The notes beneath the pieces were generated by a model, which did not search any database, was not told the DNA's origin, and saw only the letters and a list, made by a program, of their open reading frames with translations. This document shows positions 1 through 64,000 of a stretch of DNA of 64,000 nucleotides, one piece after another. Within the stretch, counting starts at the first letter, position 1. Every line of letters begins with the position of its first letter. The translations under genes and the position numbers were made by a program. The DNA lies in the sequence record ON529852.1; one strand, given 5' to 3'.

Positions 1-90
1 GGCGGTGACGAACTGGACGATCGGAAGGTCGGGGATGTCCTTGAGTTTGCGCGGCATGGGGCCGGTCCAGTAGGAGACGAACGCAGTCAT
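1..90 (-). CDS. hypothetical protein (partial, runs off window edge)
   Basis: ATG at 90 overlaps stop of next upstream gene (ATGA); open frame MTAFVSYWTGPMPRKLKDIPDLPIVQFVTA to the edge. Confidence 0.6.
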   Translation of the reverse strand, partial: MTAFVSYWTGPMPRKLKDIPDLPIVQFVTA

Positions 91-365
91 CGCGCAGCGC
101 CCTGGCGCAGGCTGTCATAGACCCCCGAGGTGATGCCGGCGACCTCGCAGGCGGCCTTGCGGAAGATGCCGCGATAGGGTTCGGCGTGGGCCTCGATATG
201 GGTGATCACGTCGATGACCTCCAGGTCGGTCGACGCGGGGGTCAGCCGGGCGATCATGGCGGGGATCGGCGCCTCGGGGTGAAGGACGCCGGCCTCGCAG
301 CAGGCGTCGTCCGGCTCGGCCTTGATCTTCTCCAGCAGCCATTCGCGGGTGATGTGCATCTTCAT
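87..365 (-). CDS. hypothetical protein
   Basis: ORF in coupled minus-strand chain. Confidence 0.7.
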   Translation of the reverse strand: MKMHITREWLLEKIKAEPDDACCEAGVLHPEAPIPAMIARLTPASTDLEVIDVITHIEAHAEPYRGIFRKAACEVAGITSGVYDSLRQGAAR

Positions 366-610
366 GCCTTGATCTCCTCAGGCGGACGATCCAGCCAGCC
401 CGGTTCTGACTTGAACCGGACCGGCGCGGGCTCGTAGAGTTTCTCGATCGTCTCTCGTCGGCCCCAGTGTTGGACGTAGCCCTTGGCGTCGGTTACGACC
501 CAGGCCCCGACCCAAGGGCCGCTGACGACGCCCTCGAACTCCGCGAGGTTCTCGGCGGTGATCTGCTCGACGATGCAGGGCGCCGAACGACCCTTGAGGG
601 CGACCTTCAT
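362..610 (-). CDS. hypothetical protein
   Basis: Start moved to MKVALKG (ATGA overlap with stop at 607). Confidence 0.7.
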   Translation of the reverse strand: MKVALKGRSAPCIVEQITAENLAEFEGVVSGPWVGAWVVTDAKGYVQHWGRRETIEKLYEPAPVRFKSEPGWLDRPPEEIKA

Positions 611-1041
611 GCGCGGCGGCCGTCGCACGCCAGGCAGGCCATCAGCGCCAGGGTCAGGCCGGAGGCGGAGCCGGAGGCATCCACATGGAAGTAATCGTCC
701 GTGTGATCGTCCGTGATGTAACCGGGACCGGCGACCCAGGCGCGCACCTCAGTCGCACCGTCGTCTCCTGCGCCCGGCATGGTGCAGTAGCCATGCACCC
801 ACTGGGGCAGGATGGCCTCGATCAGCCGGACGATGGAATCCACGGAGGCGGTGTAGCGCGGGACCGGCGTGCGGTCCGAAGCCTGGGGGTAGAGCAACGC
901 GTGCAGGTCGCGATCAATGGCCCGATCGGCGCCCTTGACGAGGCGCTCGGACAGGGACTGGAGATGGGCCTTGGCGTCCGGGTCCAGCAGGATCGCGGGT
1001 TTCTGGACGGCGCCCGAGGCGGGATCGTAGGCTTCAGTCAA
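607..1041 (-). CDS. hypothetical phage protein
   Basis: ORF in coupled chain; no motif assigned. Confidence 0.7.
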   Translation of the reverse strand: MTEAYDPASGAVQKPAILLDPDAKAHLQSLSERLVKGADRAIDRDLHALLYPQASDRTPVPRYTASVDSIVRLIEAILPQWVHGYCTMPGAGDDGATEVRAWVAGPGYITDDHTDDYFHVDASGSASGLTLALMACLACDGRRA

Positions 1042-1468
1042 GGGTCGTGCTCCCCGGTTTGATAAGGGCTTTGCCGCGTCGCATCAGGTCGACCAGGAAC
1101 GGGCTGGGCGCACCCAGGGCCATGAACATCCGGACGAGCAACAGCTTGTGCGCCTTGGGGATGGTGATGGACTCGTCCGGGTTGATGACGCACAGGCGGG
1201 TGAGGGTTTTGGCGGCCTCTTCGCCGCCGGCGCGGTCCCGGTAGTGCAGGTCGAGGCGATCGACGAGCGTCTCTTCAGCCTCAGGCTCCCAGGGCCTGCC
1301 GTCCTGGAGCGCCAGCATCAGCGCGCGAATCTGACCGGCGACCACCGGGGCGTCGATCAGATTGTCGCGTTCAGCGAACTCGTCGAGCATCCCCGCCGCC
1401 GCCGCCATGACGTCGGGCAGCGGGGTGCGGCCGATCTTGTGCGGGACCTTCCGGGTCAGGAACTCCAC
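1034..1468 (-). CDS. hypothetical protein
   Basis: ORF in coupled chain. Confidence 0.7.
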   Translation of the reverse strand: MEFLTRKVPHKIGRTPLPDVMAAAAGMLDEFAERDNLIDAPVVAGQIRALMLALQDGRPWEPEAEETLVDRLDLHYRDRAGGEEAAKTLTRLCVINPDESITIPKAHKLLLVRMFMALGAPSPFLVDLMRRGKALIKPGSTTLD

Positions 1469-1470
1469 GC

Positions 1471-1758
1471 TTAGGCGCTCGTCTTGGCCTTGGTGCGGCT
1501 GGCCGGCGACAGGGCGTCAGGCCCCTCGAATTCCAGGCCCTTGTAGAAGTGCGAGACCGGCTTGCCCAACAGGCTCGCCAGGGCGAACAGGTTGTCCACC
1601 GTGATGCGGCGGTTGCCCTTCTCATAGTGGTGCATCGCCACTTCGGAGATGCCCATGCCGCGCGCCAGTTCGGCGCGGCTCAAACCACGCTTCTCGCGGG
1701 TCTCGGCGACGACGGCGCCGACATGATCGGAAACGCGTTGATCGGTAGGTCTGGGCAT
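1471..1758 (-). CDS. XRE/Cro-family helix-turn-helix transcriptional regulator
   Basis: VAETREKRGLSRAELARGMGISEVAMHHYEKGNRRITVDNLFALASLLGKPVSHFY is a typical HTH_3 pattern. Confidence 0.9.
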   Translation of the reverse strand: MPRPTDQRVSDHVGAVVAETREKRGLSRAELARGMGISEVAMHHYEKGNRRITVDNLFALASLLGKPVSHFYKGLEFEGPDALSPASRTKAKTSA

Positions 1759-1771
1759 GGAATGTCCTTTC

Positions 1772-2242
1772 TTAGAACGGATTGACGGCGGCCTCGAAGG
1801 CCGCGATGAACTGGTGATGACGGTCCACAGGCTTGGCGGTCATCCGCGCGGCGAGCGCGTTCAACCCCTGGCGATTACGCACGAACCCCGTCAGCCAGTC
1901 CGGCACCTGGTAGGCGGTATGCCCGGTCTCCACGCATTGGATCGACAGGGTCTGATTCCGCTTGACCACGAAATAGGTGAACACCGCCGGATCATCCTTG
2001 GTGTAGGGCAGGGCCGGCTGGAACCACCGCAACAGGCGACGGGCTTGCTGCCGGGCGTAGACGCCGGCCTCGAAATCGCCAGACCGACCCGAGCCGATCA
2101 GCGGAATCTTGTGACGTGATCCGTCCGGCGCGATGATCCGCGCCATGTTGTGCTTCTTGGCGGGCTCGAAATCCACACGGAATCCTTCGGGCTCCAGCAC
2201 CGCACGGATGGCGTCAAGACCGGCTCGTTCATGGGATGTCAT
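1772..2242 (-). CDS. hypothetical protein
   Basis: First gene after promoter repeat at 2267; GGAGGG RBS. Confidence 0.75.
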   Translation of the reverse strand: MTSHERAGLDAIRAVLEPEGFRVDFEPAKKHNMARIIAPDGSRHKIPLIGSGRSGDFEAGVYARQQARRLLRWFQPALPYTKDDPAVFTYFVVKRNQTLSIQCVETGHTAYQVPDWLTGFVRNRQGLNALAARMTAKPVDRHHQFIAAFEAAVNPF

Positions 2243-2266
2243 AGCGCCCTCCTTTCCCTCTGCGCT

Positions 2267-2292
2267 GTAAAGGAACGAGAGCGGGATGTCAA
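2267..2292 (-). promoter_or_regulatory. conserved phage promoter repeat (class I)
   Basis: TTGACA-TCCCGCTCTC-GTTCCTTTAC; 17-nt spacer to a TACAGC -10-like hexamer. Confidence 0.8.
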
Positions 2293-2308
2293 ACTATTTG
2301 TTAAGCCT

Positions 2309-2695
2309 TCAGGGCGCTCTGCCAAGAATCTCGGCAGCCTTTGCCCATGCTCTTTGGGTCGGTGGCACGATCACGGGAAGGCGCATGTTGTAGCGCGAGG
2401 CGCTGACCACGTTGGCGACCCACTCCAGTTGCTGGTCCCGCAGCCGGGCGAACCAGTATTGCGCCACCAGACGCTCTTCGTCGCCGCCGTCCTGCGCCCG
2501 ACGCTTGGCGTCTTCTGTATCCTGGCGCGCGGACGCCAGCAGGCCTTTGAGGTCATCAGCGTCGACCGTCTCACGGGCCTCGCTGAAACCGCGCAAGGCT
2601 CCGGCGCGCTTGTAGGGGTCGGTATAGGCCAGGCCCACCTCGGCCTCGCCGTCGGCGCAGATGCGCCCGACAAACTCTCTATAGGAAAGCCCCAT
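2309..2695 (-). CDS. hypothetical protein
   Basis: ORF in coupled chain. Confidence 0.7.
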   Translation of the reverse strand: MGLSYREFVGRICADGEAEVGLAYTDPYKRAGALRGFSEARETVDADDLKGLLASARQDTEDAKRRAQDGGDEERLVAQYWFARLRDQQLEWVANVVSASRYNMRLPVIVPPTQRAWAKAAEILGRAP

Positions 2696-3369
2696 CAGGA
2701 TTCCCCCTCCTCCGGCGACAGTTCATCCAGCGGTCCGAGGGACCAGTCCGGCCCCAGCGACCCGCTATGCAGCGCGGCGTTGCGCGCAGATTGGCGCAGC
2801 GTGAGAAGTTGGCTCTTGGTGAGGTGGAGCGTGCGCGCGTCCTCGGATTCCGCCCGAATCGCCCTCAGATAGAGCCACAGAAGGATTTGCAGCCCGCCGA
2901 ACACGGCGCCGGCGATAAATCCCGGCAGGCCCATGAGGTAGACCGATGCGGCGATGATGCTCGCGGCGCCCGACCAGACGAGGGCGATTCGCCGCGCCTT
3001 ACGCGCCATCTGGCGCTCGATCCGCTCAACCGCCTCCGCCCGCTCGGCGGCGGCGGCTTCGAAATGCGCCTTGACGAGTTCGGTGTGTTCGCGGCGCAGG
3101 CGATCCAGGGTCTGCTGCTGCCGCCGGTAGAGGTCCTTGTTGCCGGGTTCGTTCAGCCAAGCGATCAGGGCGTCGTCGCGCGCCTTCCGCACGGCCCGTT
3201 CAGCCTGAGCACGTTCGACCCGCGCCAGAAGCAACTCATCGGACTCGTGGATCGACGAGGCGGCGGAACCACCGGATGAACGGTGCGACGCACTGGAACC
3301 GTTGTCCATGAACGCCAAGGGCAGCAGCCCTGGGTTGGCGACGCCCAGGGCGAGAAAATCGGCGTTCAT
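2695..3369 (-). CDS. membrane protein with coiled-coil region
   Basis: Two hydrophobic segments (IALVWSGAASIIAASVYLMGL / FIAGAVFGGLQILLWLYL) after a charged helix. Confidence 0.7.
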   Translation of the reverse strand: MNADFLALGVANPGLLPLAFMDNGSSASHRSSGGSAASSIHESDELLLARVERAQAERAVRKARDDALIAWLNEPGNKDLYRRQQQTLDRLRREHTELVKAHFEAAAAERAEAVERIERQMARKARRIALVWSGAASIIAASVYLMGLPGFIAGAVFGGLQILLWLYLRAIRAESEDARTLHLTKSQLLTLRQSARNAALHSGSLGPDWSLGPLDELSPEEGES

Positions 3370-3404
3370 GGGAGGCTCCTTTGGTTTTCAGCTACGGTCC
3401 TGCC

Positions 3405-3430
3405 GTAAAGGAATGATGCGCGGGTGTCAA
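3405..3430 (-). promoter_or_regulatory. conserved phage promoter repeat (class I)
   Basis: TTGACA-CCCGCGCATC-ATTCCTTTAC. Confidence 0.8.
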
Positions 3431-3438
3431 CAACGGCG

Positions 3439-3492
3439 TCACTCGTGCGCTACGCGCCCTCGTGACCGGCTGCCGCCGGCCCACCTTCGGTC
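3439..3492. repeat. 54-bp structured repeat, copy A (copy B at 51791-51844)
   Basis: 27 of first 28 nt identical to copy B; lies 8 nt from the -35 box in both copies. Confidence 0.85.
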
Positions 3493-3869
3493 TCCGGGAT
3501 CAGCGTGTCGGGCGCCGTCATCACGGTCTCCACCGTGCCGATACGGCCGCCGCGCCTCCAACGGTCGCGCTGCCAGATCAACCACCGATCGTAGAGCAGG
3601 TCCGCCAGCATATCCAGCTTGGCGCCCAGCAGCGGGTGGCTGTCCCGGACCTGAGCCTGCGCGACCTTCGTCACGCTAAACCAATCTCGGAGATCATTTT
3701 CGGGCAGATCATTGCGGCGGATCACCTTCATGGACATCCCTCGAAACGTCTGCGCCAGGTGATCGACTTTGTCGGGGTGCTCCTCCAGAAAGGCACGCAG
3801 AATCGGCCGCGCCTCGGCCGGTGTGCAGGTCAGGGTCTGGATGCGGTGCAGGCCAGGATAGACGATCAT
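3450..3869 (-). CDS. hypothetical protein
   Basis: ORF in coupled chain; C-terminus runs into repeat copy A. Confidence 0.7.
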   Translation of the reverse strand: MIVYPGLHRIQTLTCTPAEARPILRAFLEEHPDKVDHLAQTFRGMSMKVIRRNDLPENDLRDWFSVTKVAQAQVRDSHPLLGAKLDMLADLLYDRWLIWQRDRWRRGGRIGTVETVMTAPDTLIPETEGGPAAAGHEGA

Positions 3870-4126
3870 CGGCCCGCTTTGCGCGCCTGTTCGTCGGCGC
3901 AGTTCGGGTCGCCGTAGCCTCCATGCATGGGGGATGTGCAGCCCGCCATGCAGGCCCAGTTGCAGGGGTGCTCTTCCGGCGCGAGCGGCTCCGCCAGGGC
4001 GACGCGCACCGCCTCCACCATGACGTCGTTCTGGGTCCGATTGTTGCGGAAGGCGTGGACGCGCAGCTTCTCAGCCAGTTCCGGCGGAAGGTAGAAGGTG
4101 CGGCCGACAGGACGATCGCTCACCAT
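3866..4126 (-). CDS. ribbon-helix-helix (CopG/Arc-like) DNA-binding protein
   Basis: RTFYLPPELAEKLRVHAFRNNRTQNDVMVEAVRVAL fits the RHH beta-alpha-alpha pattern. Confidence 0.7.
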   Translation of the reverse strand: MVSDRPVGRTFYLPPELAEKLRVHAFRNNRTQNDVMVEAVRVALAEPLAPEEHPCNWACMAGCTSPMHGGYGDPNCADEQARKAGR

Positions 4127-4434
4127 CCGTCTCCCGCTTCACCGGGCAGGCTGCTCAGGTATCGCTGCCGTTCTTCCTCATCGAATTCGCGCTGGAAGGC
4201 CGCCTCGCGCTCCTGCTCCTCACGCTCCCACCGGGCTTCCAGGTGCTCTTGGTAGACGGCGTTGGCGCCGGCGCCCCAGTAGTCGCATTCCAGGCCGCAA
4301 GAGCGGCACTTCTCCCTCGACACCGTTTCCAGGTAGTCGGTGGAGTTGCATTTCGGGCAGCGCGTGCGTCGGTTGGTCGCCTGGATCGGGGCGCCGGTGT
4401 CGACGTGGCCGTTGCGGTAGCGCGGATAGGTCAT
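4120..4434 (-). CDS. zinc-ribbon protein
   Basis: Start at MTYPRY; CPKC...CRSC motifs; acidic C-terminal helix. Confidence 0.7.
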   Translation of the reverse strand: MTYPRYRNGHVDTGAPIQATNRRTRCPKCNSTDYLETVSREKCRSCGLECDYWGAGANAVYQEHLEARWEREEQEREAAFQREFDEEERQRYLSSLPGEAGDGW

Positions 4435-4805
4435 GCCGACGCCTTCCGGACTTTCACGACCTTGCCGCGCGCGTTGATCTTCAGCGAGCCCGTTTTCAGG
4501 CCGTCCACGGCGGTGCGGATCGCCGCCACCATGACGTCGTTGCGACTCATGTTTGCCCGGAAGGCCATCGCTTGGAGGTCCTGATCCATATCGAACGGCA
4601 GGAAGACGGTTCGGAGCACCGAACGCGCCTCCGCCTCCAGACGCGGCAGGCTCTGGGTGATCTCGTAGGATTGACGAACATTCCATCCCTGGGAATTCTG
4701 ACTGTGTCGGTCCACCAGGGCGACCGCCCCGTCATAGGTGCAGGACTGACCGACGATCTCCGCGTCGCCGTCCATGGAGCGGGGCAGGATGACGTAATAG
4801 GTCAT
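4431..4805 (-). CDS. protein with C-terminal ribbon-helix-helix domain
   Basis: RTVFLPFDMDQDLQAMAFRANMSRNDVMVAAIRTAV aligns with the RHH of 3866-4126. Confidence 0.65.
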   Translation of the reverse strand: MTYYVILPRSMDGDAEIVGQSCTYDGAVALVDRHSQNSQGWNVRQSYEITQSLPRLEAEARSVLRTVFLPFDMDQDLQAMAFRANMSRNDVMVAAIRTAVDGLKTGSLKINARGKVVKVRKASA

Positions 4806-5425
4806 GAGCCCGACACCCGGCAGCCCGCCGCGCGCACCTCAGCGACGAACTCGCCCAGGGAGACGCGTCCGTCGGTCATCGCCAGATTGGACCGCAGGCC
4901 GACGTTGTTCGTCAGGTCGACGCGGGCGGGCTGCGGCGGGTTCAGCCGCAGGCGGCGGTCCGTCGGGTCCTCGTAGGCTTCACCCTCTTCATAAGGGTCG
5001 AAGTTGAGGTGTTCGGGCCGCACGCCCGTGACGTCTTCCTCGACCACGTAGGTGATGGTGAACTCCAGGTCATGGCGCGCCGTGTCCGCTGTGGGTTCGG
5101 CGCCGTCCACGTCTTCGTCCTGGGTCACGCGACCCACCACCGGCAACCGGTGGGCATCCACGTACTGCCGCAGGGCCAAACGCGCCAGTTCATTGGCCTC
5201 GTCGTCGCTCAGCAGGTCGGCCTCGTCTTCTCCGTCTTCGGGGGCTTCGATGTAGTCCGAAAAATAGGTCAGGCTGAACACCTGCACCCGTGTCGGGAAG
5301 GTGATGGCCCGGCCGCCGCGCGCGTTCGTGCGCCGTCCGCAGCCCAGGGACACCTCCACCGAGGGCGCATCCAGGACATAGCGGCTGGCGAGGAAGGCTT
5401 CAGGGGTTGTCGGGGGCGTCGTCAT
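4802..5425 (-). CDS. hypothetical acidic protein
   Basis: ORF in coupled chain. Confidence 0.7.
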   Translation of the reverse strand: MTTPPTTPEAFLASRYVLDAPSVEVSLGCGRRTNARGGRAITFPTRVQVFSLTYFSDYIEAPEDGEDEADLLSDDEANELARLALRQYVDAHRLPVVGRVTQDEDVDGAEPTADTARHDLEFTITYVVEEDVTGVRPEHLNFDPYEEGEAYEDPTDRRLRLNPPQPARVDLTNNVGLRSNLAMTDGRVSLGEFVAEVRAAGCRVSGS

Positions 5426-6110
5426 GCATGACCTCCTCGCCGTCGATAAACAGGATGCCGGCGCCGTCGTTGGCGTCCAGCGCGGCGAGGTAGGCGCGCC
5501 ACCCCGCGTCCGTAATGGGCGGGTTCCCCGGCGGATCGCCCAGGATGAAGTGGGTCGTCATAGCCGCGTAGGCTTCGAGGTCCTGCGCCATCTGCTCGGC
5601 GACCGCCTCGGGCACGACGCCGTCAGGGAACAGCGGCGGCGTCGTTTCGTCCGTCCAGAGCGGGGACGACCAGGTGGACAGGGTCATGCCTATGCGGGCG
5701 GGCCACTCCTGAGGGAACAAGCGGGTGAACCATTCCTTGACCTTCTCGCGCTGCTCGGGCGTGTCGGGACCACTGACGTCGTCGATGATCTGCAACGGCG
5801 ACTGGTCGCGCCAGTGCGTCAGGAGGTCTTCCATCGCCTGCCGCTGGTGCGGGTAGAGGCCGTCAGTCTCGATGTCCATGAGGACGGTAGGCGGCGACGC
5901 CAGCCCAGCGCGGGCGCGACTGACGTGGCGGCCGGTGCCGGCGCAGACGCGGCAGCGCTTATAGTAGGGCGGCATGGTCATGTAGACGTCAGGACCGCCA
6001 CGCTTCAGTTGCGCCAGGTATTCATCTTCCCCGTCCACACGGCCGGTCCCCTCGCAGGTCTGGCAACGCAGCGGCTCCAGGTCGTAGCTATGGATGTAGG
6101 TGATGGTCAC
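5400..6110 (-). CDS. protein with DnaJ-type CxxCxGxG zinc-finger repeats
   Basis: GTG start overlapping stop at 6107; CQTCEGTG and CRVCAGTG. Confidence 0.65.
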   Translation of the reverse strand: MTITYIHSYDLEPLRCQTCEGTGRVDGEDEYLAQLKRGGPDVYMTMPPYYKRCRVCAGTGRHVSRARAGLASPPTVLMDIETDGLYPHQRQAMEDLLTHWRDQSPLQIIDDVSGPDTPEQREKVKEWFTRLFPQEWPARIGMTLSTWSSPLWTDETTPPLFPDGVVPEAVAEQMAQDLEAYAAMTTHFILGDPPGNPPITDAGWRAYLAALDANDGAGILFIDGEEVMHDDAPDNP

Positions 6111-6721
6111 GCGGGCATCTCGGTGAAGACGTCTTCGGTCATGTGATAGGATCGGCGCGAGACGATTCGCAGGGCCTCGTCGCCCCGACGGAAATCGCCG
6201 CACCGGGCTTTCGCCAAGGCGAGGGAATGGAATTCCACCACATCGCCGAGGCTCAGGCCGATGTCCCGCCATTCCTCGCCGACCCTGCGCTGCACGAAAT
6301 GGGTTTCGTCCCATTGGCTTCGGGCCTGGGGGCGGACGACGGGCAGCGTGGGGTTCTGGATATGGGCGACGAGCGCCTTCAACGCCCGGTCCAGGTCGGG
6401 CGCGGAATCCAGGTCTCCCTCGTCATCCGGCGGCGGCGGCGTGTCCCAGCTAAAGGCGGCCGTGCCCCGCATGAGCGTGGCGAGGTCCAGGGTCTCCAGC
6501 ACCTTCAAGGCGAGACGGGCATGATCCAGGAAGGTGGTCCAGGCAGGCCCGCCCCGATCCACCTTGGCCTTCTGATCGAAGTCGAACCAATGCTCGTCTT
6601 CAATGTGCCCCTCGGCCAGGCAGATGGCGCGCGCCATCTTCTCCAGCGCCGGGTGGATCGTCGTGATGTCGACCAGCGGCTCGCGCGGGACGGCGCAGGG
6701 CGGGGGCGCGTCAGCGGCCAT
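6107..6721 (-). CDS. hypothetical protein
   Basis: Start moved to MAADAPPP. Confidence 0.7.
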   Translation of the reverse strand: MAADAPPPCAVPREPLVDITTIHPALEKMARAICLAEGHIEDEHWFDFDQKAKVDRGGPAWTTFLDHARLALKVLETLDLATLMRGTAAFSWDTPPPPDDEGDLDSAPDLDRALKALVAHIQNPTLPVVRPQARSQWDETHFVQRRVGEEWRDIGLSLGDVVEFHSLALAKARCGDFRRGDEALRIVSRRSYHMTEDVFTEMPA

Positions 6722-7313
6722 GAAGCGCTTCCTTGTGTTGATCCAGAAAGGCCTGGGCGGAGGCCCCAGCGGCGGATTGCTGCGCCCCTTCTCCGCCGCC
6801 CTGGGCGATCGCCGACAGCACGTCGAGGGCGCGGTCCAGCAGGGTCGCTTCATGATAGGCGCGGTAAGCCATCTGCAAGGCCTGGGTCAGCAGGGTGCTT
6901 TCGCTGCGCTCCCACCCCTGGTGCTGATCCAGCAGGGTGAGGTGGCCTGCTTTGTCGTGCTGGAGGAGGTCCAGCAGGGCGTCGGGCGTCAACCAGCCTT
7001 CGCGGTCGGTGCGCACAAAGGCCGCATGGGTGTCGCGGGCGGTGATGCTGACGTTGGTCCCGCCGACATGGTTGGTGCGGATGGTCAGGGCGTTGGTATC
7101 GCGGATCACGAAGCCGAGGCTGGTCGAGCCGTCGGCGGCGAAGGCCCGGACGGTGACGTCGGACCCTTCATCCTGCTCGATTTTCGGCTCCAGATAGAGG
7201 ACGAGGTCGCCGCCGGCGCAGGCCGGACAGGGCTTCATGACCGGACCGTGGTCGGTCGGGACCTTGATCTCGTGGCGGTCGCCGCAGAGGCGGCAACGGA
7301 TGTCAGCGTCCAA
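6711..7313 (-). CDS. hypothetical protein with N-terminal zinc ribbon
   Basis: CRLC...CPAC. Confidence 0.7.
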   Translation of the reverse strand: MDADIRCRLCGDRHEIKVPTDHGPVMKPCPACAGGDLVLYLEPKIEQDEGSDVTVRAFAADGSTSLGFVIRDTNALTIRTNHVGGTNVSITARDTHAAFVRTDREGWLTPDALLDLLQHDKAGHLTLLDQHQGWERSESTLLTQALQMAYRAYHEATLLDRALDVLSAIAQGGGEGAQQSAAGASAQAFLDQHKEALHGR

Positions 7314-7518
7314 GGCGACCCTCCAGGAGAATCAGGCCTGTATGCGCGGCCTGGGCCTCGCGCAGCCGCGTCGCCGCTTCGGTCATGTGGCTGGGCTGGG
7401 CCAGCACCATGGCGTCGATCGCCGCCGAAACCCGATCCCAGGATTGGATCACGGCGTCGGAGAGGGCGGGTCGGGGCACGTAGTCGCCGCCCAGCCCGTC
7501 CATGCCGGCCCGACTCAC
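7303..7518 (-). CDS. hypothetical protein
   Basis: ORF in coupled chain. Confidence 0.6.
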   Translation of the reverse strand: MSRAGMDGLGGDYVPRPALSDAVIQSWDRVSAAIDAMVLAQPSHMTEAATRLREAQAAHTGLILLEGRLGR

Positions 7519-7748
7519 GACGTCAGTCTCCGGTCGATCCAGTAGATGTCGTCGTCGCGCGATGACGTCGCCTTGATGACGTAGCCGATCAGGTCGCCGT
7601 TGTGGCGCCAGTCGACGCGCGGCGGCAGGCCGGGCACGGGGTTTTCAAAGGCGAGGCCGCCATGGCGCATCTCGTAACGGCGCACGGCGTCATAGAAGGC
7701 GCGCTTGCCGATGCGGCGGTAGTCGGAACGAAGCATGGCCTGGATCAC
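7515..7748 (-). CDS. hypothetical protein
   Basis: GTG start overlapping stop at 7745. Confidence 0.6.
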   Translation of the reverse strand: MIQAMLRSDYRRIGKRAFYDAVRRYEMRHGGLAFENPVPGLPPRVDWRHNGDLIGYVIKATSSRDDDIYWIDRRLTS

Positions 7749-8536
7749 GAGCGCGTCGCCTGCTCGACCATGACGTCTACGGAGCAGTCGTCGCACAGCC
7801 GTTTCCCGTCGACGATGTTCTCGTTGCCGGGGGCGCCGCCAGACACGCCGTGGCATGCCTCGCAGTTGTCGGGTCCCGGCGCCACGGACAGGCTGCTCGC
7901 CAGGCCGCCGGCATTCTCCAGGTCGGTATGGATTGTATCAAACAGGGCGCGCTCGCCGTCCTGGAGGTGCAGGGCGTCCTCTACCTGGAAGAGGTCATCG
8001 CGCGCGCCCTGGATCAGGGTCGCGGCCTCGGCCGCCATGGCGGCGTGCTTCTCCAGCGGCTCCAGGGTGCGGGCGATCCGCATCGACATGATCAGGTCCG
8101 ACTGGGCCTTGTCCCGCAGGTCGGCCGGCACGCGGTCTTCCTGGAGGGCGCGTTCCAGATCAACCGCCCATTGGCGGTGATGGGTGACGATCTCGGCCAG
8201 GGTCAGCGGCGGGACCTTGTTCTCGGCGCGCCCTGGCAGATAGCCCAGTTGGGTCTGGATGCCGTCCGGATAGCCCAGCGCCTTGTCGCGGGCCGACATG
8301 CGCTCCGCCGGCTGCGGATTCTTGGGATCATGCAGCGGCCGCGCGACGGCGTCCTCCAGCTTGCGGAAGACGTCGACGAAGTCGCGCGTCTCCGACCACA
8401 GCAGAATCTGACCCACGGAGACGGGCAGGCCGTCGATGTATTGCACCTCGTGGAGGCCGTATTCCGGGCCGTCCTCGGTCCGGTATTCCACCACCCGGAA
8501 GCCCCAGGTGCGGACCGATTCCACTTCATCAGCCAT
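7745..8536 (-). CDS. hypothetical protein with C-terminal zinc finger
   Basis: CEACHG...LCDDC at C-terminus. Confidence 0.7.
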   Translation of the reverse strand: MADEVESVRTWGFRVVEYRTEDGPEYGLHEVQYIDGLPVSVGQILLWSETRDFVDVFRKLEDAVARPLHDPKNPQPAERMSARDKALGYPDGIQTQLGYLPGRAENKVPPLTLAEIVTHHRQWAVDLERALQEDRVPADLRDKAQSDLIMSMRIARTLEPLEKHAAMAAEAATLIQGARDDLFQVEDALHLQDGERALFDTIHTDLENAGGLASSLSVAPGPDNCEACHGVSGGAPGNENIVDGKRLCDDCSVDVMVEQATRS

Positions 8537-8675
8537 GCAGATACATCTCCTTGTCGTCGTAGCGGCTCCAATGGAGCCCGGCGTAGACCGCCAGCGCGAG
8601 AGGGATCGCCACCACCAGAAGAACCAGGGCCGCCGGGATCATCCACAGCAGGTTGAGGGCTTCGAGATCGGTCAC
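8529..8675 (-). CDS. small membrane protein (48 aa, not in ORF track)
   Basis: Hand-translated MTDLEALNLLWMIPAALVLLVVAIPLALAVYAGLHWSRYDDKEMYLHG; AAGGGAG RBS; follows promoter at 8709. Confidence 0.65.
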   Translation of the reverse strand: MTDLEALNLLWMIPAALVLLVVAIPLALAVYAGLHWSRYDDKEMYLHG

Positions 8676-8708
8676 GGTCGTCTCCCTTATCATTTTGTTA
8701 CGACCACG

Positions 8709-8734
8709 CTAGTCTGTGCCGCCAATCCTGACAA
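8709..8734 (-). promoter_or_regulatory. sigma70-like promoter (class II, no ATTCCTT box)
   Basis: TTGTCA-17nt-TAGCGT in intergenic gap. Confidence 0.5.
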
Positions 8735-8751
8735 GAGGCGCCAGCGATTTT

Positions 8752-8988
8752 TTAAGTCCAGCCGATCGCCTTGCTGAGTTCGGGCGTCCAGTCGCCCAGG
8801 GCGCGGAACCGGGCCTGGATGCGTTCCAGGATGGCGATCTCGGCGTCAAGGACCTCATGAAAGTCGTCGCGGCCCAGGGCATGGTTGGCGGGGGACGGCA
8901 GATGCCGCAGCCAGCGGCCCAACTGCATCTTGTCAGCGGTCTCGACCTGTTCGGGCGTCGGATAGAGGCTCATGCGCACGCCCGCCAT
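8752..8988 (-). CDS. hypothetical protein
   Basis: ORF in coupled chain. Confidence 0.65.
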   Translation of the reverse strand: MAGVRMSLYPTPEQVETADKMQLGRWLRHLPSPANHALGRDDFHEVLDAEIAILERIQARFRALGDWTPELSKAIGWT

Positions 8989-9599
8989 TCCGCGTGTTCG
9001 CGCAAGATCGCCGCCACTTCCCGCTCCTGCGGCGTTTCCGCATAGAGGGCGTCATGGCGCCGGCGCTCGACCCAGGATGCGGGCGGCCGGTAGGCCGCCA
9101 GCGCCTTGATGAAGAAGGGTGCGATCTCGTCCCACTCCATATAACCGTCCAGCGGATGGACGCTGGTGCGGCGATGCTCGGCGTGGGGATGCTTGTTGAC
9201 GCCGGCGTCGATCGCGCCGTCCCGACTATGCGGGTGCAGGCCGATGCGAACGCGGGCGCCGCGATACCGGGCGTAGAAGACCGTGCCGTCGGACAGTCGC
9301 CCTTCCCACTGACTGGGGCAGACCCGACAGGTCTGGACGACCTCGGCGAACACGTCGGGGTCCAGGCGGAAGTCGCGCACGTCGAAGCGCGTCCAACTGA
9401 AGCCGAGGTGCTTGTGGATCGCCCGGCTGCGGCGACCGGGTCGGGCCTGGGCGGTCATCGAATGGAACTGGGCGAAGACCGACCGCGCCAACAAGGAGGC
9501 GGGCGCGTTACGCCAGGCCCGCGAAGGTTCGTTTCGGATCAGCGCGCGCTGCCCACGCAGGTGCGGGAGCGGGCCGACATAGGTGGCGACAACGATCAT
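8970..9599 (-). CDS. hypothetical protein
   Basis: ORF in coupled chain. Confidence 0.7.
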   Translation of the reverse strand: MIVVATYVGPLPHLRGQRALIRNEPSRAWRNAPASLLARSVFAQFHSMTAQARPGRRSRAIHKHLGFSWTRFDVRDFRLDPDVFAEVVQTCRVCPSQWEGRLSDGTVFYARYRGARVRIGLHPHSRDGAIDAGVNKHPHAEHRRTSVHPLDGYMEWDEIAPFFIKALAAYRPPASWVERRRHDALYAETPQEREVAAILREHAEWRACA

Positions 9600-10096
9600 T
9601 GTTTGGCTTTCAACCGCCGCTCGACGCTCGGCGGCACGAGCCAGGACATATCCTCGCCGATGCGCGCGAGTTCACGGGCCATGCTGGAGGAGACGTGCAG
9701 GTAGTCCGACTGGCAGATCAGATAGACCATCGGCAGGTCAGGGGCGATCCGTTCCATGACGCCATGGATGCCGAACTCGTCGTTGAAATCGCTGGCCTGG
9801 CGGAAGGCGCGAACGAGGTGGGTCGCTTCCACGGACCGGGCGGCGGCCGCCAGGCTGCCTTCGAAGGCGAGCGTAAAGATGCGCGACGCGTCCTCGGGGA
9901 ACTGCGCCTTGCACGCCTCGTAGGCCATAAAGGACCGTTCTTTGGGTTCGAACAGTCCACGCTTGGCGGCGTTGCTGCCCACCGCCACATACAGGACGTC
10001 AAAGACGGTCAGGGCCTGACGGATCACGTCGAGATGCCCTCGGGTGATCGGGTCGAACGACCCGGCGTAGAAGCCGATTTTCGGCCCCTCGTTCAT
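9596..10096 (-). CDS. coaD: phosphopantetheine adenylyltransferase
   Basis: YAGSFDPITRGHLDV (HxGH), LVRAFRQASDFNDE and VSSSMAR match CoaD signatures; 166 aa is the expected size. Confidence 0.9.
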   Translation of the reverse strand: MNEGPKIGFYAGSFDPITRGHLDVIRQALTVFDVLYVAVGSNAAKRGLFEPKERSFMAYEACKAQFPEDASRIFTLAFEGSLAAAARSVEATHLVRAFRQASDFNDEFGIHGVMERIAPDLPMVYLICQSDYLHVSSSMARELARIGEDMSWLVPPSVERRLKAKQ

Positions 10097-10518
10097 GGAT
10101 GCAAGTCCAGCGGCGCCACGGCGCGTTCGATGGCGATCTTCGGGCCGAAGATGTAGGCGCAGGTGTCCAGCGGGAAGAGGTGCACCACAGAGCCGTCCAG
10201 CAGCGGGTAGGTCGGATCGTTGACCACCGCGCAGGGGAAGCCCAAGCGCGTGGCGATCGCCAGCGCCTCGTTCATCTGGCGGTTATCGCAACCCATCGAC
10301 AGGACCGTGCCGAAACCGCGATCCTCGGCCCACGCCTTGAGCCAGTTCTGCTGGGTGACCGTCCAGGTCTGGCGATCCTTGAGCGCCATCTGGGTGCCGG
10401 CGTGATGCGACTGGGCGTGCCCCTTGCCGGGGTTCATGGACTCCATGTCGGTGCGCACCAGCAGATAGACGCACAGCAGTTCCTCGGCGCTCTCGGCCGG
10501 GGTCGGCAAATCAGTCAA
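10093..10518 (-). CDS. peptidyl-tRNA hydrolase type 2 (Pth2)-like
   Basis: YLLVRTDMESMNPGKGHAQSHHA and later D-x-T/T-C-x-x-I-x-GP resemble the Pth2 motifs. Confidence 0.75.
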   Translation of the reverse strand: MTDLPTPAESAEELLCVYLLVRTDMESMNPGKGHAQSHHAGTQMALKDRQTWTVTQQNWLKAWAEDRGFGTVLSMGCDNRQMNEALAIATRLGFPCAVVNDPTYPLLDGSVVHLFPLDTCAYIFGPKIAIERAVAPLDLHP

Positions 10519-10814
10519 GCTTCATGTCCTTGCAGGGCGGGAAAGGCGTCGATCAACGCGTTCGCCAGTCGGGTCTTCGATCCTCCGAGAGGACCAGGGT
10601 AGAAGTGGTGGTAGACGACCTGTTCCACGGTCTCGACCAGAGCCGGTCCCGCGTTGGCCGGGGGACGCATCAGGGCGGTGATGACCGCCTCACGGTTCTC
10701 CAGCACAAAGAGCGCCAGAACTTCGCGGGCGGAGGGGTCTTCAGAAACCGACGCCGTGTCGCACGCCGACATCAACGCCCGCAGCTTTTCGACCCGTTTC
10801 AGGTCAATCGGCAT
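10515..10814 (-). CDS. hypothetical protein
   Basis: ORF in coupled chain. Confidence 0.65.
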   Translation of the reverse strand: MPIDLKRVEKLRALMSACDTASVSEDPSAREVLALFVLENREAVITALMRPPANAGPALVETVEQVVYHHFYPGPLGGSKTRLANALIDAFPALQGHEA

Positions 10815-11340
10815 CGGGATGCTCCTGGGCGCCCGGCGTCTTCGGCAACAGCAGCCACAGGGTCGGCGCCGGGCCGTCCCAGGGAATCAGTTGATCGGTA
10901 TCGGCGCGATACCATGACCACTCGTATTCATGGCCGGGATGATGGTCGACGGAGCCGACCGCCGCCCGCCACTCCTCCGGCGTGCCCCAGCGCGTGACCA
11001 TGCCGGACAACGGCGTCGCCCAGTCGGGTCCGCAGAACAGCACATCCGCCTGCTGAGCCACGGGGCAGGGCGCGCCGTCAATCAACCGGTTCCAGGTCGT
11101 GACGCCGCCGTAGAGGCGGTCGCGGGCGTCCTGCACGAACTCCGAACACTGACGCCCCGAGAAGGGCGCGGCCGGGTGCTCGCGCAGATGCGCCGCGATC
11201 GTCGTCATCGCGTCGTAGTCGTGCTGGTTCTGGTCGAACCGCCCCGCCAAGTCTCGGGCGATGGCGACCTGATCCACCGCAGGCGAGAGCCTTACGTTGA
11301 CCATGGGCGTGTCGAGGTTCATGCGGTCCTGAATGCTCAT
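10804..11340 (-). CDS. hypothetical protein
   Basis: Start MSIQDR, ATGA overlap with upstream small ORF. Confidence 0.7.
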   Translation of the reverse strand: MSIQDRMNLDTPMVNVRLSPAVDQVAIARDLAGRFDQNQHDYDAMTTIAAHLREHPAAPFSGRQCSEFVQDARDRLYGGVTTWNRLIDGAPCPVAQQADVLFCGPDWATPLSGMVTRWGTPEEWRAAVGSVDHHPGHEYEWSWYRADTDQLIPWDGPAPTLWLLLPKTPGAQEHPDAD

Positions 11341-11513
11341 GCGCACACGCACTGGCCCAGCAGCAGGCGCGCGCGTTGGGCGCGTTCGGCGGCACTCGGT
11401 ATCGCCTGGCGCTTGCCGTGCTCCTGACGGCGGCGCGGCGGGAGGACGGGGCTCTGGACAAAGGCTTCAAAAGCCTCGTCGCGGCCGGGGATGGTGTAGG
11501 TCGTCGAGTGCAA
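11337..11513 (-). CDS. small hypothetical protein (58 aa, not in ORF track)
   Basis: TTG start with GAGGAGG RBS directly after promoter repeat 11543; MHSTTYTIPGRDEAFEAF...CVCA. Confidence 0.6.
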   Translation of the reverse strand: MHSTTYTIPGRDEAFEAFVQSPVLPPRRRQEHGKRQAIPSAAERAQRARLLLGQCVCA

Positions 11514-11542
11514 TAGGTCCTCCTCAAATCGTCGGAGAGGGC

Positions 11543-11568
11543 GTAAAGGAACGATCAGCGACTGTCAA
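11543..11568 (-). promoter_or_regulatory. conserved phage promoter repeat (class I)
   Basis: TTGACA-GTCGCTGATC-GTTCCTTTAC. Confidence 0.8.
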
Positions 11569-12032
11569 CCATCCTGACTCACTTTCGGCCGCCGCCGCGC
11601 CTCCTTCTCAGCCCGACGCCATTCGCTGATGTCGCGGGCGATCTCGATGGTGTTCTCGGCGCAGACCTTCTGCCCCACGACCTTGACCAGGGCCTCGACC
11701 TCGTGGCGCTTGAGGTCCAGAGCGCACTTCATCGCCCGCACGAACCGTTCGAATTCCATGCTGGACCGCTCGCTCGCCACATAGAGGCGGATGATGACCT
11801 CGATCTCCTCGGCGCTGGCGGTCGGCTTCAGGCGGGCGACGCAATCGAGTCGGTAGCATTCTTCGATGTAACGCCCAAGCAGGGACAGGTTGAATCGACC
11901 GTCCAGGCCGATGTCGTGGTCGTCTTCCTCCCAGACGTGCGGCGCGCGCGCCGGCAGGATCGCGTCGCGGTAAAGGGCGAACGCGCGGCGCAGGACTTCG
12001 GGCGTGATATGGGTCGGGTCAAGCAGGTTCAA
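11565..12032 (-). CDS. hypothetical protein
   Basis: TTG start overlapping stop at 12029. Confidence 0.7.
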   Translation of the reverse strand: MNLLDPTHITPEVLRRAFALYRDAILPARAPHVWEEDDHDIGLDGRFNLSLLGRYIEECYRLDCVARLKPTASAEEIEVIIRLYVASERSSMEFERFVRAMKCALDLKRHEVEALVKVVGQKVCAENTIEIARDISEWRRAEKEARRRPKVSQDG

Positions 12033-12241
12033 CGACGCGCCTCCAGAAGCCGCAGCGCTTCTTCGAGCGCCTGCGAGCGTTTGACAAAAACCTTGTCGCT
12101 GATTTCTCCCGCGAGGTAGGCGTCGTGAGCCTGGCGCAGGCGCGTCAGGAGGAGACGACGGACGCGGTCGACGTTCGCCTGACGATACCACCGCCAGCCG
12201 AACCACGCCCCGACCACCAGGAGGATCAACAGTTCAGCCAT
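12029..12241 (-). CDS. small membrane-anchored protein
   Basis: N-terminal MAELLILLVVGAWFGWRWY; GGAGGAG RBS. Confidence 0.7.
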   Translation of the reverse strand: MAELLILLVVGAWFGWRWYRQANVDRVRRLLLTRLRQAHDAYLAGEISDKVFVKRSQALEEALRLLEARR

Positions 12242-12274
12242 GTTCTCCTCCTGTTCTACGTCAAAAACGGTCGT

Positions 12275-12616
12275 CTAGTTTGTGAAGCCCTCTGATTCGG
12301 CCCTACGGTCATTGTAGGCCTGCATCCAGGGATTCGCCGCGTAACGCCAGGTCCATGGGGTTTCGCCTGGCTTCGCCCCGTTGAAGGCGCACAACCATTT
12401 GTAGGCGCGCACCGACAACGGGTAGTTGTAAGCTTCACCGGTCCGCCCGCCAAGCCTAAAACTGGCGTGAATCTGTTCCGGCGTCAGATTTGCGGGCTCG
12501 TCGCGTCCCACCTTGATCTTGATCTCCGGAACCTGAACGTCCGATGACTCCGGCGGCTCCACGCTCCAGCCGGCTTTTCGCAGCAGCTTGATCGCCGCCT
12601 TGAGGTCTGCATCCAT
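12275..12616 (-). CDS. hypothetical protein
   Basis: Start moved to MDADLKAA. Confidence 0.65.
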   Translation of the reverse strand: MDADLKAAIKLLRKAGWSVEPPESSDVQVPEIKIKVGRDEPANLTPEQIHASFRLGGRTGEAYNYPLSVRAYKWLCAFNGAKPGETPWTWRYAANPWMQAYNDRRAESEGFTN

Positions 12617-12636
12617 GTCGCCCGCCTCAATTCGGA

Positions 12637-12912
12637 TCAGTATGTGTAGCCATCGTCGACCTCCGTCAGGGGATGGGACTCCTCCAGCATCTCCATAGCG
12701 CGTGCGCGCCAGCGCGCCCGCTCCTGCCGCTCCAGTTCCGCCCACGGGGCGTAAGAGGCGGTGGCGACAACGGCGGCGCGAACCTGATTATCCTGGGTCG
12801 ACAGCCCGCCGCTGTACCAGGACGCCCTGCCCTTGTCGAAAGACCGGCAATCGCTCTCGTAGAGGACGATCGCCACCATTTCGATGTCTGCCCGTGTCGG
12901 CGCCTCGCTCAT
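12637..12912 (-). CDS. hypothetical protein
   Basis: ORF in coupled chain. Confidence 0.65.
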   Translation of the reverse strand: MSEAPTRADIEMVAIVLYESDCRSFDKGRASWYSGGLSTQDNQVRAAVVATASYAPWAELERQERARWRARAMEMLEESHPLTEVDDGYTY

Positions 12913-13292
12913 TGGACGACGTCCGGCGCAGGGACGATCGGCTGGGTCACGGCCGCATACTGGTTCATGAAGGCCGACACCAGGGAGGCGTCCTCAAGGG
13001 TGGCGTGGAAGGTGTAGACGCCCAGACGCCAACGATCCTTGTCCGCCTTGATCTCGGCGGTCACGACGCCGTCGCCGGCCTCGGGCACGCCGGTGCGCAC
13101 CCACGTCAACACGTCTTCCTTGATCCGGTCGCCCAGCCAGAGCGCCTCGCCTTGGGCGACGATGTCCTCGATCACCATGATCGCCAGGATGTGATCGTTC
13201 GGCCCCTTCATGACGCCGACCTTGATAGACTGGTCGGCGACGGTGAAGTGTTCCGCGTCGTCGAGGTGCTTGGTCAGATCATGTGTCAGCAT
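12909..13292 (-). CDS. hypothetical protein
   Basis: ORF in coupled chain. Confidence 0.7.
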   Translation of the reverse strand: MLTHDLTKHLDDAEHFTVADQSIKVGVMKGPNDHILAIMVIEDIVAQGEALWLGDRIKEDVLTWVRTGVPEAGDGVVTAEIKADKDRWRLGVYTFHATLEDASLVSAFMNQYAAVTQPIVPAPDVVQ

Positions 13293-13746
13293 TGCGGGTG
13301 CTCCCCGCCAGGCGGGCGAACCAGCCGGGCTTCTTGGCGTCAGGCGCCGGCGCGGCGGCGGGTTGAGGATGGTCGGGCGCCCCGAAGGCGCGGGGGCTGA
13401 GCCCGCCGACCGTGACAGGCTTCACCGTAGGTTTGTGGCCCAGCCTGGCGATTCGGTCCAGTTCCTTCCGGACATCGGGCCACAGGTGATCTTCGTCGAA
13501 GTAGATTTCACCGACGACGCGGCACTCCGCGCGTCGCCGCACCATGACGCCCATGCAGAACAGCCAGAACTCGTCGCGCGCCTGGCGCTTCAGATAGTCG
13601 GAGTGGCCGGTGAACAGCGTCTGCTGTTCGAACATGATGTCGAAGGCCGAGAAACCGGTCTTGCCGTGTTCAGGGCACTCCCACAGGCGCGGCGCCATGT
13701 CGCCGGCGCTCGCTTTGGCGCTGCACACGCAAGGGACCCGGCCCAT
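13279..13746 (-). CDS. hypothetical protein with Cys/His clusters
   Basis: CVCS, ECPEHG motifs. Confidence 0.65.
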   Translation of the reverse strand: MGRVPCVCSAKASAGDMAPRLWECPEHGKTGFSAFDIMFEQQTLFTGHSDYLKRQARDEFWLFCMGVMVRRRAECRVVGEIYFDEDHLWPDVRKELDRIARLGHKPTVKPVTVGGLSPRAFGAPDHPQPAAAPAPDAKKPGWFARLAGSTRNADT

Positions 13747-15494
13747 CAGCGGCGCTCCGCCAGGGCGTGCAGCCGCTGTTCGAGGTCGATCACACGGTCT
13801 TCGATGGCGGCGGCCTGGTCTGAGACTTTCTCGGCCGCCGCATCCAGCATCACCTTGGTGTCGACCTTGATCTGCTCCATCAGGGCGGACTGACGCGCCT
13901 CGATCTGCTCGACCTCATGAGCGCCGTCGTCGAACAGCTTCTCCTGAAGCGTCTTCAAGGCCTTGACCTCGTCCTTCAGGGCCTCGATCTCAAGCGCGTC
14001 CTGCGAGGACGTCTCGTTGATGTCGGGGCCGTACAGCATGGCCTCACGCCGTTCCGCCACCCACTCGGCAGGAACCCCCAGAAGGGCCGCCAACGCGGCG
14101 TCCGAGAAGTCCCCGGCGTAGTAGCCGCCTTCGCCGTTGCTGGTGGCGCGCACATAGTGATCGTTCAGCGCCTCGCCGATCTTGATCCGGTCCAGAACGC
14201 CAGGAGCCGAAGGCGTCACGGTGTTGTCGTGGATAGGCATGGGAGCCGGCTTGGCGTTCATCGGGGTCTCCGGCTTGGGGGGTTGAGGGGCAGGCTCGAC
14301 GAGCCGCAGGCGGGGTGGGGCGGACGCGCGCACGGCCTTTGCCTGTCGGCGAGACTCGGCTTCGGACTTGCGCGCCTCGTTGCGCTCGGTCCACTCTTCG
14401 AGGGTCAGGCCCGCCTTGGCGGCGAACTTCATATTGCGTTTGAGGGACATGCGCGCGACCCGGTCGGCGTGCTCCTCCGGCGTCATGCTGTCCCAGCCTC
14501 CGGTGCGCTTGACCCGGTTGGGCGCCTTGCGCGCCGGCGCGGGCTCCGGTGAGGAGACGACCGCCGTCGGCGCGGCGATGGGTCGGGGTGCGGGGGGCTT
14601 GGGGTTCACGACGGGCAGAGGCGCCTTGCGGGCCTTGCCGACCATCTTGACGCCTCGACGGTCGTCGCGGGCCTGATCCGAAATCAGCTTGTCGAGCGTC
14701 GCCTGGTCCTCAGGCGAGCGCGGCGGCCTCTGGGCGCCGGCCTGCTTGATCTTGTCGGTCTGCGCCTTGACGAAGGCGGCGCCCAACGCGGTGTCGGGAC
14801 GTGCGGTACGGGGCTGCATGGGTTCGACCTCCTTTACGGGATGGGACGGTGGCATGTCATGGGCGTTGACCTGCTCCATCAGAGGGATCAGCGTGGCGGC
14901 GTCTTCGTCAAGTTCCGCCATCAGGACATGGATTTGCTCGATACGGACTTCGATCTCGGCCAGGACGTCCTCGTCCAGAAGGTGATCACGCCGCGCGCGT
15001 TTAAGGGCGGCCTGAAGCAGCACCTCCGCCCGCGTCTGGAGTTTGGCGGGCAGGGCGCGGCCTTCCTCGGCGTGTTCGACCTCGATCGCCGCCATGATGA
15101 ACCCCAGCAGGGGGTAGTCCTGATAGAGGACGTCGTATTCCTTCTGCCGGGTGTATTCCGGATCAAGCGCGACGCGGCTTTTGAGTTTCTCGCTCAGGTC
15201 CGCCAGCGCCGCCTGCCGCTTGTCCTGAGGCACGCAGGCGATTTTACTACGCGCGGCGCAGCTAGGGCAGACATCCTTGTTGCGGTGGGCGCCCATCTTC
15301 CAGCCGAGCCTGCGGCGGAACATCTTGGCGCCGGCTTCCGGGGGCACGGACCCGGCGTTGTTGGGGATCAGGATCGATCCCTCGGCGTCGCAGTTTCGGC
15401 AGAAGGCCAGGATATGCGATTTGTAATCGTCGGTGCCTGGAACTTTACGGGTTTCGGTCGGGAACGCGGTACGCGATGACGCTTGACGAATCAT
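13746..15494 (-). CDS. large hypothetical protein: N-terminal zinc finger, Pro/Ala/Lys-rich linker, HTH-like segment, C-terminal coiled coil
   Basis: FCRNC...CPSC; low-complexity middle; SDAALAALLGVPAEWVAERRE; heptad-rich C-terminus. Confidence 0.7.
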   Translation of the reverse strand: MIRQASSRTAFPTETRKVPGTDDYKSHILAFCRNCDAEGSILIPNNAGSVPPEAGAKMFRRRLGWKMGAHRNKDVCPSCAARSKIACVPQDKRQAALADLSEKLKSRVALDPEYTRQKEYDVLYQDYPLLGFIMAAIEVEHAEEGRALPAKLQTRAEVLLQAALKRARRDHLLDEDVLAEIEVRIEQIHVLMAELDEDAATLIPLMEQVNAHDMPPSHPVKEVEPMQPRTARPDTALGAAFVKAQTDKIKQAGAQRPPRSPEDQATLDKLISDQARDDRRGVKMVGKARKAPLPVVNPKPPAPRPIAAPTAVVSSPEPAPARKAPNRVKRTGGWDSMTPEEHADRVARMSLKRNMKFAAKAGLTLEEWTERNEARKSEAESRRQAKAVRASAPPRLRLVEPAPQPPKPETPMNAKPAPMPIHDNTVTPSAPGVLDRIKIGEALNDHYVRATSNGEGGYYAGDFSDAALAALLGVPAEWVAERREAMLYGPDINETSSQDALEIEALKDEVKALKTLQEKLFDDGAHEVEQIEARQSALMEQIKVDTKVMLDAAAEKVSDQAAAIEDRVIDLEQRLHALAERR

Positions 15495-16273
15495 AGGCGG
15501 CGCAGACCCAGGCTGGAGACGCGGTCGTCTTTGTAGAGCACTTCACGAACGACGTAATCGCCCCAGAGGTCCTCATTGTCCGTGCGGTCCCAGCCGAGCG
15601 ACAAAGTCGCGTGGGTCTCGGCCAGGTCGATTTCGTCCTGTGTGAGGGTCAGGCTGACGTCGTCCATATCGGCGAACATCAGCGTGACCGCGTGGCCGTC
15701 GGGCGTTTCAGCCCCCGGCAGTTCCCCGACCGAGACAAAACGGCCGTCCTGCATCTCGGCGGGCGGACGCAGGAACCAGGCGCCGTCGACTTCGTCGCGG
15801 TAGATGGTTAGGGCGGCGCCGTCGGTCAGGGGGTGCTCGGTCTGGAGCATGCCCACCGCGTGAACGGCGTAGGTGGTGCCGCGCTTCTTATGGCGCAGCG
15901 TCGGGCGTTCGGCCGCCTCCGCAAGCAGGATCAATGCGGTCTGGACGGCCTCGGCGCGCTCGTCGCGCATCTTGATCTCGCGATCCATCTCTTCGCGCGA
16001 GAAGGAGCCTTTTTCCGTCCCCTCAGACAGGTGATCCAGCCGCTTGGACTCGAATCGATCATCGATCAGCAGCGCGTTGAGGACGTCGAGAGCCTTGCCG
16101 GCGCGGACGCCGCCGATCGGCTGCGTCAGTTCAGTCCATATGGCCCTATGCTCGTCCAGGGCCTTGCGGGCCGCTTCGCGATGGTGATCGCTGTAGAGGT
16201 TGCCGTCGGTGTCAAGGACCTGCTGGTTCTGGCGTATCTGTTCTTGATGGAAGGCTAGGGCGCGCTCGAACAT
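15491..16273 (-). CDS. hypothetical protein with DUF1653-like segment
   Basis: LRHKKRGTTYAVHAVG...IYRDEVDGAWFLRPPAEMQDGRF resembles DUF1653 (YRHYKG...VY...WVRP...F...RF). Confidence 0.55.
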   Translation of the reverse strand: MFERALAFHQEQIRQNQQVLDTDGNLYSDHHREAARKALDEHRAIWTELTQPIGGVRAGKALDVLNALLIDDRFESKRLDHLSEGTEKGSFSREEMDREIKMRDERAEAVQTALILLAEAAERPTLRHKKRGTTYAVHAVGMLQTEHPLTDGAALTIYRDEVDGAWFLRPPAEMQDGRFVSVGELPGAETPDGHAVTLMFADMDDVSLTLTQDEIDLAETHATLSLGWDRTDNEDLWGDYVVREVLYKDDRVSSLGLRRL

Positions 16274-16300
16274 GGGACCTCCGTTGATGTCGTCACCGGT

Positions 16301-16326
16301 GTAAAAGAATGATTTGCGGGTGTCAA
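16301..16326 (-). promoter_or_regulatory. conserved phage promoter repeat (class I)
   Basis: TTGACA-CCCGCAAATC-ATTCTTTTAC. Confidence 0.8.
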
Positions 16327-17009
16327 CCCAGCGCGGCGTCGAAAGCCTTTTGGCGCTCTTCGGACAGGTCGACGAACGCCGTCACCGCCCAGAACGCAAC
16401 ATCCTCGTCGCCGACCATGCCCAGGATGAGAGCCTGAGCGGCGTCAAAGGCCTCTTGGAAATCCTTCGCCTCAAGCCGGGTGATCTGGTTGGCGATCTCC
16501 ACGCTGTAGGCGGCGTCCGTCTTGGCGTAGCGCAGCCATCCGACGGGGCTGCCCGCGACCGCCAGGATACATTGCAGCGACAGGTCGGAGCGGGGCGGCA
16601 GCCGGCTGGTGACGTCCTGGACCGTGATCTGATCCTCCACAGGGTAGTCGGCCGTGGCGGCGATCGTCATCAGGGCGTCGTCGCGCAGGGCCTCCAACTT
16701 GGCGCGCACCGCCGCGAACGATTCTCCCTGAAAGTCCCGCATCAGGATTTTCAGGATGTTCAGCGCCCGCAGCGCGGCGTCGCAGACCACTTTGTTCGGG
16801 GCCAGGCCCTCGGGGCAGGCGGCGATGAAGCGGTCGGGGTCATAGCCCACGACCCGACCGTCGTCGGAGGCGACCCGACACCATTCCTGGGCGCCGCAGC
16901 CGGAGTGCCCGTCGTAGGAGGAGTGGACCCGGTAGGCGCGTCCGGCGGTCATGCGATCGCTGTCGATCAGGTTGACGACAAGCTGGTTGGCCGCGAAGGT
17001 GAAGGACAT
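16323..17009 (-). CDS. hypothetical protein
   Basis: ORF; stop lies within the -35 box. Confidence 0.7.
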   Translation of the reverse strand: MSFTFAANQLVVNLIDSDRMTAGRAYRVHSSYDGHSGCGAQEWCRVASDDGRVVGYDPDRFIAACPEGLAPNKVVCDAALRALNILKILMRDFQGESFAAVRAKLEALRDDALMTIAATADYPVEDQITVQDVTSRLPPRSDLSLQCILAVAGSPVGWLRYAKTDAAYSVEIANQITRLEAKDFQEAFDAAQALILGMVGDEDVAFWAVTAFVDLSEERQKAFDAALG

Positions 17010-17020
17010 GCGGGTTCCTC

Positions 17021-17821
17021 TCAGAAAGGGCGGATGACGGCGTCGGTCAGGCGAATCGCCAGGGGATCGCCGGAGGTGGAATAGCGTAGGAAGACTTCGG
17101 CGGTCCCGGCGGCGATCAACTTGCGCACCGTCTCGATGTCGACACTCCAGGCGTCCTCTGGCAGGGTGATCACGCCAGGGTCCAAGGTGTCGCCGATGAC
17201 CGACTTGACCGACCAGCGCCCGCCCCTGGTCTTGAACAGGCTGTAGGAGTTTCCAGGCTCCAGCATCCGGCGCTGAACTTCGATCAGCGCGGCGGCGTCC
17301 GCCTTGTCCTTTTCAGCCTTGATGCGCGCCTTCGCGGTGCGGCGCGCGTCCCGGCGCATCTCCCGCTCATTCGGCTGGAGACCTGACCACAGGATGTCGC
17401 CGTCGAGGCGAGCGGCGAAGCCATAGCGCCGTATCACGTTAAAGACGGACTGGTTGCGACCGATCAAAGGCGTGAAGACCTTGCGGAGCGACTGGGCGTC
17501 GGCTGCGTGCGCCTCGGGAGCCCGCGCAAAGAGTTCCGCGCTGGTGAGGGCGACGCTGCTGTCGTCCAGACTGGCGACCCAGAACCAGCCGCGCCGCCAG
17601 GCGTAACCGGGCTCGTCGCTCTCGATCGGCCCTTCTTCCGGCTCAAACTGCGGCCAGGCGGCATGGACTTCGGCGCTGAGTTCGCTGGAGGCGAAATGGC
17701 TCTGGAGCGCCATGTCTTGCGCCGACTTCAAGGCGGAGGCCTCGTCGCGCGCCATGACGTGAACCTGAATGCGGTTGGTCTGCGTGACCAAGACGCTGTA
17801 GTTCCGAAACTCGTCGCTCAT
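17021..17821 (-). CDS. hypothetical protein
   Basis: ORF with GGAGGGG RBS. Confidence 0.7.
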   Translation of the reverse strand: MSDEFRNYSVLVTQTNRIQVHVMARDEASALKSAQDMALQSHFASSELSAEVHAAWPQFEPEEGPIESDEPGYAWRRGWFWVASLDDSSVALTSAELFARAPEAHAADAQSLRKVFTPLIGRNQSVFNVIRRYGFAARLDGDILWSGLQPNEREMRRDARRTAKARIKAEKDKADAAALIEVQRRMLEPGNSYSLFKTRGGRWSVKSVIGDTLDPGVITLPEDAWSVDIETVRKLIAAGTAEVFLRYSTSGDPLAIRLTDAVIRPF

Positions 17822-17852
17822 AAGCCCCCTCCGATCTATTCTACGTCACTCC

Positions 17853-17878
17853 CTACGGCAGTGAATGCCGGCTGTCAA
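17853..17878 (-). promoter_or_regulatory. sigma70-like promoter (class II)
   Basis: TTGACA-17nt-TAGGGA in intergenic gap. Confidence 0.55.
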
Positions 17879-17883
17879 CGACC

Positions 17884-18387
17884 TCAAGCCAGAACATCAT
17901 GCTCCGTGAGAACGGGCTTCGTCGACAGCGCCTTGACCACCTCGGTCCAGAGCGTGGCCCGTTTCAGCCGTGCGTGGGCCATCAACTTCTCCACGGCGCC
18001 CGACGTGTCGAAAACAGCCCGGATTCCGAAGTCGCGCATGGTTTGGGTCTGAGCCTGTGCGATCTTCTCGCCATGCTGGGCCAAGACCGGCTCGATTTGC
18101 GCGCGATAGGTGCGGAGCCCTTCGCCGGCGTCTTCCCAAGCCTTGTCCAACATCGTCTTCAGCGTCGTGATCTGGGCGACGTTGTCGCTTCGGGTGACGA
18201 TGGTGTTCGGCGGGATCGTGACGAGTACGTCCTTAGGGTCGCGATCATGACGCAGACCCAGGCATCCGCCAGGAAACTCATAGAGGAGTCGGTAGACCGA
18301 GCACGATCCGGGATCGCTGACGACGTCCGCCACCAGGGCATAGGCGTGCTGGGTCACTGCGTGGGCTGGATCAGGGGTCAGGGTCAT
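17884..18387 (-). CDS. hypothetical protein
   Basis: ORF in coupled chain. Confidence 0.7.
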   Translation of the reverse strand: MTLTPDPAHAVTQHAYALVADVVSDPGSCSVYRLLYEFPGGCLGLRHDRDPKDVLVTIPPNTIVTRSDNVAQITTLKTMLDKAWEDAGEGLRTYRAQIEPVLAQHGEKIAQAQTQTMRDFGIRAVFDTSGAVEKLMAHARLKRATLWTEVVKALSTKPVLTEHDVLA

Positions 18388-18674
18388 GCGCCTTGAATGT
18401 CCTTGCGATAGTCGTCAATGGCGCCGACGGACCGACCAATCTCCAGGATGGCCCTGTTCACATCGAACTCCGCCCGGACGAGGTAGGGGAAGATGTCGTG
18501 GTCGTACCAGCACTCCAGAACGAAGTCCCAGCCGCCCGTTTCATAGTGGGCCTGGGCGTGGGTCTTGATCACGTCGATCAGAGCGCGCTGCTCGGGAGTC
18601 GCGGCCGCCATGGCGGCCTTGCCGGCCTCCTCCTGAGCCACGAACTCCTCATGAGACCTTGGCGGCTTATACAT
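18384..18674 (-). CDS. hypothetical protein
   Basis: Start moved to MYKPPRS. Confidence 0.65.
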   Translation of the reverse strand: MYKPPRSHEEFVAQEEAGKAAMAAATPEQRALIDVIKTHAQAHYETGGWDFVLECWYDHDIFPYLVRAEFDVNRAILEIGRSVGAIDDYRKDIQGA

Positions 18675-19017
18675 CAGGGTTCTCGCGTTGAAGTTTCTCC
18701 AGGCGGCGGCGCCAGCCTTGAATCCAGGTGTTGACGCGACCGCGCATATAGACATCGGACAGCGCGCCGCCGCTCTCGACGAAGATGACGGTGAAGGCGT
18801 CCAGCGACTTGATGCCGTCGGCGATCGTGAAGGTGCGATTGGCGAAGGCCTGAAAGACATGGCGCTCGGCCACCGCATCGACCAGGGCGTTCGAGGCGCC
18901 CGCGCGTTCGAGCACCTCATAGGCGTCATCCGCCAGACCCTGGACAAACTGACCGATCACGAGATCAAGCCGTTTGCCGTGCTCTGTCTTGAAAGCGGCG
19001 TAGGCAGCGTGAGGCAT
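18667..19017 (-). CDS. hypothetical protein
   Basis: ORF in coupled chain. Confidence 0.7.
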   Translation of the reverse strand: MPHAAYAAFKTEHGKRLDLVIGQFVQGLADDAYEVLERAGASNALVDAVAERHVFQAFANRTFTIADGIKSLDAFTVIFVESGGALSDVYMRGRVNTWIQGWRRRLEKLQRENPDV

Positions 19018-19517
19018 CAGAAGTCCACCTGAGTACGAAAGTCGAGGATGCGGAAGAAGCGTGAGCAGGCGTCGTCGAAGAACCGATGCGCCTCGTCAAG
19101 GTCGTCAAAATGACGGGAAATGCGGTGGGCCGCGAAGGCGTCGGCCCTGACGAACCCCGCCGCCTTGACGAAGCCCTCCACGTCATAGGTGAAGTCCACC
19201 GAGTCGACCGTCAACTTCAGGGCGAAGCAGTTGGTGCGGACCTCGGCCAGGGTCGCGCTGGTGTCACGATAGGGGTCGTTGGTCAGCATCGCCGGAGCGT
19301 ACCCGCCCCTGGCGTAGGCTTCATTGGCGCGCTGACGCATCATCTGCGCCGTGTCCAGCTTGGCCTGATTGACCGCGACCGTCAGCCTCGTTTTGGCCTT
19401 CAGGCGTTCGGACTCGGCAATGCGGTCGTGCAGCCGTTGCTGGCTCGCCAACAGTTCCGCCATGGCGACCGGGGTCACGACGCCCTCTGAGGTCTGGGTC
19501 TGGTTGGGAGTCTGCAT
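19017..19517 (-). CDS. hypothetical protein
   Basis: Start moved to MQTPNQ after promoter and GGAGG. Confidence 0.7.
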   Translation of the reverse strand: MQTPNQTQTSEGVVTPVAMAELLASQQRLHDRIAESERLKAKTRLTVAVNQAKLDTAQMMRQRANEAYARGGYAPAMLTNDPYRDTSATLAEVRTNCFALKLTVDSVDFTYDVEGFVKAAGFVRADAFAAHRISRHFDDLDEAHRFFDDACSRFFRILDFRTQVDF

Positions 19518-19551
19518 GGGAAAGCCCTCCTTGTTGTCGTCCAGGAGGGCT

Positions 19552-19577
19552 GTAAAGGAATGATTCGAGGTTGTCAA
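19552..19577 (-). promoter_or_regulatory. conserved phage promoter repeat (class I)
   Basis: TTGACA-ACCTCGAATC-ATTCCTTTAC. Confidence 0.8.
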
Positions 19578-19861
19578 GCGGCCACGGCCGCCGGCCGGCG
19601 TTTTCTGGGCGGGCCTTTGATCCGTGCCGGTTTCAGCCTCGCCGGCGCGGTCTGCAAACCGGCGAACTTGCCGTTGCGGGTGATGCCCACGGGATCGACG
19701 CCGGCGATATACCAGCGCTTGTCCTTCTCATAGATGTAGGCGATCCCGTCAGGGTCTCTCATGTTATAGCACCGAAACTCGCCGTCCCACCCGCTCGGGA
19801 GTGGGACGATATAGACCGCCGCCGGCGTCCCGCGCGGCGGCTTTACGCTGTAGTCCATCAT
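19574..19861 (-). CDS. hypothetical protein
   Basis: ATGA overlap with stop at 19858. Confidence 0.65.
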   Translation of the reverse strand: MMDYSVKPPRGTPAAVYIVPLPSGWDGEFRCYNMRDPDGIAYIYEKDKRWYIAGVDPVGITRNGKFAGLQTAPARLKPARIKGPPRKRRPAAVAA

Positions 19862-20106
19862 CCCTTGAGGGCATCCTGCATCACGTTGCGCACCCACTGC
19901 GCGGTTTCCTGGGTCTGGTAACGCGCGATGACGACCTCGCCCTGCGCGCTGATTTCGATGACGCCGAGACGCCCCTGGGGGCCGGCGGGCGGCAGGGAAC
20001 GGACCTCGTAGCGAGTGGATGGACGCTTGCGCGGCGCGGCCAGGCGCGCGTCGATTCGCTCGACCATACGCTTCATGGCCTTCTTCTTTTCAGCCTTCTT
20101 GCCCAT
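19858..20106 (-). CDS. small basic hypothetical protein
   Basis: Lys/Arg-rich N-terminus. Confidence 0.65.
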   Translation of the reverse strand: MGKKAEKKKAMKRMVERIDARLAAPRKRPSTRYEVRSLPPAGPQGRLGVIEISAQGEVVIARYQTQETAQWVRNVMQDALKG

Positions 20107-20342
20107 CAGTCGGCGCGCTCATAGTCGACGAAGGTCGCGCCGCCGGTCAGGTCGTCGATATAGCCCTCAGGGCCGTTTTCGCAGCGGGCGGCGATCTCGT
20201 CGATCAGGGCCGTCCAGTCGGCGCCGCGTTTCCGGGCCTCGCGCTGGGCCACCTCGCGGAAGCGGGCGATACAGGCCTCGGGCGTGTCCGCGAACACCTC
20301 GATCTTGAGGTAGGCGCGCATATTGGCGATCAGTCGATACAT
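20106..20342 (-). CDS. hypothetical protein
   Basis: GGAGGACCCC RBS. Confidence 0.7.
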   Translation of the reverse strand: MYRLIANMRAYLKIEVFADTPEACIARFREVAQREARKRGADWTALIDEIAARCENGPEGYIDDLTGGATFVDYERAD

Positions 20343-20374
20343 GGGGTCCTCCCTGTTTGTCGTCAGCCATTCTC

Positions 20375-20400
20375 CTAGAGGTCCGAGTGACGGTTGTCAA
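20375..20400 (-). promoter_or_regulatory. sigma70-like promoter (class II)
   Basis: TTGACA-17nt-TAGGAG followed by GACGAC/GGAGG leader. Confidence 0.6.
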
Positions 20401-20416
20401 CGCTCTCGCGCCAAAG

Positions 20417-20444
20417 AAAAAAGCGGCGGGATTGCTCCCGCCGC
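20417..20444 (-). terminator. intrinsic (rho-independent) terminator of the hfa-like operon
   Basis: GCGGCGGGA-GCAA-UCCCGCCGC 9-bp stem followed by UUUUUU. Confidence 0.9.
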
Positions 20445-20470
20445 CTCTCATTCAGCCTTGATCCGAAGAC

Positions 20471-21538
20471 TTACGGACGGGCGGTGAAGGAGCCCGAGTT
20501 GCCCACCGCCGAGGCGGAGGCCGACAGGTTGCCGGCGACGATCGAGCCGCCGACGTTGACTTGCGACACCTGCGGACCGGTGTTGACCTGCGTGAAGTTC
20601 GGCAGGTTCACCGACGCGCCGATGAAGCTGGCCGACGAGCCCACGGCCGAGGCCGAAGCGGTCAGGTCGCCACCGACGCTCACCAGGCCGATGTTGGTCT
20701 GGGCGAACTGCGGGCCGTGATTGGTCTGCTTGACCGAGGTCCAGCCGCCGTTGGTGATCGGGCCGTTCGCCGAAACGAAGAGGCTGTTGCCGAACGCGCC
20801 GGCGCTGGCGTTCAGGTTGTCGTTGACCAGGGCGGCGCCCACATTGGTCTGGGCGACTTGGACGCCGGTGTTGGCCTGGTTGGCGCCCGGAACGGCGCCG
20901 AGCGTCGTGGTCAGGCGCAGGTTGTTGCCCACGGCCTGCGCCATCACGTCGGCGCTCATGTTGACGGCGACGCCGACGACATTGGTCTGCGCCAGTTGCG
21001 CCCCGCCGTTGATCTGGGTCAGGTTCGTCTGGACATTGCCCTTGTTCAGAGCGGCGTTGTTGCCGAGCGCGACCGTTTCGACGTTGAGGTCGCGGCCCGT
21101 GGCGACCAGGCCGATGTTGGACTGCGCCGCTTGCGAGCCATAGTTCTCCTGGCGGCCCAAGACGTCATTCTGATTGGCGCCGTTGGTCGTCAGGGTGTTG
21201 CCGATCGCCTGGGTCGAGACGTTCAGTTCGCGGCCGACGGCCACCAGGGCGACATTCGCCTGGGCGGATTGAGCGCCGGTGTTGAACTGGGACACGTCGC
21301 GCGCCGAGATGTTCTTCGTCGCGCTGGTGGCGGCGGTGGCGTCGTAGAACAGCGAGTTGCCGATCGCCTGCGGCTGGACCGTGGCGTCGCGGACGACGAT
21401 GGCGCCGACGACGTTGGTCTGACCGGCTTGCGGGCCGGAGTTGTTTTGCGACTGAGCGCCGCCGATCGACTGGGCCGAAGCGGCGCCGGCGATCAGGAGG
21501 GCGGCCGAAGCGGCTGCCAGAATCAAAGTCTTACGCAT
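20471..21538 (-). CDS. secreted Q/N/G-rich repeat protein, HfaD/curlin-like
   Basis: Sec signal MRKTLILAAASAALLIAGAASA; seven repeats QxNxGxQx(A/S/G)QxN(V/I)...AxG(N/S); third gene after hfaB-like. Confidence 0.75.
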   Translation of the reverse strand: MRKTLILAAASAALLIAGAASAQSIGGAQSQNNSGPQAGQTNVVGAIVVRDATVQPQAIGNSLFYDATAATSATKNISARDVSQFNTGAQSAQANVALVAVGRELNVSTQAIGNTLTTNGANQNDVLGRQENYGSQAAQSNIGLVATGRDLNVETVALGNNAALNKGNVQTNLTQINGGAQLAQTNVVGVAVNMSADVMAQAVGNNLRLTTTLGAVPGANQANTGVQVAQTNVGAALVNDNLNASAGAFGNSLFVSANGPITNGGWTSVKQTNHGPQFAQTNIGLVSVGGDLTASASAVGSSASFIGASVNLPNFTQVNTGPQVSQVNVGGSIVAGNLSASASAVGNSGSFTARP

Positions 21539-21632
21539 ATGAGATATTCTCCCGTTGATGATGTGACGGCGCTCGGATGAGCCCCGCTTACTCACGACCG
21601 AGCCCTGAGGCTACGCCGGTCGTTCCTCCCCG

Positions 21633-21678
21633 CCGGGACGTCCCGGAGGTTGGCGACGGGGCGGCGTGGGCCGCCCCG
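21633..21678. promoter_or_regulatory. intergenic 14-bp palindrome plus 9-bp hairpin between hfaB-like and hfaD-like genes
   Basis: CCGGGACGTCCCGG (21633-21646); CGGGGCGGC-4nt-GCCGCCCCG (21657-21678). Confidence 0.6.
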
Positions 21679-21691
21679 AATGATGATCGGA

Positions 21692-22582
21692 CTAGGTCCG
21701 GAAACTGGCGTCGACGAGCGGCGCGCAGTCGCGGAAGTAGTTGCCGTAGAGCGGGTTCAGCAGTTCCAGCGTGGCGTATTCCAGCGTGGCGCGGACGCCC
21801 AGTTGGAGCGGCTCCTGGCCTTGCTTGCCGGTGTTGATGTCCACCAGGTAGTCGCCGAAGAAGCGGAACAGGCCGGCGCGGGTCTCGTAGCCGATGATCT
21901 GCTTCTGCACCGAGACGGTCTTGACGACCCTCAGGGACTTGGTGTCGACCAGCCGCAGGTCCACCGCCGTGTTGATCACGTAGTAGCGCATGCCGGCCTC
22001 GAACAGGCTGATGCCCAGTTCGGCGCCGCCCGAGACGATGTCGTAGTTGACCTCGGTGATGCCGCCGACGATGTAGTAGTCCGAGCCCTGATACTGACCA
22101 GCGGTCAGGTTCAGGCGGCGCAGCGCGGCGGCCGAAGGGTTCGCCGGATCGTAGGCGGGGTCCTGGATCAGTTGGTTCTGCGTCAGGGTGGCTTCGCTGG
22201 AGGCGATGTCCATGTCGAAGCGTTCGACCTGCTCGACGCCGTCCAGCTTGCCCAGGGCCGACATGACCATGAGCGAACCGCCCTGGGTGATGCGGAAGCC
22301 GCCTTCACTGGCCTCGTTCGAGAACTTGCCGGTGTAGTCGCGGATTTGCCCCACGGCGATACGGTTCGGAACCACGCTCTGACGCGTCGCCTGGGCGAAG
22401 CATTGGATGGCGGGGTCCATCGGGCTGGAGTTCAGCGTCGGGCGGCTACCGACCACGACCGGGGCCTGGCCCTGGGCGTTCAGCATGGGAGAGACCGGGG
22501 CGGACGTCGAGGCGCAGGCGGCCGTCGACAGGGCCAGCGCCGACAGCGCGGCCAGGGTGATGATGCGGTTCTTCATGTTCAT
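21692..22582 (-). CDS. hfaB: CsgG/HfaB-family outer-membrane secretion lipoprotein
   Basis: Signal peptide with lipobox-like TAAC; IAVGQIRDYTGK, ITQGGSLMVMSAL, VERFD, YYIVGGITEVNY, AVDLRLVDTKSLRVV, QEPLQLGVR are CsgG/HfaB hallmarks. Confidence 0.9.
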   Translation of the reverse strand: MNMKNRIITLAALSALALSTAACASTSAPVSPMLNAQGQAPVVVGSRPTLNSSPMDPAIQCFAQATRQSVVPNRIAVGQIRDYTGKFSNEASEGGFRITQGGSLMVMSALGKLDGVEQVERFDMDIASSEATLTQNQLIQDPAYDPANPSAAALRRLNLTAGQYQGSDYYIVGGITEVNYDIVSGGAELGISLFEAGMRYYVINTAVDLRLVDTKSLRVVKTVSVQKQIIGYETRAGLFRFFGDYLVDINTGKQGQEPLQLGVRATLEYATLELLNPLYGNYFRDCAPLVDASFRT

Positions 22583-23076
22583 GCAGCCCCGCCCGGTTGA
22601 CCATTCGTCTGCGAGCCGGAGCCCGTGTTCGTATTGGTCTGGTTGCCCTGGCTCGTGACGGTGTTGTCACGAATGGTGGTCGTGGCGTCCTGGGTGTTGC
22701 CCGTCGAGGTCTGGTTGTTGTTGACCTGATTGGACGAGCCCGAGCACGTCAGCGAGGCGCCGACGGCGGAAGCCGAGCAGTTGTTGTGGGTCACCGACTG
22801 GTCGATGAACTGGAACACGTTGTTGGTGTTCGCGGCCGAACCGCCAAGGAGGCCGCCGGCCCCAGCGACGGCGGCGGGATTGCCGGCCTGAAGCTGATCG
22901 AAATATCCGGCCTTGTTCAGTTCGAACAGTTGCAGGCTGTTTTGCTTGGCGACGCGATCATTGGCCGTCCCGAAGCGCCACGGCGCGTCTTCACCGATGG
23001 AGCGATCCTGGGCGTGCGCGGCGCCCGCCAGCATGACAAGAGCCGCAGCGGCCCCCGCGAGAATCTTCATCCTCAT
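22579..23076 (-). CDS. secreted N/Q/T/S-rich protein, HfaA-like by position and composition
   Basis: Start MRMKIL with GGAGGG RBS; signal peptide ending AHA; low-complexity N/Q/T/S C-terminus; ATGA-coupled to hfaB-like. Confidence 0.6.
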   Translation of the reverse strand: MRMKILAGAAAALVMLAGAAHAQDRSIGEDAPWRFGTANDRVAKQNSLQLFELNKAGYFDQLQAGNPAAVAGAGGLLGGSAANTNNVFQFIDQSVTHNNCSASAVGASLTCSGSSNQVNNNQTSTGNTQDATTTIRDNTVTSQGNQTNTNTGSGSQTNGQPGGAA

Positions 23077-23118
23077 ATAAAAGTCCCTCCGTAACGGCGC
23101 GTGCGCCTTGATGATGGG

Positions 23119-23151
23119 CCGGGGCGCGGGAGACTTCCCGCCGGCCCCGGT
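23119..23151 (-). promoter_or_regulatory. 5' leader hairpin of hfa-like operon
   Basis: CCGGGGC/GCCCCGG outer stem plus GCGGG/CCCGC inner stem just downstream of the predicted start site. Confidence 0.55.
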
Positions 23152-23165
23152 CAGTGATCGAGGGT

Positions 23166-23191
23166 GTAAAGAAACCATTTGCGTCTGTCAA
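23166..23191 (-). promoter_or_regulatory. conserved phage promoter repeat (class I) driving hfa-like operon
   Basis: TTGACA-GACGCAAATG-GTTTCTTTAC. Confidence 0.75.
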
Positions 23192-23200
23192 CACTCGCCG

Positions 23201-23779
23201 TCATTTTTTCTTGAAGCGATTGATCGGTATGCAGTTCAGCGCCGCCAGATAGCGCGAGACCGCCGCTTCAGGCGTCAGGAACTCTGACGTGCTCAGGGTC
23301 GCGGCGATCCACAAACGCTGCGGGCGCTCTGACCAGACGCCGCCCCAGTCCGCCGCCAGATAGCCGGAATCCCTTCGCGTCGTTCCGCAATGGGTCAGGG
23401 CGTGCAGATGGGTCTGCTGCTTCAGGCAGATCAGGTCTCCGGCGAGGTGTGGCGCATCAAAACCGCGCCAGACGCGCGGCCCGGTCACATTGTAGCCGCT
23501 GGCGCGAATGATCAGGAGGTAGCCGTAACGGGGGAAGCCCTGGTCCTTGTGGAAGCCGATCTCGCCGTTGGCCGAGATCACCTGGACCTCGCCAAAGGCC
23601 TGGCCCATGTTGACCTCGGACTCCCAGAGCCGATGTCGCATGTGCGGCCGCTGGTGACGGATGTAGTCGAGTTGCTCGCGCTTGAGGTTGGCGATCCACT
23701 CGGGCGGCACCAGGGGAAGCAGGTCCTGGCCGGCGCCCCGCGCCACCCAGCCGATGGCGTCGTGTTTAGGCGGGCTCAC
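23201..23779 (-). CDS. putative 2OG-Fe(II) dioxygenase/cupin-like protein
   Basis: GFHKD (HxD), distal HLHAL and downstream R in QRLWIA, with beta-strand spacing as in DSBH enzymes. Confidence 0.45.
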   Translation of the reverse strand: MSPPKHDAIGWVARGAGQDLLPLVPPEWIANLKREQLDYIRHQRPHMRHRLWESEVNMGQAFGEVQVISANGEIGFHKDQGFPRYGYLLIIRASGYNVTGPRVWRGFDAPHLAGDLICLKQQTHLHALTHCGTTRRDSGYLAADWGGVWSERPQRLWIAATLSTSEFLTPEAAVSRYLAALNCIPINRFKKK

Positions 23780-24348
23780 ATCGTGCAAGGCAGTCCCCAC
23801 AGCAACCGCCCCGCGCCGAGTTCGACCGCCGCCTTGGCCTCGCGCAACGACGGTGCTTCACCCTCGGCCAGCGGAGCGCCGCCCGGTGCGTCCGGGTTGT
23901 CGATCAACCAGGCGTAGGTCTTGCCGTCCCAGAGCCCCCCAGGTCCGATGGAGACAAGCCCCAGGCGCGGCGCCTCGCGGGTGTTGCGAGGCTCCTCGGG
24001 ATCAATCACGGGATTGTTGGACCACAGGCCGTGGCAGCGATACCCCTTCTCCCAGTGCGCCGCGCTGCGGGCATAGGCCCGCATGGAGCGGTCGCGCTTG
24101 GCCTGAGCGCGCGCGGCCTCCGCCGCCAGGACCGCTCGGCCGGCGTCGGTGAGGATGTGCGTGCCGCGACTACCGCCTTCGAGATAGGCCCAGACCAGCC
24201 AGCCGTTGCGCATGCAGGTCGACACGGTGTTGCCGCGTCCGACGGTGCGGGACTGCGAACCCTTGCCGTTCACCAACGGCGCCCAGGTGCAGTCGCGCCC
24301 CTCTCGGGCCAGGGTCAGGACGTGGAGTTGTTCGGCCGAGGCTCTCAA
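23776..24348 (-). CDS. hypothetical protein
   Basis: ORF in coupled chain. Confidence 0.7.
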   Translation of the reverse strand: MRASAEQLHVLTLAREGRDCTWAPLVNGKGSQSRTVGRGNTVSTCMRNGWLVWAYLEGGSRGTHILTDAGRAVLAAEAARAQAKRDRSMRAYARSAAHWEKGYRCHGLWSNNPVIDPEEPRNTREAPRLGLVSIGPGGLWDGKTYAWLIDNPDAPGGAPLAEGEAPSLREAKAAVELGAGRLLWGLPCTM

Positions 24349-24947
24349 GACGCAAGACTTTCGGCTTCGCGCTCCAGACTTTCGGCGCGCGCGATGACGG
24401 AGGCGCGCGCCTCGCCGTCCAGGACCCTGGCGGTGTCGCGCATCTCCTGCGCGGCGCGGCGCAGGCCGGCGATCTCCAGGTCCAGGCCGTTGGACGGTTT
24501 GTCGATGACGATCACGCGAACCTTGCCGTCGCGGGCGCGATCCCTGGACTGCTTCTTGGGCTTGATCCGATTCGCGATCGGCTTGTAGCCGCCGCTCTGG
24601 CCCTCGATTGGCCCATAGGTGTGATCGAGGGTGAACCAGCCCGGCTGCGTGGCGCTCGGCCGGCGAATCTGGCGCGCCTGGATGGGAAACTCCGGCGCCG
24701 CGATTCTCACCCAGTGTTCTTCATCGAAGGGGATGAAGGGCTCGAACGTCTTGGGACCGCCCATGTCGGGGCTGTCGCGGCCGATCTTGACCCCGTCCAT
24801 GGCGAAGAGCACGAGGTCCATGTAGACTTCGCCGCCGGAGAGATATGCCTGACGCACGCGGCCGACGCGCACGGCGCCCAGGCCGTCCCGCCTCTCGGCG
24901 ACCCAGTCGCCTTGAACAATGGGGAGAACCCGCATCGGTTCGGTCAT
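24345..24947 (-). CDS. hypothetical protein
   Basis: ORF in coupled chain. Confidence 0.7.
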   Translation of the reverse strand: MTEPMRVLPIVQGDWVAERRDGLGAVRVGRVRQAYLSGGEVYMDLVLFAMDGVKIGRDSPDMGGPKTFEPFIPFDEEHWVRIAAPEFPIQARQIRRPSATQPGWFTLDHTYGPIEGQSGGYKPIANRIKPKKQSRDRARDGKVRVIVIDKPSNGLDLEIAGLRRAAQEMRDTARVLDGEARASVIARAESLEREAESLAS

Positions 24948-25189
24948 GCCGCTTCCTCCAGTTCTTGCTCAAGGGACGCCAGCGCCAGGAAATGGGTTTG
25001 GCGGTAGGTGCGCCACACGTCGCCGGGGCGCTTGATCCACCACATCCGTTCCAGACCGTCGCGCCGAACCTCCACGCCCAACCTGGAGGCGGCGGCCTCC
25101 ACCTGCGCACGGGTGACGCGAGGCGCGCCCGGCGGATTGAGCGGCGGCGGCTTGGCCTGGTCCTGGCCCATGGTGTGGCGGGTGCGCAT
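24944..25189 (-). CDS. hypothetical protein
   Basis: ORF in coupled chain. Confidence 0.6.
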   Translation of the reverse strand: MRTRHTMGQDQAKPPPLNPPGAPRVTRAQVEAAASRLGVEVRRDGLERMWWIKRPGDVWRTYRQTHFLALASLEQELEEAA

Positions 25190-25536
25190 CAGAGGCTGTC
25201 GATCCCGATGGTGAAGGTCTGCCCGTCGACGGTGACGAGGTTGATCGCCATGATAGTGACGGTTTCGACTTCGAACTCGGGGTTGACCACCGGCAGGGTG
25301 ATGCCGGCGTCGGACAGGGCGCGCACGATGCGGCCCATCAGATCGGCCTCGTTCTCGACCTCGGCGAGGTCGTGCAGGGTATGGGCCATGGCAGGTTCTC
25401 CATAAAAGCGATAATGGGCGGCGATGTAGGTGTCGGCGAGGGCGAGCCGCGCCGCCTGTTCGTCGGGCGGCAGGCGGTCAAACCCCTGCGCCAGGGCCTC
25501 GTCAGAGGGTAAGGATGTGACGTAGCTGTCGGTCAT
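25189..25536 (-). CDS. hypothetical protein
   Basis: Start moved to MTDSYV. Confidence 0.65.
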   Translation of the reverse strand: MTDSYVTSLPSDEALAQGFDRLPPDEQAARLALADTYIAAHYRFYGEPAMAHTLHDLAEVENEADLMGRIVRALSDAGITLPVVNPEFEVETVTIMAINLVTVDGQTFTIGIDSL

Positions 25537-25850
25537 CAGTCGAAGCCGTCGTCGAGGCCTTGAGCCGCGCACAGGGCGCTGTGCTCGTCCATTTCGCGAT
25601 CCCCTTCGGCGATGAAACGGCGGCGGGTCTCTTCGTCCAGACCGGCGAAGACGCCGACGCGGAACAGGCCGTAGCGGGGGTCCGCCAGGACGGCGGGGTC
25701 CGGTTCGGGTATGCCCTTGAGGATGTCCGAGATCGGCCGGTCACGACCCACGCGGACGTCGAAGATCATCTCTTCAGGCGTGACGTCTGTCGTCAGCGGT
25801 TCGCAGGCGGACCACTGGGCGTCACAGGCGATTTCATCCGCAGGGTGCAT
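25536..25850 (-). CDS. hypothetical acidic protein
   Basis: First gene after promoter repeat 25881. Confidence 0.7.
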   Translation of the reverse strand: MHPADEIACDAQWSACEPLTTDVTPEEMIFDVRVGRDRPISDILKGIPEPDPAVLADPRYGLFRVGVFAGLDEETRRRFIAEGDREMDEHSALCAAQGLDDGFD

Positions 25851-25880
25851 TCCATCTCTCCGTCGTTGTCCTGAGCGGTT

Positions 25881-25906
25881 GTAAAGGAATGTTCTGCGTC
25901 TGTCAA
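25881..25906 (-). promoter_or_regulatory. conserved phage promoter repeat (class I)
   Basis: TTGACA-GACGCAGAAC-ATTCCTTTAC. Confidence 0.8.
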
Positions 25907-26352
25907 TCGCCTTCGTCTTCGAGCGCGGCGGCGCCGGCCTCCAGGGCGGCGATCACCTCTTCGGCCGTGCGATCCTTGCGGTTGTTCCAGGCGTTGGCGT
26001 GTTGCGGCAGGTCCATGATCCGGGTCGCCTCGGACATCATGGCGAAACCATAGGAGTCGGCGTCGGTCCAATCGCCGTTCCAGTGGGATAGGCTTGCCTG
26101 AGGGTGGAACAGGTCCAGATCGACGCCGGCGCGCACCAGAGCGCCCATGATGCAGAAACAGGCCGCCTCGGGGGCCTCGATGTTGCACACGCGGCCGCCC
26201 TGGTCATGCGGACCGGTCGCCGCGAACACCTCGCGGGTGTGTCCCTTGGTGCGAATCAGATCGGCGGCGGCCCGGAAGACGGCGGGATTGCGCACCGCCG
26301 TCTCGACCTCTTGAAGCAACTGGCTGTAGCGGGCGTCGCGTTCCGGCGTCAT
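25903..26352 (-). CDS. hypothetical phage protein
   Basis: CFCIMGAL...NAWNNRKDRTAEEVIAALE. Confidence 0.7.
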   Translation of the reverse strand: MTPERDARYSQLLQEVETAVRNPAVFRAAADLIRTKGHTREVFAATGPHDQGGRVCNIEAPEAACFCIMGALVRAGVDLDLFHPQASLSHWNGDWTDADSYGFAMMSEATRIMDLPQHANAWNNRKDRTAEEVIAALEAGAAALEDEGD

Positions 26353-26741
26353 CAGAAAGCGTCCTGTTTGGCGCGGAACGGCTCCAGCGAGTTCACCACA
26401 AAGGCGACGTCCAGGCCCTCGATAAAGGCGGCGCTGTCGGTCAGGCAGATGTCGCTCACCATACGCACTACCTCGGACAGGCAGGTGATCGAGCCGATGG
26501 GCTCGAAGTCCGGCATCACGTCATAGACGTCGGTCATACCCTTGGCGCGATTAACAATAGCCGCGCGATACTTCTCGCTCAATTGGACGGCCCGCTGGGC
26601 GTCGACGATCAGGTCATGGACCGGCTTGGCGTAAATCAACGGCACATGCCGCACCACCGCGCTCAGCGGACGGAGCGCGTTGGCGCCGGCGCGCGCGCGA
26701 TTCTCGTTGTCGATCTCGGCCTTGGATTTCTCGCGGGGCAT
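26352..26741 (-). CDS. hypothetical protein
   Basis: Start moved to MPREKS (listed start overlaps promoter). Confidence 0.7.
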   Translation of the reverse strand: MPREKSKAEIDNENRARAGANALRPLSAVVRHVPLIYAKPVHDLIVDAQRAVQLSEKYRAAIVNRAKGMTDVYDVMPDFEPIGSITCLSEVVRMVSDICLTDSAAFIEGLDVAFVVNSLEPFRAKQDAF

Positions 26742-26773
26742 CGGGCTCTCCTCTCGTCGGTGTCGGGAGGGTT

Positions 26774-26798
26774 GTAAAGGAATGCTGCGCGGTGTCAA
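26774..26798 (-). promoter_or_regulatory. conserved phage promoter repeat (class I, 1 nt shorter)
   Basis: TTGACA-CCGCGCAGC-ATTCCTTTAC. Confidence 0.75.
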
Positions 26799-27622
26799 CC
26801 CGGCGCGTCGCCGTAATCGCGTTCGATCGGTTCAGCGCCCGCCATAATGAACTCGGTGCGGTTGACGACGCGCTGGAGCGGCGGGACAGACAGACGGGTC
26901 ATGGAGGAGCGAACCACCGACGTGTCCTCAAGACGCGCCGGGCGCATGGCGGCGGGAATGCGGGCGGCCTCGGCCGGCGTCAGGGGCCGCTCGACCGTCT
27001 CCTTGCGCACGAACGTCCCAAGACGGAACGCCTCAGGGTAGTCGGCGAACACCACGCCCTTCTCGGCGATCATGTCGACCATCGCCTGGCGCCCCTTGCC
27101 ATGCATCTGGCTCGGCGAGTATTGCGCCCGGCACGCCATGGAGGCGGCGTTCTTCTGGCAGTCGAGGTTACGCCACAGGAACATGTTGGCGGCTTCCCAC
27201 GGGTGGGGAAGCTGACAGACACGCGCGTCGAACGCCGGCAGGCGATCGTTGAACGGCTCCCAGTAGCGGATGGCGTGCGCCATGCGCGCGGCCGCCATCG
27301 ACGCCAGCACCGAGGTCATCTTGACGATCTTGCCGGAGAAGAAGATGTCGCTCTCGTAGTCGGGCGCCTCCCACACCAGGCTGATCTCGTCGGACTGGAC
27401 GTAGCCGATCTTGGCGTGGGTCTTGTCGACGAGATACTCCGCCACCACGATCATCGCCTCGGTCATGCGCGGGTCAAACGGCCGCTCCATGCCCTTGGTG
27501 AACTTGGAGAAGCCTCGGCCGTCGATGCGGGCGTAGACCGGCAGGGACGGGAAGAAGCGGCGCGCGGTCTCGCGTCGCTCGTAGTCCTTCATGCGGTCGC
27601 CGAGTTCGTCCTTGGTCGTCAT
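26795..27622 (-). CDS. tRNA(His) guanylyltransferase Thg1-like 3'-5' polymerase
   Basis: LGDRMKDYE, YARIDGRGFSKFT...PFD, GYVQSDEISL, FDARV, F.WRN.DC.KN motifs. Confidence 0.92.
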   Translation of the reverse strand: MTTKDELGDRMKDYERRETARRFFPSLPVYARIDGRGFSKFTKGMERPFDPRMTEAMIVVAEYLVDKTHAKIGYVQSDEISLVWEAPDYESDIFFSGKIVKMTSVLASMAAARMAHAIRYWEPFNDRLPAFDARVCQLPHPWEAANMFLWRNLDCQKNAASMACRAQYSPSQMHGKGRQAMVDMIAEKGVVFADYPEAFRLGTFVRKETVERPLTPAEAARIPAAMRPARLEDTSVVRSSMTRLSVPPLQRVVNRTEFIMAGAEPIERDYGDAPG

Positions 27623-28098
27623 GGGAATCGTTTCCTCCGCGCAGCGGCCACAATGGGATCGGGCTTCTTATCGACCACCGCTCGGGGTGATCGCTCGCTG
27701 GCCTTCGGCTGCGCTCGCGCCCGGCTGCCGCCGGCCTGTCCTTCGGACGCCGGGGCGGTCTTCTTGGGCGTCTCGGCTTTCTCGACCTTCTTGGGCGTCT
27801 CGGCCTTCTTGCGCTCCGCCATCTGGGCCATCACGGCCGGATCGGGCGGGGCGATCTCGTATTTGATCGGCGCCAGCTTGTCCCAGCCGAGCGTCTTTTC
27901 GTTCTCCATGGCGGCGCGCCCGGCGTCCTCCAGGGACATCAGCCGACCGGCCTTCTTGGTCCGGCCCGATTCGGTCGGCAGGTGGACCTCGTAGAGGACG
28001 CGCCCGGTCTTGGTCTCGACCTTGCCGGTCTGGACCAGGTGCATGATGACCATGCCGGCCTTGTTGGCGTAGGGACAGCTATGCAGGGGTGCGCTCAT
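27619..28098 (-). CDS. hypothetical protein with Lys/Pro-rich tail
   Basis: KAETPKK duplicated. Confidence 0.7.
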   Translation of the reverse strand: MSAPLHSCPYANKAGMVIMHLVQTGKVETKTGRVLYEVHLPTESGRTKKAGRLMSLEDAGRAAMENEKTLGWDKLAPIKYEIAPPDPAVMAQMAERKKAETPKKVEKAETPKKTAPASEGQAGGSRARAQPKASERSPRAVVDKKPDPIVAAARRKRFP

Positions 28099-28316
28099 GG
28101 CAGTCCCTTCCAGAACGGAACGAAATGGAGGGTGACGGCGCTGACGTCGCCCAACCGCATGTAGAAGGGAAACCCTCTGTGGTCGTCGGCGGTGAGATTG
28201 GTCAGGGCGCCCGTCTCGGTGTTGTAGGTCCGGGTAACGCCGCGCGCGAAGAATCGCAGCACCTTACCGCTCTTGAGGTGCACGCGCACCTCCTGCTTGA
28301 CGAAGGGATTCCGCAT
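28095..28316 (-). CDS. hypothetical protein
   Basis: ORF in coupled chain. Confidence 0.65.
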   Translation of the reverse strand: MRNPFVKQEVRVHLKSGKVLRFFARGVTRTYNTETGALTNLTADDHRGFPFYMRLGDVSAVTLHFVPFWKGLP

Positions 28317-28960
28317 CAGCGGGTGTTCCTCATGATGCGGGTGGCGCGGACCCAGGGGATGTAGTGCTCAATCAGGAACTCGGCGGCCTTGGCCTCGACG
28401 TCGCCGTAGCTTTCAGGCCAGTGGATCGGCCAGATGTCGCCCTTCTGGGTCGTGACGGAGGTCTCGACGAACAGCAAGTTGGTCCACCACGAATGGTTCC
28501 CGTGGAACTCGGCCTTGAAGCCGCCGCGATCGGTCCAGGCGTAGATGGAGCCCTTGCCGATGTCGAGTTCATAGAGGGTGGGGATGTGGTCGGACGGCTT
28601 GAAGTCGGCGGCCTGCAACACCTCGACCACCGTTCCGGCGGCCGGTCGCGGGTCCCGCAGGCGCTCGATCAGCGCGATCAGCATCTCCATGCGCGAGCAG
28701 TAGATGATCTCGCTCTGGGGAGAGATATGCGCCCAGAGTTTGCGGAACGCGGGATCGGCGATGTAGTCGTGCGTGTCGTCCTTGGGCCAGGCCTGATAGG
28801 CCGCCATCTTGTCCGGCGTCATGGGCAGCGTCAGGCTGCCGTGGGCGACGTCGTCGCGGCGGTCCGCCAGCCACCAACGGCAGCCGTCAGGCTGGAACCC
28901 TTCGCGGACGTCCGATGTCGAGCCCTTGATCGGGACGGTGCGAAATTGAATCGGTTCCAT
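28316..28960 (-). CDS. hypothetical protein
   Basis: GGAGGACCCC RBS after promoter repeat. Confidence 0.75.
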   Translation of the reverse strand: MEPIQFRTVPIKGSTSDVREGFQPDGCRWWLADRRDDVAHGSLTLPMTPDKMAAYQAWPKDDTHDYIADPAFRKLWAHISPQSEIIYCSRMEMLIALIERLRDPRPAAGTVVEVLQAADFKPSDHIPTLYELDIGKGSIYAWTDRGGFKAEFHGNHSWWTNLLFVETSVTTQKGDIWPIHWPESYGDVEAKAAEFLIEHYIPWVRATRIMRNTR

Positions 28961-28987
28961 GGGGTCCTCCGTTGCGTCAGAGGCTGC

Positions 28988-29013
28988 GTAAAGGAACGAT
29001 CAGCGAATGTCAA
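28988..29013 (-). promoter_or_regulatory. conserved phage promoter repeat (class I)
   Basis: TTGACA-TTCGCTGATC-GTTCCTTTAC. Confidence 0.8.
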
Positions 29014-29021
29014 CTATCCTG

Positions 29022-29333
29022 TCAGCCGCATCCGCCGCAAATACCTCCGCCGATCGGTCCGCGCCCGAAGCAGGAAGTGCAGACCTCGGGACCAGCGACG
29101 CGCACCAGGCGCGCCGCCTCCTCGAAGGCCTTCGCCAGGCTCTCGCGCCTCTCCTGCGAAGCCGGCAGCCAGAAGGTGACGGCCGATCGATCGTCGTCCA
29201 TGGGCGGATGGTGCAGACGTCCTGACGAATGCAGCATGAACATGACGGCGCTGTAGGTCTCCCCATCCTCGCCGCCCTTGGTCGTCAGGTTCACCTCGTC
29301 GGTGAGTTCCTGGCTATAGACGTTGACCCGCAT
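29022..29333 (-). CDS. hypothetical protein
   Basis: C-terminal CTSC...CGGC. Confidence 0.7.
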   Translation of the reverse strand: MRVNVYSQELTDEVNLTTKGGEDGETYSAVMFMLHSSGRLHHPPMDDDRSAVTFWLPASQERRESLAKAFEEAARLVRVAGPEVCTSCFGRGPIGGGICGGCG

Positions 29334-29590
29334 CAGGAGGCCTTGCCAGCCCGTGCGTCGTGCTTCGCCTTGCGGTCCTCTTCACGCTTCCACACGGCGG
29401 CGGACATACGCAGTAGGCGCGCTTCTTCCAGGAGCGGCTCGGCGGGATGGTGGTCGCCGGTCCACATGCAGTGCTCCAGGCTCTTGGCCTGGGCTTCGGC
29501 GGCCTCGGCCTTCTTGATCAACTGCGCGCTCATCGGCAGGCGGGCGGTGGCGAGCATGTCGGCCAGCCAGTCGGGCGGGGAGGTGTCCAT
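29333..29590 (-). CDS. hypothetical protein
   Basis: ORF in coupled chain. Confidence 0.6.
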   Translation of the reverse strand: MDTSPPDWLADMLATARLPMSAQLIKKAEAAEAQAKSLEHCMWTGDHHPAEPLLEEARLLRMSAAVWKREEDRKAKHDARAGKAS

Positions 29591-29591
29591 C

Positions 29592-29987
29592 TCAGAATTC
29601 CCGAAGGCTGTAATGATACTCCAGGCTCGTCTCTTTGTAGTCCATTGACCCCGCCGAAGCGATGTCGACCAGACGACGCGTATGGGGCCACACGCGGCGC
29701 GACGACAGGTTGAAGCCAGGGTATTCGCCCTTGATCAGCGGATGCAAGTGCGCGGCGACCGCGACGTCATCGGCCGACACATAGCATCCGGCCCAGTTTT
29801 CAATCAGGTGTTTGGTGGCTAACCACTGGCGATTTCTGTTCTCTCGGACCAGTTGCGCATCCAGCCACTGGAAGGCGATCAGCACGGGGTCGACTTGATC
29901 GGCCGGCAGGTTAAGCGCGATACGCGCCGCGATGATCTGCTCGGGGGACGGCGGCGTATGCGGTCGCAGGGTTTCGATGGTCTTCAT
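29592..29987 (-). CDS. hypothetical protein
   Basis: ORF in coupled chain. Confidence 0.7.
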   Translation of the reverse strand: MKTIETLRPHTPPSPEQIIAARIALNLPADQVDPVLIAFQWLDAQLVRENRNRQWLATKHLIENWAGCYVSADDVAVAAHLHPLIKGEYPGFNLSSRRVWPHTRRLVDIASAGSMDYKETSLEYHYSLREF

Positions 29988-29990
29988 GGG

Positions 29991-30197
29991 TCAGTCTTTC
30001 GGAGGAGGTGGATAGTCCGACCCGCGTTCGATCACGGCCGGGTCCGGGTCGCCGGGCTTCCAGTCGGCCGGCACCAGGGTCATAGGTCCTTGCGGATAGG
30101 CCTTGCCGCAGGTCTCCTCCCTCGTCCCGTACCGGGCGATGAAGGCGGCCTGACGGAAAGCTTCCAGGATGCGCTCGGGCGACCCCAGCAGGCTCAC
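29991..30197 (-). CDS. hypothetical protein
   Basis: ORF in coupled chain. Confidence 0.6.
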   Translation of the reverse strand: MSLLGSPERILEAFRQAAFIARYGTREETCGKAYPQGPMTLVPADWKPGDPDPAVIERGSDYPPPPKD

Positions 30198-30538
30198 GAC
30201 AACAGGCTCTCGTCGAAGGCGGGCCAGGTCAGCACCGGCTCGATCACGGCCGCCTTGCCGTTCTTGAAGTAGTGGCGGCTCTCGTAGGTCATGTCGTATT
30301 CGACCGTCGCCTCGATCACGATCAGCACCTTGGGATGCTTGAGCGAGAAGACCTTCATGTCTTCGTCAAACTCCCACTCGCTGCCGGCGCCGATCGGCTT
30401 ACCGTCCTCGTCGATGAAGTGCTTCGCGTCGGGAACCTGCTTGCGCAGGCTGTAGATAAAGTAGTCGAGATCGAAGCCTTCGAGGTCGCTCGGCGACACC
30501 ATCGGTTTCAGGGTATAGCTGGCGGATTCCACGCCCAT
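30194..30538 (-). CDS. hypothetical acidic protein
   Basis: ORF in coupled chain. Confidence 0.7.
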   Translation of the reverse strand: MGVESASYTLKPMVSPSDLEGFDLDYFIYSLRKQVPDAKHFIDEDGKPIGAGSEWEFDEDMKVFSLKHPKVLIVIEATVEYDMTYESRHYFKNGKAAVIEPVLTWPAFDESLLS

Positions 30539-30561
30539 GGGTCAGTCCTTTTCTTGGGGCG

Positions 30562-31716
30562 TCAGCCGCCCGGCTCCAGGCGCACGCCGTCGAGCGCCTT
30601 CAACATGTCTTCACGGGTCGCGGTGTAGTCGCTCAAGGCCCAGGTCATCCGCGCCGCCATCAACCCGGCGCCGATCTCCTTGGGCTTGAACCCCTTCGCG
30701 ACGAAATCATCCCCATTGATGGGCAGCGTCGGGACGGACCAGGAAGAGACTTCGGTGAAGACGTCCGGGACCCCGGTCGCCCGCGCCCAGGCCTCGGCAT
30801 AGGCGAGCGAGGCTTTTTCGCACGCCAGGAGGTATTTCAGGTTCTTTAGGGACGGCGGGCTATACTGGCGGTTCTCCAGGAATTTCGCCAGAGCCGTCTC
30901 GGGATTCGACCAGCGCCAGCGTTTGGCGATCGGCGACCAGTTCTTGGCGAGCGCGCTCATCAGCACCACGGGATCGCGGGTGTGGACGTGCGCGATGTCC
31001 ATGCGTTCGGGCAAGACTTCGCCGGAGACCTCCAGATGATCCAGCAGGCCCAGGCGGCGCATTTCCCGCACCATGCGCGGCCCGCTGTCGTGGGCCACCA
31101 CCTTCTTCATCTCGACCCAGATACGTTCACCGGAAATGGCGCGCAGACCGTGACCGAACAGGGCGCAGGCCGCCGCCGCCGCCGGGTCAAGGGGACCCCG
31201 TCCATAACGACCGTGGAAGCGGAAGAAGCGCAGGATGCGCAGGTGGTCTTCCTCAATCCGCTCGGAGGCGTCGCCGACAAAGCGGACCACGCCGGCGTTC
31301 AGATCGTCCGCGCCCCCGTAGGGGTCGATCAGGACGCCCTGGAAGGTCATCGCCATGGCGTTGATCGTCAGATCGCGTCGCGCCAGGTCTTCATGCAGGT
31401 CGCGGGTGAAGGCGACCGTGGCGTGGCGGCCGTCGTGCTCCGATTCCGTGCGCAGGGTGGTGATCTCGTAGGGCTCGTCGCCGATCACGACCGTCAACGT
31501 GCCGAACTCGATCCCCGTCGGATAACAGATGAGGCCCAGACTTTCGTAGATGGCCTGCTGTTCGTCGGGCGTGGCGTCCGTGCACAGGTCGACATCCTTG
31601 TGCGCCTCGCCCCGCAAGGCGTCGCGCACACAGCCGCCGACGAACCACAGACTGAAGCCGCGCTCCTGGTAGGCGCGTTCGACCGCCGCCAGTTCTGGGG
31701 TGACCGGCATACGCAT
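30562..31716 (-). CDS. cca: class II CCA-adding tRNA nucleotidyltransferase
   Basis: VGGCVRD, DVDLCT, EITTLR, DGRH loop, DLARRDLTINAM, EDHLRILRFFRF; no HD domain. Confidence 0.88.
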   Translation of the reverse strand: MRMPVTPELAAVERAYQERGFSLWFVGGCVRDALRGEAHKDVDLCTDATPDEQQAIYESLGLICYPTGIEFGTLTVVIGDEPYEITTLRTESEHDGRHATVAFTRDLHEDLARRDLTINAMAMTFQGVLIDPYGGADDLNAGVVRFVGDASERIEEDHLRILRFFRFHGRYGRGPLDPAAAAACALFGHGLRAISGERIWVEMKKVVAHDSGPRMVREMRRLGLLDHLEVSGEVLPERMDIAHVHTRDPVVLMSALAKNWSPIAKRWRWSNPETALAKFLENRQYSPPSLKNLKYLLACEKASLAYAEAWARATGVPDVFTEVSSWSVPTLPINGDDFVAKGFKPKEIGAGLMAARMTWALSDYTATREDMLKALDGVRLEPGG

Positions 31717-32247
31717 CTATTCGATCTCCAGGTCGGCTTCGGTCCAGCCGAATTCCCGCAACAGACTGGCGCGAAGCGCGCCGCCAGTGGAGCGGATGCG
31801 CTTCACCTGTTCTTCCCGATAAAGCCTGGCCTTCTCCAGCACCGCCGCCACGTCTGCGGCGCGGCCGCCGGCGGTGTCATAGAGGCGCAAGGCCCGCTGG
31901 AAATCGTTGAGGTGCACGGCGTTCTCGATCACCGTGAGGTCTTCGGGGCGAACGGGATAGCCGTCGATCTCCAGTATGGCGCCTTCGTCTTTGGCGTAGG
32001 CGACGACGCCCTGGAGAGCGCCCGAGCGAGCGTACTTGCCCACCAGGCAGTCCGCATCGGTGTAGTCGTCGACGCTACGCCACCGGCCCGACCAGGTCAG
32101 AGGATCGCCCCGCTCCAACACGCGCCACTCGCGGGTCGAACGGCGCAGCGAGGTCGAATAGGAGCCGTAGCGGGCGGGGATGCGCGGCCCCGGCACGACG
32201 TCGTCGCGTTGGTGTTCGGGCAGCAGAGGCAGATCGGACTGGCTCAC
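31717..32247 (-). CDS. hypothetical protein
   Basis: ORF in coupled chain. Confidence 0.7.
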   Translation of the reverse strand: MSQSDLPLLPEHQRDDVVPGPRIPARYGSYSTSLRRSTREWRVLERGDPLTWSGRWRSVDDYTDADCLVGKYARSGALQGVVAYAKDEGAILEIDGYPVRPEDLTVIENAVHLNDFQRALRLYDTAGGRAADVAAVLEKARLYREEQVKRIRSTGGALRASLLREFGWTEADLEIE

Positions 32248-32843
32248 AGGGTCACCGGGGTCTTGATGATGCGCAGACCGTGCGCGGCGGCGTAGGCGCG
32301 GTAGCGGTCGGTCTTTGTGGTGTATCGCCCGAACGCCCGGTCATAGTTCATCTGCTGGATCACCGCCGCATGACGTCTGATCTGGAACGACCACCGTTTC
32401 GTCAGCGCCAGCTTTTCGTTGAGCGTCAACCGCGACACATCCACGTCCGGTTCGAAGCTGAGCGCGTATTGCGTGGCGTGCACGGCGGCCGTGTAGGGAT
32501 CGGCGCTGAAGCAGACGACGTCGCGTCCCTTCAGGGTCACGTAGATCGTGCGCGCGCCGTCCTGGAAGGTGAAGGTGTAGATCACCCCTGGCGCAGCCGT
32601 GCGCCGGATCAGAGTCAGGCCTTCAGCGGTCTCACCCTTGCGCAGCTTGCTGCTCAGGCGCCGGATCGCCTTCAGACGGTCTTCACCGAACTGACGCGCG
32701 AAACCGTCGGACGGGTCCTTGACCTCGTCTTCACGGATGATGCGTTCGGTGCCGCGCCGGGTGTATTTGTCCAGCACCACGGGCGCCTTCGGCTCGGCGG
32801 GCGGCGTGCGCTTGGTGTTCCATTGTACGGTGGCGACGGTCAC
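32244..32843 (-). CDS. hypothetical protein
   Basis: ORF in coupled chain. Confidence 0.7.
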   Translation of the reverse strand: MTVATVQWNTKRTPPAEPKAPVVLDKYTRRGTERIIREDEVKDPSDGFARQFGEDRLKAIRRLSSKLRKGETAEGLTLIRRTAAPGVIYTFTFQDGARTIYVTLKGRDVVCFSADPYTAAVHATQYALSFEPDVDVSRLTLNEKLALTKRWSFQIRRHAAVIQQMNYDRAFGRYTTKTDRYRAYAAAHGLRIIKTPVTL

Positions 32844-33289
32844 GACGGTTCAGGCCCTTTCGGCAGCATCGAGCCCAGGTCGATCAGGGCGTCTCGGGCT
32901 TCGACCCCTCGCGCCATTTCGGCCGTCAAGGCGGCGACCTCGCCCAACTGATGCTGGAGCGCGTTGATCTGCTCGTCGCGGCGGCTGACCATGTTGAACA
33001 GGTCGATCACCGTGTCGACCAGGTCGGGGTAGGATTCATAGAGCAGGTCGTGTTCGGCGTCGTCCTGCCGGGCGTCGCCGTTCTCGATGACGTCGGCCAG
33101 CAGCAGGACCTTGACCCAGTCGTCGCCCTTCATTTCCTGCACCTGCGTGCGGGCGTTCGGGCTCAGCCAGGGGCCGTCGCGCAGCAGGGCGCCGACCAGC
33201 AGGCTCTGCACCCGGTTGTCGCGCGCACTCGCCGTCCACTCGCGGCCGCCCATGGAGGGCTCGTGGCGCAGGTCGATGGTGTGTTTCAT
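32840..33289 (-). CDS. hypothetical protein with C-terminal coiled coil
   Basis: ORF in coupled chain. Confidence 0.7.
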   Translation of the reverse strand: MKHTIDLRHEPSMGGREWTASARDNRVQSLLVGALLRDGPWLSPNARTQVQEMKGDDWVKVLLLADVIENGDARQDDAEHDLLYESYPDLVDTVIDLFNMVSRRDEQINALQHQLGEVAALTAEMARGVEARDALIDLGSMLPKGPEPS

Positions 33290-33290
33290 A

Positions 33291-33557
33291 TCAGTCTACT
33301 CCGTAGGTGCCGGGTTCATGGATGTGCATCTCGCATCCATGCAGACCCACGATTCGCTGCGCCGCTTCAAGTGGCATGCCGGTGTTTTCCACGCAATATC
33401 CCAGCAGACGCCCCACCAGGTTCTGCAAATCACTGATGTCGGCCGCCATCCGATCGAGCGTGTCGCTCCGGTCGTTCGGGTCCGGCGTCAGCGCGTCGTC
33501 CACCGCCATCACCTGGGGCGCGCGGCCGGACCATTTGCGGGTGACGACGACCTTCAT
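33291..33557 (-). CDS. hypothetical protein
   Basis: Start moved to MKVVVT (ATGA overlap). Confidence 0.65.
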   Translation of the reverse strand: MKVVVTRKWSGRAPQVMAVDDALTPDPNDRSDTLDRMAADISDLQNLVGRLLGYCVENTGMPLEAAQRIVGLHGCEMHIHEPGTYGVD

Positions 33558-33850
33558 CGGGCGGCCCCCTCGGCGCGGCGCAGCAGGGCGATGACCTCGT
33601 CCTGGGTGCGGGCCTCGTCGTTCAGCCAATCCGTCAGCGACCACACCTCCAGAATGTATCCCAGAAACCAGACGGCTTCCTGGTAGAGGCCTGAGATGCT
33701 CTGTTCATCCGTCTGAACAGGGTAGTGTTGCCGCGCCGCGTGATAGACGGCGGCGTGCAGGCTTAACCCCGCGCCATCCGGGGCGAACCGGGGCGGCTTC
33801 CAGACAGACGCCGTGAGCATGTTGGCGGCCAGATCGTACACGCTATGCAC
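33554..33850 (-). CDS. hypothetical protein
   Basis: C-terminal [16 protein letters not shown] resembles the end of 25903-26352. Confidence 0.65.
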
Positions 33851-34790
33851 AGGACGTTTCCTTCAAGCCCGCCAGCGCCTCCGGCTCCAGGAACATGCCG
33901 CACGACGCCTTCACGTCCAGCCCCACACGGGGCACGATGCGCGATTTCGGCGCGTCGAAGGCCGTCGCCAGCTTGGCGGTCAGGTAGGCCAGGTCGCGCT
34001 CGTCGGGCTCGACCCCCTGGGCGGGACTGTATGGATTGTAGCGCACGCAGTTGAAACGGGTCTTGAGCCCGCGATCCTTCACCGCCTGGATGATCTCGTC
34101 GACGGTGTCTTCGTCGTCGTTCTGGCCCTTGATGAAGGACCAGTGCAGGACGATTTCGCCGGGCTCTCGGCCGTAGTCCGGGGCCGTGCGTTGGAACTCC
34201 GCCAGCATGTCCAGGGCCGTATTCGGGTCCATCGCCTTGGGCAGCCAGCGCTTCCGGAACGCGGGGCGCATCGAATAGAGGCTGTAGTAGATGTTGAGGC
34301 CAGGATGCGACGGCCCCAGCACATCCACCAGCGAGCGCCCCTCCAGGTCGCGGGGCATGATGGTGCTGTAGTTCAACTGCGCGCGCGGCACGCCGGCGAA
34401 CAACGCCTCCTCGCGCAGCGCCTTGAACAGCGCCCGATGCCCGCCGTTGAGGATGTCAGGGTTGGCGAAGGGCTCGCCCCGCGCCATGAAATTGAAGTTG
34501 ACGAATTGGGGCTCGTCGTCGACCGCTCGCTCGACCTTGTAGCGCGCCAACACCTGTCGCGCCTGGTCCAGATAGTCCCCATGGCGCGCGGGCGTCATCA
34601 TGGTCTGACCAGTCTGGGTCAGGTGACACATCCGGCAGGCCCTGTCACAGCCGGAATGGCTGGACAGGTAGACGATGAAGTAGGCGTCGGCGCGGCGCAC
34701 GAAGCGGCACTCGAAGGCGCCCCCGTCCTCGGTTTTGAGGACGTGGTTGACCGAGGCGTCCTGGGTCGAGACGAGAGTCTCGTAGGTCAC
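33843..34790 (-). CDS. RlmN/Cfr-like radical SAM protein (divergent)
   Basis: [14 protein letters not shown] (CxxxCxxC), FMARGEP, YSLYS, GQND, YNP, C-terminal ASCGMF align with RlmN motifs. Confidence 0.85.
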
Positions 34791-35116
34791 GACTGGCCCA
34801 TCCGATCCACGCCTGTCACGCGATAAGCCTGGGCCACGATCCGCGAGCCCTTCGGCGGGGTCGCGGGGGCTGAGGCCGTCAGGCTGCTGCGGTTCAAGGC
34901 GTCAATGAAGGCCTCGACCTCCTCCGCCGGCATCTCCACCAGGACTTCGCGCATCTCCTGGAAGCGCAGCTTCACGGTCGGGATGTTGCTGTTGGGGCAG
35001 ACCTGTTGCAGGCGCGTATCGCCGGCGGCGTCCGTTCCGCGACAGTGGATGCAGATTTCGTCATACAGGGACGAATCCGAGAAGCGGGTCTCGTGCCCCA
35101 GGCTCTCAAACGACAT
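34787..35116 (-). CDS. hypothetical protein
   Basis: CIHC...C motif. Confidence 0.65.
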
Positions 35117-35324
35117 TACGGGCCTCCGTCAGAGCCGCCCATTCGGCGGACAGCAGCGCGCCCTGGGCGGGCGTCGCCTCGATACAGTCGGCCATCGCGC
35201 CTTCACCCACAATGCAGCCGATTTCGCGGGCGTAGGCGGCGAAAGCGGACATGATCGACTGAGCGGCGATCTCCTGGGCGAGCAGGGCGTTCAGATCGAC
35301 CGTCCGGATGGGACCCGTGGTCAT
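35106..35324 (-). CDS. hypothetical protein
   Basis: ORF in coupled chain. Confidence 0.6.
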   Translation of the reverse strand: MTTGPIRTVDLNALLAQEIAAQSIMSAFAAYAREIGCIVGEGAMADCIEATPAQGALLSAEWAALTEARNVV

Positions 35325-35683
35325 GCGCGTGCGATCCGGTTCAACATCCGCTGCTTGTCCCAGCGCCCGACGTTGTAATAGACGCGGACGGGCGCGCCTT
35401 CATACTGCCAGCGGGGCGGGCGCGAGGAGGTGGTGCGGCGATCGGACTCGCCCAGATAGGCGACCTCGACCGCCCACTCCTCGGCGCACCACTTCGTCTT
35501 GGACTTGCCGTTGGAATCGGTGGTGGTGCCGCAGGTCCGGCGGGGACGGTGGTCGATGTCGGTGATGCGGCCCTGGGCGACCTGGGTCGGCGTGCCCGCG
35601 TAGTTGCCGATCATATAGCTGACGCCGCCCACCAGCAGGAGGACGATGGAGACGCCGATGGCGATGAGACCCTTGTCGGTCAT
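35321..35683 (-). CDS. membrane-anchored protein with exported OB-like domain
   Basis: N-terminal TM helix; Cys pair TCG...WCA. Confidence 0.65.
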   Translation of the reverse strand: MTDKGLIAIGVSIVLLLVGGVSYMIGNYAGTPTQVAQGRITDIDHRPRRTCGTTTDSNGKSKTKWCAEEWAVEVAYLGESDRRTTSSRPPRWQYEGAPVRVYYNVGRWDKQRMLNRIARA

Positions 35684-35684
35684 G

Positions 35685-35888
35685 TCAGGTTTCCTCCGGA
35701 AATTCGTTGTGCAGGCTGAGCGCCAGACGGATCACCGCGTCTTTGGACATGGCGCGCAGTTCGGCGTAGGTCGGCGGCGCCTTGTCCAGCGCCCGACACA
35801 TGGACTGGATGTTTTGCTCGGCCACGCTGCGGTTGCGCTTCTCATAGTAGCGGTAGCTAACCGTGGCGACATAGGTGATGATCGCCAT
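35685..35888 (-). CDS. hypothetical protein
   Basis: Start moved to MAIITY. Confidence 0.6.
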   Translation of the reverse strand: MAIITYVATVSYRYYEKRNRSVAEQNIQSMCRALDKAPPTYAELRAMSKDAVIRLALSLHNEFPEET

Positions 35889-36106
35889 CAGGGCAGCCCC
35901 TGGGCCACGATGACCGCGACGGCGTGGTCGACATCGCCGGTGAAATCCACGCCGCGCTCGATCGCCAGGGCGATCAGTTCGTCGGCCTTCTGATCCACAG
36001 GCCCGCCGGCGGCGGGATAGGTCCCGCCGTTCAGTGCCGTCACCAGGGCGCGGTGGACCTTGTAGGCCCAGCCGCCGTCGTCCGTCTCGTCGAGGGTCAA
36101 GGCCAT
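35888..36106 (-). CDS. hypothetical protein
   Basis: ORF in coupled chain. Confidence 0.6.
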   Translation of the reverse strand: MALTLDETDDGGWAYKVHRALVTALNGGTYPAAGGPVDQKADELIALAIERGVDFTGDVDHAVAVIVAQGLP

Positions 36107-36696
36107 CAGTCGTAGTGCCTGTTGGTATGATTCCAGGCCTCGGCGAACGCCAGAGCGAAGCGTTCGGCCTCATCGACGCTGTCGAAGGCGTCAGACGCCA
36201 CACGCGCCACCGTCAGCGATCGGGCGTCGTTCAGGCGGAAGGCCGCCCGATTCAGCGGGATGTAGAACCGCCCGTCGTCGCGTTCGACACGGCGCCCGAC
36301 CTGAATCTCCGTGGCGTGAAACTCGGCGTTCGGCGCCCGGCAGTAGTCCTCGGCCGCCAGCAGCAGTTCAGGCCCGGTCATGTCGACATCGGCGCGGATC
36401 ATGCCGGCGGCGACCAGCACCTGACCGAGAGCCTGACCCAACATCTTCAGGCGATCCTGGGACTGCTCCAGCGAGCCAGCGTCGCGATAGGTCGTCCTGG
36501 CGTAGGGGTATGTCCGATCGAGAGCCACGCGGCTGCCGCAAGCGGAGCAGACATGCTCGTACTTCGGTGGAGCGGAGGTGTAGACCGTGTCACCCACCTT
36601 CATTTCTCCCTTGCCGCAAGCCTCGCAACGGTAGCGGACGGTCGTCACAGTGTCGGGCACCTGGGCGGGCGCCGCTGCATCTTGATACTCGGCCAT
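36106..36696 (-). CDS. hypothetical protein with N-terminal zinc ribbon
   Basis: CEACG...HVCSACG. Confidence 0.7.
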   Translation of the reverse strand: MAEYQDAAAPAQVPDTVTTVRYRCEACGKGEMKVGDTVYTSAPPKYEHVCSACGSRVALDRTYPYARTTYRDAGSLEQSQDRLKMLGQALGQVLVAAGMIRADVDMTGPELLLAAEDYCRAPNAEFHATEIQVGRRVERDDGRFYIPLNRAAFRLNDARSLTVARVASDAFDSVDEAERFALAFAEAWNHTNRHYD

Positions 36697-37215
36697 CTAT
36701 GTCTCCTGGCTCCAACCCATGGCCTCGGCGGCCTTGATCCACCCCGCGTCGCGCAGCACCGGCCCCTGCGGGGTTTGCTTGCGACGTCGGGCGACCCAGA
36801 CCTGGAGGCCCCAGGTCCCATGCGCCTTGTGGATGGCGGCGATCTCGCCCCACAGGTCCGGCGACACCTCTTCGCAATCGGCCACGGCCCAGTGAAACAG
36901 GTCGTTGCACAGGACGGCGACAGCGGGCCAGTTTCGGGCGCCGGAGGTCTCAACGAGCCGTCCGTCACGGCTCTCGAAGGTCGGCGGCGTCTCCCAGTGC
37001 GTGCACCAGAAGATCGCGTCGTCCAGGAACATCCGCCGCAAGACCGGGGGCGTCACGTCTTCGAGCGCCATGACCAGGGATTCAAGCGTGGCGGCGGCGC
37101 CCTTGCGTTGTTCGGGTGTCAGCGGCGCGTCGCTGCGCAGCAGCCGATAAGAAACGGCCGCTTCACGCGTCTCGGGCGTGTCGATGGTCCAGTAGTCGGG
37201 GAGAGGCTCGGTCAC
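36697..37215 (-). CDS. hypothetical phage protein
   Basis: ORF in coupled chain. Confidence 0.7.
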   Translation of the reverse strand: MTEPLPDYWTIDTPETREAAVSYRLLRSDAPLTPEQRKGAAATLESLVMALEDVTPPVLRRMFLDDAIFWCTHWETPPTFESRDGRLVETSGARNWPAVAVLCNDLFHWAVADCEEVSPDLWGEIAAIHKAHGTWGLQVWVARRRKQTPQGPVLRDAGWIKAAEAMGWSQET

Positions 37216-37406
37216 CGGCGCTTCTTGCTCCAGTTGAAGACGTAGGACAGGCCCGTGCCCAGCCAGGAGAAGGTGGTGCGCACGCCGCGCCGCCCGACGT
37301 TGGTGGTGAAGCCGCGCGGACCGATCGAGGTCGACACGCCCGTCTTGGACAGGTTGAACTTCAGGCCCGGCAGGATGCTGAACGACTTACGAAAACGGAA
37401 ACCCAT
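37212..37406 (-). CDS. DUF4236-domain small protein
   Basis: MGFRFRKSFSILPGLKFNLSKTGVSTSIGPRG...TGLSY is the DUF4236 pattern. Confidence 0.8.
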   Translation of the reverse strand: MGFRFRKSFSILPGLKFNLSKTGVSTSIGPRGFTTNVGRRGVRTTFSWLGTGLSYVFNWSKKRR

Positions 37407-37408
37407 GG

Positions 37409-38221
37409 CTATGCCTCTTGCAGGATGTCGGCCGCCTCCAGGCGGCCCTTGAGATAGGCGCGGGCGACGACCTGGGAGCCGAAGCCGATCGGATCGCCCA
37501 GCGGCATGTAGACGACCTCGTCGTCGCCATCCCACTTGCCCCGGATCAGGCCGACGTCCGGGTCCACCAGACCGTCGGTGCGGAACAGGCGATCCCCATA
37601 GACCAGCCAGTTGCGCACATAGGCGATCTGGTCGGGGGCGTCGGCGCGATAGCCGCCCCAGGCGACGTCGATGGTCTTGCAACGGACCTCGCCGCGTGCC
37701 GCCGTCTTCGACTTCTGGCGCCGGTTGTTCTTGGCCCGACGACGTTCGTGGCGGTTGACGTCACGCGCCGGCCCAGCCGCCAGGTCGCCCGGCAGCTTGT
37801 CGGACTTGAAGCGATTGCAGGGGCTGCACATGGTCTGGTAGTTGAAGTCCGCGTCCGGGCCGCCCTTGGATCGCGGCTGGATGTGGTCCTTGGTCATCAG
37901 CACCAGCTTGCCGCCCGCGTCGAGCGCGTAGAGGTTGAAGTGCCACTTGTTGGTGGTCGCCTCCCACTGGCCGGTCGACTTGCGCAGCACCGCCGAGCGC
38001 TCCTTGGCGAACCAGAGGCCGACAATCCCGCAAGAGACGCAGATCGAGGACTTCTGGAACAGGCGGTAGCGCGCCGACGTCATGTCGATCACGTCATCGT
38101 CGAAGACGTGCGTGTCCTTGTCCAGGTGCTGGAAGACTTCATCGCAGGTATAGAACCCCCGACGTTCATAGCCCGGCACAAAGCCGTGCGACCGCACCCC
38201 TTTAGGTCCGTTGGTCGTCAC
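37409..38221 (-). CDS. HNH endonuclease
   Basis: CVSCG...DHIQPRSKGG...NYQTMCSPCNRFKS. Confidence 0.85.
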   Translation of the reverse strand: MTTNGPKGVRSHGFVPGYERRGFYTCDEVFQHLDKDTHVFDDDVIDMTSARYRLFQKSSICVSCGIVGLWFAKERSAVLRKSTGQWEATTNKWHFNLYALDAGGKLVLMTKDHIQPRSKGGPDADFNYQTMCSPCNRFKSDKLPGDLAAGPARDVNRHERRRAKNNRRQKSKTAARGEVRCKTIDVAWGGYRADAPDQIAYVRNWLVYGDRLFRTDGLVDPDVGLIRGKWDGDDEVVYMPLGDPIGFGSQVVARAYLKGRLEAADILQEA

Positions 38222-38910
38222 TGCTCACCCGTATAGAGGTAGCCCTTGCCAACGCGCTGGAAGCTGTCCGGCGGGCCGCCAGCGGCGCCGATGGCCTCCA
38301 GGGCCGCGATGCTTTCGGCGGACGACCGATGGAAGACGCCGATGCCGCCCGCTTCAGCCCAGGCCAGGACGTTGGCGATCCGATCGTCGACCAGAATTTG
38401 GTGAGCGCCGTGCAGGCGGTGCATGAACTCGAACTTCCGCGCCGAGGTGGTGCAGATGAAGTTCTCGTCGGGCGTGGCGATCCGATCCTTCACCGTGGCG
38501 AAGACCATGGCGTCGTTATATTCTTCCTGGACCACCGCCGGCAACAGCACGGTCTCGACCCACACACGCTTATGGTAGGCGGCGCCCAGCCAGAATGGAT
38601 TGAGATAGTAGTCGTCTTCCGTGGCGCCGAACTTGGGCGCCGCTGTCACGATGACCGGCAAGCGGGCGGACGCCGCCATCAGACGCGCCGCCGCACGGTA
38701 GAGCGCCACGGCGCCCTCTTGAAGCGGCAAGTTGCGATAGAACTCGGTGCCCTTGATGCGCTCGTACATCTCGCGCTTGAGCGGATGGGAGGTGCCGGAC
38801 CGGTTGAGGTCGCGGCCCAGGGCGGGATCGACGTCGTAGCCAAGCGCGGCCATGCCGGCGCCGTAGTCGGCTTCGACGCCGTCCAGGTCCAGAGAGACGA
38901 CAAAATCCAT
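38218..38910 (-). CDS. HAD-superfamily 5'(3')-deoxyribonucleotidase-like
   Basis: LDLDGV (DxD), VTAAP, HKRVW, ILVDDRIANVLAWAEAGGIGV. Confidence 0.8.
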   Translation of the reverse strand: MDFVVSLDLDGVEADYGAGMAALGYDVDPALGRDLNRSGTSHPLKREMYERIKGTEFYRNLPLQEGAVALYRAAARLMAASARLPVIVTAAPKFGATEDDYYLNPFWLGAAYHKRVWVETVLLPAVVQEEYNDAMVFATVKDRIATPDENFICTTSARKFEFMHRLHGAHQILVDDRIANVLAWAEAGGIGVFHRSSAESIAALEAIGAAGGPPDSFQRVGKGYLYTGEQ

Positions 38911-39137
38911 CAAACGCCTACCTTCCACACACGGCGCGCCACCACGACGCCGACACCCATGCCGACGAGGGTCAGCACCGCAAGAAACCCGCCACGCAGG
39001 GCGTGTTCCGCCTGGCTCTCGCCATATCCGGCGAGACGCTTGATCCAGTAGGCGGAGCCGCCCATCATCACGATGGAGACGTAAACGCCGACCAGGACCG
39101 ACGCCCACAGGCGCAACGCCTTCACTCCGGCGCTCAC
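38910..39137 (-). CDS. small two-helix membrane protein
   Basis: GTG start overlapping stop at 39134; two hydrophobic helices. Confidence 0.65.
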   Translation of the reverse strand: MSAGVKALRLWASVLVGVYVSIVMMGGSAYWIKRLAGYGESQAEHALRGGFLAVLTLVGMGVGVVVARRVWKVGV

Positions 39138-40144
39138 GTCTGAACCGCGCCTTTCGCGATGCCGGACAGACGGATGGCGGCGTGGTTGCCCAGGATCGAG
39201 CCTTCCACCAACCACTCCACGCGGGTGCGGTAGAGCGGCGGGTGATCGACGGCGTCGCGGTAGCCAGGGGGCGCCGTTTCTTTGGAGATCAGGCCCAGGT
39301 CGGCGACTTGCGGCGGGTTGTTCATCAGCCCGACGACGCCTTCGGGCTTCAGCGCCACCACATAGATCGAGGTGGTGTCGCCGGGCTCGTTGAAGTCGAT
39401 GATCTGTGCATCGACTTCGTTGTAATCGGTGCACAGGATCGTGACGGTCCGCCCCTGCCGGGTCGTATAGGTGGCGATACGCCGGCCGTTCTCATCTTTA
39501 TCCCAGCCGATATAGACGTGATCCGTCGACGGCCTCGCGCCGACCGTCAGCAGGTTCCGCATGCGTTTGCTGGTGACGAGGTGGGTGGCGTTCGTCTGTT
39601 CGATGGCGCGATCCAGGACGGCCAACCGAAGCGGCCCGCCCATATCGAGAACGGCGTCGTCGGCGATCCGATGCTTCAGTCCTGTGGAATAGGCGTAGGC
39701 GGCCGTGCCGTCGCCATTGATCATCCGATCCACCAACGACTTCGCCGCCAGGCGGTGATGCATTCGGCGACGCAACGACAGCAACGAGGCACCGGAGTCC
39801 TCGACCAGGGCGGCGTCCACGTCGCAATCGCCGCACATGATCTTCAGCGTATCTTCGCTGCGGGGTTTGATGGTGGTGAAGCGCTCGCCCTCGCGCTTCA
39901 GGGCGCCCCCCGAGACGGTCAGGAACGGCAGCGCCTGCAAAAGGTCCTCCGCCACCAACGCTTCGAGATATTCGGCCTGGCGCATGTCGCCGCGCTCCGC
40001 TGCGTCTTCCCTCAGGTCTTCGAGATAGGAGACGACGACGGCCTGGCGCTCGCCGGGCTGCGCGGCGGGTGCGGCTTCAGCCACGCCGGCGGCGATCAGG
40101 GAGGCGGCGGAGGCCGTGGCGTACAGGAAGGCGCGGCGGTTCAT
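39134..40144 (-). CDS. major-capsid-protein paralog (HK97-fold, phiCbK-type) with N-terminal Tat signal
   Basis: NRRAFL + h-region + AEA; then LLQALPF, GDCDVD, INGD, LAVLDRAI, SKRMRNLL, IIDFNE, TSIYVV, YRTRVEWLV, AAIRLSGI, recalled as conserved blocks of this capsid family. Confidence 0.75.
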   Translation of the reverse strand: MNRRAFLYATASAASLIAAGVAEAAPAAQPGERQAVVVSYLEDLREDAAERGDMRQAEYLEALVAEDLLQALPFLTVSGGALKREGERFTTIKPRSEDTLKIMCGDCDVDAALVEDSGASLLSLRRRMHHRLAAKSLVDRMINGDGTAAYAYSTGLKHRIADDAVLDMGGPLRLAVLDRAIEQTNATHLVTSKRMRNLLTVGARPSTDHVYIGWDKDENGRRIATYTTRQGRTVTILCTDYNEVDAQIIDFNEPGDTTSIYVVALKPEGVVGLMNNPPQVADLGLISKETAPPGYRDAVDHPPLYRTRVEWLVEGSILGNHAAIRLSGIAKGAVQT

Positions 40145-40155
40145 GGTGAAGCCTT

Positions 40156-40530
40156 TCAGGAATGGATTTCGTCGCGCCCGTCCAGCGCGTCATCGCGCTG
40201 ACACAGGTCGACCAGACGGTGGACCGAGAGGTGGCGGTCGTAGATGGCGCAGCCGTCGAACTTGAATAGTTCCGAAGCCTCATGCATCAGGGCGCGCTGC
40301 ACCGCCGCCCAGAGCGTCTGGACGATCTCGGTGTCGGTCATCCACCGCGACAGCTTCCACTTGCGGCCCTTCCATTCGATGGGCAGGCCGGTGGTGGTGT
40401 CGATGCCGTCGGGGCAGATGATCTGGCACCAGGGCTCGTCGAACGAGCCCGAGACCTTGAACGTGAAGCCGGGATAGCGGCACCGCGCCACCACCGCCTC
40501 CAGTTCGGCGAAGGTTTTAGGATCGGACAT
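40156..40530 (-). CDS. hypothetical phage protein
   Basis: ORF in coupled chain. Confidence 0.7.
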   Translation of the reverse strand: MSDPKTFAELEAVVARCRYPGFTFKVSGSFDEPWCQIICPDGIDTTTGLPIEWKGRKWKLSRWMTDTEIVQTLWAAVQRALMHEASELFKFDGCAIYDRHLSVHRLVDLCQRDDALDGRDEIHS

Positions 40531-41060
40531 CAGGCGGGCGGCCGGGCTTTCGCCCGCGCCTCCAGCGCCGCCATCAAGCGGCTGTTGTCGTAGCGGACCT
40601 GTCCCGGCAGGGCGGCCTTCAGCGCCTTCACATCCTTGATGTGACGGGTGAACATCACCACAGGAGGCACGTCATCCGCCAGGGACTCGCCGGTGTAGTG
40701 ATACATTTCGGCCTCGATCACCAGGACGTCGCCGTCAAAGACCTTGACGCGCGGGCCGGTCAGTCCGGCCTTGTAGCCATTATGGGAATCCCAGGCCTGG
40801 CCCAGTTCCCCTTCGAAACGGGGGTCCTTGAGGTCGACGCGCACGTCGATCGGCCACGTCTCCTGCCCGATGACATAGCCGTCGGCCTGAACCTGGTTGA
40901 TCCAGTCCACAGCGAGCGAGGCGTGCTCATGGCGGAAGGCCTCCTGCGTGAAGGTCACGGCGCGCATCATCGGAGACGTGACAGCAGCCAAGGCGGCGGC
41001 GGGCAGGGCGCTCAGCGCCGCTGCGGCGCCGGCGGATTTGAACAGGGTGCGGCGGTTCAT
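40530..41060 (-). CDS. Tat-signal (twin-arginine) exported protein of unknown function
   Basis: Start MNRRTLFKSAGAAAALSALPAAALA; GAGGAG RBS. Confidence 0.75.
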   Translation of the reverse strand: MNRRTLFKSAGAAAALSALPAAALAAVTSPMMRAVTFTQEAFRHEHASLAVDWINQVQADGYVIGQETWPIDVRVDLKDPRFEGELGQAWDSHNGYKAGLTGPRVKVFDGDVLVIEAEMYHYTGESLADDVPPVVMFTRHIKDVKALKAALPGQVRYDNSRLMAALEARAKARPPA

Positions 41061-41070
41061 CAGGGACTCC

Positions 41071-41319
41071 TCAGTCGAGAGGGATGTCGTGATAGGCGAG
41101 CCAGTCCTGGAGTGCCCCGCGCGAAGGAAAGTCATTGACCTCCAACTCGCCCGAAGCCCCCGACAGGGTGCAGCCCCAGTAGCCTTCATCGTCATCCTGT
41201 TCGAGGAACTGCGCCGACACGTCGTCGTCTTCAGCCGCCTCCCCGAAGCGCTCGTACCAGATGAGACCGAGGTCGTCGTCGGGTTGCAGGACGGGGGTGT
41301 TGAAGAAGTCCAGACGCAA
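41071..41319 (-). CDS. small acidic hypothetical protein
   Basis: TTG start with GAGGA RBS; D/E-rich. Confidence 0.7.
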   Translation of the reverse strand: MRLDFFNTPVLQPDDDLGLIWYERFGEAAEDDDVSAQFLEQDDDEGYWGCTLSGASGELEVNDFPSRGALQDWLAYHDIPLD

Positions 41320-41339
41320 GGCGCATCCTCAGAGAAAGT

Positions 41340-41612
41340 AGAGTGGGAGCGAGGGCGGACGACGCATGAGCACAGGGCAAAAAGCACAAGGCAAAAAGCA
41401 ACCCAGCAAACGTGTCACAAACCCCGAGCAATAGAGCAGCGCCATTGTTTCAGGCGGCCCGAAGGCACGTTGTTTGATCGGGGCAGCACGACACGATCCC
41501 ATAAAAGGGTGGTGCTATGTTTCGATCATCAAGGCCCGAAGGCCTCGGATGAGTAGGCGCCGCCCGTATCCTCGCTCCCACCCCTCGGTTCAGGCAGGCC
41601 CGTAGGCCCGCC
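41340..41612 (-). ncRNA. putative structured non-coding RNA (~270 nt)
   Basis: 12-bp perfect plus 10-bp G-U-containing closing helix (41557-41581 with 41343-41365); C(UUCG)G and C(UACG)G hairpins; 14-nt U-rich tandem repeat; G-U pairs work only on the minus strand. Confidence 0.7.
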
Positions 41613-41630
41613 GTCCCCAAGTGGGTGAAA

Positions 41631-42227
41631 TCAGTTCAGCTTGAAGCGCTCGATCAACGCCACCACGGTCTCGGGGAGGGTGATGCGATGACCGGTGTTC
41701 AGGCCCAGAAGTTCGTCGGTGATCTCCGCCTTCTCGCGGCGAATGTCGCGCAGGGCGTCCTCCAGGCCGTCGTAGGCCGAACGAGGGACCCGAACCGAGA
41801 AGGTTTCGGCGGCGGTGACGCGAACGCCGGCGGTCTTGGCGGCCTCGTGTTGCGCCAGGAGGGCTTCGAAACGGCGCGGGGCCAGGGCGACGTCATCGCT
41901 CGCCGTGGCGGCGGGCGCATGCATGAAGACCTGCGACAGCAGCTTCTCCTTGCGGTCCAGCAGCGCCTTGCGGGTCAGGACGTCGTTGATGCCCGAGGTG
42001 TGGAAGGCCTTGCCCATCAGGGCGCGCACGGCGTAGGCGGCCTCGGTCAGCGCCAGGGCGTCCTCCAGGGTGGTGCGCATCGCCTGGCCGGCGGCGTCCA
42101 CCTTGCCGGCGAAATCGGGGGTCGTGTCATAGATGGAGAACGCCACGGCGTGCTCGGCGGTCTGCTTCAGGGCTTCGTCTTGAAGCGATTTGGCGAGCGC
42201 ATTGGCTTTGCGCAGATTGACTTGCAT
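41631..42227 (-). CDS. all-helical hypothetical protein upstream of the putative ncRNA
   Basis: MQVNLRKANAL...SGINDVL...LRDIRREKAEITDELLGLN; amphipathic helices, loosely reminiscent of DIP1984-like proteins (unverified). Confidence 0.75.
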   Translation of the reverse strand: MQVNLRKANALAKSLQDEALKQTAEHAVAFSIYDTTPDFAGKVDAAGQAMRTTLEDALALTEAAYAVRALMGKAFHTSGINDVLTRKALLDRKEKLLSQVFMHAPAATASDDVALAPRRFEALLAQHEAAKTAGVRVTAAETFSVRVPRSAYDGLEDALRDIRREKAEITDELLGLNTGHRITLPETVVALIERFKLN

Positions 42228-42255
42228 CGGGTCCTCCGTAAATCGTTTGCCGTGT

Positions 42256-42282
42256 TTACTGGCACTTGGCGCCGTCTGTCAA
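42256..42282 (-). promoter_or_regulatory. sigma70-like promoter (class II, 18-nt spacer)
   Basis: TTGACA-18nt-TAAACA upstream of GGAGGACCCG-ATG. Confidence 0.45.
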
Positions 42283-42289
42283 CTCTTAA

Positions 42290-42625
42290 TCACATGGGCT
42301 TCAACTTGATCAGCAGCGGCACGCCGTTGATGTTGAACCGCACGACCTCCACGCGGCCCGCGCGCACCAGCTTCTGGATCGTCGCGGCGGAGAAGCTTTT
42401 CTCCCTGAAGGCCCCGTCGGCGTCACGGGGCTGGCCCATCACGTTGTAGAGCCCGAGGCTGTCGCGCTCCATGGCGTGGGAATCATGGACCGCCATCATC
42501 ATCAGGGCGATCTCGGCCGCCGGCGCCACAGAGCCCTTGCGCAGGCCGCCCAGGTAACGGACGACCCGTTCCCGCTGCTGCGCCTGCAACTGCTGGCGAA
42601 AGGCGATCTGGGACGCGGTGGGCAT
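42290..42625 (-). CDS. hypothetical protein
   Basis: ORF in coupled chain. Confidence 0.65.
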   Translation of the reverse strand: MPTASQIAFRQQLQAQQRERVVRYLGGLRKGSVAPAAEIALMMMAVHDSHAMERDSLGLYNVMGQPRDADGAFREKSFSAATIQKLVRAGRVEVVRFNINGVPLLIKLKPM

Positions 42626-42882
42626 CAGAAGGCCGCCTGCATGGCGGCGACATCCAGCACGATCAGGACCCCGGTGTGAACCCGCAGTCGATCGGAGTTG
42701 ATGCCTGACAGGAAGACCGGCGCCTGGTCGGTTCCAGGCCGGATGACGCAGTAGGGCTGCTGCCTCAGGCGCCCGGCGTCAGAGGCGTGCTCGACGATGG
42801 TCCAGGCGACCGCATCGGCGTCCCCGGCGTCGTGCCCCAACCGCGTCAGCCAGTTGACGCAGTGGGTGTGGAAGTGGCGCAT
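42625..42882 (-). CDS. hypothetical protein
   Basis: Start moved to MRHFHTH. Confidence 0.6.
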   Translation of the reverse strand: MRHFHTHCVNWLTRLGHDAGDADAVAWTIVEHASDAGRLRQQPYCVIRPGTDQAPVFLSGINSDRLRVHTGVLIVLDVAAMQAAF

Positions 42883-42889
42883 GCTCGTC

Positions 42890-43651
42890 CTAGCCGCCGG
42901 CTTTCTTGATCGCTTCAGCGAGGGCGGCGGCCTCGAAGTTCGATAGGTCCTGGCCGAGGCGGTCCTGGATGGAGCGGAGCCCCTCCAGGGTGTCGGCTTG
43001 AAGTTGTTTACGCGCGGCGGCTTCAAGAGCGTGAATGCGATCGCGCTCTTCTCGGTCCGCCTTATCCTGGAGCGCCTTGGCGCGCGCCCGTTCGGCGCTG
43101 TCGATCCGCGCCTGCTTCGCGTCGGCGATGATCTTCACCACCGCCGCCGGGTTCGGCAGGCGCCCCGCTTTCAGAAAGCGCGGCACGAAGGACGCCATAT
43201 GCTCGCGGCTCTTCCACCCGCGCCAATCGCTGACCTCGCTGTCGCCCCACCGCCCGTGATCCGTATCGGGCTCGACGTCTTGTCGCCAGGGCGTCAGCGG
43301 CGTCAGCTTGCCCATGAGGCCGCTATAGCGGCCCCAGACCGGAAGGTTGCCGCACTCGGGGTTCGGCGGCGGCGGTTCCCAGGCGTGGACGAAGCTGTCG
43401 CTGTAGGTTTGCGTGCATCCATTCGGCACGAGGGCGGTGAAGACCCACGGCTTGCCGACGCCGATGGGGTAGAAGGCGAAGCCCACCAGGTCCTCGCCGA
43501 CTGTGATCTCCCACTTCGAACGCTGCTGCGGCGTCAGTTCCGTATTGAAACTGATCCCCAGGTCTGGATCGACCTGGGTGAACACGACGTCGACGCCGTC
43601 GACCTGATAGGTCTCGACCTTACGCTTGCGCGGCCTGGCGTCCCCGGTCAA
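42890..43651 (-). CDS. hypothetical protein (C-terminus shared with 60257-61075)
   Basis: ARKQLQADTLEGLRSIQ...LSNFEAAALAEAI. Confidence 0.7.
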   Translation of the reverse strand: MTGDARPRKRKVETYQVDGVDVVFTQVDPDLGISFNTELTPQQRSKWEITVGEDLVGFAFYPIGVGKPWVFTALVPNGCTQTYSDSFVHAWEPPPPNPECGNLPVWGRYSGLMGKLTPLTPWRQDVEPDTDHGRWGDSEVSDWRGWKSREHMASFVPRFLKAGRLPNPAAVVKIIADAKQARIDSAERARAKALQDKADREERDRIHALEAAARKQLQADTLEGLRSIQDRLGQDLSNFEAAALAEAIKKAGG

Positions 43652-43875
43652 TCCAGGTCCTTCTCATAGTCGTAGGTCGAGGTCGAATTGCCCTTGGGGT
43701 CGACCGAGAAACGCTGCGTGCGGTGTTTGCCCGTCGTGCGGTTGATCGTCTCGATCTCGACGACGGCGTTATCGCCGTCCATGTTGTGCCCCAGGTTGGT
43801 CAGCACCCATCCGGAACCGGAGGCCCGGTTCTTGATCGACTGGATGGCGGTGTGTTGATAGTCGTTCGCGGGCAT
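43648..43875 (-). CDS. hypothetical protein
   Basis: ORF in coupled chain. Confidence 0.65.
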   Translation of the reverse strand: MPANDYQHTAIQSIKNRASGSGWVLTNLGHNMDGDNAVVEIETINRTTGKHRTQRFSVDPKGNSTSTYDYEKDLD

Positions 43876-43877
43876 GG

Positions 43878-43931
43878 TCAGAAACTCAGGCAGATGATCA
43901 GGAGACAGGTCAAAAGGGGCAGGGCGCGCAT
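43878..43931 (-). CDS. 17-aa hydrophobic micropeptide
   Basis: MRALPLLTCLLIICLSF; consensus GACGAC-GGAGGACCCC-ATG leader directly after promoter. Confidence 0.55.
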   Translation of the reverse strand: MRALPLLTCLLIICLSF

Positions 43932-43962
43932 GGGGTCCTCCAAAAAAGTCGTCGGAAGACCC

Positions 43963-43988
43963 CTATCGCACTGAGTGCCGTTCGTCAA
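43963..43988 (-). promoter_or_regulatory. sigma70-like promoter (class II)
   Basis: TTGACG-17nt-TAGGGG. Confidence 0.6.
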
Positions 43989-43997
43989 CACACGGCG

Positions 43998-44855
43998 TCA
44001 GGCGACGCGCAGGCGTTCCACGAAGGGCGCTTCCAGCGCCATCAGTTCATCACGCCGCGCGCGCAGACGTTTGAACTTGTCGCGATAGCCGTCCTGCTTG
44101 TCGTATTCCTTGGCGAGACAGGCGTGGTAGAGGCGATCGGCGAAGTCGAACGACAGCTTGTCCAGGACCGTTTGCAGGCTCTCCTCGGGGATGTCGAGCA
44201 GGAAGCGCACGGCGCGGACCACCAGGCGGTGGTTCGGCTCCTGGATCAGGTCCAGGTATTCGGCCGGGGTGGAAATGCCCGACAGGTTCAGCGCGGCCTC
44301 GATGTCGGCGCGCTCGCCGTTATACTTGGCGTAGTAGCAGAAGATGTGCGGATTGATCAGGCCCTGATCCTTCAGGAAGGCGTCGATCTTGCGCTCATGG
44401 GTGCCGGTGATGGTCACATCGTCGACGAACAGCAGGACCTTGTCCTGGATGAAGTCGCGATTGATGAACAGCTTGTCGGCTTCCAAAAGGGCCTGGCGCT
44501 GCTCCTTGGGCAAGAAGGAGTAGTCGGCGATGTAGGACATGGTCCGATGCATCGTCGTGAATTCGACCATGCGGTGTCCCTCGCGGGTCAGCAGGTCGTT
44601 CAGCCGGTTCATGAAGTGCTCGGCCAGGATCGAGGCGGCGATCGGCACGACGTTGAAGGCCGAGGGCACGACCACGCAGCGGTCGGTGATCAGCATCCGA
44701 CGGTGCTTGGCGTAGAAGGCGTCGGCCATGGCGTGACCGAACTGCCGCGCCACGAGGTCCGAGCCGAACTTCAGGCGCGAATAGTCCAGCGGGTTGAAGG
44801 AAGCGGTGTCGAGGCACGAAAACTCGTGGACGACGAACTGGCCTTTGGCGCTCAA
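43998..44855 (-). CDS. type I phosphoribosyltransferase-like protein (Ter-cluster-associated type)
   Basis: VLLFVDDVTITGTHE PRPP-binding loop; YSRLKFGS, VVVPSAFNVVPIAAS. Confidence 0.75.
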   Translation of the reverse strand: MSAKGQFVVHEFSCLDTASFNPLDYSRLKFGSDLVARQFGHAMADAFYAKHRRMLITDRCVVVPSAFNVVPIAASILAEHFMNRLNDLLTREGHRMVEFTTMHRTMSYIADYSFLPKEQRQALLEADKLFINRDFIQDKVLLFVDDVTITGTHERKIDAFLKDQGLINPHIFCYYAKYNGERADIEAALNLSGISTPAEYLDLIQEPNHRLVVRAVRFLLDIPEESLQTVLDKLSFDFADRLYHACLAKEYDKQDGYRDKFKRLRARRDELMALEAPFVERLRVA

Positions 44856-45511
44856 GCGATCAATCCTTTCAGCAGGGGCGCGAGGCCCTCGGGGTTGGGG
44901 GTGTAGGCGAAGCGGATGCCGTGGGCTTCACAACCGCCGTCGCAGATTTCGTTGTCGCCGACGTGAACGATTTCCGTCGGATAGATGTCGATCGCCGAGG
45001 CCTTCGCCTTGACGATGCGCCAGAACTCAGGGTGCGGCTTGGACACCGCGTGGATGTCCGAGAAGACCTTGAAGGCGAAGGGCACGTCCAGCCGGGCCAG
45101 GGCGGCCTCATGCAGCACGCGGCCCCGAATGAAGTTGGTGTTGGAGCCGATCGACACCTGCACGCCGGCCGCATGGACCGCTTGCAGGGCCTCGATCACG
45201 TCGGGACGGATGAGGGGCGGATGGGCGCGGAAGGCCTCCTCCAGACGGCGCTGCAAGGCCCAGGGGATGATGTCCCCGGTCGGGTCGATCGCCAGAGCGA
45301 ACTTCTTGTAGGTCGCCTCGCTGGTCAGGCCCTCGCCGCGTTCCTCGGCGGCGCGATCGGCGCCGTCCTTGTGCTCGCGGTAGACCGCCTTGATCTGGTC
45401 CAGATCAAACGGGAGGTCGCGGAACACCGCATCGCGGGCGGTCGAATAGGCGGGGTTGGCGCTGATGATCGTGTTCCACACGTCCAGCGAGATCAGCCGG
45501 GGGCGGCTCAT
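44852..45511 (-). CDS. HAD-superfamily hydrolase
   Basis: ISLDVWNTII, IGSNT, SKPHPEFW, IVHVGDNEICDGG. Confidence 0.85.
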   Translation of the reverse strand: MSRPRLISLDVWNTIISANPAYSTARDAVFRDLPFDLDQIKAVYREHKDGADRAAEERGEGLTSEATYKKFALAIDPTGDIIPWALQRRLEEAFRAHPPLIRPDVIEALQAVHAAGVQVSIGSNTNFIRGRVLHEAALARLDVPFAFKVFSDIHAVSKPHPEFWRIVKAKASAIDIYPTEIVHVGDNEICDGGCEAHGIRFAYTPNPEGLAPLLKGLIA

Positions 45512-45720
45512 CGCGACGGCTCCAAGACGGCCGACAGTGCGCGACGGAGGTCCATCTTGGCGCGCTCACGGGCCATGTGGTCGGTCAGGTCGACCGGCTT
45601 GCCCATTTGACACAGGCTGACCCCGCGCAACTGGGCGATCGCGAGCACAAGCGCCTGAACGTCGTCGTCGCGAATGTCGTGCTCCAGCAGCACCGTCAGA
45701 TGTTGGATTCGATCGGTCAT
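45508..45720 (-). CDS. hypothetical protein
   Basis: ORF in coupled chain. Confidence 0.65.
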   Translation of the reverse strand: MTDRIQHLTVLLEHDIRDDDVQALVLAIAQLRGVSLCQMGKPVDLTDHMARERAKMDLRRALSAVLEPSR

Positions 45721-46004
45721 CGGGGCAGGGTCCTTTCGTAGGCTTGGCCGACAGCGCGCACGGCGCCGGCGTCTTCCAGGGCGGCGACACGCTCATTCAG
45801 GTGGGCGATCATCTCGTAGACGTCGGCCAGAGTGTGGGCGTGCATCGTGGTGGGCTCGTTCGGGCGCCGGCGAAGTTCGGCCGCGACGCGCCGGGCTTCC
45901 TGCGCCATCAGCCACGGATGAGCGTTCGGCGTCGGGCAGGGACGCGGCGGCAGGTTGTGGCGTTCGCGCCAGCGCTTCATCCAGCGATTCAGCCGGGCCT
46001 TCAA
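45717..46004 (-). CDS. hypothetical protein
   Basis: TTG start overlapping stop at 46001. Confidence 0.6.
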   Translation of the reverse strand: MKARLNRWMKRWRERHNLPPRPCPTPNAHPWLMAQEARRVAAELRRRPNEPTTMHAHTLADVYEMIAHLNERVAALEDAGAVRAVGQAYERTLPR

Positions 46005-46324
46005 GAGGGATTCTCCGCCGCATAGCGCAGAGACTCCAACGCGGCCTTGCGGGTCTCGTGCGGGTGACCGCGCCGAAACTGCCCGGCGGCGACGGCATAC
46101 CACCGGGGCGACTCCCAGCGTCGGGTGACGATGCGTGCGCCCTTCGGCTTGATGTCGAAGGTGGTCATGTCCTGGAAGACGCGACCGATCGCCGTCCCGT
46201 CCGGCAGGGCGACCGCGTAAGATTTCAGCAGACGCGGCTCGCGGTTCCACTTGCCCCACACGGCGGCGCGTTCCCGATCCGGCTGGCGGGACAGGGTCAG
46301 GGTCGTGAGATCAATCAACGTCAT
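46001..46324 (-). CDS. hypothetical protein
   Basis: Start MTLIDL with AAGGAG RBS. Confidence 0.65.
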   Translation of the reverse strand: MTLIDLTTLTLSRQPDRERAAVWGKWNREPRLLKSYAVALPDGTAIGRVFQDMTTFDIKPKGARIVTRRWESPRWYAVAAGQFRRGHPHETRKAALESLRYAAENPS

Positions 46325-46613
46325 CTCCTTCGGTGCGGGGTGCCATCGCGCGCCGGCATAGCGCCGCGACCGCGCGGCCGTCATAGGTGGAACGGAAGCC
46401 GTAAACGCCGCGCTCGACGTCGCCGTGGACCAGGCCGTGTTCGAGCAGTTCTTCGAAAATGCGCGCCTGGCGCTTGTTCTGCGGCGCCAGGAGGATCGGC
46501 TTGTTCATCAGGATGGCGCTGAAGTAATCCTGGGCGCAGATGTGGGCGGCTTCGTCGGACAGGGCGTTGGCGGTATCGACCAGTCGGTGCAGGCGAACGT
46601 CTTCAGGCGCCAT
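46311..46613 (-). CDS. hypothetical protein
   Basis: ORF in coupled chain. Confidence 0.65.
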   Translation of the reverse strand: MAPEDVRLHRLVDTANALSDEAAHICAQDYFSAILMNKPILLAPQNKRQARIFEELLEHGLVHGDVERGVYGFRSTYDGRAVAALCRRAMAPRTEGDDVD

Positions 46614-47064
46614 CAGCCAACCCGTCGAAGGTGCAGTCGCTGCATTCGTTTTCCGGCAGGGTCGCGCCGCAGCGATCGCACTGATCCTGAGGCTCCGGCG
46701 CCTGGGCGGCCTTGATCTCCAGGGCGCGCTTGCGGCTCTTCTTCAGCAGGGTCTGCACCGCCGCCATGAACTCGGCCTCGGTCGTCGGCATGGGCACCGA
46801 GGCGCCCAGGCTGTTCGCCCAGCGGTCGAAATAGCCGTCGCAGATGTCCATGCGGTTGATGTGCGGCAGCACGCGGAAGAAGCGGCGGTCGTCGGCGCAG
46901 TCCTGGATATAGGCGGTGCGGCGCGACGAGGCGTAGAAGTAGCGCATCCGGCGCCAGTCCTTGGCGTAACGGCGCGAGCACAGGTAGATGCCGGCCTTCT
47001 GCGCCCAGTGCCGCGTGGACTTGGGGATCGGGCGGGTCGGGTCTTCTTCAGCAATCAGGGTCAT
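46603..47064 (-). CDS. hypothetical phage protein with C-terminal zinc finger
   Basis: CDRCG...CSDC. Confidence 0.7.
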   Translation of the reverse strand: MTLIAEEDPTRPIPKSTRHWAQKAGIYLCSRRYAKDWRRMRYFYASSRRTAYIQDCADDRRFFRVLPHINRMDICDGYFDRWANSLGASVPMPTTEAEFMAAVQTLLKKSRKRALEIKAAQAPEPQDQCDRCGATLPENECSDCTFDGLADGA

Positions 47065-47576
47065 CGGCCCAGCTTCTCCGTCAATCGTTTCAGTTCCGCC
47101 TCGTCGATCGCCCGCTGGCGCACCTTGGCGGCTTCCGCGTCGGCGATCGCCTTGGCGGCGGCCCTCTCGGCGGCCTCGGCGCGCCGCGCCATCAGGGTCT
47201 GCATGCGGTCGGTATAGGCCAGGACGGCCGGCGAGAATTCACGGATCGTGACGACTTCGCAGATGTCGCCGAAGTCGACCGAGACATATTCGCCGTTTTT
47301 GTTCTTGGCGTGCGACGTATCGTGGTGGTCGTAATAGCCCGCCATGTATTCGTAGAGGGCTTCCAGCGACGGGGCCGTCAGGGTCTCGATGTCGTCTTCG
47401 TCGCACCGCGTTTCCAGATAATTGTCCCGGTCGCGGTAGTAGGTGGTGTTCGAGGCCAGGACCTGGAAGCGGCGCCCGTCGACCGCGTCAATCGTCTCGA
47501 CCGCGCCCGTCGCATCGAAATCTGCGATCGCCTGGGTCAGGGTAATGCCCGGAACGGGCGGCTCGATGGTGGTCAT
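47061..47576 (-). CDS. hypothetical protein
   Basis: ORF in coupled chain. Confidence 0.7.
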   Translation of the reverse strand: MTTIEPPVPGITLTQAIADFDATGAVETIDAVDGRRFQVLASNTTYYRDRDNYLETRCDEDDIETLTAPSLEALYEYMAGYYDHHDTSHAKNKNGEYVSVDFGDICEVVTIREFSPAVLAYTDRMQTLMARRAEAAERAAAKAIADAEAAKVRQRAIDEAELKRLTEKLGR

Positions 47577-47854
47577 TTGACCCTCCCCTCGTCGATGTCG
47601 GCCTGGGAGACCCAGAACTGCGGGTATGCGAACATGGCGCTGACGTCGCGGCCGTACAGGGCGCCAGGCGGCGGACCGAGATCGCGCAGGACCCGCTCGC
47701 CGTCGAAATCGACCACGTCATAGAGTTTGGCGAACGGCAGCGGGCCGTCACGTTCCGTCTGGAGCCCGAAGGACGCCGGCGGCGTGATGATCTTGCCCAG
47801 TTCGCAGACAAGGTTGTCGCCAAAGGCGACGCGCAGGATGCGGCCCTGGATCAT
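47573..47854 (-). CDS. hypothetical protein
   Basis: ORF in coupled chain. Confidence 0.65.
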   Translation of the reverse strand: MIQGRILRVAFGDNLVCELGKIITPPASFGLQTERDGPLPFAKLYDVVDFDGERVLRDLGPPPGALYGRDVSAMFAYPQFWVSQADIDEGRVK

Positions 47855-48033
47855 GCGGCGCTCTCCTCGACGAGTTCGACGGACTGGACGTAGTTGTGCC
47901 CCTCGATCTCCTTGATGATGTCTTCGGGCCGCGACCAGTAGGCGTCAGGATCGGGGTTCAGCAGCACGCGCACCTTCAGTTCGATGATGGTGTCCGTGGG
48001 CTGGGGTTTGTAGCGGAACCGATTGCCCATCAC
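47851..48033 (-). CDS. hypothetical protein
   Basis: ORF in coupled chain. Confidence 0.6.
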   Translation of the reverse strand: MMGNRFRYKPQPTDTIIELKVRVLLNPDPDAYWSRPEDIIKEIEGHNYVQSVELVEESAA

Positions 48034-48710
48034 GCGGCTCCGGCGACGACGACACGGTCGAAGCGGGTCACCTCGACCAGGCGCCAGGACGGATCAAGGG
48101 CTTGCAGTTCGGCGTGCTCCTGACGGGCGACGTCGAGGTCGGTGTAGTCTGACCGATCGCCGGACGCGTGAACGACCTCCCAGTAGACCTCCTTCTCGGC
48201 GTCCTTGGGGTCATGGGCGGTGCCGCCGTAAGCCAGGCGGTCGTAGACCTCCTTGATCTGGTCCATGTCCTCCAGCTTGGTCTCCATGTAGGCCATGGGG
48301 ATCATGGCGAACTGGCGCTGGTCGATCGGCGTCAGGTCGCTCCACAGATAGCCCATGACCGGGAAGGCGTCGGCGACATAGTCCATGATGGCGGTGATGC
48401 GCTGCTGCCCATCGAGCAACAGGCCGTCATAGGGGCTGTCGAGGCCGCCCACGCGGTTGACGATGTAGGCGCCCAGCGGCAGGCGCTGCCAGATCGATTC
48501 GATGAACCGCACCTTCTGCTCGGTCGTCCAGACCGGCGGACGTTGGAAGTCAGGCAGGATGAAGTTTCCCAGCTTGCGCTCGCCGGCGCGCAGCGGGCGA
48601 TCCCACATGGCGTCGGGACGGTAGATGCTCAAAATGGTGCCCGAGGTGTTGCTGGCGCGGAACCACGGGATCGGCATCTTGCAGCCTTCAGGGATGGCGG
48701 TCTTGGGCAT
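48030..48710 (-). CDS. stand-alone DUF262 (ParB/Srx-fold, GmrS-like) protein
   Basis: LPDFQRPPVWT...FIESI...PLG...LLDGQQRITAI; start moved to MPKTAI. Confidence 0.85.
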   Translation of the reverse strand: MPKTAIPEGCKMPIPWFRASNTSGTILSIYRPDAMWDRPLRAGERKLGNFILPDFQRPPVWTTEQKVRFIESIWQRLPLGAYIVNRVGGLDSPYDGLLLDGQQRITAIMDYVADAFPVMGYLWSDLTPIDQRQFAMIPMAYMETKLEDMDQIKEVYDRLAYGGTAHDPKDAEKEVYWEVVHASGDRSDYTDLDVARQEHAELQALDPSWRLVEVTRFDRVVVAGAA

Positions 48711-48741
48711 GGTGTCCTCCAGGTCGTCGTTGATCAGGTGT

Positions 48742-48767
48742 GTAAAGGAATGATCTGCGGAGATCAA
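48742..48767 (-). promoter_or_regulatory. conserved phage promoter repeat (class I, -35 TTGATC)
   Basis: TTGATC-TCCGCAGATC-ATTCCTTTAC. Confidence 0.75.
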
Positions 48768-48769
48768 GC

Positions 48770-49333
48770 CTAGTTCAGCACCTTCTCCACAAAAACCGCG
48801 AAGGCTTCATGTGCGGACGCGAAATCGCGCGAGGTGAGGCCGTCGGAAAGGGCCAGACCCAGGCGGTCCCCTTCCCACAGGATGCGCCAGGTGCCGGGCG
48901 TGGCGGTGCGCACGCCCTGGTCGTCTTCCGTGAACGCGGCGCGCAACCGGGCGACCCGGCCTGACTTGACCCGGTCGTAGACGCCGGCTTTGTAGTCGAT
49001 GTCGTAGGCGTCGGCGTCGCGCTTGCAAATCGAGAAGGAGTCCAGGCGGGTCATGGGGGCCGCCGCCGGGCGGCTGATCTCGCCATAGGGATTGTCGGTC
49101 TCGATGACGCGCACGCCGAAGGATTCCCAGCGCAGGGTGTGCGGTGCGTGGCGATCCGACGACTTCAGGGTGATGTGCACGGTCTTGTTCAGTTGCGAAC
49201 GGTCCGAGCCGTTGACGGACATCAGGTCGATGAGGGCCTGGTCGTCGCCGGTGGCCGCCGTGGCGCTATCGTAGCGCAGCATGTCCAGCGGGAACTCGGC
49301 GCTGTAGCGCAGTTCAACCGTAAAGGTGTGCAT
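48770..49333 (-). CDS. hypothetical phage protein
   Basis: FPLDMLRYD motif; GGAGGACCCC RBS. Confidence 0.75.
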   Translation of the reverse strand: MHTFTVELRYSAEFPLDMLRYDSATAATGDDQALIDLMSVNGSDRSQLNKTVHITLKSSDRHAPHTLRWESFGVRVIETDNPYGEISRPAAAPMTRLDSFSICKRDADAYDIDYKAGVYDRVKSGRVARLRAAFTEDDQGVRTATPGTWRILWEGDRLGLALSDGLTSRDFASAHEAFAVFVEKVLN

Positions 49334-49364
49334 GGGGTCCTCCTCTTGCGTCGTCCAGGCGGCT

Positions 49365-49390
49365 GTAAAGGAACCTTACGCGTCTGTCAA
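49365..49390 (-). promoter_or_regulatory. conserved phage promoter repeat (class I)
   Basis: TTGACA-GACGCGTAAG-GTTCCTTTAC. Confidence 0.8.
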
Positions 49391-49402
49391 CGGTCGGCGT
49401 CA

Positions 49403-49735
49403 TTATTTCCGACGGCGGAACTCGCGCACCTGAACGGCCTTGGCCTCGAAATAGACGTCTGGGCCTCCGGATTTCAGCGGCTTTTCAACAAAGGTGCGGG
49501 TCTTGGTGTCCTGCATCAGGCGCAGGTGCCCGCTGTGGGTCAAGACGTCCAGGTGGTGCTCGGCGGCGCGGTCGCCTTCAAAGCGGTAGCGATCGTCGTA
49601 GTAGGTCTCGGCGCCGCCGCGCCGGGGCCGCGCCACAGGCTTGATATGGTAGGTCGCAGTGACGGTGAAGGTGTCGCCGACGTTGGGTGCGACCTTCTTG
49701 AGATAGGCGCGATTGGCGCGGGTCAGGAGGGTCAT
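49403..49735 (-). CDS. hypothetical protein
   Basis: ORF in coupled chain. Confidence 0.7.
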   Translation of the reverse strand: MTLLTRANRAYLKKVAPNVGDTFTVTATYHIKPVARPRRGGAETYYDDRYRFEGDRAAEHHLDVLTHSGHLRLMQDTKTRTFVEKPLKSGGPDVYFEAKAVQVREFRRRK

Positions 49736-49989
49736 GCCGGCTGGAATCCTCGACTATCAAAGGGCGCGAATTTCGATGTGAACCCGCTGTCGCCCAGGCA
49801 GCCAGCCGCGATCTTGGCGTGGATCGACACCTCTTCACGATCCAGTTCGCGGGTCCAAACCAGAAGACCTAAGAAACGGGTTTCCAGACGGAGGATATTG
49901 AAGTGGGTTGGGTATCGCCCGATGTAGCCACGCTCCTCGCGATACACGGTGCGAGCGACCACACGTCGACGCTTCTGAATGATTTTCAC
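49732..49989 (-). CDS. hypothetical protein
   Basis: GTG start overlapping stop at 49986. Confidence 0.65.
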   Translation of the reverse strand: MKIIQKRRRVVARTVYREERGYIGRYPTHFNILRLETRFLGLLVWTRELDREEVSIHAKIAAGCLGDSGFTSKFAPFDSRGFQPA

Positions 49990-50291
49990 GATGGAGCCTC
50001 CTCTAGGGCCTTGACCTTGGTGACGACGCCCGGCGCCAGGACCATCAGGGCCTTGGCGCCGCACGGCAGGATGCCGGCGGGGTCGTAGACGAACCGGCCG
50101 ATATAGTCCCCGGCCCCGGACCACAGTTCGATCTCGTGCCCGTATTCGGCGTCGATCGACGAACGGCCGCGCGACAGCTTCAGCGGCGGATCGTTCTTGG
50201 CGTGCTTGCGGTTCGAATCGATCGTCCCCCGGTTGACGTGGATCGTTCGGTCCTGGGGCGTGATCGGCGCGATGGCGCTCATCTTGGACAA
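49986..50291 (-). CDS. hypothetical protein
   Basis: IHVNR...N...PPL; ORF in chain. Confidence 0.65.
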   Translation of the reverse strand: MSKMSAIAPITPQDRTIHVNRGTIDSNRKHAKNDPPLKLSRGRSSIDAEYGHEIELWSGAGDYIGRFVYDPAGILPCGAKALMVLAPGVVTKVKALEEAPS

Positions 50292-50301
50292 GCGGATACT
50301 C

Positions 50302-51117
50302 CTAAGCCTTGATTTTCGTACCGTCGTTCAGGGTGAAGGTGCGTTCGACCTTCGTGCCCAGTTGAACGTCGTCGCGGGGACGGTAGGGATGTTTGTAGGC
50401 GCTGCCGCCAGGATCGAGCAGGGGCCGCTCGCGCACGGCGCGCCGGCCGTAGACGGCGGCGCAGGTGTCGCCGCAGAAGTCCGCGTCGAGGTAGGATTCT
50501 CCGTCCCAGGTCTCGAACCACCGCACATAGCCGGCTCGCTTCCGATCGGTGTCGCCATAGTCGTGGATCGCCACAACCCGTCGATTGGTGAGACGCTGGC
50601 AGTCCTCCAGCGATCGCGGATGGTTCGGCTCGATTGTGTGCTCGTAGCGGTAGTGATCGGTGCTCAGCCTCAGCGGCTTCGAGCATTGTCGGCAGGTCTT
50701 CACCTCGCCCGTCAGATCGGCCTGCCAGTTGATGGTGACCTTGGCGTAGGCCGCCTTATGCATGGCGCGCGCCTTCATGCGCGTCGGCGGCAGGGGCTTG
50801 CCCCCGCCATCCAGCAACACCGTCAGGTTCTTGCGCCAGGCGTGGACCAAGGCGGCGCCGACGCCTTCGCCGTAGAGGGCGTCCACCGTCTCGACGGCGG
50901 CTTCGAACTTGGCGATGGTCGGCCGATCGCTGAACAGCTTCTTCAAGCCGTGCCACGAGGCGTGCTCGTCCCGGTTCCAGTAGTTGCAGCCCAGGCCGTT
51001 GAAGACCACCGCCGTGGGCGAGCGCATCATGATACGCACGTCCGAACCAGGGAAGATCGACCCCGCGATTTGCGGGTGCGCCTTCTCACTCGGGACGAAG
51101 ACGATGTCGGGCGTCAT
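50302..51117 (-). CDS. hypothetical protein with zinc-binding motifs
   Basis: Start MTPDIV; CRQCSKP and FCGDTCA. Confidence 0.7.
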   Translation of the reverse strand: MTPDIVFVPSEKAHPQIAGSIFPGSDVRIMMRSPTAVVFNGLGCNYWNRDEHASWHGLKKLFSDRPTIAKFEAAVETVDALYGEGVGAALVHAWRKNLTVLLDGGGKPLPPTRMKARAMHKAAYAKVTINWQADLTGEVKTCRQCSKPLRLSTDHYRYEHTIEPNHPRSLEDCQRLTNRRVVAIHDYGDTDRKRAGYVRWFETWDGESYLDADFCGDTCAAVYGRRAVRERPLLDPGGSAYKHPYRPRDDVQLGTKVERTFTLNDGTKIKA

Positions 51118-51380
51118 GCGCAACGCACCATGCCATGCGGGGTCTGACCCCATTCCAGCCAGGCGATGACCACCGCCTCCTTCATCAGGGCGGGATCGCT
51201 GACCTCGACCGAACGCACGCCGGCTTCGGTCATGAACAGCTTGGCGGTCGCCGACCAGGGGACCTGCGTCTGGGTGACGGGATTGAAGGCCCGTCCCTTG
51301 AAGGTCTGGATGCCGACCAGCTTGCGGGTCTTGGCGTCGCGACGCCGGGCGAGGAAGGCGCGCAGCATCAGGCGGGCCAC
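51114..51380 (-). CDS. hypothetical protein
   Basis: ORF in coupled chain. Confidence 0.6.
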   Translation of the reverse strand: MARLMLRAFLARRRDAKTRKLVGIQTFKGRAFNPVTQTQVPWSATAKLFMTEAGVRSVEVSDPALMKEAVVIAWLEWGQTPHGMVRCA

Positions 51381-51724
51381 AGCGAGACGGAGCCCGGATC
51401 GCGCCAGGACACTTCATAGCCGTGTTGTTGCGCCCAGGCCTCGATCAGCGGATGGACCCAGGGATCGAACGGAGCGAACTCACCCTCGAACTGGCCCAGA
51501 TAGTGGGCGAAACCGCGCCCGTCTTCGGCCGAGACGATGATCTCGCGGGCGTCGTCCTGAGAGGCGAAGGCCGACGGGTGCAGGTCGCGGGTCTCCCATT
51601 CGGCCAGGCCGTCTTCCCCGATCACCTCATTGCCGTCGGTGTCGCGCTTCACCTTGTAGAACGGGTCCACCACCGTCAGCTTTTTGAGCGATTCAACGGC
51701 GTCGTCGCGGGTCTTGAACGGCAT
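51368..51724 (-). CDS. hypothetical acidic protein
   Basis: First gene after promoter repeat 51757. Confidence 0.7.
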   Translation of the reverse strand: MPFKTRDDAVESLKKLTVVDPFYKVKRDTDGNEVIGEDGLAEWETRDLHPSAFASQDDAREIIVSAEDGRGFAHYLGQFEGEFAPFDPWVHPLIEAWAQQHGYEVSWRDPGSVSLWPA

Positions 51725-51756
51725 GGGCTATCTCCTGTTCGTCGTCGACCTGGTGT

Positions 51757-51782
51757 GTAAAGGAATGTTCTGCGAATGTCAA
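51757..51782 (-). promoter_or_regulatory. conserved phage promoter repeat (class I)
   Basis: TTGACA-TTCGCAGAAC-ATTCCTTTAC. Confidence 0.8.
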
Positions 51783-51790
51783 CGGGGTGT

Positions 51791-51844
51791 TCACTCGTGC
51801 GCTCCGCGCCCTCGTGACTGGCTGCGCCAGCCCCACCTCCGGTC
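51791..51844. repeat. 54-bp structured repeat, copy B
   Basis: Near-identical to 3439-3492; wholly intergenic here. Confidence 0.85.
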
Positions 51845-51847
51845 AGG

Positions 51848-52396
51848 CTAGGCGGCGTATCGGTCGAGCATCCAGTGCAGGTCCAGCGGCTCGAAGGCGT
51901 CGAACTCCTCGATCAGGTCGGCTGTCACGGGAAAGGCGATCACTTCAGCCGAGGCGGACGGGACGACGCTGCGGCGACTATCCGCCACGGCGCCCTTGCC
52001 GCGTCCGATGCTCTGGCGAGGCTTCACGCCGCGTTTCGGCTTGTAGGTCGCCTTGCGGCGCAGGGCGTTGCTCTGCTTGGACGTCTCGGCGTCGTCGGCC
52101 CGCTTCAGCCCCAGGCGGTCGAGCCGGCCCAGGACGGCGCTGCGGCTGCGATTGCCCATGAGCAGGCTGATCTCCTGGGCGGTCTTGCCCTCCCGCCAGA
52201 GCCGGACCAGATCGTCAACCTCGGCCTGGGGCCAGGCGTGGGTCGGCTTTTTCGGCTGCGCGGCCCTGCGGGCCTGGACCTTTGCGATCCGGCGCAGTTC
52301 CGCCCGCTCCTGCGGATCAGCGGGAACCTCCATGTCGTCCCAGTCACCGGCGCCGCGCCAGTCTCGGCTCGGATCGCCTTCCAGAAGCGTCGTCAC
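51848..52396 (-). CDS. gcrA: GcrA-like cell-cycle regulator, N-terminal domain only
   Basis: WPQAEVDDLVRLWREGKTAQEISLLMGNRSRSAVLGRLDRLGL matches the GcrA N-terminal domain; GTG start overlaps serS stop; no C-terminal CxWP-type domain. Confidence 0.8.
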   Translation of the reverse strand: MTTLLEGDPSRDWRGAGDWDDMEVPADPQERAELRRIAKVQARRAAQPKKPTHAWPQAEVDDLVRLWREGKTAQEISLLMGNRSRSAVLGRLDRLGLKRADDAETSKQSNALRRKATYKPKRGVKPRQSIGRGKGAVADSRRSVVPSASAEVIAFPVTADLIEEFDAFEPLDLHWMLDRYAA

Positions 52397-53700
52397 CCCG
52401 CCAACCCGACTTCCGGCAGGCGCGGGCGCAGGTAGGGGACCAGAATGGCCGGCATGTCGACGCCGCCGTCGTCGGTCTGGTGGTTCTCGAACAGCGCCGC
52501 CAGGGTGCGGCCGACCGCCAGGCCGGAGCCGTTCAGGCTGTGCAGGTAGCCCAGCTTGCCATCCGCCTGACGATAGCGACCCTTCATCCGCCGGGTCTGA
52601 AAGTCGCCGCACCAGGAGATCGAAGCGATCTCGACATAGCGTTGCTGGCTGGGCATCCAGACTTCCAGGTCGATGGTCTTGCGGGCGGCGAAGCCCATGT
52701 CGCCGGCCGCCAGCAGCACCTTGCGATAGGGCAGTTCTAGGTATTGCAGGACCGCCTCGGCGCAGGCGACCTTGCGATCGAACTCGGCCTCGGCCTGTTC
52801 GGGCTCGACCAGGGAGACCAATTCCACCTTCATGAACTGATGTTGGCGGATCAGGCCGGTGGTGTCGCGGCCGGCGGCGCCGGCTTCGGCGCGGAAACAG
52901 GGCGTCAGGGCGGTGAACCGCAGCGGCAGGGCCTCGCGCTCGGTGGTCTGTTCGCGCGCCAGGTTGGTCAGCGGCACCTCGCCGGTGGGGATCAGCAGGT
53001 TGCCGTCCGTCAACTGGAAAAGGTCGTCCTTGAACTTCGGCCACTGCCCGGTGGCGTACATGACGTTGGGCTTGACGATGAACGGGACCGACTTTTCGAC
53101 GTAGCCGTGCCGGTGCACATGCAGGTCGAGCATGAACTGGCCCAGGGCGCGCTCGACGCTGGCGAAGGCGCCTGACAGGACGGCGTAGCGCGATCCGCTC
53201 AGCCAACCGGCGACGGCGCTGTCGTAGCTGTTCCCGGCCAGGGTGACATGGTCCTTGGGCTCGACATAGGCGCGGCGCTTGCCCCATTCGCTGATGACGA
53301 TGTTGTTCGCTTCGCCGCCCTCGGGGATGTCCTCGGCAGGCAGGTTCGGCAATAGGTCGACCAGGCCTTCGCGGGTCTTGTAAAGGGAGTCTTCCTGCTT
53401 CGCCAACCGCTCCAGGCGCGGTTTGATTTCGGCCATGCGGGCGCGCAGGGTCTCTTCCTCGGACGGCGGCGCATCGCCTTCCCGCGCCGCCACGGGCCGA
53501 ACGTCCTGGCGGAGTTCACCGATCCGGGTCGAGATGGCGTTGCGCTCGGTCTGAAGCGCCTGGAGTTCAGTGCGGGTCGCCTGGAGGTCGCGATGCGCCG
53601 CGCGGGCGTCGTCGACGATGGTCTTCACCGCTCCGCCGCGTTTGGCGATCGCCGCGACGACGGCGTCGGGTTCATTGTCGATCAGGTGAAAATCAAGCAT
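52393..53700 (-). CDS. serS: seryl-tRNA synthetase
   Basis: N-terminal coiled coil, LPNLP...PEG, LIPTGEVPL, CFRAEAG...GLIRQHQFMKVEL, IDLEVWMP, EIASIS, HSLNGSGLAVGRTLAALFENHQ. Confidence 0.97.
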   Translation of the reverse strand: MLDFHLIDNEPDAVVAAIAKRGGAVKTIVDDARAAHRDLQATRTELQALQTERNAISTRIGELRQDVRPVAAREGDAPPSEEETLRARMAEIKPRLERLAKQEDSLYKTREGLVDLLPNLPAEDIPEGGEANNIVISEWGKRRAYVEPKDHVTLAGNSYDSAVAGWLSGSRYAVLSGAFASVERALGQFMLDLHVHRHGYVEKSVPFIVKPNVMYATGQWPKFKDDLFQLTDGNLLIPTGEVPLTNLAREQTTEREALPLRFTALTPCFRAEAGAAGRDTTGLIRQHQFMKVELVSLVEPEQAEAEFDRKVACAEAVLQYLELPYRKVLLAAGDMGFAARKTIDLEVWMPSQQRYVEIASISWCGDFQTRRMKGRYRQADGKLGYLHSLNGSGLAVGRTLAALFENHQTDDGGVDMPAILVPYLRPRLPEVGLAG

Positions 53701-54259
53701 CGTCGTTCTCGTCGTCGGGTGCGAAGGTCGGCTCGATCTTCACGATCTCGCCCAGGGCGTCCAGCAGATAGGCCTGCTGTCCGATGGCGGGCGCCGTCTT
53801 GGCGAAGGCCTGCGCCTCTTCGAGGGTGTTGAACACGGCGCGCGTGAGGCGCCAGCCCCAGAAAATTTCATCCAGTGACGGCGGGCTGCGATCAGAGCAC
53901 CGCAACCGGTAGGGCGTGTGGAGGTGCGCCTTCATCAAGCCCCATTGACCGGTCTCCTGATCCTGCACCACACGCCACGGCACGGGAGGCCCCTGCTCGC
54001 GCAGCGTCGCCTCCCGCTGATCCGAAGCGGCCTCGTATTCGTCCCAGCGGCGTTCGTCGATCTTGCGTCGCTCCTGGTCACGACGGCGGCTTTCCGACCT
54101 TCGCAGGTCTTGCTCGTCGGCGGCTTCGCGGCGCTCGGCCTCGACCTGGGCGTCATGGGCGGCCCAGGCGTCCCGTTTGTGGTTGCGCCAGACGATTACG
54201 CCAAGCAGCACGAAGATGGCGGCGACGCCGCCGGCGATCACCAGCAGTTGGTCCTGCAT
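53693..54259 (-). CDS. membrane-anchored protein with charged helix
   Basis: N-terminal TM LLVIAGGVAAIFVLLGVIVW. Confidence 0.7.
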   Translation of the reverse strand: MQDQLLVIAGGVAAIFVLLGVIVWRNHKRDAWAAHDAQVEAERREAADEQDLRRSESRRRDQERRKIDERRWDEYEAASDQREATLREQGPPVPWRVVQDQETGQWGLMKAHLHTPYRLRCSDRSPPSLDEIFWGWRLTRAVFNTLEEAQAFAKTAPAIGQQAYLLDALGEIVKIEPTFAPDDENDDA

Positions 54260-54804
54260 CAGGTCTTCCCCTTGATTCGCGCCACAGCGGCGTCATGCCG
54301 GGCCTGCATGTCGGCGAGCGCGGCGGGCGTGGTGAGTTTGCGGAAGACCCGCGCGTGGTGGCGTTCGTCAGGCAGGGCCGAGGTCAGGAAGCCCTTGATG
54401 TCGGCCGGCGTGCCCTCGTGATCAAGCAGGACCTGGAAGCGCTCGGCCGCCAGGTGTTCGCCCATGTAGAAGACGGCCGCGCAGGTCTCCAGACTGACCA
54501 CGCCCTTGTCCATGTCCTCCCAGTAGGTGCTCTCGGGCGGCGTCTCGGCGATGGGCCAGGCCCCGCGTCCGATCAGGATCGTCTCCAGCAGGGCGGCGTG
54601 CCGTAGTTCGTCGTCGCCGGTCTTCATGAAGATGTTCATGACGCCGAGGTTGCCGCCGCTCCAGCGTTTGGCGGCCTGGTAGTTGTCCTCAAAACCGCCG
54701 TGTTCGGTCGCCCACAGCTTCTGAAGCCAGCGGACCATGCGGGCGTCATCGGCCAGCAGCTTGTCCCACCATTGGCGGGTGAAGGCGTAATCTTCCGGGG
54801 TCAT
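54259..54804 (-). CDS. ferritin-like di-iron protein
   Basis: TEH, DDELRH, GEH and DERHH give two ExxH-type ligand sets on a four-helix pattern. Confidence 0.75.
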   Translation of the reverse strand: MTPEDYAFTRQWWDKLLADDARMVRWLQKLWATEHGGFEDNYQAAKRWSGGNLGVMNIFMKTGDDELRHAALLETILIGRGAWPIAETPPESTYWEDMDKGVVSLETCAAVFYMGEHLAAERFQVLLDHEGTPADIKGFLTSALPDERHHARVFRKLTTPAALADMQARHDAAVARIKGKT

Positions 54805-55403
54805 GCGATGACGCGCGTCGGCAGCAGGTCGATCGACGGGGCGCCGAGTGGGCGACCCGTGGCGTTGTAGCCCCAGGCGGTATCCCTTGGATGGAGGCAG
54901 ACCCCCAGCCAGCGCTCCGCATCGGGCGCCGTCGGGAAGCTGTGGCGCGTTTCGATCCGCGTATAGTGGGACGTGTATTGAGGGGTCTCCGCCGGCGGCG
55001 CTCCCGTATAGAAGGAGTGGTGCTTGCCGTGCTGGTCATAGGCGTATTCATACGGACGGAAGGCGCGATCGCCGTGGACCTCCCGTTTGAAGACGTAGTA
55101 GTTGGGATAGTCCGCACCGGTCGCCATGCGAATGATGTAGGCGGGGTCGGTGGTTTCGGCCTCAAAGGCGTTGCGCGCCGCTTCCACACGCTTGTCGTAG
55201 GCCTCCCACAGGGGCTCGACTTCCTCATGCCGCGCACGCAGGCGCTCAAACTTCAGGCGCGCAGCCTCGTCGCTGGCGGCCTCCGCCGCCTTCTTGGCCT
55301 GAGCCTCGATCCAGGCCCGATGGAACTTGCCGCTATGGTAACCGGCATAGAAGACGCCGAGGCTGACCAGGAGGCCCAGGAAAAGAGAAAGGTAGAAGTT
55401 CAC
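54801..55403 (-). CDS. membrane-anchored protein with coiled coil
   Basis: GTG start (MNFYLSLFLGLLVSLGVFYAG) downstream of class II promoter. Confidence 0.65.
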   Translation of the reverse strand: MNFYLSLFLGLLVSLGVFYAGYHSGKFHRAWIEAQAKKAAEAASDEAARLKFERLRARHEEVEPLWEAYDKRVEAARNAFEAETTDPAYIIRMATGADYPNYYVFKREVHGDRAFRPYEYAYDQHGKHHSFYTGAPPAETPQYTSHYTRIETRHSFPTAPDAERWLGVCLHPRDTAWGYNATGRPLGAPSIDLLPTRVIA

Positions 55404-55431
55404 GGAAGCCCCGATGTCAGTTTTCGCGACA

Positions 55432-55458
55432 CTAGCTGTCGCGATCACTGGCTGTCAA
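55432..55458 (-). promoter_or_regulatory. sigma70-like promoter (class II, 18-nt spacer)
   Basis: TTGACA-18nt-TAGTGT (GCTAG, as in the Caulobacter housekeeping -10). Confidence 0.5.
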
Positions 55459-56093
55459 CGCTCGGTGTCAGGAAAATCTTTCCGCAGGATCGCCTCCAGG
55501 ATGGGCTTGAGGTCCTCGACGTCGCGGGCCTCGGCGAGTTGCGCGCGCAACTCCCGCCCGCGCAGAATGGCCCTGGCCTGATTGTAGGAGACGCCCAGCT
55601 TGGCGCTGAGCGCCTTCACCTCGGGCAGGGCGACGCGCGACCGACCGATCGGGGTGACGTCCTCAGCGGGATAGTCCGCCGACCCGCCGCCCTGGAACAC
55701 CACCATGCGCCGCCCCAGGGTTTCGGCGACAAAGACGCCCTTGCCCCAGTCGTCACGCTCGCGGATGTAGATGCGCACCTTGGCTCCAGGCGTCAGGCCG
55801 TCCTCGGTCTCGGTCTTGATCTCGTGCGGGTAGGGATCAGCGTTTTCCAGCCGTTCGATCTGGTGCGCCGGCCAGTTGGCGATCCAGGGTCCAGCCTTAT
55901 GCGCCACCAGGGGCGCGCACAGGAAGGCCGGCCCTTCGGGCGCGCCCGGATAGCGCGCCACGACCCAGCCGCGCGCGTGTTCATACCCGTCGGAGAGGAC
56001 CACCCGCGCCGCCTCGCCGACAAGGGGCGCACGGCCCTGGGGGGACCACACGGGGCGACGGCTGGGTTCGTTGCGGGATTTCGAGCGGAACAT
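55455..56093 (-). CDS. hypothetical protein, two SH3-like beta domains possible
   Basis: Start moved to MFRSKS. Confidence 0.65.
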   Translation of the reverse strand: MFRSKSRNEPSRRPVWSPQGRAPLVGEAARVVLSDGYEHARGWVVARYPGAPEGPAFLCAPLVAHKAGPWIANWPAHQIERLENADPYPHEIKTETEDGLTPGAKVRIYIRERDDWGKGVFVAETLGRRMVVFQGGGSADYPAEDVTPIGRSRVALPEVKALSAKLGVSYNQARAILRGRELRAQLAEARDVEDLKPILEAILRKDFPDTER

Positions 56094-56106
56094 GCGTATA
56101 AGTCCC

Positions 56107-56556
56107 CTAGTGCAGGGTGCTGCGCGGAAACGCGTCCAGCGCCTTGATCGCGACGGCCATCGCCTGAGCCACATCAGGCGCGCAGCAGATTTCCACATCT
56201 TCATTGCAGTCGCAGAAAACGATGGCCTCGACCCTGTCTCGGAGATCGCGTTCCACGGTGATGATGTAGCCGTCCTGATCAAGGCCGGGGATGTCGTCGG
56301 AGACGAAGACCACCGTCTCGCTGTCGGGCGCCGGAGCCAGGGGACGCAGGAGCAACGTCTGGACCATGTCGGCGAACAGCAAGGCCACCTCGATCGGCGC
56401 CTGCAAGATGTCGCCTTCGGCGTGGTCGATGATCGCCACCGCGTCGATTCGGCCCGAACCCTCACGCGCCGTCTTGATCTCGAAGCCCTCTTCCAGGCCC
56501 TCGGGGTCTTCATTCGACGCATAAATCGTGGACACAGCGTACTCGGTGAAAATCAT
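56107..56556 (-). CDS. hypothetical acidic protein
   Basis: AAGGAG RBS. Confidence 0.7.
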   Translation of the reverse strand: MIFTEYAVSTIYASNEDPEGLEEGFEIKTAREGSGRIDAVAIIDHAEGDILQAPIEVALLFADMVQTLLLRPLAPAPDSETVVFVSDDIPGLDQDGYIITVERDLRDRVEAIVFCDCNEDVEICCAPDVAQAMAVAIKALDAFPRSTLH

Positions 56557-56588
56557 CCGGTCTCCTTGGCTTGCGTTCGTTGACAGAA

Positions 56589-57149
56589 CTAGCGCTTATG
56601 CTTGCGCGTGTCGGCGCGGTCAAGCGCCTTCTTCCATAGATCGAGCATGCTGCGCTGAATGGAGGCCAGTCCGCGCAGTTCCTGAGGCGTGAGTACGATC
56701 CCGTCCAGAATCCCCGTCTTGCGCATCGACTTGAAGCCGGGCGCGCGCTCGAACTCGGAGGCCGACTTCTCGATCTGATCGATGGCGCTCAGACGTTCGG
56801 AGGCCGCCGCCAAGCCCTCACGCGCCGCATCCTGGAAGGCGTAATAAAGGCCCTCTGGCAGATCGATCCGGCAATAGACCTCACCGACCTCGTCGCCGCC
56901 CGCCTCGTAGAATTGTGGTGTGAACGCCGGTTCCCAACGATCCGCTTCCGTAGGTCGGCGAATCACCTTGAGGCCCTGCGTGCGCAGCAGCGCGACGATG
57001 GCGTCCTCGATCTCCACAGGCGTCGGAGCCGCCTGATCCTGCACGCCGGCGACATCCTGCTCCAGGTGAGACGGGTAGGACAGCATCCACCCCCGATCCT
57101 TCAGATGGCGGCGAAGCGTGTGGATATGCGGCGTCAACGCTTCATCCAT
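56589..57149 (-). CDS. hypothetical protein
   Basis: ORF in chain; GGAGGT RBS. Confidence 0.7.
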   Translation of the reverse strand: MDEALTPHIHTLRRHLKDRGWMLSYPSHLEQDVAGVQDQAAPTPVEIEDAIVALLRTQGLKVIRRPTEADRWEPAFTPQFYEAGGDEVGEVYCRIDLPEGLYYAFQDAAREGLAAASERLSAIDQIEKSASEFERAPGFKSMRKTGILDGIVLTPQELRGLASIQRSMLDLWKKALDRADTRKHKR

Positions 57150-57298
57150 CGCGCCACCTCCCAGACCACGAACATCAGCAGGCCGATGAGGCTGCCCTGG
57201 ACCAAGGAACGCGCCAGCCAGCCGATGGTGTTGAGCCCCAGCATCAGGACGATGCCGAGCAGAATGCAGATGACCAGGCCGGTCAGGTGAGTCTTCAA
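57134..57298 (-). CDS. small two-helix membrane protein (not in ORF track)
   Basis: TTG start overlapping stop at 57295; MKTHLTGLVICILLGIVLMLGLNTIGWLARSLVQGSLIGLLMFVVWEVARWMKR. Confidence 0.6.
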   Translation of the reverse strand: MKTHLTGLVICILLGIVLMLGLNTIGWLARSLVQGSLIGLLMFVVWEVARWMKR

Positions 57299-57741
57299 GA
57301 CTTGGGCTCCTTCAGTTCAGTGAGGGACGTCACCAGGGCGGCGACGACCTTGCGGCGCCCCGGCGACAGGGCGGTGAAATCGGCCAGCAGCTTGACGCCG
57401 CCCTGGGCCAGAAGGGCCGAGTGCTCATCCATGAGGGCGGGGTCCGTCGCCGGAAAATTCGACGACGGGTCCTTGTAGAAGTAGTTGGGCGAGACCTGGA
57501 GGGTCTCGGCCAACAGGTGGATCGTGCCCGCCATCAGCCGATTCTCGCCCGATTCGTATTTGGCGATCTGCTGCGGCGTCAGATTCATCTTCAACGCCAG
57601 AGCCTTCTGCGTCAGTCCGATTTCGGTGCGGCGCGTCAGCAGTCGCGTGGCGATGCGCCGGTCCACCTCGGCGGTGATGTAGCGCTCGCCGTTCTTGCGA
57701 CCGGTCGAGACCTTCTTGGGCTTCTGGGGATTGTCAGTCAT
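57295..57741 (-). CDS. XRE-family HTH transcriptional regulator (alphaproteobacterial type)
   Basis: VDRRIATRLLTRRTEIGLTQKALALKMNLTPQQIAKYESGENRL...LAETLQVSPNYFY. Confidence 0.9.
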   Translation of the reverse strand: MTDNPQKPKKVSTGRKNGERYITAEVDRRIATRLLTRRTEIGLTQKALALKMNLTPQQIAKYESGENRLMAGTIHLLAETLQVSPNYFYKDPSSNFPATDPALMDEHSALLAQGGVKLLADFTALSPGRRKVVAALVTSLTELKEPKS

Positions 57742-57749
57742 GGATACTC

Positions 57750-59876
57750 TTACGCAATCAGGGGTTCGTAGCCGCCGTTTTCACGCGTGCGGCGGAAGCA
57801 GTTCAGGTGTTCGGGCGGGCGCGGATGCGGATACAGCTTCTCCAGCGCCTTGCGGCCGGACTTGGACAGGGGCGCCTTGACCCTGAAATCCAGCTTCAGC
57901 CAGGGGTTGCGGACCATCCAGGCGACCGGGTCGATCCGGTTGAGCAGGTGGTTGCCGGCATGGTCCGCCTTGACGTCGTGGTGCTGGAGCACGTCGGGCA
58001 GGTCCTGGACCGCGACGCCGCAGAGCCAGGCGATGTCGGCCGCCGTGTGCGGGGAGAAGATGGCGGTGTAGGTCGCCTTGGCCTCGTTGACCGCGCACAC
58101 CTCGCCGCGCCCGTAATTCTCATAGCTGCCGAGACTGAAACCGGCATGGCGGCTCGCGAGATCGCCGTAGTCCAAATTCTTGGACGGGATGCTGATGTCA
58201 TAGGTCATCAGGAAGCGGGAATAGGTCTGACGGCCCTGCCCCTCTCCAACCCGGTGCTCGGCCCCGTGACCGACGGCGTAGGACGAACATCCTTCGCGAC
58301 TGGACCGGGCGACCCAGACCTCACCCAGGGCGGCGACCTCCAGCAGGCGCGCCCGGTTGGCCGTGACCTTGGCTTGGAACCAGGCGAGGACTTCATCCTT
58401 TCGCCGCTCATACTCGGCGTCCGCCAGCACCTGGACCTGCTTGGCGTAGGTGGCGCGGGCCAGGAATTTGCGGTCGGCGTCGAGTTGTTCGGCCGGGCCG
58501 AAGGCGGTCAGTCGCATGGGCTCGATCGTGGCGACTTTGCGGGCCGCCGCGATGTCATGGCTGAAGAAGGGCTTGAGGGCGCGTTCCTTGTCTTTTTCCG
58601 CGACCTTGACCGCCTGACCGTCGGCGGGGGTGATCTTGTAGACGTCGCCGGCGTGACCCAGCAGGTTCAACGGCGCGTCGCTCAGCGCCGGCGCATAGCG
58701 GCGCTCCAGCCAGGCGTTGTGATCGCCGCCCTTCTTGCCCAACGCCTTCTCATCGTGTGCGGCGTCCGGGCCGATGTCGGCGACCGTCAAGGCCGGCAGG
58801 CCCAGGGTCTTGACGTTGGTCGTCGGCAGGTGGGCCGCCCGCGCCAACAAAGCCATTTCGTTTTCAGGGCGGATCATCTCGCCGGTGTAAGAGAGTTGCG
58901 GCGCCTTGAAGCCCTGCTTCCAGAACTTCTGCACGATCAAGTCGAGCATCATCGTCAACCAGATGGTCTCATGGGCGCCGATCTCGCCGATCTTCTTGGT
59001 CTTGACGCCGTCCTCGTCGTAAACGGCGACGCCGGTCTCCTCGCTCGCGGCGAAGATCAGGCGGCCTTCTTCATCCCAGTCGACGTTGAGCAGTTCGTAG
59101 GGATACCAGTTGCGCGAGATGCGCGCGTCCATCGCCTTGTCGGGCCGGCGCGCCATCTTCGACGCCAGAGGATGGGCGTGCTCGGGCACGTCCGTCAGTA
59201 CGAACAGATTGGCGCCGTTGCGGATCGCGAAGGCGAAGAAGGTGTCGTAGATGAAGGGGTCGCGGATCATCGCCAGGCAGACGCCGGACGGGGTCGCGGT
59301 CATGGCCCCGAGGAAGGAGTTGATGTTCCAGTATTGGCGAATCGATTCGACGTAGACCGGCTTGACCTGCGGGTCTTCGCCCTGACCGTCCAGGAACTGG
59401 TCGACGCGCAGGTTCTGGAGCGAACGCAGGGCGTCGCGGCGCAGGATGGCGACGACGTCTGGCTTGGCGAGCAGGGCCTTGACGTCTTCACGGTCGGCGG
59501 CGCCGTAATGGGCCAGGCCCTCGCGCAGACGTTCAATGAAGGCGTCCCGCGCCTCTACGATCTCGTCACGATCAATGATCGCCAGCAGCTTCTTGGCGGT
59601 GGTGACCTGCGCGCCGATCTTATCGGGATTGTCCAGCAGGTCCTGCATGTTGGTGGTGGCCGACTTCAGCCAGTCCATCACATAGACCTTGAACATCAAG
59701 GTGGCGGTGATCTCGGTCGGATCGAGTTTCAGCGCCTCGCGCAGCCCGTGGTAGGCGTCACGCACGTTCCAGTCGCCGATCGTATGAGCCTTGACCTCGC
59801 CGTCGGCGCCGACCTTGACGCCGGTCAGCTTGCCCCACAGTTCAATGGCGGCCCAGAGCGGGCTTTCCTCGTGCAT
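57750..59876 (-). CDS. large hypothetical protein (708 aa)
   Basis: Longest real ORF; own promoter repeat and GGAGGA RBS; no motif recognised. Confidence 0.85.
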   Translation of the reverse strand: MHEESPLWAAIELWGKLTGVKVGADGEVKAHTIGDWNVRDAYHGLREALKLDPTEITATLMFKVYVMDWLKSATTNMQDLLDNPDKIGAQVTTAKKLLAIIDRDEIVEARDAFIERLREGLAHYGAADREDVKALLAKPDVVAILRRDALRSLQNLRVDQFLDGQGEDPQVKPVYVESIRQYWNINSFLGAMTATPSGVCLAMIRDPFIYDTFFAFAIRNGANLFVLTDVPEHAHPLASKMARRPDKAMDARISRNWYPYELLNVDWDEEGRLIFAASEETGVAVYDEDGVKTKKIGEIGAHETIWLTMMLDLIVQKFWKQGFKAPQLSYTGEMIRPENEMALLARAAHLPTTNVKTLGLPALTVADIGPDAAHDEKALGKKGGDHNAWLERRYAPALSDAPLNLLGHAGDVYKITPADGQAVKVAEKDKERALKPFFSHDIAAARKVATIEPMRLTAFGPAEQLDADRKFLARATYAKQVQVLADAEYERRKDEVLAWFQAKVTANRARLLEVAALGEVWVARSSREGCSSYAVGHGAEHRVGEGQGRQTYSRFLMTYDISIPSKNLDYGDLASRHAGFSLGSYENYGRGEVCAVNEAKATYTAIFSPHTAADIAWLCGVAVQDLPDVLQHHDVKADHAGNHLLNRIDPVAWMVRNPWLKLDFRVKAPLSKSGRKALEKLYPHPRPPEHLNCFRRTRENGGYEPLIA

Positions 59877-59907
59877 GTCAGTCCTCCTTCGTCGTCAACG
59901 GGAGGCT

Positions 59908-59933
59908 GTAAAGGAATGTTCTGCGCATGTCAA
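59908..59933 (-). promoter_or_regulatory. conserved phage promoter repeat (class I)
   Basis: TTGACA-TGCGCAGAAC-ATTCCTTTAC. Confidence 0.8.
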
Positions 59934-60205
59934 CCGGCGATCGCCGCCCGACCTGCGTCAGTGATGACGGCAAAGGCGATCTTGCCGCCTTTGTGGGTCT
60001 TGTAGGGGCTGACCATGGACTCTTCTGTGATCAGGTCTTCCCGGCGCAGACGATTCGACACGCCAGGATTGATCTCCTGCATCGGCATGGCGCCGCGCGA
60101 CAAGGCGCGCAGCACGCCCAGGGCGTGGGCGGACAGCGGATGGGTCTTGGTCCCGTTGTTTGGCGGGATCGTCGTCTGATCCATATGTTCCTCCGCTGCT
60201 GGCAT
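59930..60205 (-). CDS. small winged-helix-like hypothetical protein
   Basis: LSAHALGVLRALSRG...NRLRREDLI...AVITDAGRAAI pattern. Confidence 0.55.
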   Translation of the reverse strand: MPAAEEHMDQTTIPPNNGTKTHPLSAHALGVLRALSRGAMPMQEINPGVSNRLRREDLITEESMVSPYKTHKGGKIAFAVITDAGRAAIAG

Positions 60206-60256
60206 GACGGTTCTTACGGCGCCTGGCGCCAGTCGTCAACGCTCAACGTCTGGCGT

Positions 60257-61075
60257 TCAGGCGTCGTCCAGGGCCGGCTCGCCGGTCATCCGGCGTTGCC
60301 CCACCACCACGATGGCGTTCATCAGCCCCTGGCGCTGGAAGTTGGTCAGGGTCTCGCGTGCGAGGATGTCGTTCAGCGCCTCCAGGGTTTCGTCCTGAAG
60401 GGCCTGGCGCGCCTGCCGCCGCGTTTCGCGGGCTTGTGACGCGGCCTCGGCGGCGGCGCGGTGTTGTGCGTGCTCGGCGTGCAGTTGCGGCCCGGTCTTG
60501 AGCCAGCCCGAGGCCACATAGGCCTCGCAGGCCAGGGCGGCGGCCTCCTTGGAGCGATACCGCAGAACCTCGTTGCCGAGGTAGGCGTAGAGGGATCGGC
60601 TCGCCGTCGCGCCGCTGTCGTCCATGGGCATGGAGGCGTTGCGCACATAGGGGCCGTCGGCCTTGGCCTGGTGGTCGTATCGCTCGATCACCAGCGGATA
60701 GATGCGCCAGAAATGGTCCTGGAACCCGACGTAGGCCACCGCCTCGCCGTCGAACAACACCCTGGAGCCGCCCTGATGACGGAACCCTCCGAGCGCCGCC
60801 TTATCCGCCTCGATCGTCAATTTCGGCGCCGAGGCCGGCCGCGCCTTGATCAAGCGCGCCGCCGTCTTCTTGTTGCAGGTCGGGCAGGTGATGTTGTTCG
60901 CCCGCTCGTCAAAGGCGTGGTCGGTGTCCCACTTGGCGCGGATGCTGTAGCCGCAGACGGCGATCCGCACATCCTCGATCTCCTTACGCCCGGTCGGGGT
61001 ATGGTTGTCGGTGAAGACGGTGAACGGCTCCTGGACCACCCGGTCCAGGGCGTGCGTATGGCGGGCGCGGCCCAT
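60257..61075 (-). CDS. hypothetical protein (C-terminus shared with 42890-43651)
   Basis: CGY...CPTC; ARQALQDETLEALNDIL...LTNFQRQGLMNAI. Confidence 0.7.
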   Translation of the reverse strand: MGRARHTHALDRVVQEPFTVFTDNHTPTGRKEIEDVRIAVCGYSIRAKWDTDHAFDERANNITCPTCNKKTAARLIKARPASAPKLTIEADKAALGGFRHQGGSRVLFDGEAVAYVGFQDHFWRIYPLVIERYDHQAKADGPYVRNASMPMDDSGATASRSLYAYLGNEVLRYRSKEAAALACEAYVASGWLKTGPQLHAEHAQHRAAAEAASQARETRRQARQALQDETLEALNDILARETLTNFQRQGLMNAIVVVGQRRMTGEPALDDA

Positions 61076-61455
61076 CAGGCGGCGGCGTGCGGGATGACGC
61101 CGGCCGCGCGCAGGGCCGCAATGTTGTCGGCGGCCTGGGCGATCACGCGTTCTCGCGCCGGGCCGTCCATGGCCGAGCCGAAGCCCTCGCTGACGGCGAA
61201 GGTCGTACAGTCGGGGTTGGAGTCCTTGATCAGCCCGTAGAGAACGGCTTCGAACTCGCGGTATCCGTCCGAGTTGTCCAGCATCAGCCCAAGCGCCAGG
61301 AGTTCGCCGCGCAGGTGCTGGAAGGTCTCGCCGAAGAAGGCGCTCAACGCCTTGGCGTCTTCGTAGGCGCCCTCGGGGGCGTTCTCGGCGCAGGCCTCCA
61401 GGTTTTCAAGCTGGCTGTTCAGATCGCGGGCGTTGATGCAGGTGCGGATGGTCAT
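61075..61455 (-). CDS. hypothetical protein
   Basis: First gene after promoter repeat 61491. Confidence 0.7.
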   Translation of the reverse strand: MTIRTCINARDLNSQLENLEACAENAPEGAYEDAKALSAFFGETFQHLRGELLALGLMLDNSDGYREFEAVLYGLIKDSNPDCTTFAVSEGFGSAMDGPARERVIAQAADNIAALRAAGVIPHAAA

Positions 61456-61490
61456 GGGCGGGTCCTCTTCGTATGTCGTCAGACAGGGTT

Positions 61491-61516
61491 GTAAAGGAAT
61501 GCTTTGCGCAGTGCAA
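61491..61516 (-). promoter_or_regulatory. conserved phage promoter repeat (class I, -35 TTGCAC)
   Basis: TTGCAC-TGCGCAAAGC-ATTCCTTTAC. Confidence 0.75.
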
Positions 61517-61519
61517 GCC

Positions 61520-61939
61520 CTATTCGACGCCCGTCGCCTCGACCTTCTCTGCGCGTTTGGGGGTCAGGCGCCGGTCCAGGAAGAACGCCCTGAAGCCGAG
61601 TTTGGACCGCATCAGTTGCAGGCCCAGCAGATCGAACTGGATATAGCCCCGGTCCTTGGTCAGCGCCTCCGACAGGCCGTAGTCTTCCACCGGTCCCGCC
61701 TGGTAGGCCCAGGCGAGGTTGAAGAGCCGGTTCGCGCCCAGCGAGACGGCGTAGACGCGCTGGCTCTGATCCCAGTTGATGTCGAAGCCGACCCCGAGCA
61801 GGCGGGCGCGACGGGTCCAGCGGGTCGCCGGCCGGGTCAGGCCGAGGAAGGGCGCCCAGTCATGGTGGTGGAAGGAGACCTTCAACCAGGGACGGCTGAT
61901 GCGGAAGGTTCCGGGAGCAGGGGCGGCGGGATGGGTCAT
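61520..61939 (-). CDS. hypothetical protein
   Basis: GGAGGA RBS. Confidence 0.7.
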   Translation of the reverse strand: MTHPAAPAPGTFRISRPWLKVSFHHHDWAPFLGLTRPATRWTRRARLLGVGFDINWDQSQRVYAVSLGANRLFNLAWAYQAGPVEDYGLSEALTKDRGYIQFDLLGLQLMRSKLGFRAFFLDRRLTPKRAEKVEATGVE

Positions 61940-61970
61940 CAGGTCCTCCTTGGATGTCGTCCCGACCGCC

Positions 61971-61996
61971 TTAAATCATTCCTTTACAGATGTCAA
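61971..61996 (-). promoter_or_regulatory. promoter with the conserved box inverted inside the spacer
   Basis: TTGACA-TCTGTAAAGGAATGATT-TAAGGC; ATTCCTTTAC reads on the + strand at 61978-61987. Confidence 0.7.
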
Positions 61997-62115
61997 CGCC
62001 GACGAAACCAGCGCTGGAACCAGGCCCAGTCGAACGTCACGGTTTTGCGGAAAGCTTCGTTGCGCGTGATCCAGGGGCCGAAACGTCGGGCGTTCCAGGG
62101 GTCGGGCAGGTGCAT
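61993..62115 (-). CDS. 40-aa Trp/Phe/Arg-rich peptide (not in ORF track)
   Basis: MHLPDPWNARRFGPWITRNEAFRKTVTFDWAWFQRWFRRR; GAGG RBS; stop inside the -35 box. Confidence 0.55.
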   Translation of the reverse strand: MHLPDPWNARRFGPWITRNEAFRKTVTFDWAWFQRWFRRR

Positions 62116-62180
62116 GACGGGCCTCGTAAACGACTAAGGCCGTCCACCTTAGTCCAGCGGACGGCCTCGTCTAGCCTCGA

Positions 62181-62669
62181 TCACGCAAACTCGAACCGAT
62201 CATGACAGGAACCCTGGCAATCCATCGGGGCCAGGTCCGCCAGGACGTCATAGACGGCGCGCACCCTGGGATCGCCTTCGGGTTCCAGCTTGACCCCATA
62301 CTTGGCCGCGACGGTGTAGGTGTCGTCGCCGACATCAATCTCCACCGACAGCGCCAGCTTGGTGTAGCGGCCGACGTATTCGCCGCGCGCCTTCTTGGCC
62401 TTGTCCCAACGGTCCAGATCAGCGATGACCCGGAACGCCTTGGCCTTCGCCAGGGCCATGCCCATCTGCGCCCAGTCCTCGTCGTCGAACAGGTCCGCCT
62501 CGGGCGGCACGAAGGCCTTGAACATCGCCTTGTATTGGTCGAACCGCTTGCGCGCACCGGGGTGGCCGCACATCATGGCGGTCGCCGCCGCCAGACCCAT
62601 CGCCTGCATCAGCATCGGCGCGTCGGTGACGTCGAACTCGATCGTTCGCTTGTTGCGGCTGTTGCTCAT
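62181..62669 (-). CDS. hypothetical protein
   Basis: Start moved to MSNSRN with GAGGAGGACCCG RBS. Confidence 0.7.
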   Translation of the reverse strand: MSNSRNKRTIEFDVTDAPMLMQAMGLAAATAMMCGHPGARKRFDQYKAMFKAFVPPEADLFDDEDWAQMGMALAKAKAFRVIADLDRWDKAKKARGEYVGRYTKLALSVEIDVGDDTYTVAAKYGVKLEPEGDPRVRAVYDVLADLAPMDCQGSCHDRFEFA

Positions 62670-62720
62670 CGGGTCCTCCTCAAGGTCGTCGCCGAGCATA
62701 AAGCACAGCCGACGACCTTT

Positions 62721-62746
62721 GTAAAGGAATGATCAGCGACGAAACG
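62721..62746 (-). promoter_or_regulatory. promoter repeat lacking the -35 hexamer
   Basis: CGTTTC-GTCGCTGATC-ATTCCTTTAC; spacer identical to the 11543 copy. Confidence 0.6.
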
Positions 62747-63410
62747 CCGGCAGTTGGACATAGCCCGGCGACGAGAACCCGGTTCCGGCCTGCGCCTCCA
62801 GCCACTGACGCGCGATCAACTGGTGCGTCGGCCAGCACAGTTCGAAATCGCTGTCGCGGTGCAGCACGGTCCAGTCGTACATCTCGCTGGTGTCTTGCAG
62901 CTTGTCGAAATCCTGCTGCGCCAGGGCGGTGTTGTTCTGCACGAAGACGAGCGACTGCGTGCCGCTGGTCGAGGGCAGGTCCCCCAGGGTGATGCAGGAG
63001 CGCGATTTCACTACGGCCAGGTCGACGCCGGTTTCTTCACGGAACTCGCGGCACGCGCCTTCCAGCGAGGTCTCGCCGATTTCCTGGAAACCGCCAGGGA
63101 GGGCGTAGCCGTGCTTGGCGGGCTCGATGCCCCGCTTGGCGACCGCCAGGCCCAGGCCGCCCGAAACGAGGACCGGTTGCAGCAGTAGAAGGACCGGACG
63201 CGGATTTTGCCAGTCGGTGGTGTTGCAGGCGTGGCAGTGAGGATGGGGCTGGGCGCGCTCGACCGCCAGGAAGGCGGCGCCGCAGGAGGAGCAGTGAGGA
63301 GGGTTCATTTGAGCCTTGGCGATGGAGGTGAGGCGGGCGCGCTCGCGGTTGGAGTAGGCGTCGGCGACTTCAATGATCTCGGCGACGATCGCCGCGCTGA
63401 GCAAGGTCAT
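62733..63410 (-). CDS. Nudix hydrolase with N-terminal zinc ribbon
   Basis: CSSCG...CHACN; YALPGGFQEIGETSLEGACREFREETGV Nudix box. Confidence 0.9.
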   Translation of the reverse strand: MTLLSAAIVAEIIEVADAYSNRERARLTSIAKAQMNPPHCSSCGAAFLAVERAQPHPHCHACNTTDWQNPRPVLLLLQPVLVSGGLGLAVAKRGIEPAKHGYALPGGFQEIGETSLEGACREFREETGVDLAVVKSRSCITLGDLPSTSGTQSLVFVQNNTALAQQDFDKLQDTSEMYDWTVLHRDSDFELCWPTHQLIARQWLEAQAGTGFSSPGYVQLPAFRR

Positions 63411-63721
63411 GGCAGCAGCTTGTAGTCGGAACCGCCGTTGGTGCTGCGGTTGCGGGGCGAGCAGACGGCGCCGCGCACGGGAACGCCGGCGCGCTTGGCG
63501 GTGAAGAAGAATCCTTCACGCTGGGGCGACCAGATGCTTTGCGCCGGGCGCGGCTCGCCCTCCGTGGCGCAGTCGAAGCCGCGCGGCTCCAGACGCACCT
63601 CCGTGAACCCCGCCAGACGGAGGGTCGCCGAGGCGCGGTTGCCGGCGAAGCCGCTTTCAGGCGGCAGGGTGCAGGAGGCCGCCAGCATCAGCAAGGTGGC
63701 GGCGAGGGTCAGTCGAAACAT
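63407..63721 (-). CDS. lipoprotein
   Basis: MFRLTLAATLLMLAASC lipobox; additional Cys pair. Confidence 0.75.
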   Translation of the reverse strand: MFRLTLAATLLMLAASCTLPPESGFAGNRASATLRLAGFTEVRLEPRGFDCATEGEPRPAQSIWSPQREGFFFTAKRAGVPVRGAVCSPRNRSTNGGSDYKLLP

Positions 63722-63972
63722 CAGTCGTCCTTGTTGTTTTTCAGCGCGGCGATGACCCGGTGGGTGATCTTGCGCCGCTCGCCGGCCGTTTCACTCAGGG
63801 CCTCCAGTTCGGCGATCGTTCGCCGTTCCGGCGTGGACAGCCAGTCGTTCAGGTCGACCGGGGCCGGGCTCATGTTGACGAAGGTCGGCGAGGCGCGCAG
63901 GCCCTGGATCAGGCCGTGAACCAGGGGTCGGTTGTGGCTGACCACGACCACGCCGTGGCAGGCGTCGTTCAT
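63721..63972 (-). CDS. hypothetical protein
   Basis: ORF in coupled chain. Confidence 0.6.
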   Translation of the reverse strand: MNDACHGVVVVSHNRPLVHGLIQGLRASPTFVNMSPAPVDLNDWLSTPERRTIAELEALSETAGERRKITHRVIAALKNNKDD

Positions 63973-64000
63973 GCCCCCGTCGGCTTCAGCCGTGCGGGCC

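Follow-up and report, generated by a model that had tools for sequence, protein, structure and literature searches.

A clade of RlmN/Cfr-like radical SAM proteins, found mostly in jumbo phages, with tyrosine at the position of the resolving cysteine

Background

RlmN, a Class A radical SAM methylase (PDB 3rf9, 3rfa, 5hr6 and 5hr7), is the C2-methyl synthase of 23S rRNA A2503 and tRNA A37, and Cfr (PDB 9p0p) is the C8-methyl synthase of 23S rRNA A2503. In RlmN, the methyl-carrier cysteine is deprotonated by E105, and in both enzymes a second cysteine, C118 in RlmN and C105 in Cfr, is regarded as indispensable (PMC9692996). The C118A mutant of RlmN and the equivalent mutant of Cfr accumulate a protein-RNA cross-link (PMC9692996; PDB 5hr6 and 5hr7), and debate continues on whether the second cysteine serves to form a disulfide, to act as a base or to take up a radical (PMC9692996). 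A natural family with tyrosine at this site offers a direct test of the role for which the residue is required.

A gene of a giant Brevundimonas phage may belong to such a family. The sequence-only reading of a 64,000-nucleotide stretch of record ON529852.1, here termed the window, proposed that an RlmN-like radical SAM gene at 33843-34790 encodes tyrosine at the C118 position, while retaining the methyl-carrier cysteine and the equivalent of E105. This raises the questions of whether the substitution is genuine and, if so, how the protein could complete a reaction for which its relatives employ a second cysteine.

Results

Gene and active-site features

The gene lies exactly where it had been placed, as an open reading frame with a GTG start and a stop codon at 33843-33845, and its product, P0001, has the fold of RlmN and contains all four of the motifs originally cited:

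33843-34790, minus strand: RlmN/Cfr-like radical SAM protein P0001, Tyr-type clade, phrog_27142 (open reading frame and translation, 315 aa)
34710-34712, minus strand: Glu27, the equivalent of RlmN E105, base for the methyl-carrier cysteine (alignment; invariant in 149/149)
34668-34670, minus strand: Tyr41, at the resolving-cysteine site (RlmN C118, Cfr C105; alignment; invariant in 121/121 and 149/149)
34626-34649, minus strand: CxxxCxxC (C48, C52 and C55), radical SAM [4Fe-4S] ligands (invariant; PF04055 region)
34470-34487, minus strand: M102-A-R104-G-E-P107, corresponding to RlmN M-G-M176-G-E-P, with Arg104 replacing Met176 (alignment)
33900-33902, minus strand: Cys297, corresponding to the methyl-carrier cysteine (RlmN C355, Cfr C338; aligned to AACGQL; invariant)

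The codons of Glu27, Tyr41 and C48, C52 and C55 were confirmed at these positions. P0001 matches phrog_27142, comprising phage 'Fe-S-cluster redox domain-containing' proteins, over its full length (E 3.2e-100; residues 2-302 on profile positions 5-300 of 300). It falls well under the cutoff of the RlmN equivalog TIGR00048 (39.2 bits vs 290) and under those of the Cfr equivalogs TIGR04432 (30.8 vs 550) and NF000424 (30.3 vs 530). The Pfam Radical_SAM domain (PF04055) matches residues 45-227 at a sub-threshold 17 bits; that P0001 is a radical SAM protein is indicated by the invariance of C48, C52 and C55 together with a fold like that of many radical SAM structures. Some public records for its relatives bear the name 'ribosomal RNA large subunit methyltransferase N'; such 'RlmN' or '23S rRNA methyltransferase' labels are probably wrong in detail.

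Register of the active site

A search of the PDB with the P0001 sequence by itself returned only noise, and a family profile was required. A profile of 69 sequences was aligned to RlmN (3rf9), the C118A mutants (4pl1 and 5hr6) and Cfr (9p0p); RlmN and Cfr were its sole significant PDB matches (E 9e-16 for Cfr 9p0p and about 4e-9 to 5e-9 for wild-type E. coli RlmN 3rf9). Tyr41 is found opposite C118 in wild-type RlmN, opposite alanine in the mutants and opposite C105 in Cfr, confirming the substitution. The C118 column is cysteine in 37/37 sampled cellular RlmN-type proteins, in all of which the C-x6-C spacing equals the ungapped Y-x6-C spacing of P0001. The remaining assignments made from the sequence also hold: the methyl-carrier cysteine of the ASCGMF motif, C297, aligns with C355 and C338, E27 of the FEC motif aligns with E105, and the change from MGMGEP to MARGEP places R104 opposite M176.

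Tyr41 is invariant in 121/121 close family members and, like Cys297 and Glu27, in 149/149 diverse representatives with 37-63% identity to the window protein, and hence its occurrence is not due to chance; R104 is Arg in 144/151 sequences. The second resolving cysteine of RlmN and Cfr is absent from the Tyr clade. Only four cysteine columns are conserved in the family, those of the three cluster ligands and C297. The cysteine next to the glutamate, C28, had been suggested as a replacement resolver and is rejected, as its column is Ala, Ser, Cys or Thr across the family.

Structure and substrate pocket

An AlphaFold2 model of P0001 (pLDDT 92.4) matches RlmN with Z 26.4 and an rmsd of 2.9 Å over 274 residues; fold scores are Z 24-26 for RlmN, 18.1 for Cfr and at most 15.3 for other radical SAM structures. 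The pLDDT drops to 72 at residues 291-300, which form the C297 loop, resembling the flexible C355 loop of RlmN. Model residues 1-303 cover RlmN residues 80-361 and start at Cfr residue 66, and the NCBIfam match begins at profile position 76. As the fold match begins at RlmN residue 80, P0001 lacks the N-terminal helical domain, which comprises about 79 residues. All-against-all clustering of the ORFs at 147 loci identified no gene common across phage lineages that could replace this domain. This absence of both domain and conserved partner leaves RNA recognition without an explanation, and so counts against an RNA substrate.

Pocket residues were mapped by alignment onto an AlphaFold3 model of Cfr with rRNA, near A2503 (bioRxiv 2025.09.18.677109). 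From Cfr to P0001 the changes are Y97 to R33, W101 to Y37, S103 to I39, S153 to N100, M157 to R104, Q329 to R288 and R327 to V286. The three new arginines, R33, R104 and R288, are at invariant or near-invariant positions lining the flipped-adenine pocket of the Cfr model. Such heavy remodelling means that the substrate of P0001, or the atom attacked, may differ.

Family extent, selection and relatives

Clustered at 90% identity, the Tyr clade comprises at least 2,400 groups, and at 50% about 300, with jumbo phages as the main source; carriers include chimalliviruses, the CcrColossus/Brevundimonas group and 400-kb megaphages, and the family is also maintained in free-living bacteria and on megaplasmids. 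A quick tree, subject to long-branch caveats, recovers the clade as monophyletic, with an SH-aLRT of 98. Values of dN/dS of 0.11-0.15 show purifying selection on the gene; a value of 0.46 against phage Marchewka was set aside, since for this divergent pair the NG86 dS is lower than that of the closer Kikimora pair and in our judgement looks unreliable. Canonical RlmN is co-resident in 5/5 cellular carriers, which indicates that the Tyr-type enzyme is not its replacement, and a control Caulobacter genome also has one.

P0001 shares with RlmN the radical SAM core, the CxxxCxxC motif, an E105 equivalent in E27, the G-E-P motif and a mobile C-terminal loop, with the motif D-V-x-A-S-C-G-M-F, in which C297 takes the place of C355. 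It differs in having an invariant Tyr for C118 and Arg for M176, in lacking the N-terminal helical domain and in being only 14-17% identical; in cells the Tyr-type gene is an extra paralog, and it is borne mostly by jumbo phages. Similarly, Cfr is the best sequence-profile match and shares the catalytic architecture (C338 corresponding to C297 and E91 to E27), whereas its C105 is replaced by Tyr41, its pocket is changed, its N-terminal domain is missing from P0001 and the Tyr-type family has no link to antibiotic-resistance elements.

Two further phage proteins of about 310-330 aa, gp170 of Tunturiibacter phage Tunturi_5 (Cys-type) and gp104 of Klebsiella phage 05F01 (Val-type), possess the C-terminal S/A-C-G-M-F motif and branch basal to the Tyr clade in the quick tree, on long branches and with 21-22% identity to the window protein. 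In Tunturi_5 the C118 column is still Cys and A-R-G is G-V-G, while 05F01 has Val at that column and a Cys three residues later; the Tyr clade carries A-R-G where these Cys-type and Val-type relatives, as well as RlmN and Cfr, carry G-x-G. By mechanistic analogy only, spore photoproduct lyase is also comparable, being a radical SAM enzyme that targets nucleic acid by means of a conserved Cys/Tyr pair serving as H-atom donor and radical relay, although it is no close homolog (Z 12.7) and has neither a methyl-carrier loop nor methyl transfer.

Genomic context

Within the window, the gene is flanked by the following features:

34787-35116, minus strand: 109-aa ORF upstream, overlapping the GTG start by 4 nt at its stop end (no family match)
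33554-33850, minus strand: 98-aa DUF6197 protein downstream, overlapping the gene end by 8 nt (PF19698, E 1.2e-9)
30562-31716, minus strand: CCA-adding tRNA nucleotidyltransferase, 2.1 kb downstream in the same strand block (PolyA_pol, E 1.6e-31)
26795-27622, minus strand: Thg1-like tRNA-His guanylyltransferase homolog, 6.2 kb downstream in the same strand block (PF04446, E 8.7e-25)

The two overlapping ORFs lie beside the gene in close relatives and not in other family members. The CCA-adding enzyme is annotated as such in Marchewka and neighbours the gene in CcrColossus and CcrPW as well, an independent phage lineage (L092/093/094/099/102) has a Thg1 homolog less than 8 kb from the gene and RtcB is among the neighbours in the family. 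In 9/21 viral sub-clades a tRNA array, Thg1 or a CCA-adding enzyme is encoded close by. At 23/69 viral loci (7/20 sub-clades) there are tRNA genes within 8 kb, and at 15 loci within 1.5 kb; all 176 tRNAs near viral loci share the strand of the gene. Four complete genomes of 305-317 kb have all of their tRNAs in a single array that spans about 7 kb, or about 2% of the sequence, with the gene 0.4-1.2 kb after it.

Other observations count against a link with tRNA, or against tRNA as the substrate. In the lineage of the window, whose 64 kb contain no tRNA genes, the 25-31 phage tRNAs are at least 40 kb from the gene, as estimated from close relatives; phage 201phi2-1 carries the gene with no detectable tRNA. 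Cellular copies show no tRNA link and instead adjoin an LRR protein and a sulfotransferase-like protein. Genes for dNTP metabolism and replication are as frequent around the gene as those for RNA repair, the nearest neighbours over 30 viral sub-clades including dCTP-deaminase-like proteins (2), ThyA, ThyX, RNR, dUTPase and dCMP deaminase.

Discussion

The view that C118 resolves the adduct by way of a disulfide is dated, with current evidence favouring C118 as a general base rather than as a disulfide partner (PMC9692996). The core of the original proposal is upheld: with C118 replaced by an invariant Tyr while the methyl-carrier cysteine and the glutamate are kept, resolution must differ from that in RlmN. 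The obvious candidate for the replacement resolver is Tyr41 itself, along with the near-invariant Arg104 that replaces M176, as a tyrosinate could assume the general-base role of C118. The invariant Tyr, the correlated Met-to-Arg change and the low dN/dS argue that the enzyme is active, rather than crippled or merely cross-linking.

An active 'mini-RlmN', employing methyl-Cys chemistry with Tyr41 in the resolving role and most likely acting on tRNA, is given an even chance of being correct. The analysis establishes the fold, the register, the invariance, the distinctness of the clade, the purifying selection and the statistics of genomic context; methyl transfer, the function of the tyrosine and the substrate are all what we infer. 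Such a protein would consist of the radical SAM core of RlmN/Cfr, lacking the helical domain at the N terminus, with the Class A ping-pong methyl-synthase residues Cys297 and Glu27 kept. Following deprotonation of Cys297 by Glu27, a first SAM would methylate Cys297; a second, cleaved at the [4Fe-4S] cluster, would yield a 5'-deoxyadenosyl radical that abstracts a hydrogen from methyl-Cys297. The methylene radical would then add to an sp2 carbon of a purine, generating a covalent enzyme-substrate adduct, from which Tyr41 as tyrosinate, possibly activated by Arg104, would take the ring proton, leading to C-S fragmentation. The protonated Tyr41 could then quench the Cys297 thiyl radical through H-atom transfer, which would make the second cysteine dispensable. 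The likeliest substrate would be tRNA of the phage, the host or both. A more extensive proposal, that this is a Class A-type clade turning over without a second cysteine, with Tyr (and the Arg in place of Met176) as proton acceptor and as the H-atom or electron relay that quenches the thiyl radical, by which jumbo phages place a C-methyl (or related) mark on tRNA, for instance to tune how phage tRNA arrays decode or to shield tRNAs against anticodon nucleases of the host, is tentative and somewhat doubtful as a whole.

The same fold and Cys/Glu machinery might instead serve a substrate other than RNA, whether phage DNA or a (deoxy)nucleotide in free form, within the set of nucleotide-metabolism genes of the phage. 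This is unlikely but carries some weight, given the missing RlmN N-terminal domain, the three pocket arginines, which would suit a small phosphate-bearing substrate, the dNTP-metabolism genes among the nearest neighbours, the location of the Val-type homolog of 05F01 beside NrdD/NrdG and a phosphoribosyltransferase, and the presence of the gene in the tRNA-less 201phi2-1. Yet all characterised relatives act on structured RNA, and the tight position of the gene inside or ending tRNA arrays in several lineages would be unaccounted for; as for DNA, we know of no C-methyl-adenine modification in such phages, and radical SAM methyl synthases are slow for modification on a genome scale. Radical chemistry without methyl transfer, in which the 5'-deoxyadenosyl radical abstracts hydrogen directly from nucleic acid with Cys297 and Tyr41 as H-atom donor and radical relay, for example in a repair, isomerisation or reduction reaction, is improbable: spore photoproduct lyase offers a precedent for the Cys and Tyr pair, the pocket differs from that of Cfr through remodelling and the scores are far under both equivalog cutoffs, but the invariant Glu27 beside Cys297 and the '[AS]-C-G-[MQ]-[FL]' loop are specific to the methyl-Cys mechanism, and RlmN and Cfr are the nearest homologs and folds by a wide margin.

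Deliberate cross-linking, raised in the sequence-only reading, would make P0001 a single-turnover protein that stays joined to the rRNA or tRNA of the host by a covalent bond, like C118A RlmN, in the manner of a host shut-off or abortive device. The behaviour of the RlmN and Cfr mutants lends this some plausibility, as does the likelihood that the phage need not supply m2A, its host lineage having an RlmN of its own (Caulobacter control), and the tyrosine may be needed just for base stacking. Nevertheless, it is very improbable: any residue would abolish resolution, so mere loss of that step would not require a Tyr that is invariant and co-varies with Arg104; the gene is under purifying selection; and the family is kept in free-living bacteria and on megaplasmids alongside canonical RlmN. 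No toxin-antitoxin-like context was found, and PADLOC gave no defence match for the protein or its LRR and sulfotransferase-like neighbours. Finally, the reading of P0001 as a standard ortholog of RlmN or Cfr, or else as a relic in decay, its tyrosine being an alignment artefact, would agree with the names in some public records, but is refuted, and given next to no credence, in view of the equivalog scores, a register that the alignments with wild-type as well as C118A chains and the ungapped Y-x6-C fix, the monophyly of the Tyr clade and the selection upon it.

If Tyr-type enzymes turn over, then the reaction can do without a disulfide, and a proton and radical relay based on Tyr would represent a new solution in RlmN/Cfr chemistry. 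A full-text literature search found neither a description of the family nor a Tyr-for-Cys variant of RlmN or Cfr, and the proposed activity, if true, would constitute a widespread nucleic-acid-modifying enzyme of jumbo phages that had not been described before; its frequent siting within tRNA gene arrays would, likewise, point to phage control of the tRNA epitranscriptome. A search of the ESM Atlas matched only the family's own clusters, mostly viral, and the longer members bear extensions without a Pfam match, one of them having an HNH insertion.

Identification of the gene and its register

The radical SAM gene and the gene overlapping its end are both on the minus strand:

33843-34790, minus strand: RlmN/Cfr-like radical SAM gene, an ORF with a GTG start encoding 315 aa
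33554-33850, minus strand: DUF6197 protein gene, with an 8 nt overlap at the end of the radical SAM gene

The first bases of the GTG start overlap the stop codon of the preceding ORF, and the 8 nt overlap suggests translational coupling with the DUF6197 gene; no DUF6197 protein was found beside other family members. The window belongs to the genome of a giant phage of Brevundimonas, a member of the Dolichocephalovirinae; vB_BpoS-Kabachok encodes a 99.7% identical protein and the CcrColossus and CcrPW homologues are 52% identical. In codon comparisons, dN/dS was 0.15 against the Domovoi orthologue and 0.11 against that of Kikimora. All four strings quoted in the sequence-only reading are present in the product: AFEC (E27 and C28), a 15-residue string (Y41, C48, C52 and C55), FMARGEP (residues 102-107) and ASCGMF, which contains C297.

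Searching PDB sequences with the window protein alone, as a single sequence, returned only noise. The profile of a 69-member family alignment matched only Cfr (9p0p, E value 9e-16) and RlmN structures (E values 2-6e-9), with no gaps around the cluster motif.

Equivalent residues in the window protein; RlmN; Cfr
Tyr41; C118 (Ala in the C118A chains 4pl1 and 5hr6); C105
Glu27; E105; E91
M102-A-R104-G-E-P; M-G-M176-G-E-P; M155-G-M157-G-E
Cys297; C355; C338

The AlphaFold2 model built on this alignment (pLDDT 92.4, pTM 0.90) drops to a pLDDT of 72 across residues 291-300, the loop bearing Cys297, consistent with the flexibility reported for the C355 loop in RlmN (PMC9692996). RlmN was ranked top by both Foldseek and VIA-align, with model residues 1-303 superposing on RlmN 80-361 (Z 26.4, rmsd 2.9 Å), as compared with Z 18.1 for Cfr and at most 15.3 for the remaining radical SAM enzymes. 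Based on this match and ranking, the predicted structure is that of an RlmN/Cfr core without the N-terminal helical domain. Alignment and model thus uphold the register originally proposed, with Tyr41 in the C118 column, the methyl-carrier Cys and E105 equivalent retained and invariant, and MGMGEP altered to MARGEP.

A separate Tyr-type clade

Pfam yielded only a sub-threshold Radical_SAM match, and the best NCBIfam matches, to the RlmN and Cfr models, scored far under their cutoffs (39 bits against 290 for TIGR00048, RlmN; approximately 31 bits against 530-550 for Cfr). The protein was firmly placed by PHROGs in phrog_27142 (E value 3e-100). The Tyr-type family is large, comprising 2,438 clusters at 90% identity in a word-indexed search (E ≤ 0.001) and 301 representatives at 50% identity in an exhaustive one (E ≤ 1e-30). 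Phage records containing it include Brevundimonas and Caulobacter jumbo phages and Pseudomonas chimalliviruses (201phi2-1, Phabio, Psa21, D6 and others); 69 loci were retrieved from IMG/VR, mostly on contigs of 200-465 kb, and about 75% of the ESM Atlas clusters closest to the window protein are viral.

There is no variation at Tyr41, Glu27, the three cluster Cys or Cys297 among 121 close relatives, nor among 151 diverse sequences save two truncated rows; Arg occupies the Arg104 position in 144 of these 151. Only four Cys columns are conserved across the family. The column of Cys28, the residue next to the Glu that had been suggested as a substitute resolver, varies between Ala, Ser, Cys and Thr, ruling it out. 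All 37 canonical RlmN or RlmN-like paralogues, drawn from 46 cellular genomes, have a Cys seven residues ahead of the first cluster Cys. A third kind of RlmN-like paralogue, found in some bacteria (loci L155, L156 and L160, from genomes G010 and G007), scores 97-220 bits to TIGR00048, with matches beginning around profile position 70-77, and keeps both the C118-type and C355-type Cys.

In a quick maximum-likelihood tree, where long-branch artefacts are possible, the Tyr-type sequences all fall into a single clade (SH-aLRT 98), set off by long branches from RlmN and the Cys-bearing paralogues. At its base were two distant phage mini-RlmN proteins lacking the Tyr:

L149:3911-4909, plus strand: Tunturiibacter phage Tunturi_5 gp170
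L148:3863-4792, plus strand: Klebsiella phage 05F01 gp104

The former has Cys in the C118 column and G-V-G where the Tyr clade has A-R-G; the latter has Val, with a Cys three residues on, and G-E-G. As both differ at both sites, Tyr41 and Arg104 change together. The 05F01 gene adjoins NrdD/NrdG anaerobic ribonucleotide reductase genes and an ADP-ribosylation gene.

In mode of action the Tyr-type protein probably most resembles RlmN and Cfr. It falls outside those families on three counts, the resolving Cys, the N-terminal domain and the equivalog score, and is best classed as a Tyr-type clade of its own among the RlmN/Cfr-like radical SAM enzymes. Full-text literature searches found no description of this clade or of a Cys-to-Tyr RlmN/Cfr variant, which is of real interest to both radical SAM enzymology and jumbo phage tRNA biology. 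In one metagenomic member (P0027, 491 aa, JGI), residues 118-153, within the radical SAM protein, match an HNH endonuclease domain (PF01844/PF14279), perhaps through insertion of a homing endonuclease or an intein-like element.

Cellular loci

Screening one genome per species with a sequence pattern gave 72 cellular loci, scattered among Planctomycetota, Myxococcota, ~1 Mb Pseudomonas megaplasmids, CPR MAGs and a few Alpha- and Betaproteobacteria and Actinomycetota. Canonical RlmN was also present above cutoff in all five Tyr-type-carrying cellular genomes tested; hence the Tyr type in cells is an extra paralogue rather than a substitute for RlmN. At 34 planctomycetotal and myxococcotal loci, the gene divergently adjoins that of a ~550 aa LRR protein with a TIGR02996 (Gemmata 'repeat-companion') domain, and in 22 loci it is accompanied by a Sulfotransfer_3-like P-loop protein, sometimes with a sulfatase. 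Together these form a conserved cassette, exemplified within loci L013-L071 by:

L043: 5528-7168 and 4609-5460, both minus strand
L054: 5630-7204 and 4792-5607, both minus strand

Neither the LRR protein nor the Sulfotransfer_3-like one matched PADLOC models. On ENA contigs as long as 1.34 Mb (L002-L005), the family member P0112 has on one side a Shufflon_N pilin-like cluster along with a trypsin-like protease, and on the other a type I-F-variant CRISPR-Cas operon encoding Cas7fv-like and Cas3-like proteins, with Cas1 in one contig.

Proposed mechanism

In RlmN, E105 deprotonates C355, which is then methylated by SAM; attack of the methylene radical on C2 or C8 gives a covalent adduct that C118 (C105 in Cfr) is indispensable in resolving (PMC9692996). 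A general-base role for C118 is now favoured by EPR, the structure of a tRNA complex and QM/MM: upon deprotonation the C-S bond breaks homolytically, and the thiyl radical is stabilised near M176 before reduction by some one-electron source (PMC9692996). The invariance of Glu27 and Cys297 argues that the methyl-Cys half of this mechanism is kept in the Tyr-type clade. The position of the base is held by an invariant Tyr and that of M176 by Arg, which points to possible deprotonation by a tyrosinate, and the Tyr41 phenol could then return a hydrogen atom to the thiyl radical, such that a second Cys would not be needed. The main argument against the alternative of deliberate cross-linking, in which resolution has been lost on purpose, is that any residue would then suffice and the column would drift, whereas the Tyr is invariant, although it may be retained for a stacking role. 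The Cys-to-Tyr observation is confirmed, while its earlier interpretation is partly supported: the methyl-carrier Cys and Glu are kept and the resolving Cys is replaced, but not by Cys28.

Candidate substrates

The RlmN/Cfr alignment was used to map residues within 5 Å of A2503 in an AlphaFold3 model of Cfr with rRNA (bioRxiv 2025.09.18.677109). From Cfr to the window protein, the pocket changes are Y97 to R33, W101 to Y37, S103 to I39, S153 to N100, M157 to R104, Q329 to R288 and R327 to V286. Given this remodelling, the enzyme may act on another substrate, or attack another atom, than C2 or C8 of A2503.

We consider, with moderate confidence, tRNA of phage or host to be the most likely substrate. 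No neighbouring gene was found to be conserved across phage lineages. ARAGORN located tRNA genes within 8 kb of the gene in 23 of 69 viral loci (7 of 20 sub-clades, 60% linkage) and within 1.5 kb in 15; all 176 such tRNAs share its strand. In L101 and L125 the gene sits inside arrays of 21-22 tRNAs, and four complete genomes of 305-317 kb each have all their tRNAs in one ~7 kb array, with the gene 0.4-1.2 kb after; by our own arithmetic, about 7-8% of each lies within 8 kb of a tRNA. Two independent lineages have Thg1-like genes no more than 8 kb away, one being that of the window, where two tRNA-related genes share the strand block of the radical SAM gene:

26795-27622, minus strand: Thg1-like tRNA-His guanylyltransferase homologue
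30562-31716, minus strand: CCA-adding enzyme, 2.1 kb downstream

A CCA-adding enzyme is also nearby in CcrColossus and CcrPW, and RtcB was twice among the nearest neighbours. Pooling tRNA genes, Thg1 and CCA-adding enzymes, 9 of 21 viral sub-clades have a tRNA-related neighbour. Against this, no tRNA genes were found in the 64 kb window; none of the 25-31 tRNAs in Domovoi, Kikimora, Marchewka and CcrColossus comes closer to the gene than 40 kb; an RF00005 search of the 316,674 bp record of 201phi2-1 (G052, via locus L109), which has a Tyr-type member, found no tRNA; and the cellular loci have no tRNA link. A free nucleotide or DNA is a serious rival, as dNTP metabolism and replication genes are as frequent among the neighbours as RNA repair genes. 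Close relatives of the window phage encode 25-26 tRNAs elsewhere in the genome.

What the first reader, a model, noticed from the sequence alone, without database searches (positions are those of the whole stretch)
39134..40144. Major capsid protein paralog fused to a twin-arginine export signal
Seen in sequence: the N-terminus MNRRAFLYATASAASLIAAGVAEA has a Tat motif (RRxFL), an h-region and an AxA cleavage site. The rest carries blocks I recall from phiCbK-type HK97-fold major capsid proteins (LPF, GDxDVD, INGD, LAVLDxAI, SKRMRNLL, IDFNE, TSIYVV, RTRVEWLV). The segment between LPF and GDxDVD looks shorter than in the canonical protein, at the expected E-loop position (inference from memory). 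The gene sits among early accessory genes, far from any portal, terminase or tail gene. Capsid proteins are normally cytoplasmic, so a periplasm-targeted capsid fold would be novel. Possible roles: a periplasmic decoy or superinfection factor, a small encapsulin-like shell, or a membrane-tethered nucleator of the prolate head.
Basis: partly seen in the sequence, partly recalled or inferred. Interest (0 to 1): 0.87.

Follow-up and report, generated by a model that had tools for sequence, protein, structure and literature searches.

The report
Capsid-fold protein with Tat export signal
A giant Brevundimonas phage carries a second, diverged copy of its head-shell protein that starts with a conserved twin-arginine export signal, one member of a previously undescribed phage family of capsid-fold proteins apparently sent to the periplasm instead of into virions.

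Summary
Window 39134-40144 (minus strand) is KABACHOK_02020 of Brevundimonas phage vB_BpoS-Kabachok. It encodes 336 aa with a Tat-type N-terminus (RR motif, 18-residue uncharged h-region, AxA site) followed by a complete HK97-fold domain. That domain is 36-39% identical to the phage's real major capsid protein, which lies 194 kb away.

The model is confident (pLDDT 91), and Foldseek returns only capsid and encapsulin folds.

It is not a one-off. An exhaustive profile search found 18 full-length relatives at 26-65% identity, and all 18 start with a Tat-like signal, against 0 of 114 ordinary capsid proteins. Three half-size variants keep only the signal plus the A-domain half. One of them is CcrRogue gp023, annotated 'putative TAT signal protein'.

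The family has lost the capsid-invariant E-loop arginine, and it varies in three loop lengths that real capsid proteins hold fixed.

The gene is dispensable. Same-species phage Domovoi lacks exactly this gene and has the same head size.

Most likely it is a Tat-exported, non-virion accessory protein acting in the cell envelope. Its role is unknown; superinfection exclusion is my inference. Export itself is untested, and the Tat HMM scores fall below their curated cut-offs.

The parts
39134..40144 (-). KABACHOK_02020: 336-aa Tat-signal / HK97-fold capsid-protein paralog (stop codon included)
   Evidence: ORF list and translation; GenBank annotation; PHROG 212 E 5e-24; AlphaFold pLDDT 91.1, pTM 0.86; Foldseek finds only HK97-fold hits
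40152..40157 (-). Shine-Dalgarno-like GAAAGG, 7 nt upstream of the ATG, overlapping the stop codon of the upstream gene
   Evidence: read directly from the sequence
40073..40144 (-). Predicted Tat signal peptide, residues 1-24: n-region M-N, twin arginine R3-R4 (40133-40138), h-region, A-E-A|A cleavage motif
   Evidence: TIGR01409 14.3 bits, below the 16.7 cut-off; conserved in Papperlapapp, P0002 and P0003 with synonymous codon changes at N2, R3, R4 and F6; AlphaFold pLDDT 47-49, i.e. disordered
40037..40072 (-). Ala/Pro-rich linker, residues 25-36. It has no counterpart in capsid proteins, and its length varies across the family.
   Evidence: alignments A2 and A5; 25% of its residues differ between Kabachok and Papperlapapp
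39929..40036 (-). N-arm, residues 37-72 (three helices). It aligns with the very N-terminus of the true capsid protein.
   Evidence: DSSP of the model; alignments
39815..39928 (-). Shortened E-loop region, residues 73-110. A 16-residue deletion removes the block that holds the capsid-invariant Arg.
   Evidence: gap; hairpin in both models; Arg in 100% of 107 capsid proteins, 0% of 18 family members; block length 43-47 in capsid proteins, 29 here
39716..39787 (-). Spine helix, residues 120-143 (24 residues)
   Evidence: DSSP of the model; this is the characteristic long helix of the fold as described in PMC3863775
39137..39652 (-). A-domain plus C-terminal P-domain strands, residues 165-336. 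This is the part retained by the half-size family members.
   Evidence: P0057, CcrRogue gp023 and P0167 match only this half; only 5-6% of its residues differ between Kabachok and Papperlapapp
39236..39286 (-). Family-specific insertion, residues 287-303, in the loop before the last P-domain strands
   Evidence: loop length is 6-11 in 107 capsid proteins and 15-36 in 8 of 18 family members; pLDDT dips to 78 here
38910..39137 (-). Neighbour KABACHOK_02010: 75-aa protein with two predicted transmembrane helices. Its GTG start overlaps the stop codon of the paralog.
   Evidence: no amino-acid change versus Papperlapapp
40156..40530 (-). Neighbour KABACHOK_02030: 124 aa, PHROG 1540, function unknown
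40530..41060 (-). Neighbour KABACHOK_02040: 176 aa, a second, unrelated protein with a Tat-type N-terminus
   Evidence: Pfam TAT_signal 18.6 bits, below the 22.7 cut-off; orthologs keep the signal; the CcrColossus ortholog gp274 is annotated 'putative TAT signal protein'

Best explanation
KABACHOK_02020 is a diverged paralog of the phiCbK-type (HK97-fold) major capsid protein. It has been taken out of capsid building and given an N-terminal twin-arginine signal.

Proposed mechanism:
1. The protein folds in the cytoplasm. Tat carries only folded substrates, which would explain why every family member uses Tat rather than Sec.
2. The host TatABC translocase recognises it through the RR motif and moves it across the inner membrane.
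3. Signal peptidase probably releases it at the A-x-A site after residue 24.
4. It then acts in the periplasm as a non-virion accessory factor.

What is shown here: the fold, the paralogy, the conserved signal architecture across a diverse family, the loss of capsid-lattice constraints, and the dispensability of the gene.

What is inferred: actual export and cleavage, and the role. My preferred guess for the role is an envelope-level interference function such as superinfection exclusion, carried mainly by the A-domain half.
For: Fold and paralogy:
- Sequence matches to capsid families and to the phage's own capsid protein.
- A profile of the family matches solved capsid proteins 8cjz (phage Carin1), 3j4u and 3j40.
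- Foldseek on the pLDDT-91 model gives 195 PDB hits and 168 viral hits at E <= 1e-3, all HK97-fold.

Signal:
- RR motif, h-region and AxA site are present.
- They are kept in orthologs of 90%, 63% and 60% identity, with synonymous changes in the N, R, R and F codons.
- They are kept in 18 of 18 long-form relatives down to 26% identity, including two from 35%-GC contigs, against 0 of 114 ordinary capsid proteins.
- Six of 17 members hit TIGR01409 at E <= 1, best 3.2e-4.
- Independent annotators labelled the half-size relative CcrRogue gp023 'putative TAT signal protein'.

Release from capsid constraints:
- The E-loop Arg present in 100% of 107 capsid proteins is absent from all 18 members.
- Three segments whose lengths capsid proteins hold within narrow limits vary freely in the family. 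The E-loop block is 43-47 in capsid proteins and 19-29 in 11 of 18 members. The DLG..RTR loop is 6-11 versus 15-36 in 8 of 18. The loop after the conserved Tyr is always 3 versus 7-15 in 14 of 18.
- In BPP-1 the E-loop and P-domain form the inter-capsomer contacts (PMC3863775).
- Three half-size members keep only the signal plus the A-domain half.

Accessory status:
- There is a gene-precise presence/absence difference. Kabachok and Papperlapapp have the gene; Domovoi (same species), Marchewka and Bambus lack it.
- Head dimensions are the same with and without it (PMC10070969).

Still functional:
- dN/dS is 0.29 overall. Changes concentrate in the signal, linker and insertion (24-29% of residues) against 5-11% in the folded core.

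Context:
- The gene always lies in non-structural, co-directional small-ORF regions of large phage contigs.
- It repeatedly sits next to envelope-targeted proteins. In Kabachok these are a 2-TM protein and a second Tat protein. In CcrColossus, gp036 is paired with a lipoprotein BTLCP peptidase on the reverse strand. In CcrRogue, gp023 is followed by a lipoprotein.
- At the same locus in contig L007 the neighbours are 82%, 70% and 53% identical but the paralog only about 35%, which suggests cassette replacement or very fast divergence.
Against: - No Tat HMM reaches its curated cut-off for this protein. TIGR01409 gives 14.3 against 16.7, and Pfam TAT_signal gives no hit. Other members are also sub-threshold (best 20.6 against 22.7).
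- TatP and SignalP were not available, so the signal call rests on motif architecture and conservation.
- There are no expression, proteomic or localisation data.
- The fold and most core residues are intact, so some capsid-like assembly is not excluded.
- No known function exists for an extracytoplasmic HK97 fold, and no partner is conserved across all contexts.
- Most members are closer to the true capsid protein (38-54% identity) than to the query (26-38%), so a single origin of the family is not secure. The neighbour-joining tree has long branches.
- No PADLOC match.
Confidence: 0.6

Rival explanations
1. Signal-anchor variant. The Tat signal is not cleaved, and the capsid-fold domain stays tethered to the periplasmic face of the inner membrane by its h-region, as in Rieske-type Tat substrates.
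For: The only Pfam hit of the N-terminus is the Rieske Tat signal family UCR_Fe-S_N, and it is very weak (E 0.6). Three of 18 members lack a clear AxA site. The neighbours include membrane proteins.
Against: Fifteen of 18 members have an A-x-A motif 23-32 residues from the start, and this protein has A-E-A|A at residue 24. The h-regions are short, with moderate hydrophobicity (mean Kyte-Doolittle 1.0-1.9). A flexible Ala/Pro linker follows, as in cleaved precursors.
Confidence: 0.15
2. Periplasmic assembly. After export the protein oligomerises into capsomer-like rings or a closed encapsulin-like shell.
For: The HK97 fold is intact with high model confidence. Core residues shared with capsid proteins are retained. 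The top PDB structural matches are Family 2 encapsulins.
Against: The true capsid protein matches the same encapsulins even better, so that ranking is not specific to the paralog. The lattice-forming E-loop Arg is lost, and the E-loop and P-loop lengths are unconstrained. Half-size members cannot form a shell. There is no Linocin_M18 or encapsulin Pfam hit and no cargo-type neighbour.
Confidence: 0.1
3. Cytoplasmic minor head protein, for example a vertex or cap specialist like T4 gp24. The N-terminal extension would then be a propeptide removed during head maturation, not an export signal.
For: It is a capsid-protein paralog in a phage with an extreme prolate head. T4 uses a capsid paralog at its vertices (textbook knowledge). 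phiCbK capsid protein is processed near a terminus (PMC3556154).
Against: Closely related phages with the same head geometry lack the gene. It lies 194 kb from the head module. phiCbK virion proteomics listed only one capsid-fold protein. An RR, hydrophobic, AxA architecture conserved in 18 of 18 members is not a feature of maturation propeptides. The capsid-invariant E-loop Arg is absent.
Confidence: 0.07
4. Cytoplasmic decoy that titrates a host defence sensor recognising the capsid protein. The Tat-like N-terminus would be incidental or would serve to dispose of the complex.
For: Capsid proteins are common triggers of bacterial immunity (general knowledge). The gene is accessory, fast-evolving and cassette-like.
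Against: A decoy must stay in the cytoplasm, yet the one feature conserved in every member is an export signal. Half-size members keep the signal but drop half of the fold.
Confidence: 0.05
5. Decaying duplicate or annotation artefact with no function.
For: It is dispensable. Its rate of protein change is higher than that of its neighbours.
Against: The ORF is intact in every member. dN/dS is 0.29, with a strongly conserved core. The model is confident. The family spans 26-65% identity and retains its architecture.
Confidence: 0.03

Closest known systems
phiCbK-type major capsid protein (PHROG 212; here KABACHOK_04650, 311 aa)
   Same: Same HK97 fold and the same order of elements. It is 36-39% identical over residues 53-334. 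Most core residues are shared.
   Different: The true capsid protein has no signal peptide or linker. It has a full E-loop of 43-47 residues with an invariant Arg, and fixed loop lengths. It lies in the head module and is present in every related phage.
CcrColossus gp036
   Same: It belongs to the same family and equals P0030: a Tat-type N-terminus followed by a full capsid-fold domain. It was noted in 2012 as a 'significantly diverged and translocated' duplicate of the capsid gene (PMC3556154).
   Different: It is only about 29% identical to the query and keeps a full-length E-loop block. It sits near the portal gene on the reverse strand, next to a lipoprotein BTLCP peptidase. The paper does not mention a Tat signal; it contains no occurrence of 'TAT' or 'twin-arginine'.
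CcrRogue gp023 'putative TAT signal protein' (also in phage BL64; P0057 and P0167 have the same architecture)
   Same: It has a Tat-type N-terminus and an A-domain half homologous to capsid proteins, 51-55% identical over residues 34-112.
   Different: It is half-size (191-214 aa). It lacks the N-arm, E-loop and spine helix.
T4 gp24 vertex protein (capsid-protein paralog with a structural role)
   Same: It is a paralog of the phage's own major capsid protein.
   Different: gp24 is cytoplasmic, is built into virions and is encoded in the head module (textbook knowledge). None of this fits here.
Encapsulins, especially Family 2 (8t6r, 6x8m, 9bix)
   Same: They are the best structural matches in the PDB, with E 3e-10 to 1e-7 and TM 0.52-0.72. 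They are a non-virion use of the HK97 fold.
   Different: Encapsulins are cytoplasmic and have adjacent cargo genes. The true capsid protein matches them better than the paralog does. There is no encapsulin Pfam hit.
Periplasmic or envelope superinfection-exclusion proteins of lytic phages (T4 Spackle, T5 Llp)
   Same: They are phage-encoded, dispensable, exported to the envelope and act during infection (PMC7677548 and PMC9586334, listed).
   Different: There is no sequence or fold relationship. Those proteins are small and use Sec or lipoprotein signals. No exclusion activity has been shown for this family.

Membership tests
HK97-fold major capsid proteins (gp7/epsilon15-phiCbK type) | Sequence-profile match to capsid protein families | tested here: met
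   PHROG 212 E 5e-24. NCBIfam NF045672 E 4e-16, but 59.3 bits is below the 75-bit cut-off. Pfam GP7 gives no hit for this protein, whereas the true capsid protein hits it.
HK97-fold major capsid proteins (gp7/epsilon15-phiCbK type) | HK97 fold: N-arm, E-loop hairpin, long spine helix, A-domain sheet with two helices, P-domain strands | tested here: met
   AlphaFold pLDDT 91.1 with that order of elements. Foldseek finds only HK97-fold hits in the PDB and BFVD.
HK97-fold major capsid proteins (gp7/epsilon15-phiCbK type) | Full-length E-loop carrying the family-invariant Arg | tested here: not met
   A 16-residue deletion is present. The Arg occurs in 107 of 107 capsid proteins and 0 of 18 Tat-family members.
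HK97-fold major capsid proteins (gp7/epsilon15-phiCbK type) | Encoded in the head module and present in all related phages | tested here: not met
   It lies 194 kb from the real capsid gene, among non-structural genes. It is absent from Domovoi, Marchewka and Bambus.
HK97-fold major capsid proteins (gp7/epsilon15-phiCbK type) | Component of the virion shell | not testable with these tools
   No proteome exists for these phages. phiCbK virion proteomics lists one capsid-fold protein only.
Tat (twin-arginine) substrates | Twin-arginine motif near the N-terminus, followed by two hydrophobic residues | tested here: met
   Residues 2-7 read N-R-R-A-F-L. RR (KR in one member) is present in 18 of 18 members.
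Tat (twin-arginine) substrates | Moderately hydrophobic h-region and an A-x-A type c-region | tested here: met
   The h-region is 18 residues with mean Kyte-Doolittle 1.64, and A-E-A|A follows at residue 24. Fifteen of 18 members have an AxA site at residues 23-32.
Tat (twin-arginine) substrates | Score above the curated cut-off of the Tat signal HMMs | tested here: not met
   TIGR01409 gives 14.3 bits against 16.7. Pfam PF10518 gives no hit for this protein. Other members score 14.3-20.6 against 22.7. Six of 17 hit TIGR01409 at E <= 1.
Tat (twin-arginine) substrates | Tat-dependent translocation of the folded protein | not testable with these tools
   This needs localisation data.
Encapsulins | Encapsulin shell-protein signature and an adjacent cargo gene | tested here: not met
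   There is no Linocin_M18 or encapsulin Pfam hit. The neighbours have no cargo-type domains. The structural similarity to Family 2 encapsulins is shared with, and stronger in, the true capsid protein.
Known anti-phage defence or candidate defence proteins (PADLOC) | Match to a PADLOC model | tested here: not met
   No hits for the protein, its three neighbours, P0011 or P0030.

The most novel reading that the evidence does not exclude
Large phiCbK-like phages export a folded capsid-fold protein through the host Tat system. In the periplasm it would form capsomer-like rings or lattices that plug or shield an envelope structure used by incoming phages. That would be the first extracytoplasmic assembly built from the HK97 fold, and a new class of phage-encoded Tat substrate.
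Probability: 0.12. Interest if true: 0.9.

Novelty: new variant of a known kind. Interest (0 to 1): 0.75.

Why it matters
Every known use of the HK97 fold is a cytoplasmic shell: phage and herpesvirus capsids, gene transfer agents, PICI capsids and encapsulins. This family combines that fold with a conserved export signal and has shed the constraints of shell geometry. It comprises 18 full-length and three half-size members in isolates and metagenomes, from both high-GC and low-GC phages.

If export is confirmed, several things follow:
- The fold gains a new cellular compartment and a non-shell function.
- Phage-encoded substrates are added to Tat biology. A 2026 review of the Tat system does not mention capsid proteins.
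- Automatic 'major capsid protein' labels on such genes become a known annotation trap.
- The gene-precise presence/absence difference between same-species phages provides a natural comparison for descriptive studies.

Tried and rejected
1. Reading 39134-40144 on the plus strand gives no ORF; the gene is on the minus strand.

2. phmmer of the protein against the PDB, and a profile of 8 sequences, found nothing. Only the 130-sequence profile reached solved capsids.

3. The search for related loci with the 17-member alignment failed because no stretch was conserved enough. With the three close orthologs it found only ordinary capsid genes in IMG/VR, nothing in GTDB genomes and nothing in JGI metagenomes. 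The query's own clade is therefore rare.

4. The word-indexed search with the family profile returned mostly ordinary capsid proteins. Two 351-aa hits (P0162, P0164) are true capsid genes with an over-extended start, not family members.

5. I looked for a conserved partner gene. The roughly 175-aa proteins upstream in L011 and L014 are not homologs of KABACHOK_02040, and no neighbour is shared by all contexts.

6. I tried to locate the second capsid-like place reported for CcrPW and CcrBL9. It is not in CcrPW 12-27 kb or CcrBL9 187-207 kb, and remains unresolved.

7. The idea that similarity to encapsulins is special to the paralog was rejected by the control with the true capsid model.

8. 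No promoter-like site was found in 38000-42500. The single terminator-like site lies inside KABACHOK_02010, and the count (1) is below the shuffle mean of 2.8.

9. No tRNA or Rfam match in the window.

11. Literature searches combining capsid or HK97 with twin-arginine or periplasm found no description of such proteins.
Full report
**What the window is.** Window 38000-42000 is 100% identical to Brevundimonas phage vB_BpoS-Kabachok (ON529852.1). This is a 356-kb siphophage of the Dolichocephalovirinae with a very long prolate head. Window position equals record position minus 62000.

The finding's coordinates are exactly an ORF on the minus strand: 39134-40144, ATG start, 336 aa. It is annotated KABACHOK_02020 'major capsid protein'. 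A GAAAGG hexamer lies 7 nt upstream of the ATG, and the upstream gene stops 11 nt upstream.

The gene sits in a long co-directional run of small genes. These are mostly hypothetical, together with an HNH nuclease, a deoxyribonucleotidase, a CCA-adding enzyme, a phosphoribosyltransferase-like protein and a HAD-like protein. The phage's real capsid gene, KABACHOK_04650 (311 aa), is 194 kb away.

**Capsid homology and fold.**
- The protein matches PHROG 212 'major head protein' (E 5e-24, residues 97-332).
- It matches NCBIfam MCP_gp7_epsi_15 (E 4e-16, below that model's cut-off).
- tblastn gives 35-38% identity over residues 46/53-334 to the capsid genes of all phiCbK-like Caulobacter and Brevundimonas phages.
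- A 130-sequence profile reaches three solved capsid proteins: 8cjz (phage Carin1), 3j4u and 3j40.
- The AlphaFold model is confident (pLDDT 91.1, pTM 0.86). Residues 1-30 are disordered. The rest shows N-arm helices, a hairpin, a 24-residue spine helix, an A-domain sheet with two helices and terminal P-domain strands.
- Foldseek returns 195 PDB and 168 viral matches at E <= 1e-3, all HK97-fold proteins.
- The top PDB hits are Family 2 encapsulins. A control with a true capsid protein of the same family (P0160, pLDDT 96) gives the same encapsulins with better scores. That similarity is therefore a property of the whole capsid family, not of the paralog.

**The signal.** Residues 2-7 read N-R-R-A-F-L. 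An 18-residue uncharged h-region follows (mean Kyte-Doolittle 1.64), then A-E-A|A at residue 24, then an Ala/Pro-rich linker. This matches the twin-arginine signal architecture known from the Tat literature.

The HMM evidence is weak on its own. TIGR01409 gives 14.3 bits against a cut-off of 16.7, and Pfam TAT_signal gives no hit.

The strength lies in conservation:
- Papperlapapp (90% identity) and two metagenomic orthologs (63% and 60%) keep the signal.
- In one ortholog the Asn, both Arg and the Phe codons all differ synonymously from Kabachok, so the peptide is translated and selected.
- An exhaustive profile search of 1.84 billion representatives gave 245 hits. The hits longer than an ordinary capsid protein nearly all begin with RR, an uncharged stretch and AxA.
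- In total, 18 of 18 long-form members have such a start, against 0 of 114 other sequences (Fisher p = 1.5e-22).
- Two members come from 35%-GC contigs and the rest from 61-67% GC, so the feature is not a by-product of Ala-rich high-GC coding.

**Loss of capsid constraints.** Column statistics compare 107 ordinary capsid proteins with the 18 members.
- Core-fold residues are kept.
- The Arg that is invariant in capsid proteins (100%) and a nearby Asn (88%), both in the E-loop block, are at 0% in the family.
- The E-loop block is 43-47 residues in all 107 capsid proteins. It is 19-29 in 11 of 18 members, and 29 in the query.
- The loop before the last P-domain strands is 6-11 residues in capsid proteins and 15-36 in 8 of 18 members.
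- A loop after a conserved Tyr is always 3 residues in capsid proteins and 7-15 in 14 of 18 members.
- The two models place the query's 16-residue deletion in the E-loop hairpin.
- In BPP-1, a solved relative, the E-loop and P-domain make the inter-capsomer ring contacts (PMC3863775). I infer that the family is no longer under lattice-geometry selection.

Three half-size proteins carry the argument further. CcrRogue gp023 (also in BL64), P0057 and P0167 consist of a Tat-type signal fused directly to the A-domain and C-terminal half. GenBank annotators had already called CcrRogue gp023 a 'putative TAT signal protein'.

**Dispensability and evolution.** Domovoi is the same species as Kabachok according to PMC10070969, and Marchewka and Bambus are close relatives. 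All three lack exactly this gene. In Domovoi the two flanking genes abut with an overlapping stop and start. Head dimensions are 53 x 377 nm for Kabachok, 53 x 363 nm for Papperlapapp and 55 x 381 nm for Domovoi. The protein is therefore not needed to build or size the head.

Between Kabachok and Papperlapapp, dN/dS is 0.29, against 0.03-0.08 for most neighbours. The 33 amino-acid changes concentrate in the signal (29% of residues), the linker (25%) and the family-specific insertion (24%). The folded core changes at 5-11% of residues.

In contig L007 the gene occupies the same locus. There the neighbours are 82%, 70% and 53% identical, but the paralog is only about 35% identical and has a full-length E-loop. 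This suggests cassette replacement or very rapid divergence.

A neighbour-joining tree groups the signal-bearing proteins away from the true Dolichocephalovirinae capsid proteins. However, most members are closer to the true capsid protein than to the query, so a single origin is likely but not proven.

**Context.** All twelve contexts examined are non-structural regions of large phage genomes or contigs.

Envelope-targeted neighbours recur:
- In Kabachok, a 75-aa two-TM protein lies immediately downstream. Two genes upstream is a second, unrelated Tat-type protein (KABACHOK_02040), whose CcrColossus ortholog is annotated 'putative TAT signal protein'.
- In CcrColossus, family member gp036 forms a reverse-strand pair with gp037, a lipobox-bearing BTLCP (Peptidase_C93) protein.
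- In CcrRogue, gp023 is followed by a lipoprotein.

**Prior knowledge.** Gill et al. 2012 noted Colossus gene 36 as a diverged, translocated duplicate of the capsid gene, but the paper does not mention a Tat signal (PMC3556154). Searches combining HK97 or capsid with twin-arginine or periplasm found nothing relevant. A 2026 Tat review does not mention capsid proteins.

**Conclusion.** The best-supported reading is a Tat-exported, non-virion capsid-fold paralog that acts in the cell envelope (confidence 0.6). Shown here are the fold, the paralogy, the family-wide signal, the relaxed lattice constraints, the dispensability and purifying selection on the core. Inferred are export, cleavage and the role.

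I favour an envelope-level interference role such as superinfection exclusion. The gene is accessory, fast-evolving, cassette-like and keeps company with other exported proteins. No evidence addresses this directly.

The rivals are a membrane-tethered form, a periplasmic ring or shell, a minor head protein, a cytoplasmic decoy and a decaying duplicate. They are ranked in the Rival explanations section.

Noticed in passing
window 40530-41060 (-): KABACHOK_02040 (176 aa) is a second, unrelated protein with a Tat-type N-terminus. Pfam TAT_signal gives 18.6 bits, below the cut-off. Orthologs in L003, L007 and CcrColossus (gp274, 'putative TAT signal protein') keep the signal. These phages therefore encode several predicted Tat substrates.
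   Followed up: partly
window 38910-39137 (-): KABACHOK_02010 is a 75-aa protein with two predicted transmembrane helices. Its GTG start overlaps the paralog's stop codon. It has no amino-acid change versus Papperlapapp despite 3.5% nucleotide divergence.
   Followed up: partly
window 37409-38221 (-): The HNH nuclease gene KABACHOK_01990 is 100% nucleotide-identical between Kabachok and Papperlapapp over 813 bp, while the flanking genes differ by 2-7%. This pattern would fit recent homing or gene conversion.
   Followed up: no
L018:3496-5176 (CcrColossus gp036-gp037): This is a reverse-strand two-gene pair just before the portal gene. It consists of the Tat-signal capsid paralog gp036 and gp037, which has a lipobox and a Peptidase_C93 (BTLCP) domain at 31.2 bits. 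CcrPW keeps the peptidase but has no paralog beside it.
   Followed up: partly
L030:12224-13077 (CcrRogue gp023-gp024): The half-size Tat-signal / capsid A-domain protein gp023 is followed by a lipoprotein, gp024. gp023 is present in CcrRogue and BL64. In phiCbK and the other listed records the only match was the true capsid gene.
   Followed up: partly
profile A7 versus PDB 8cjz: The N-terminal element aligns colinearly, but the two C-terminal elements align in swapped order. At sequence level the phiCbK-type capsid family therefore has the HK97 order, while its detectable relatives (Carin1, BPP-1, epsilon15) have the permuted BPP order described in PMC3863775.
   Followed up: no
models ma5cc28211043 and meaf507e7b81f: Family 2A/2B encapsulins are the closest solved structures to phiCbK-type capsid proteins. 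For the true capsid protein E reaches 4e-15 and TM about 0.65, ahead of any phage capsid in the PDB. A weak sequence-profile hit to the Family 2B encapsulin 9bix also appeared.
   Followed up: partly
L007:10001-11104 versus window 39134-40144: The same locus, with neighbours 82%, 70% and 53% identical, holds a family member only about 35% identical to the query and with a full-length E-loop. The locus looks like an exchange hot spot.
   Followed up: partly
CcrPW, CcrBL9, BL57 (phage records): tblastn reports a second capsid-like place in these records. I did not locate them. BFVD lists a 245-aa 'Major capsid protein' of CcrBL9 (A0A385EEN3) that may be one of them.
   Followed up: partly
L025 and L027 (sample SRR22868754): Two different family members, P0020 and P0016, come from two contigs (19.8 kb and 114.6 kb) of the same sample. 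This could be one phage with two copies or two phages.
   Followed up: no
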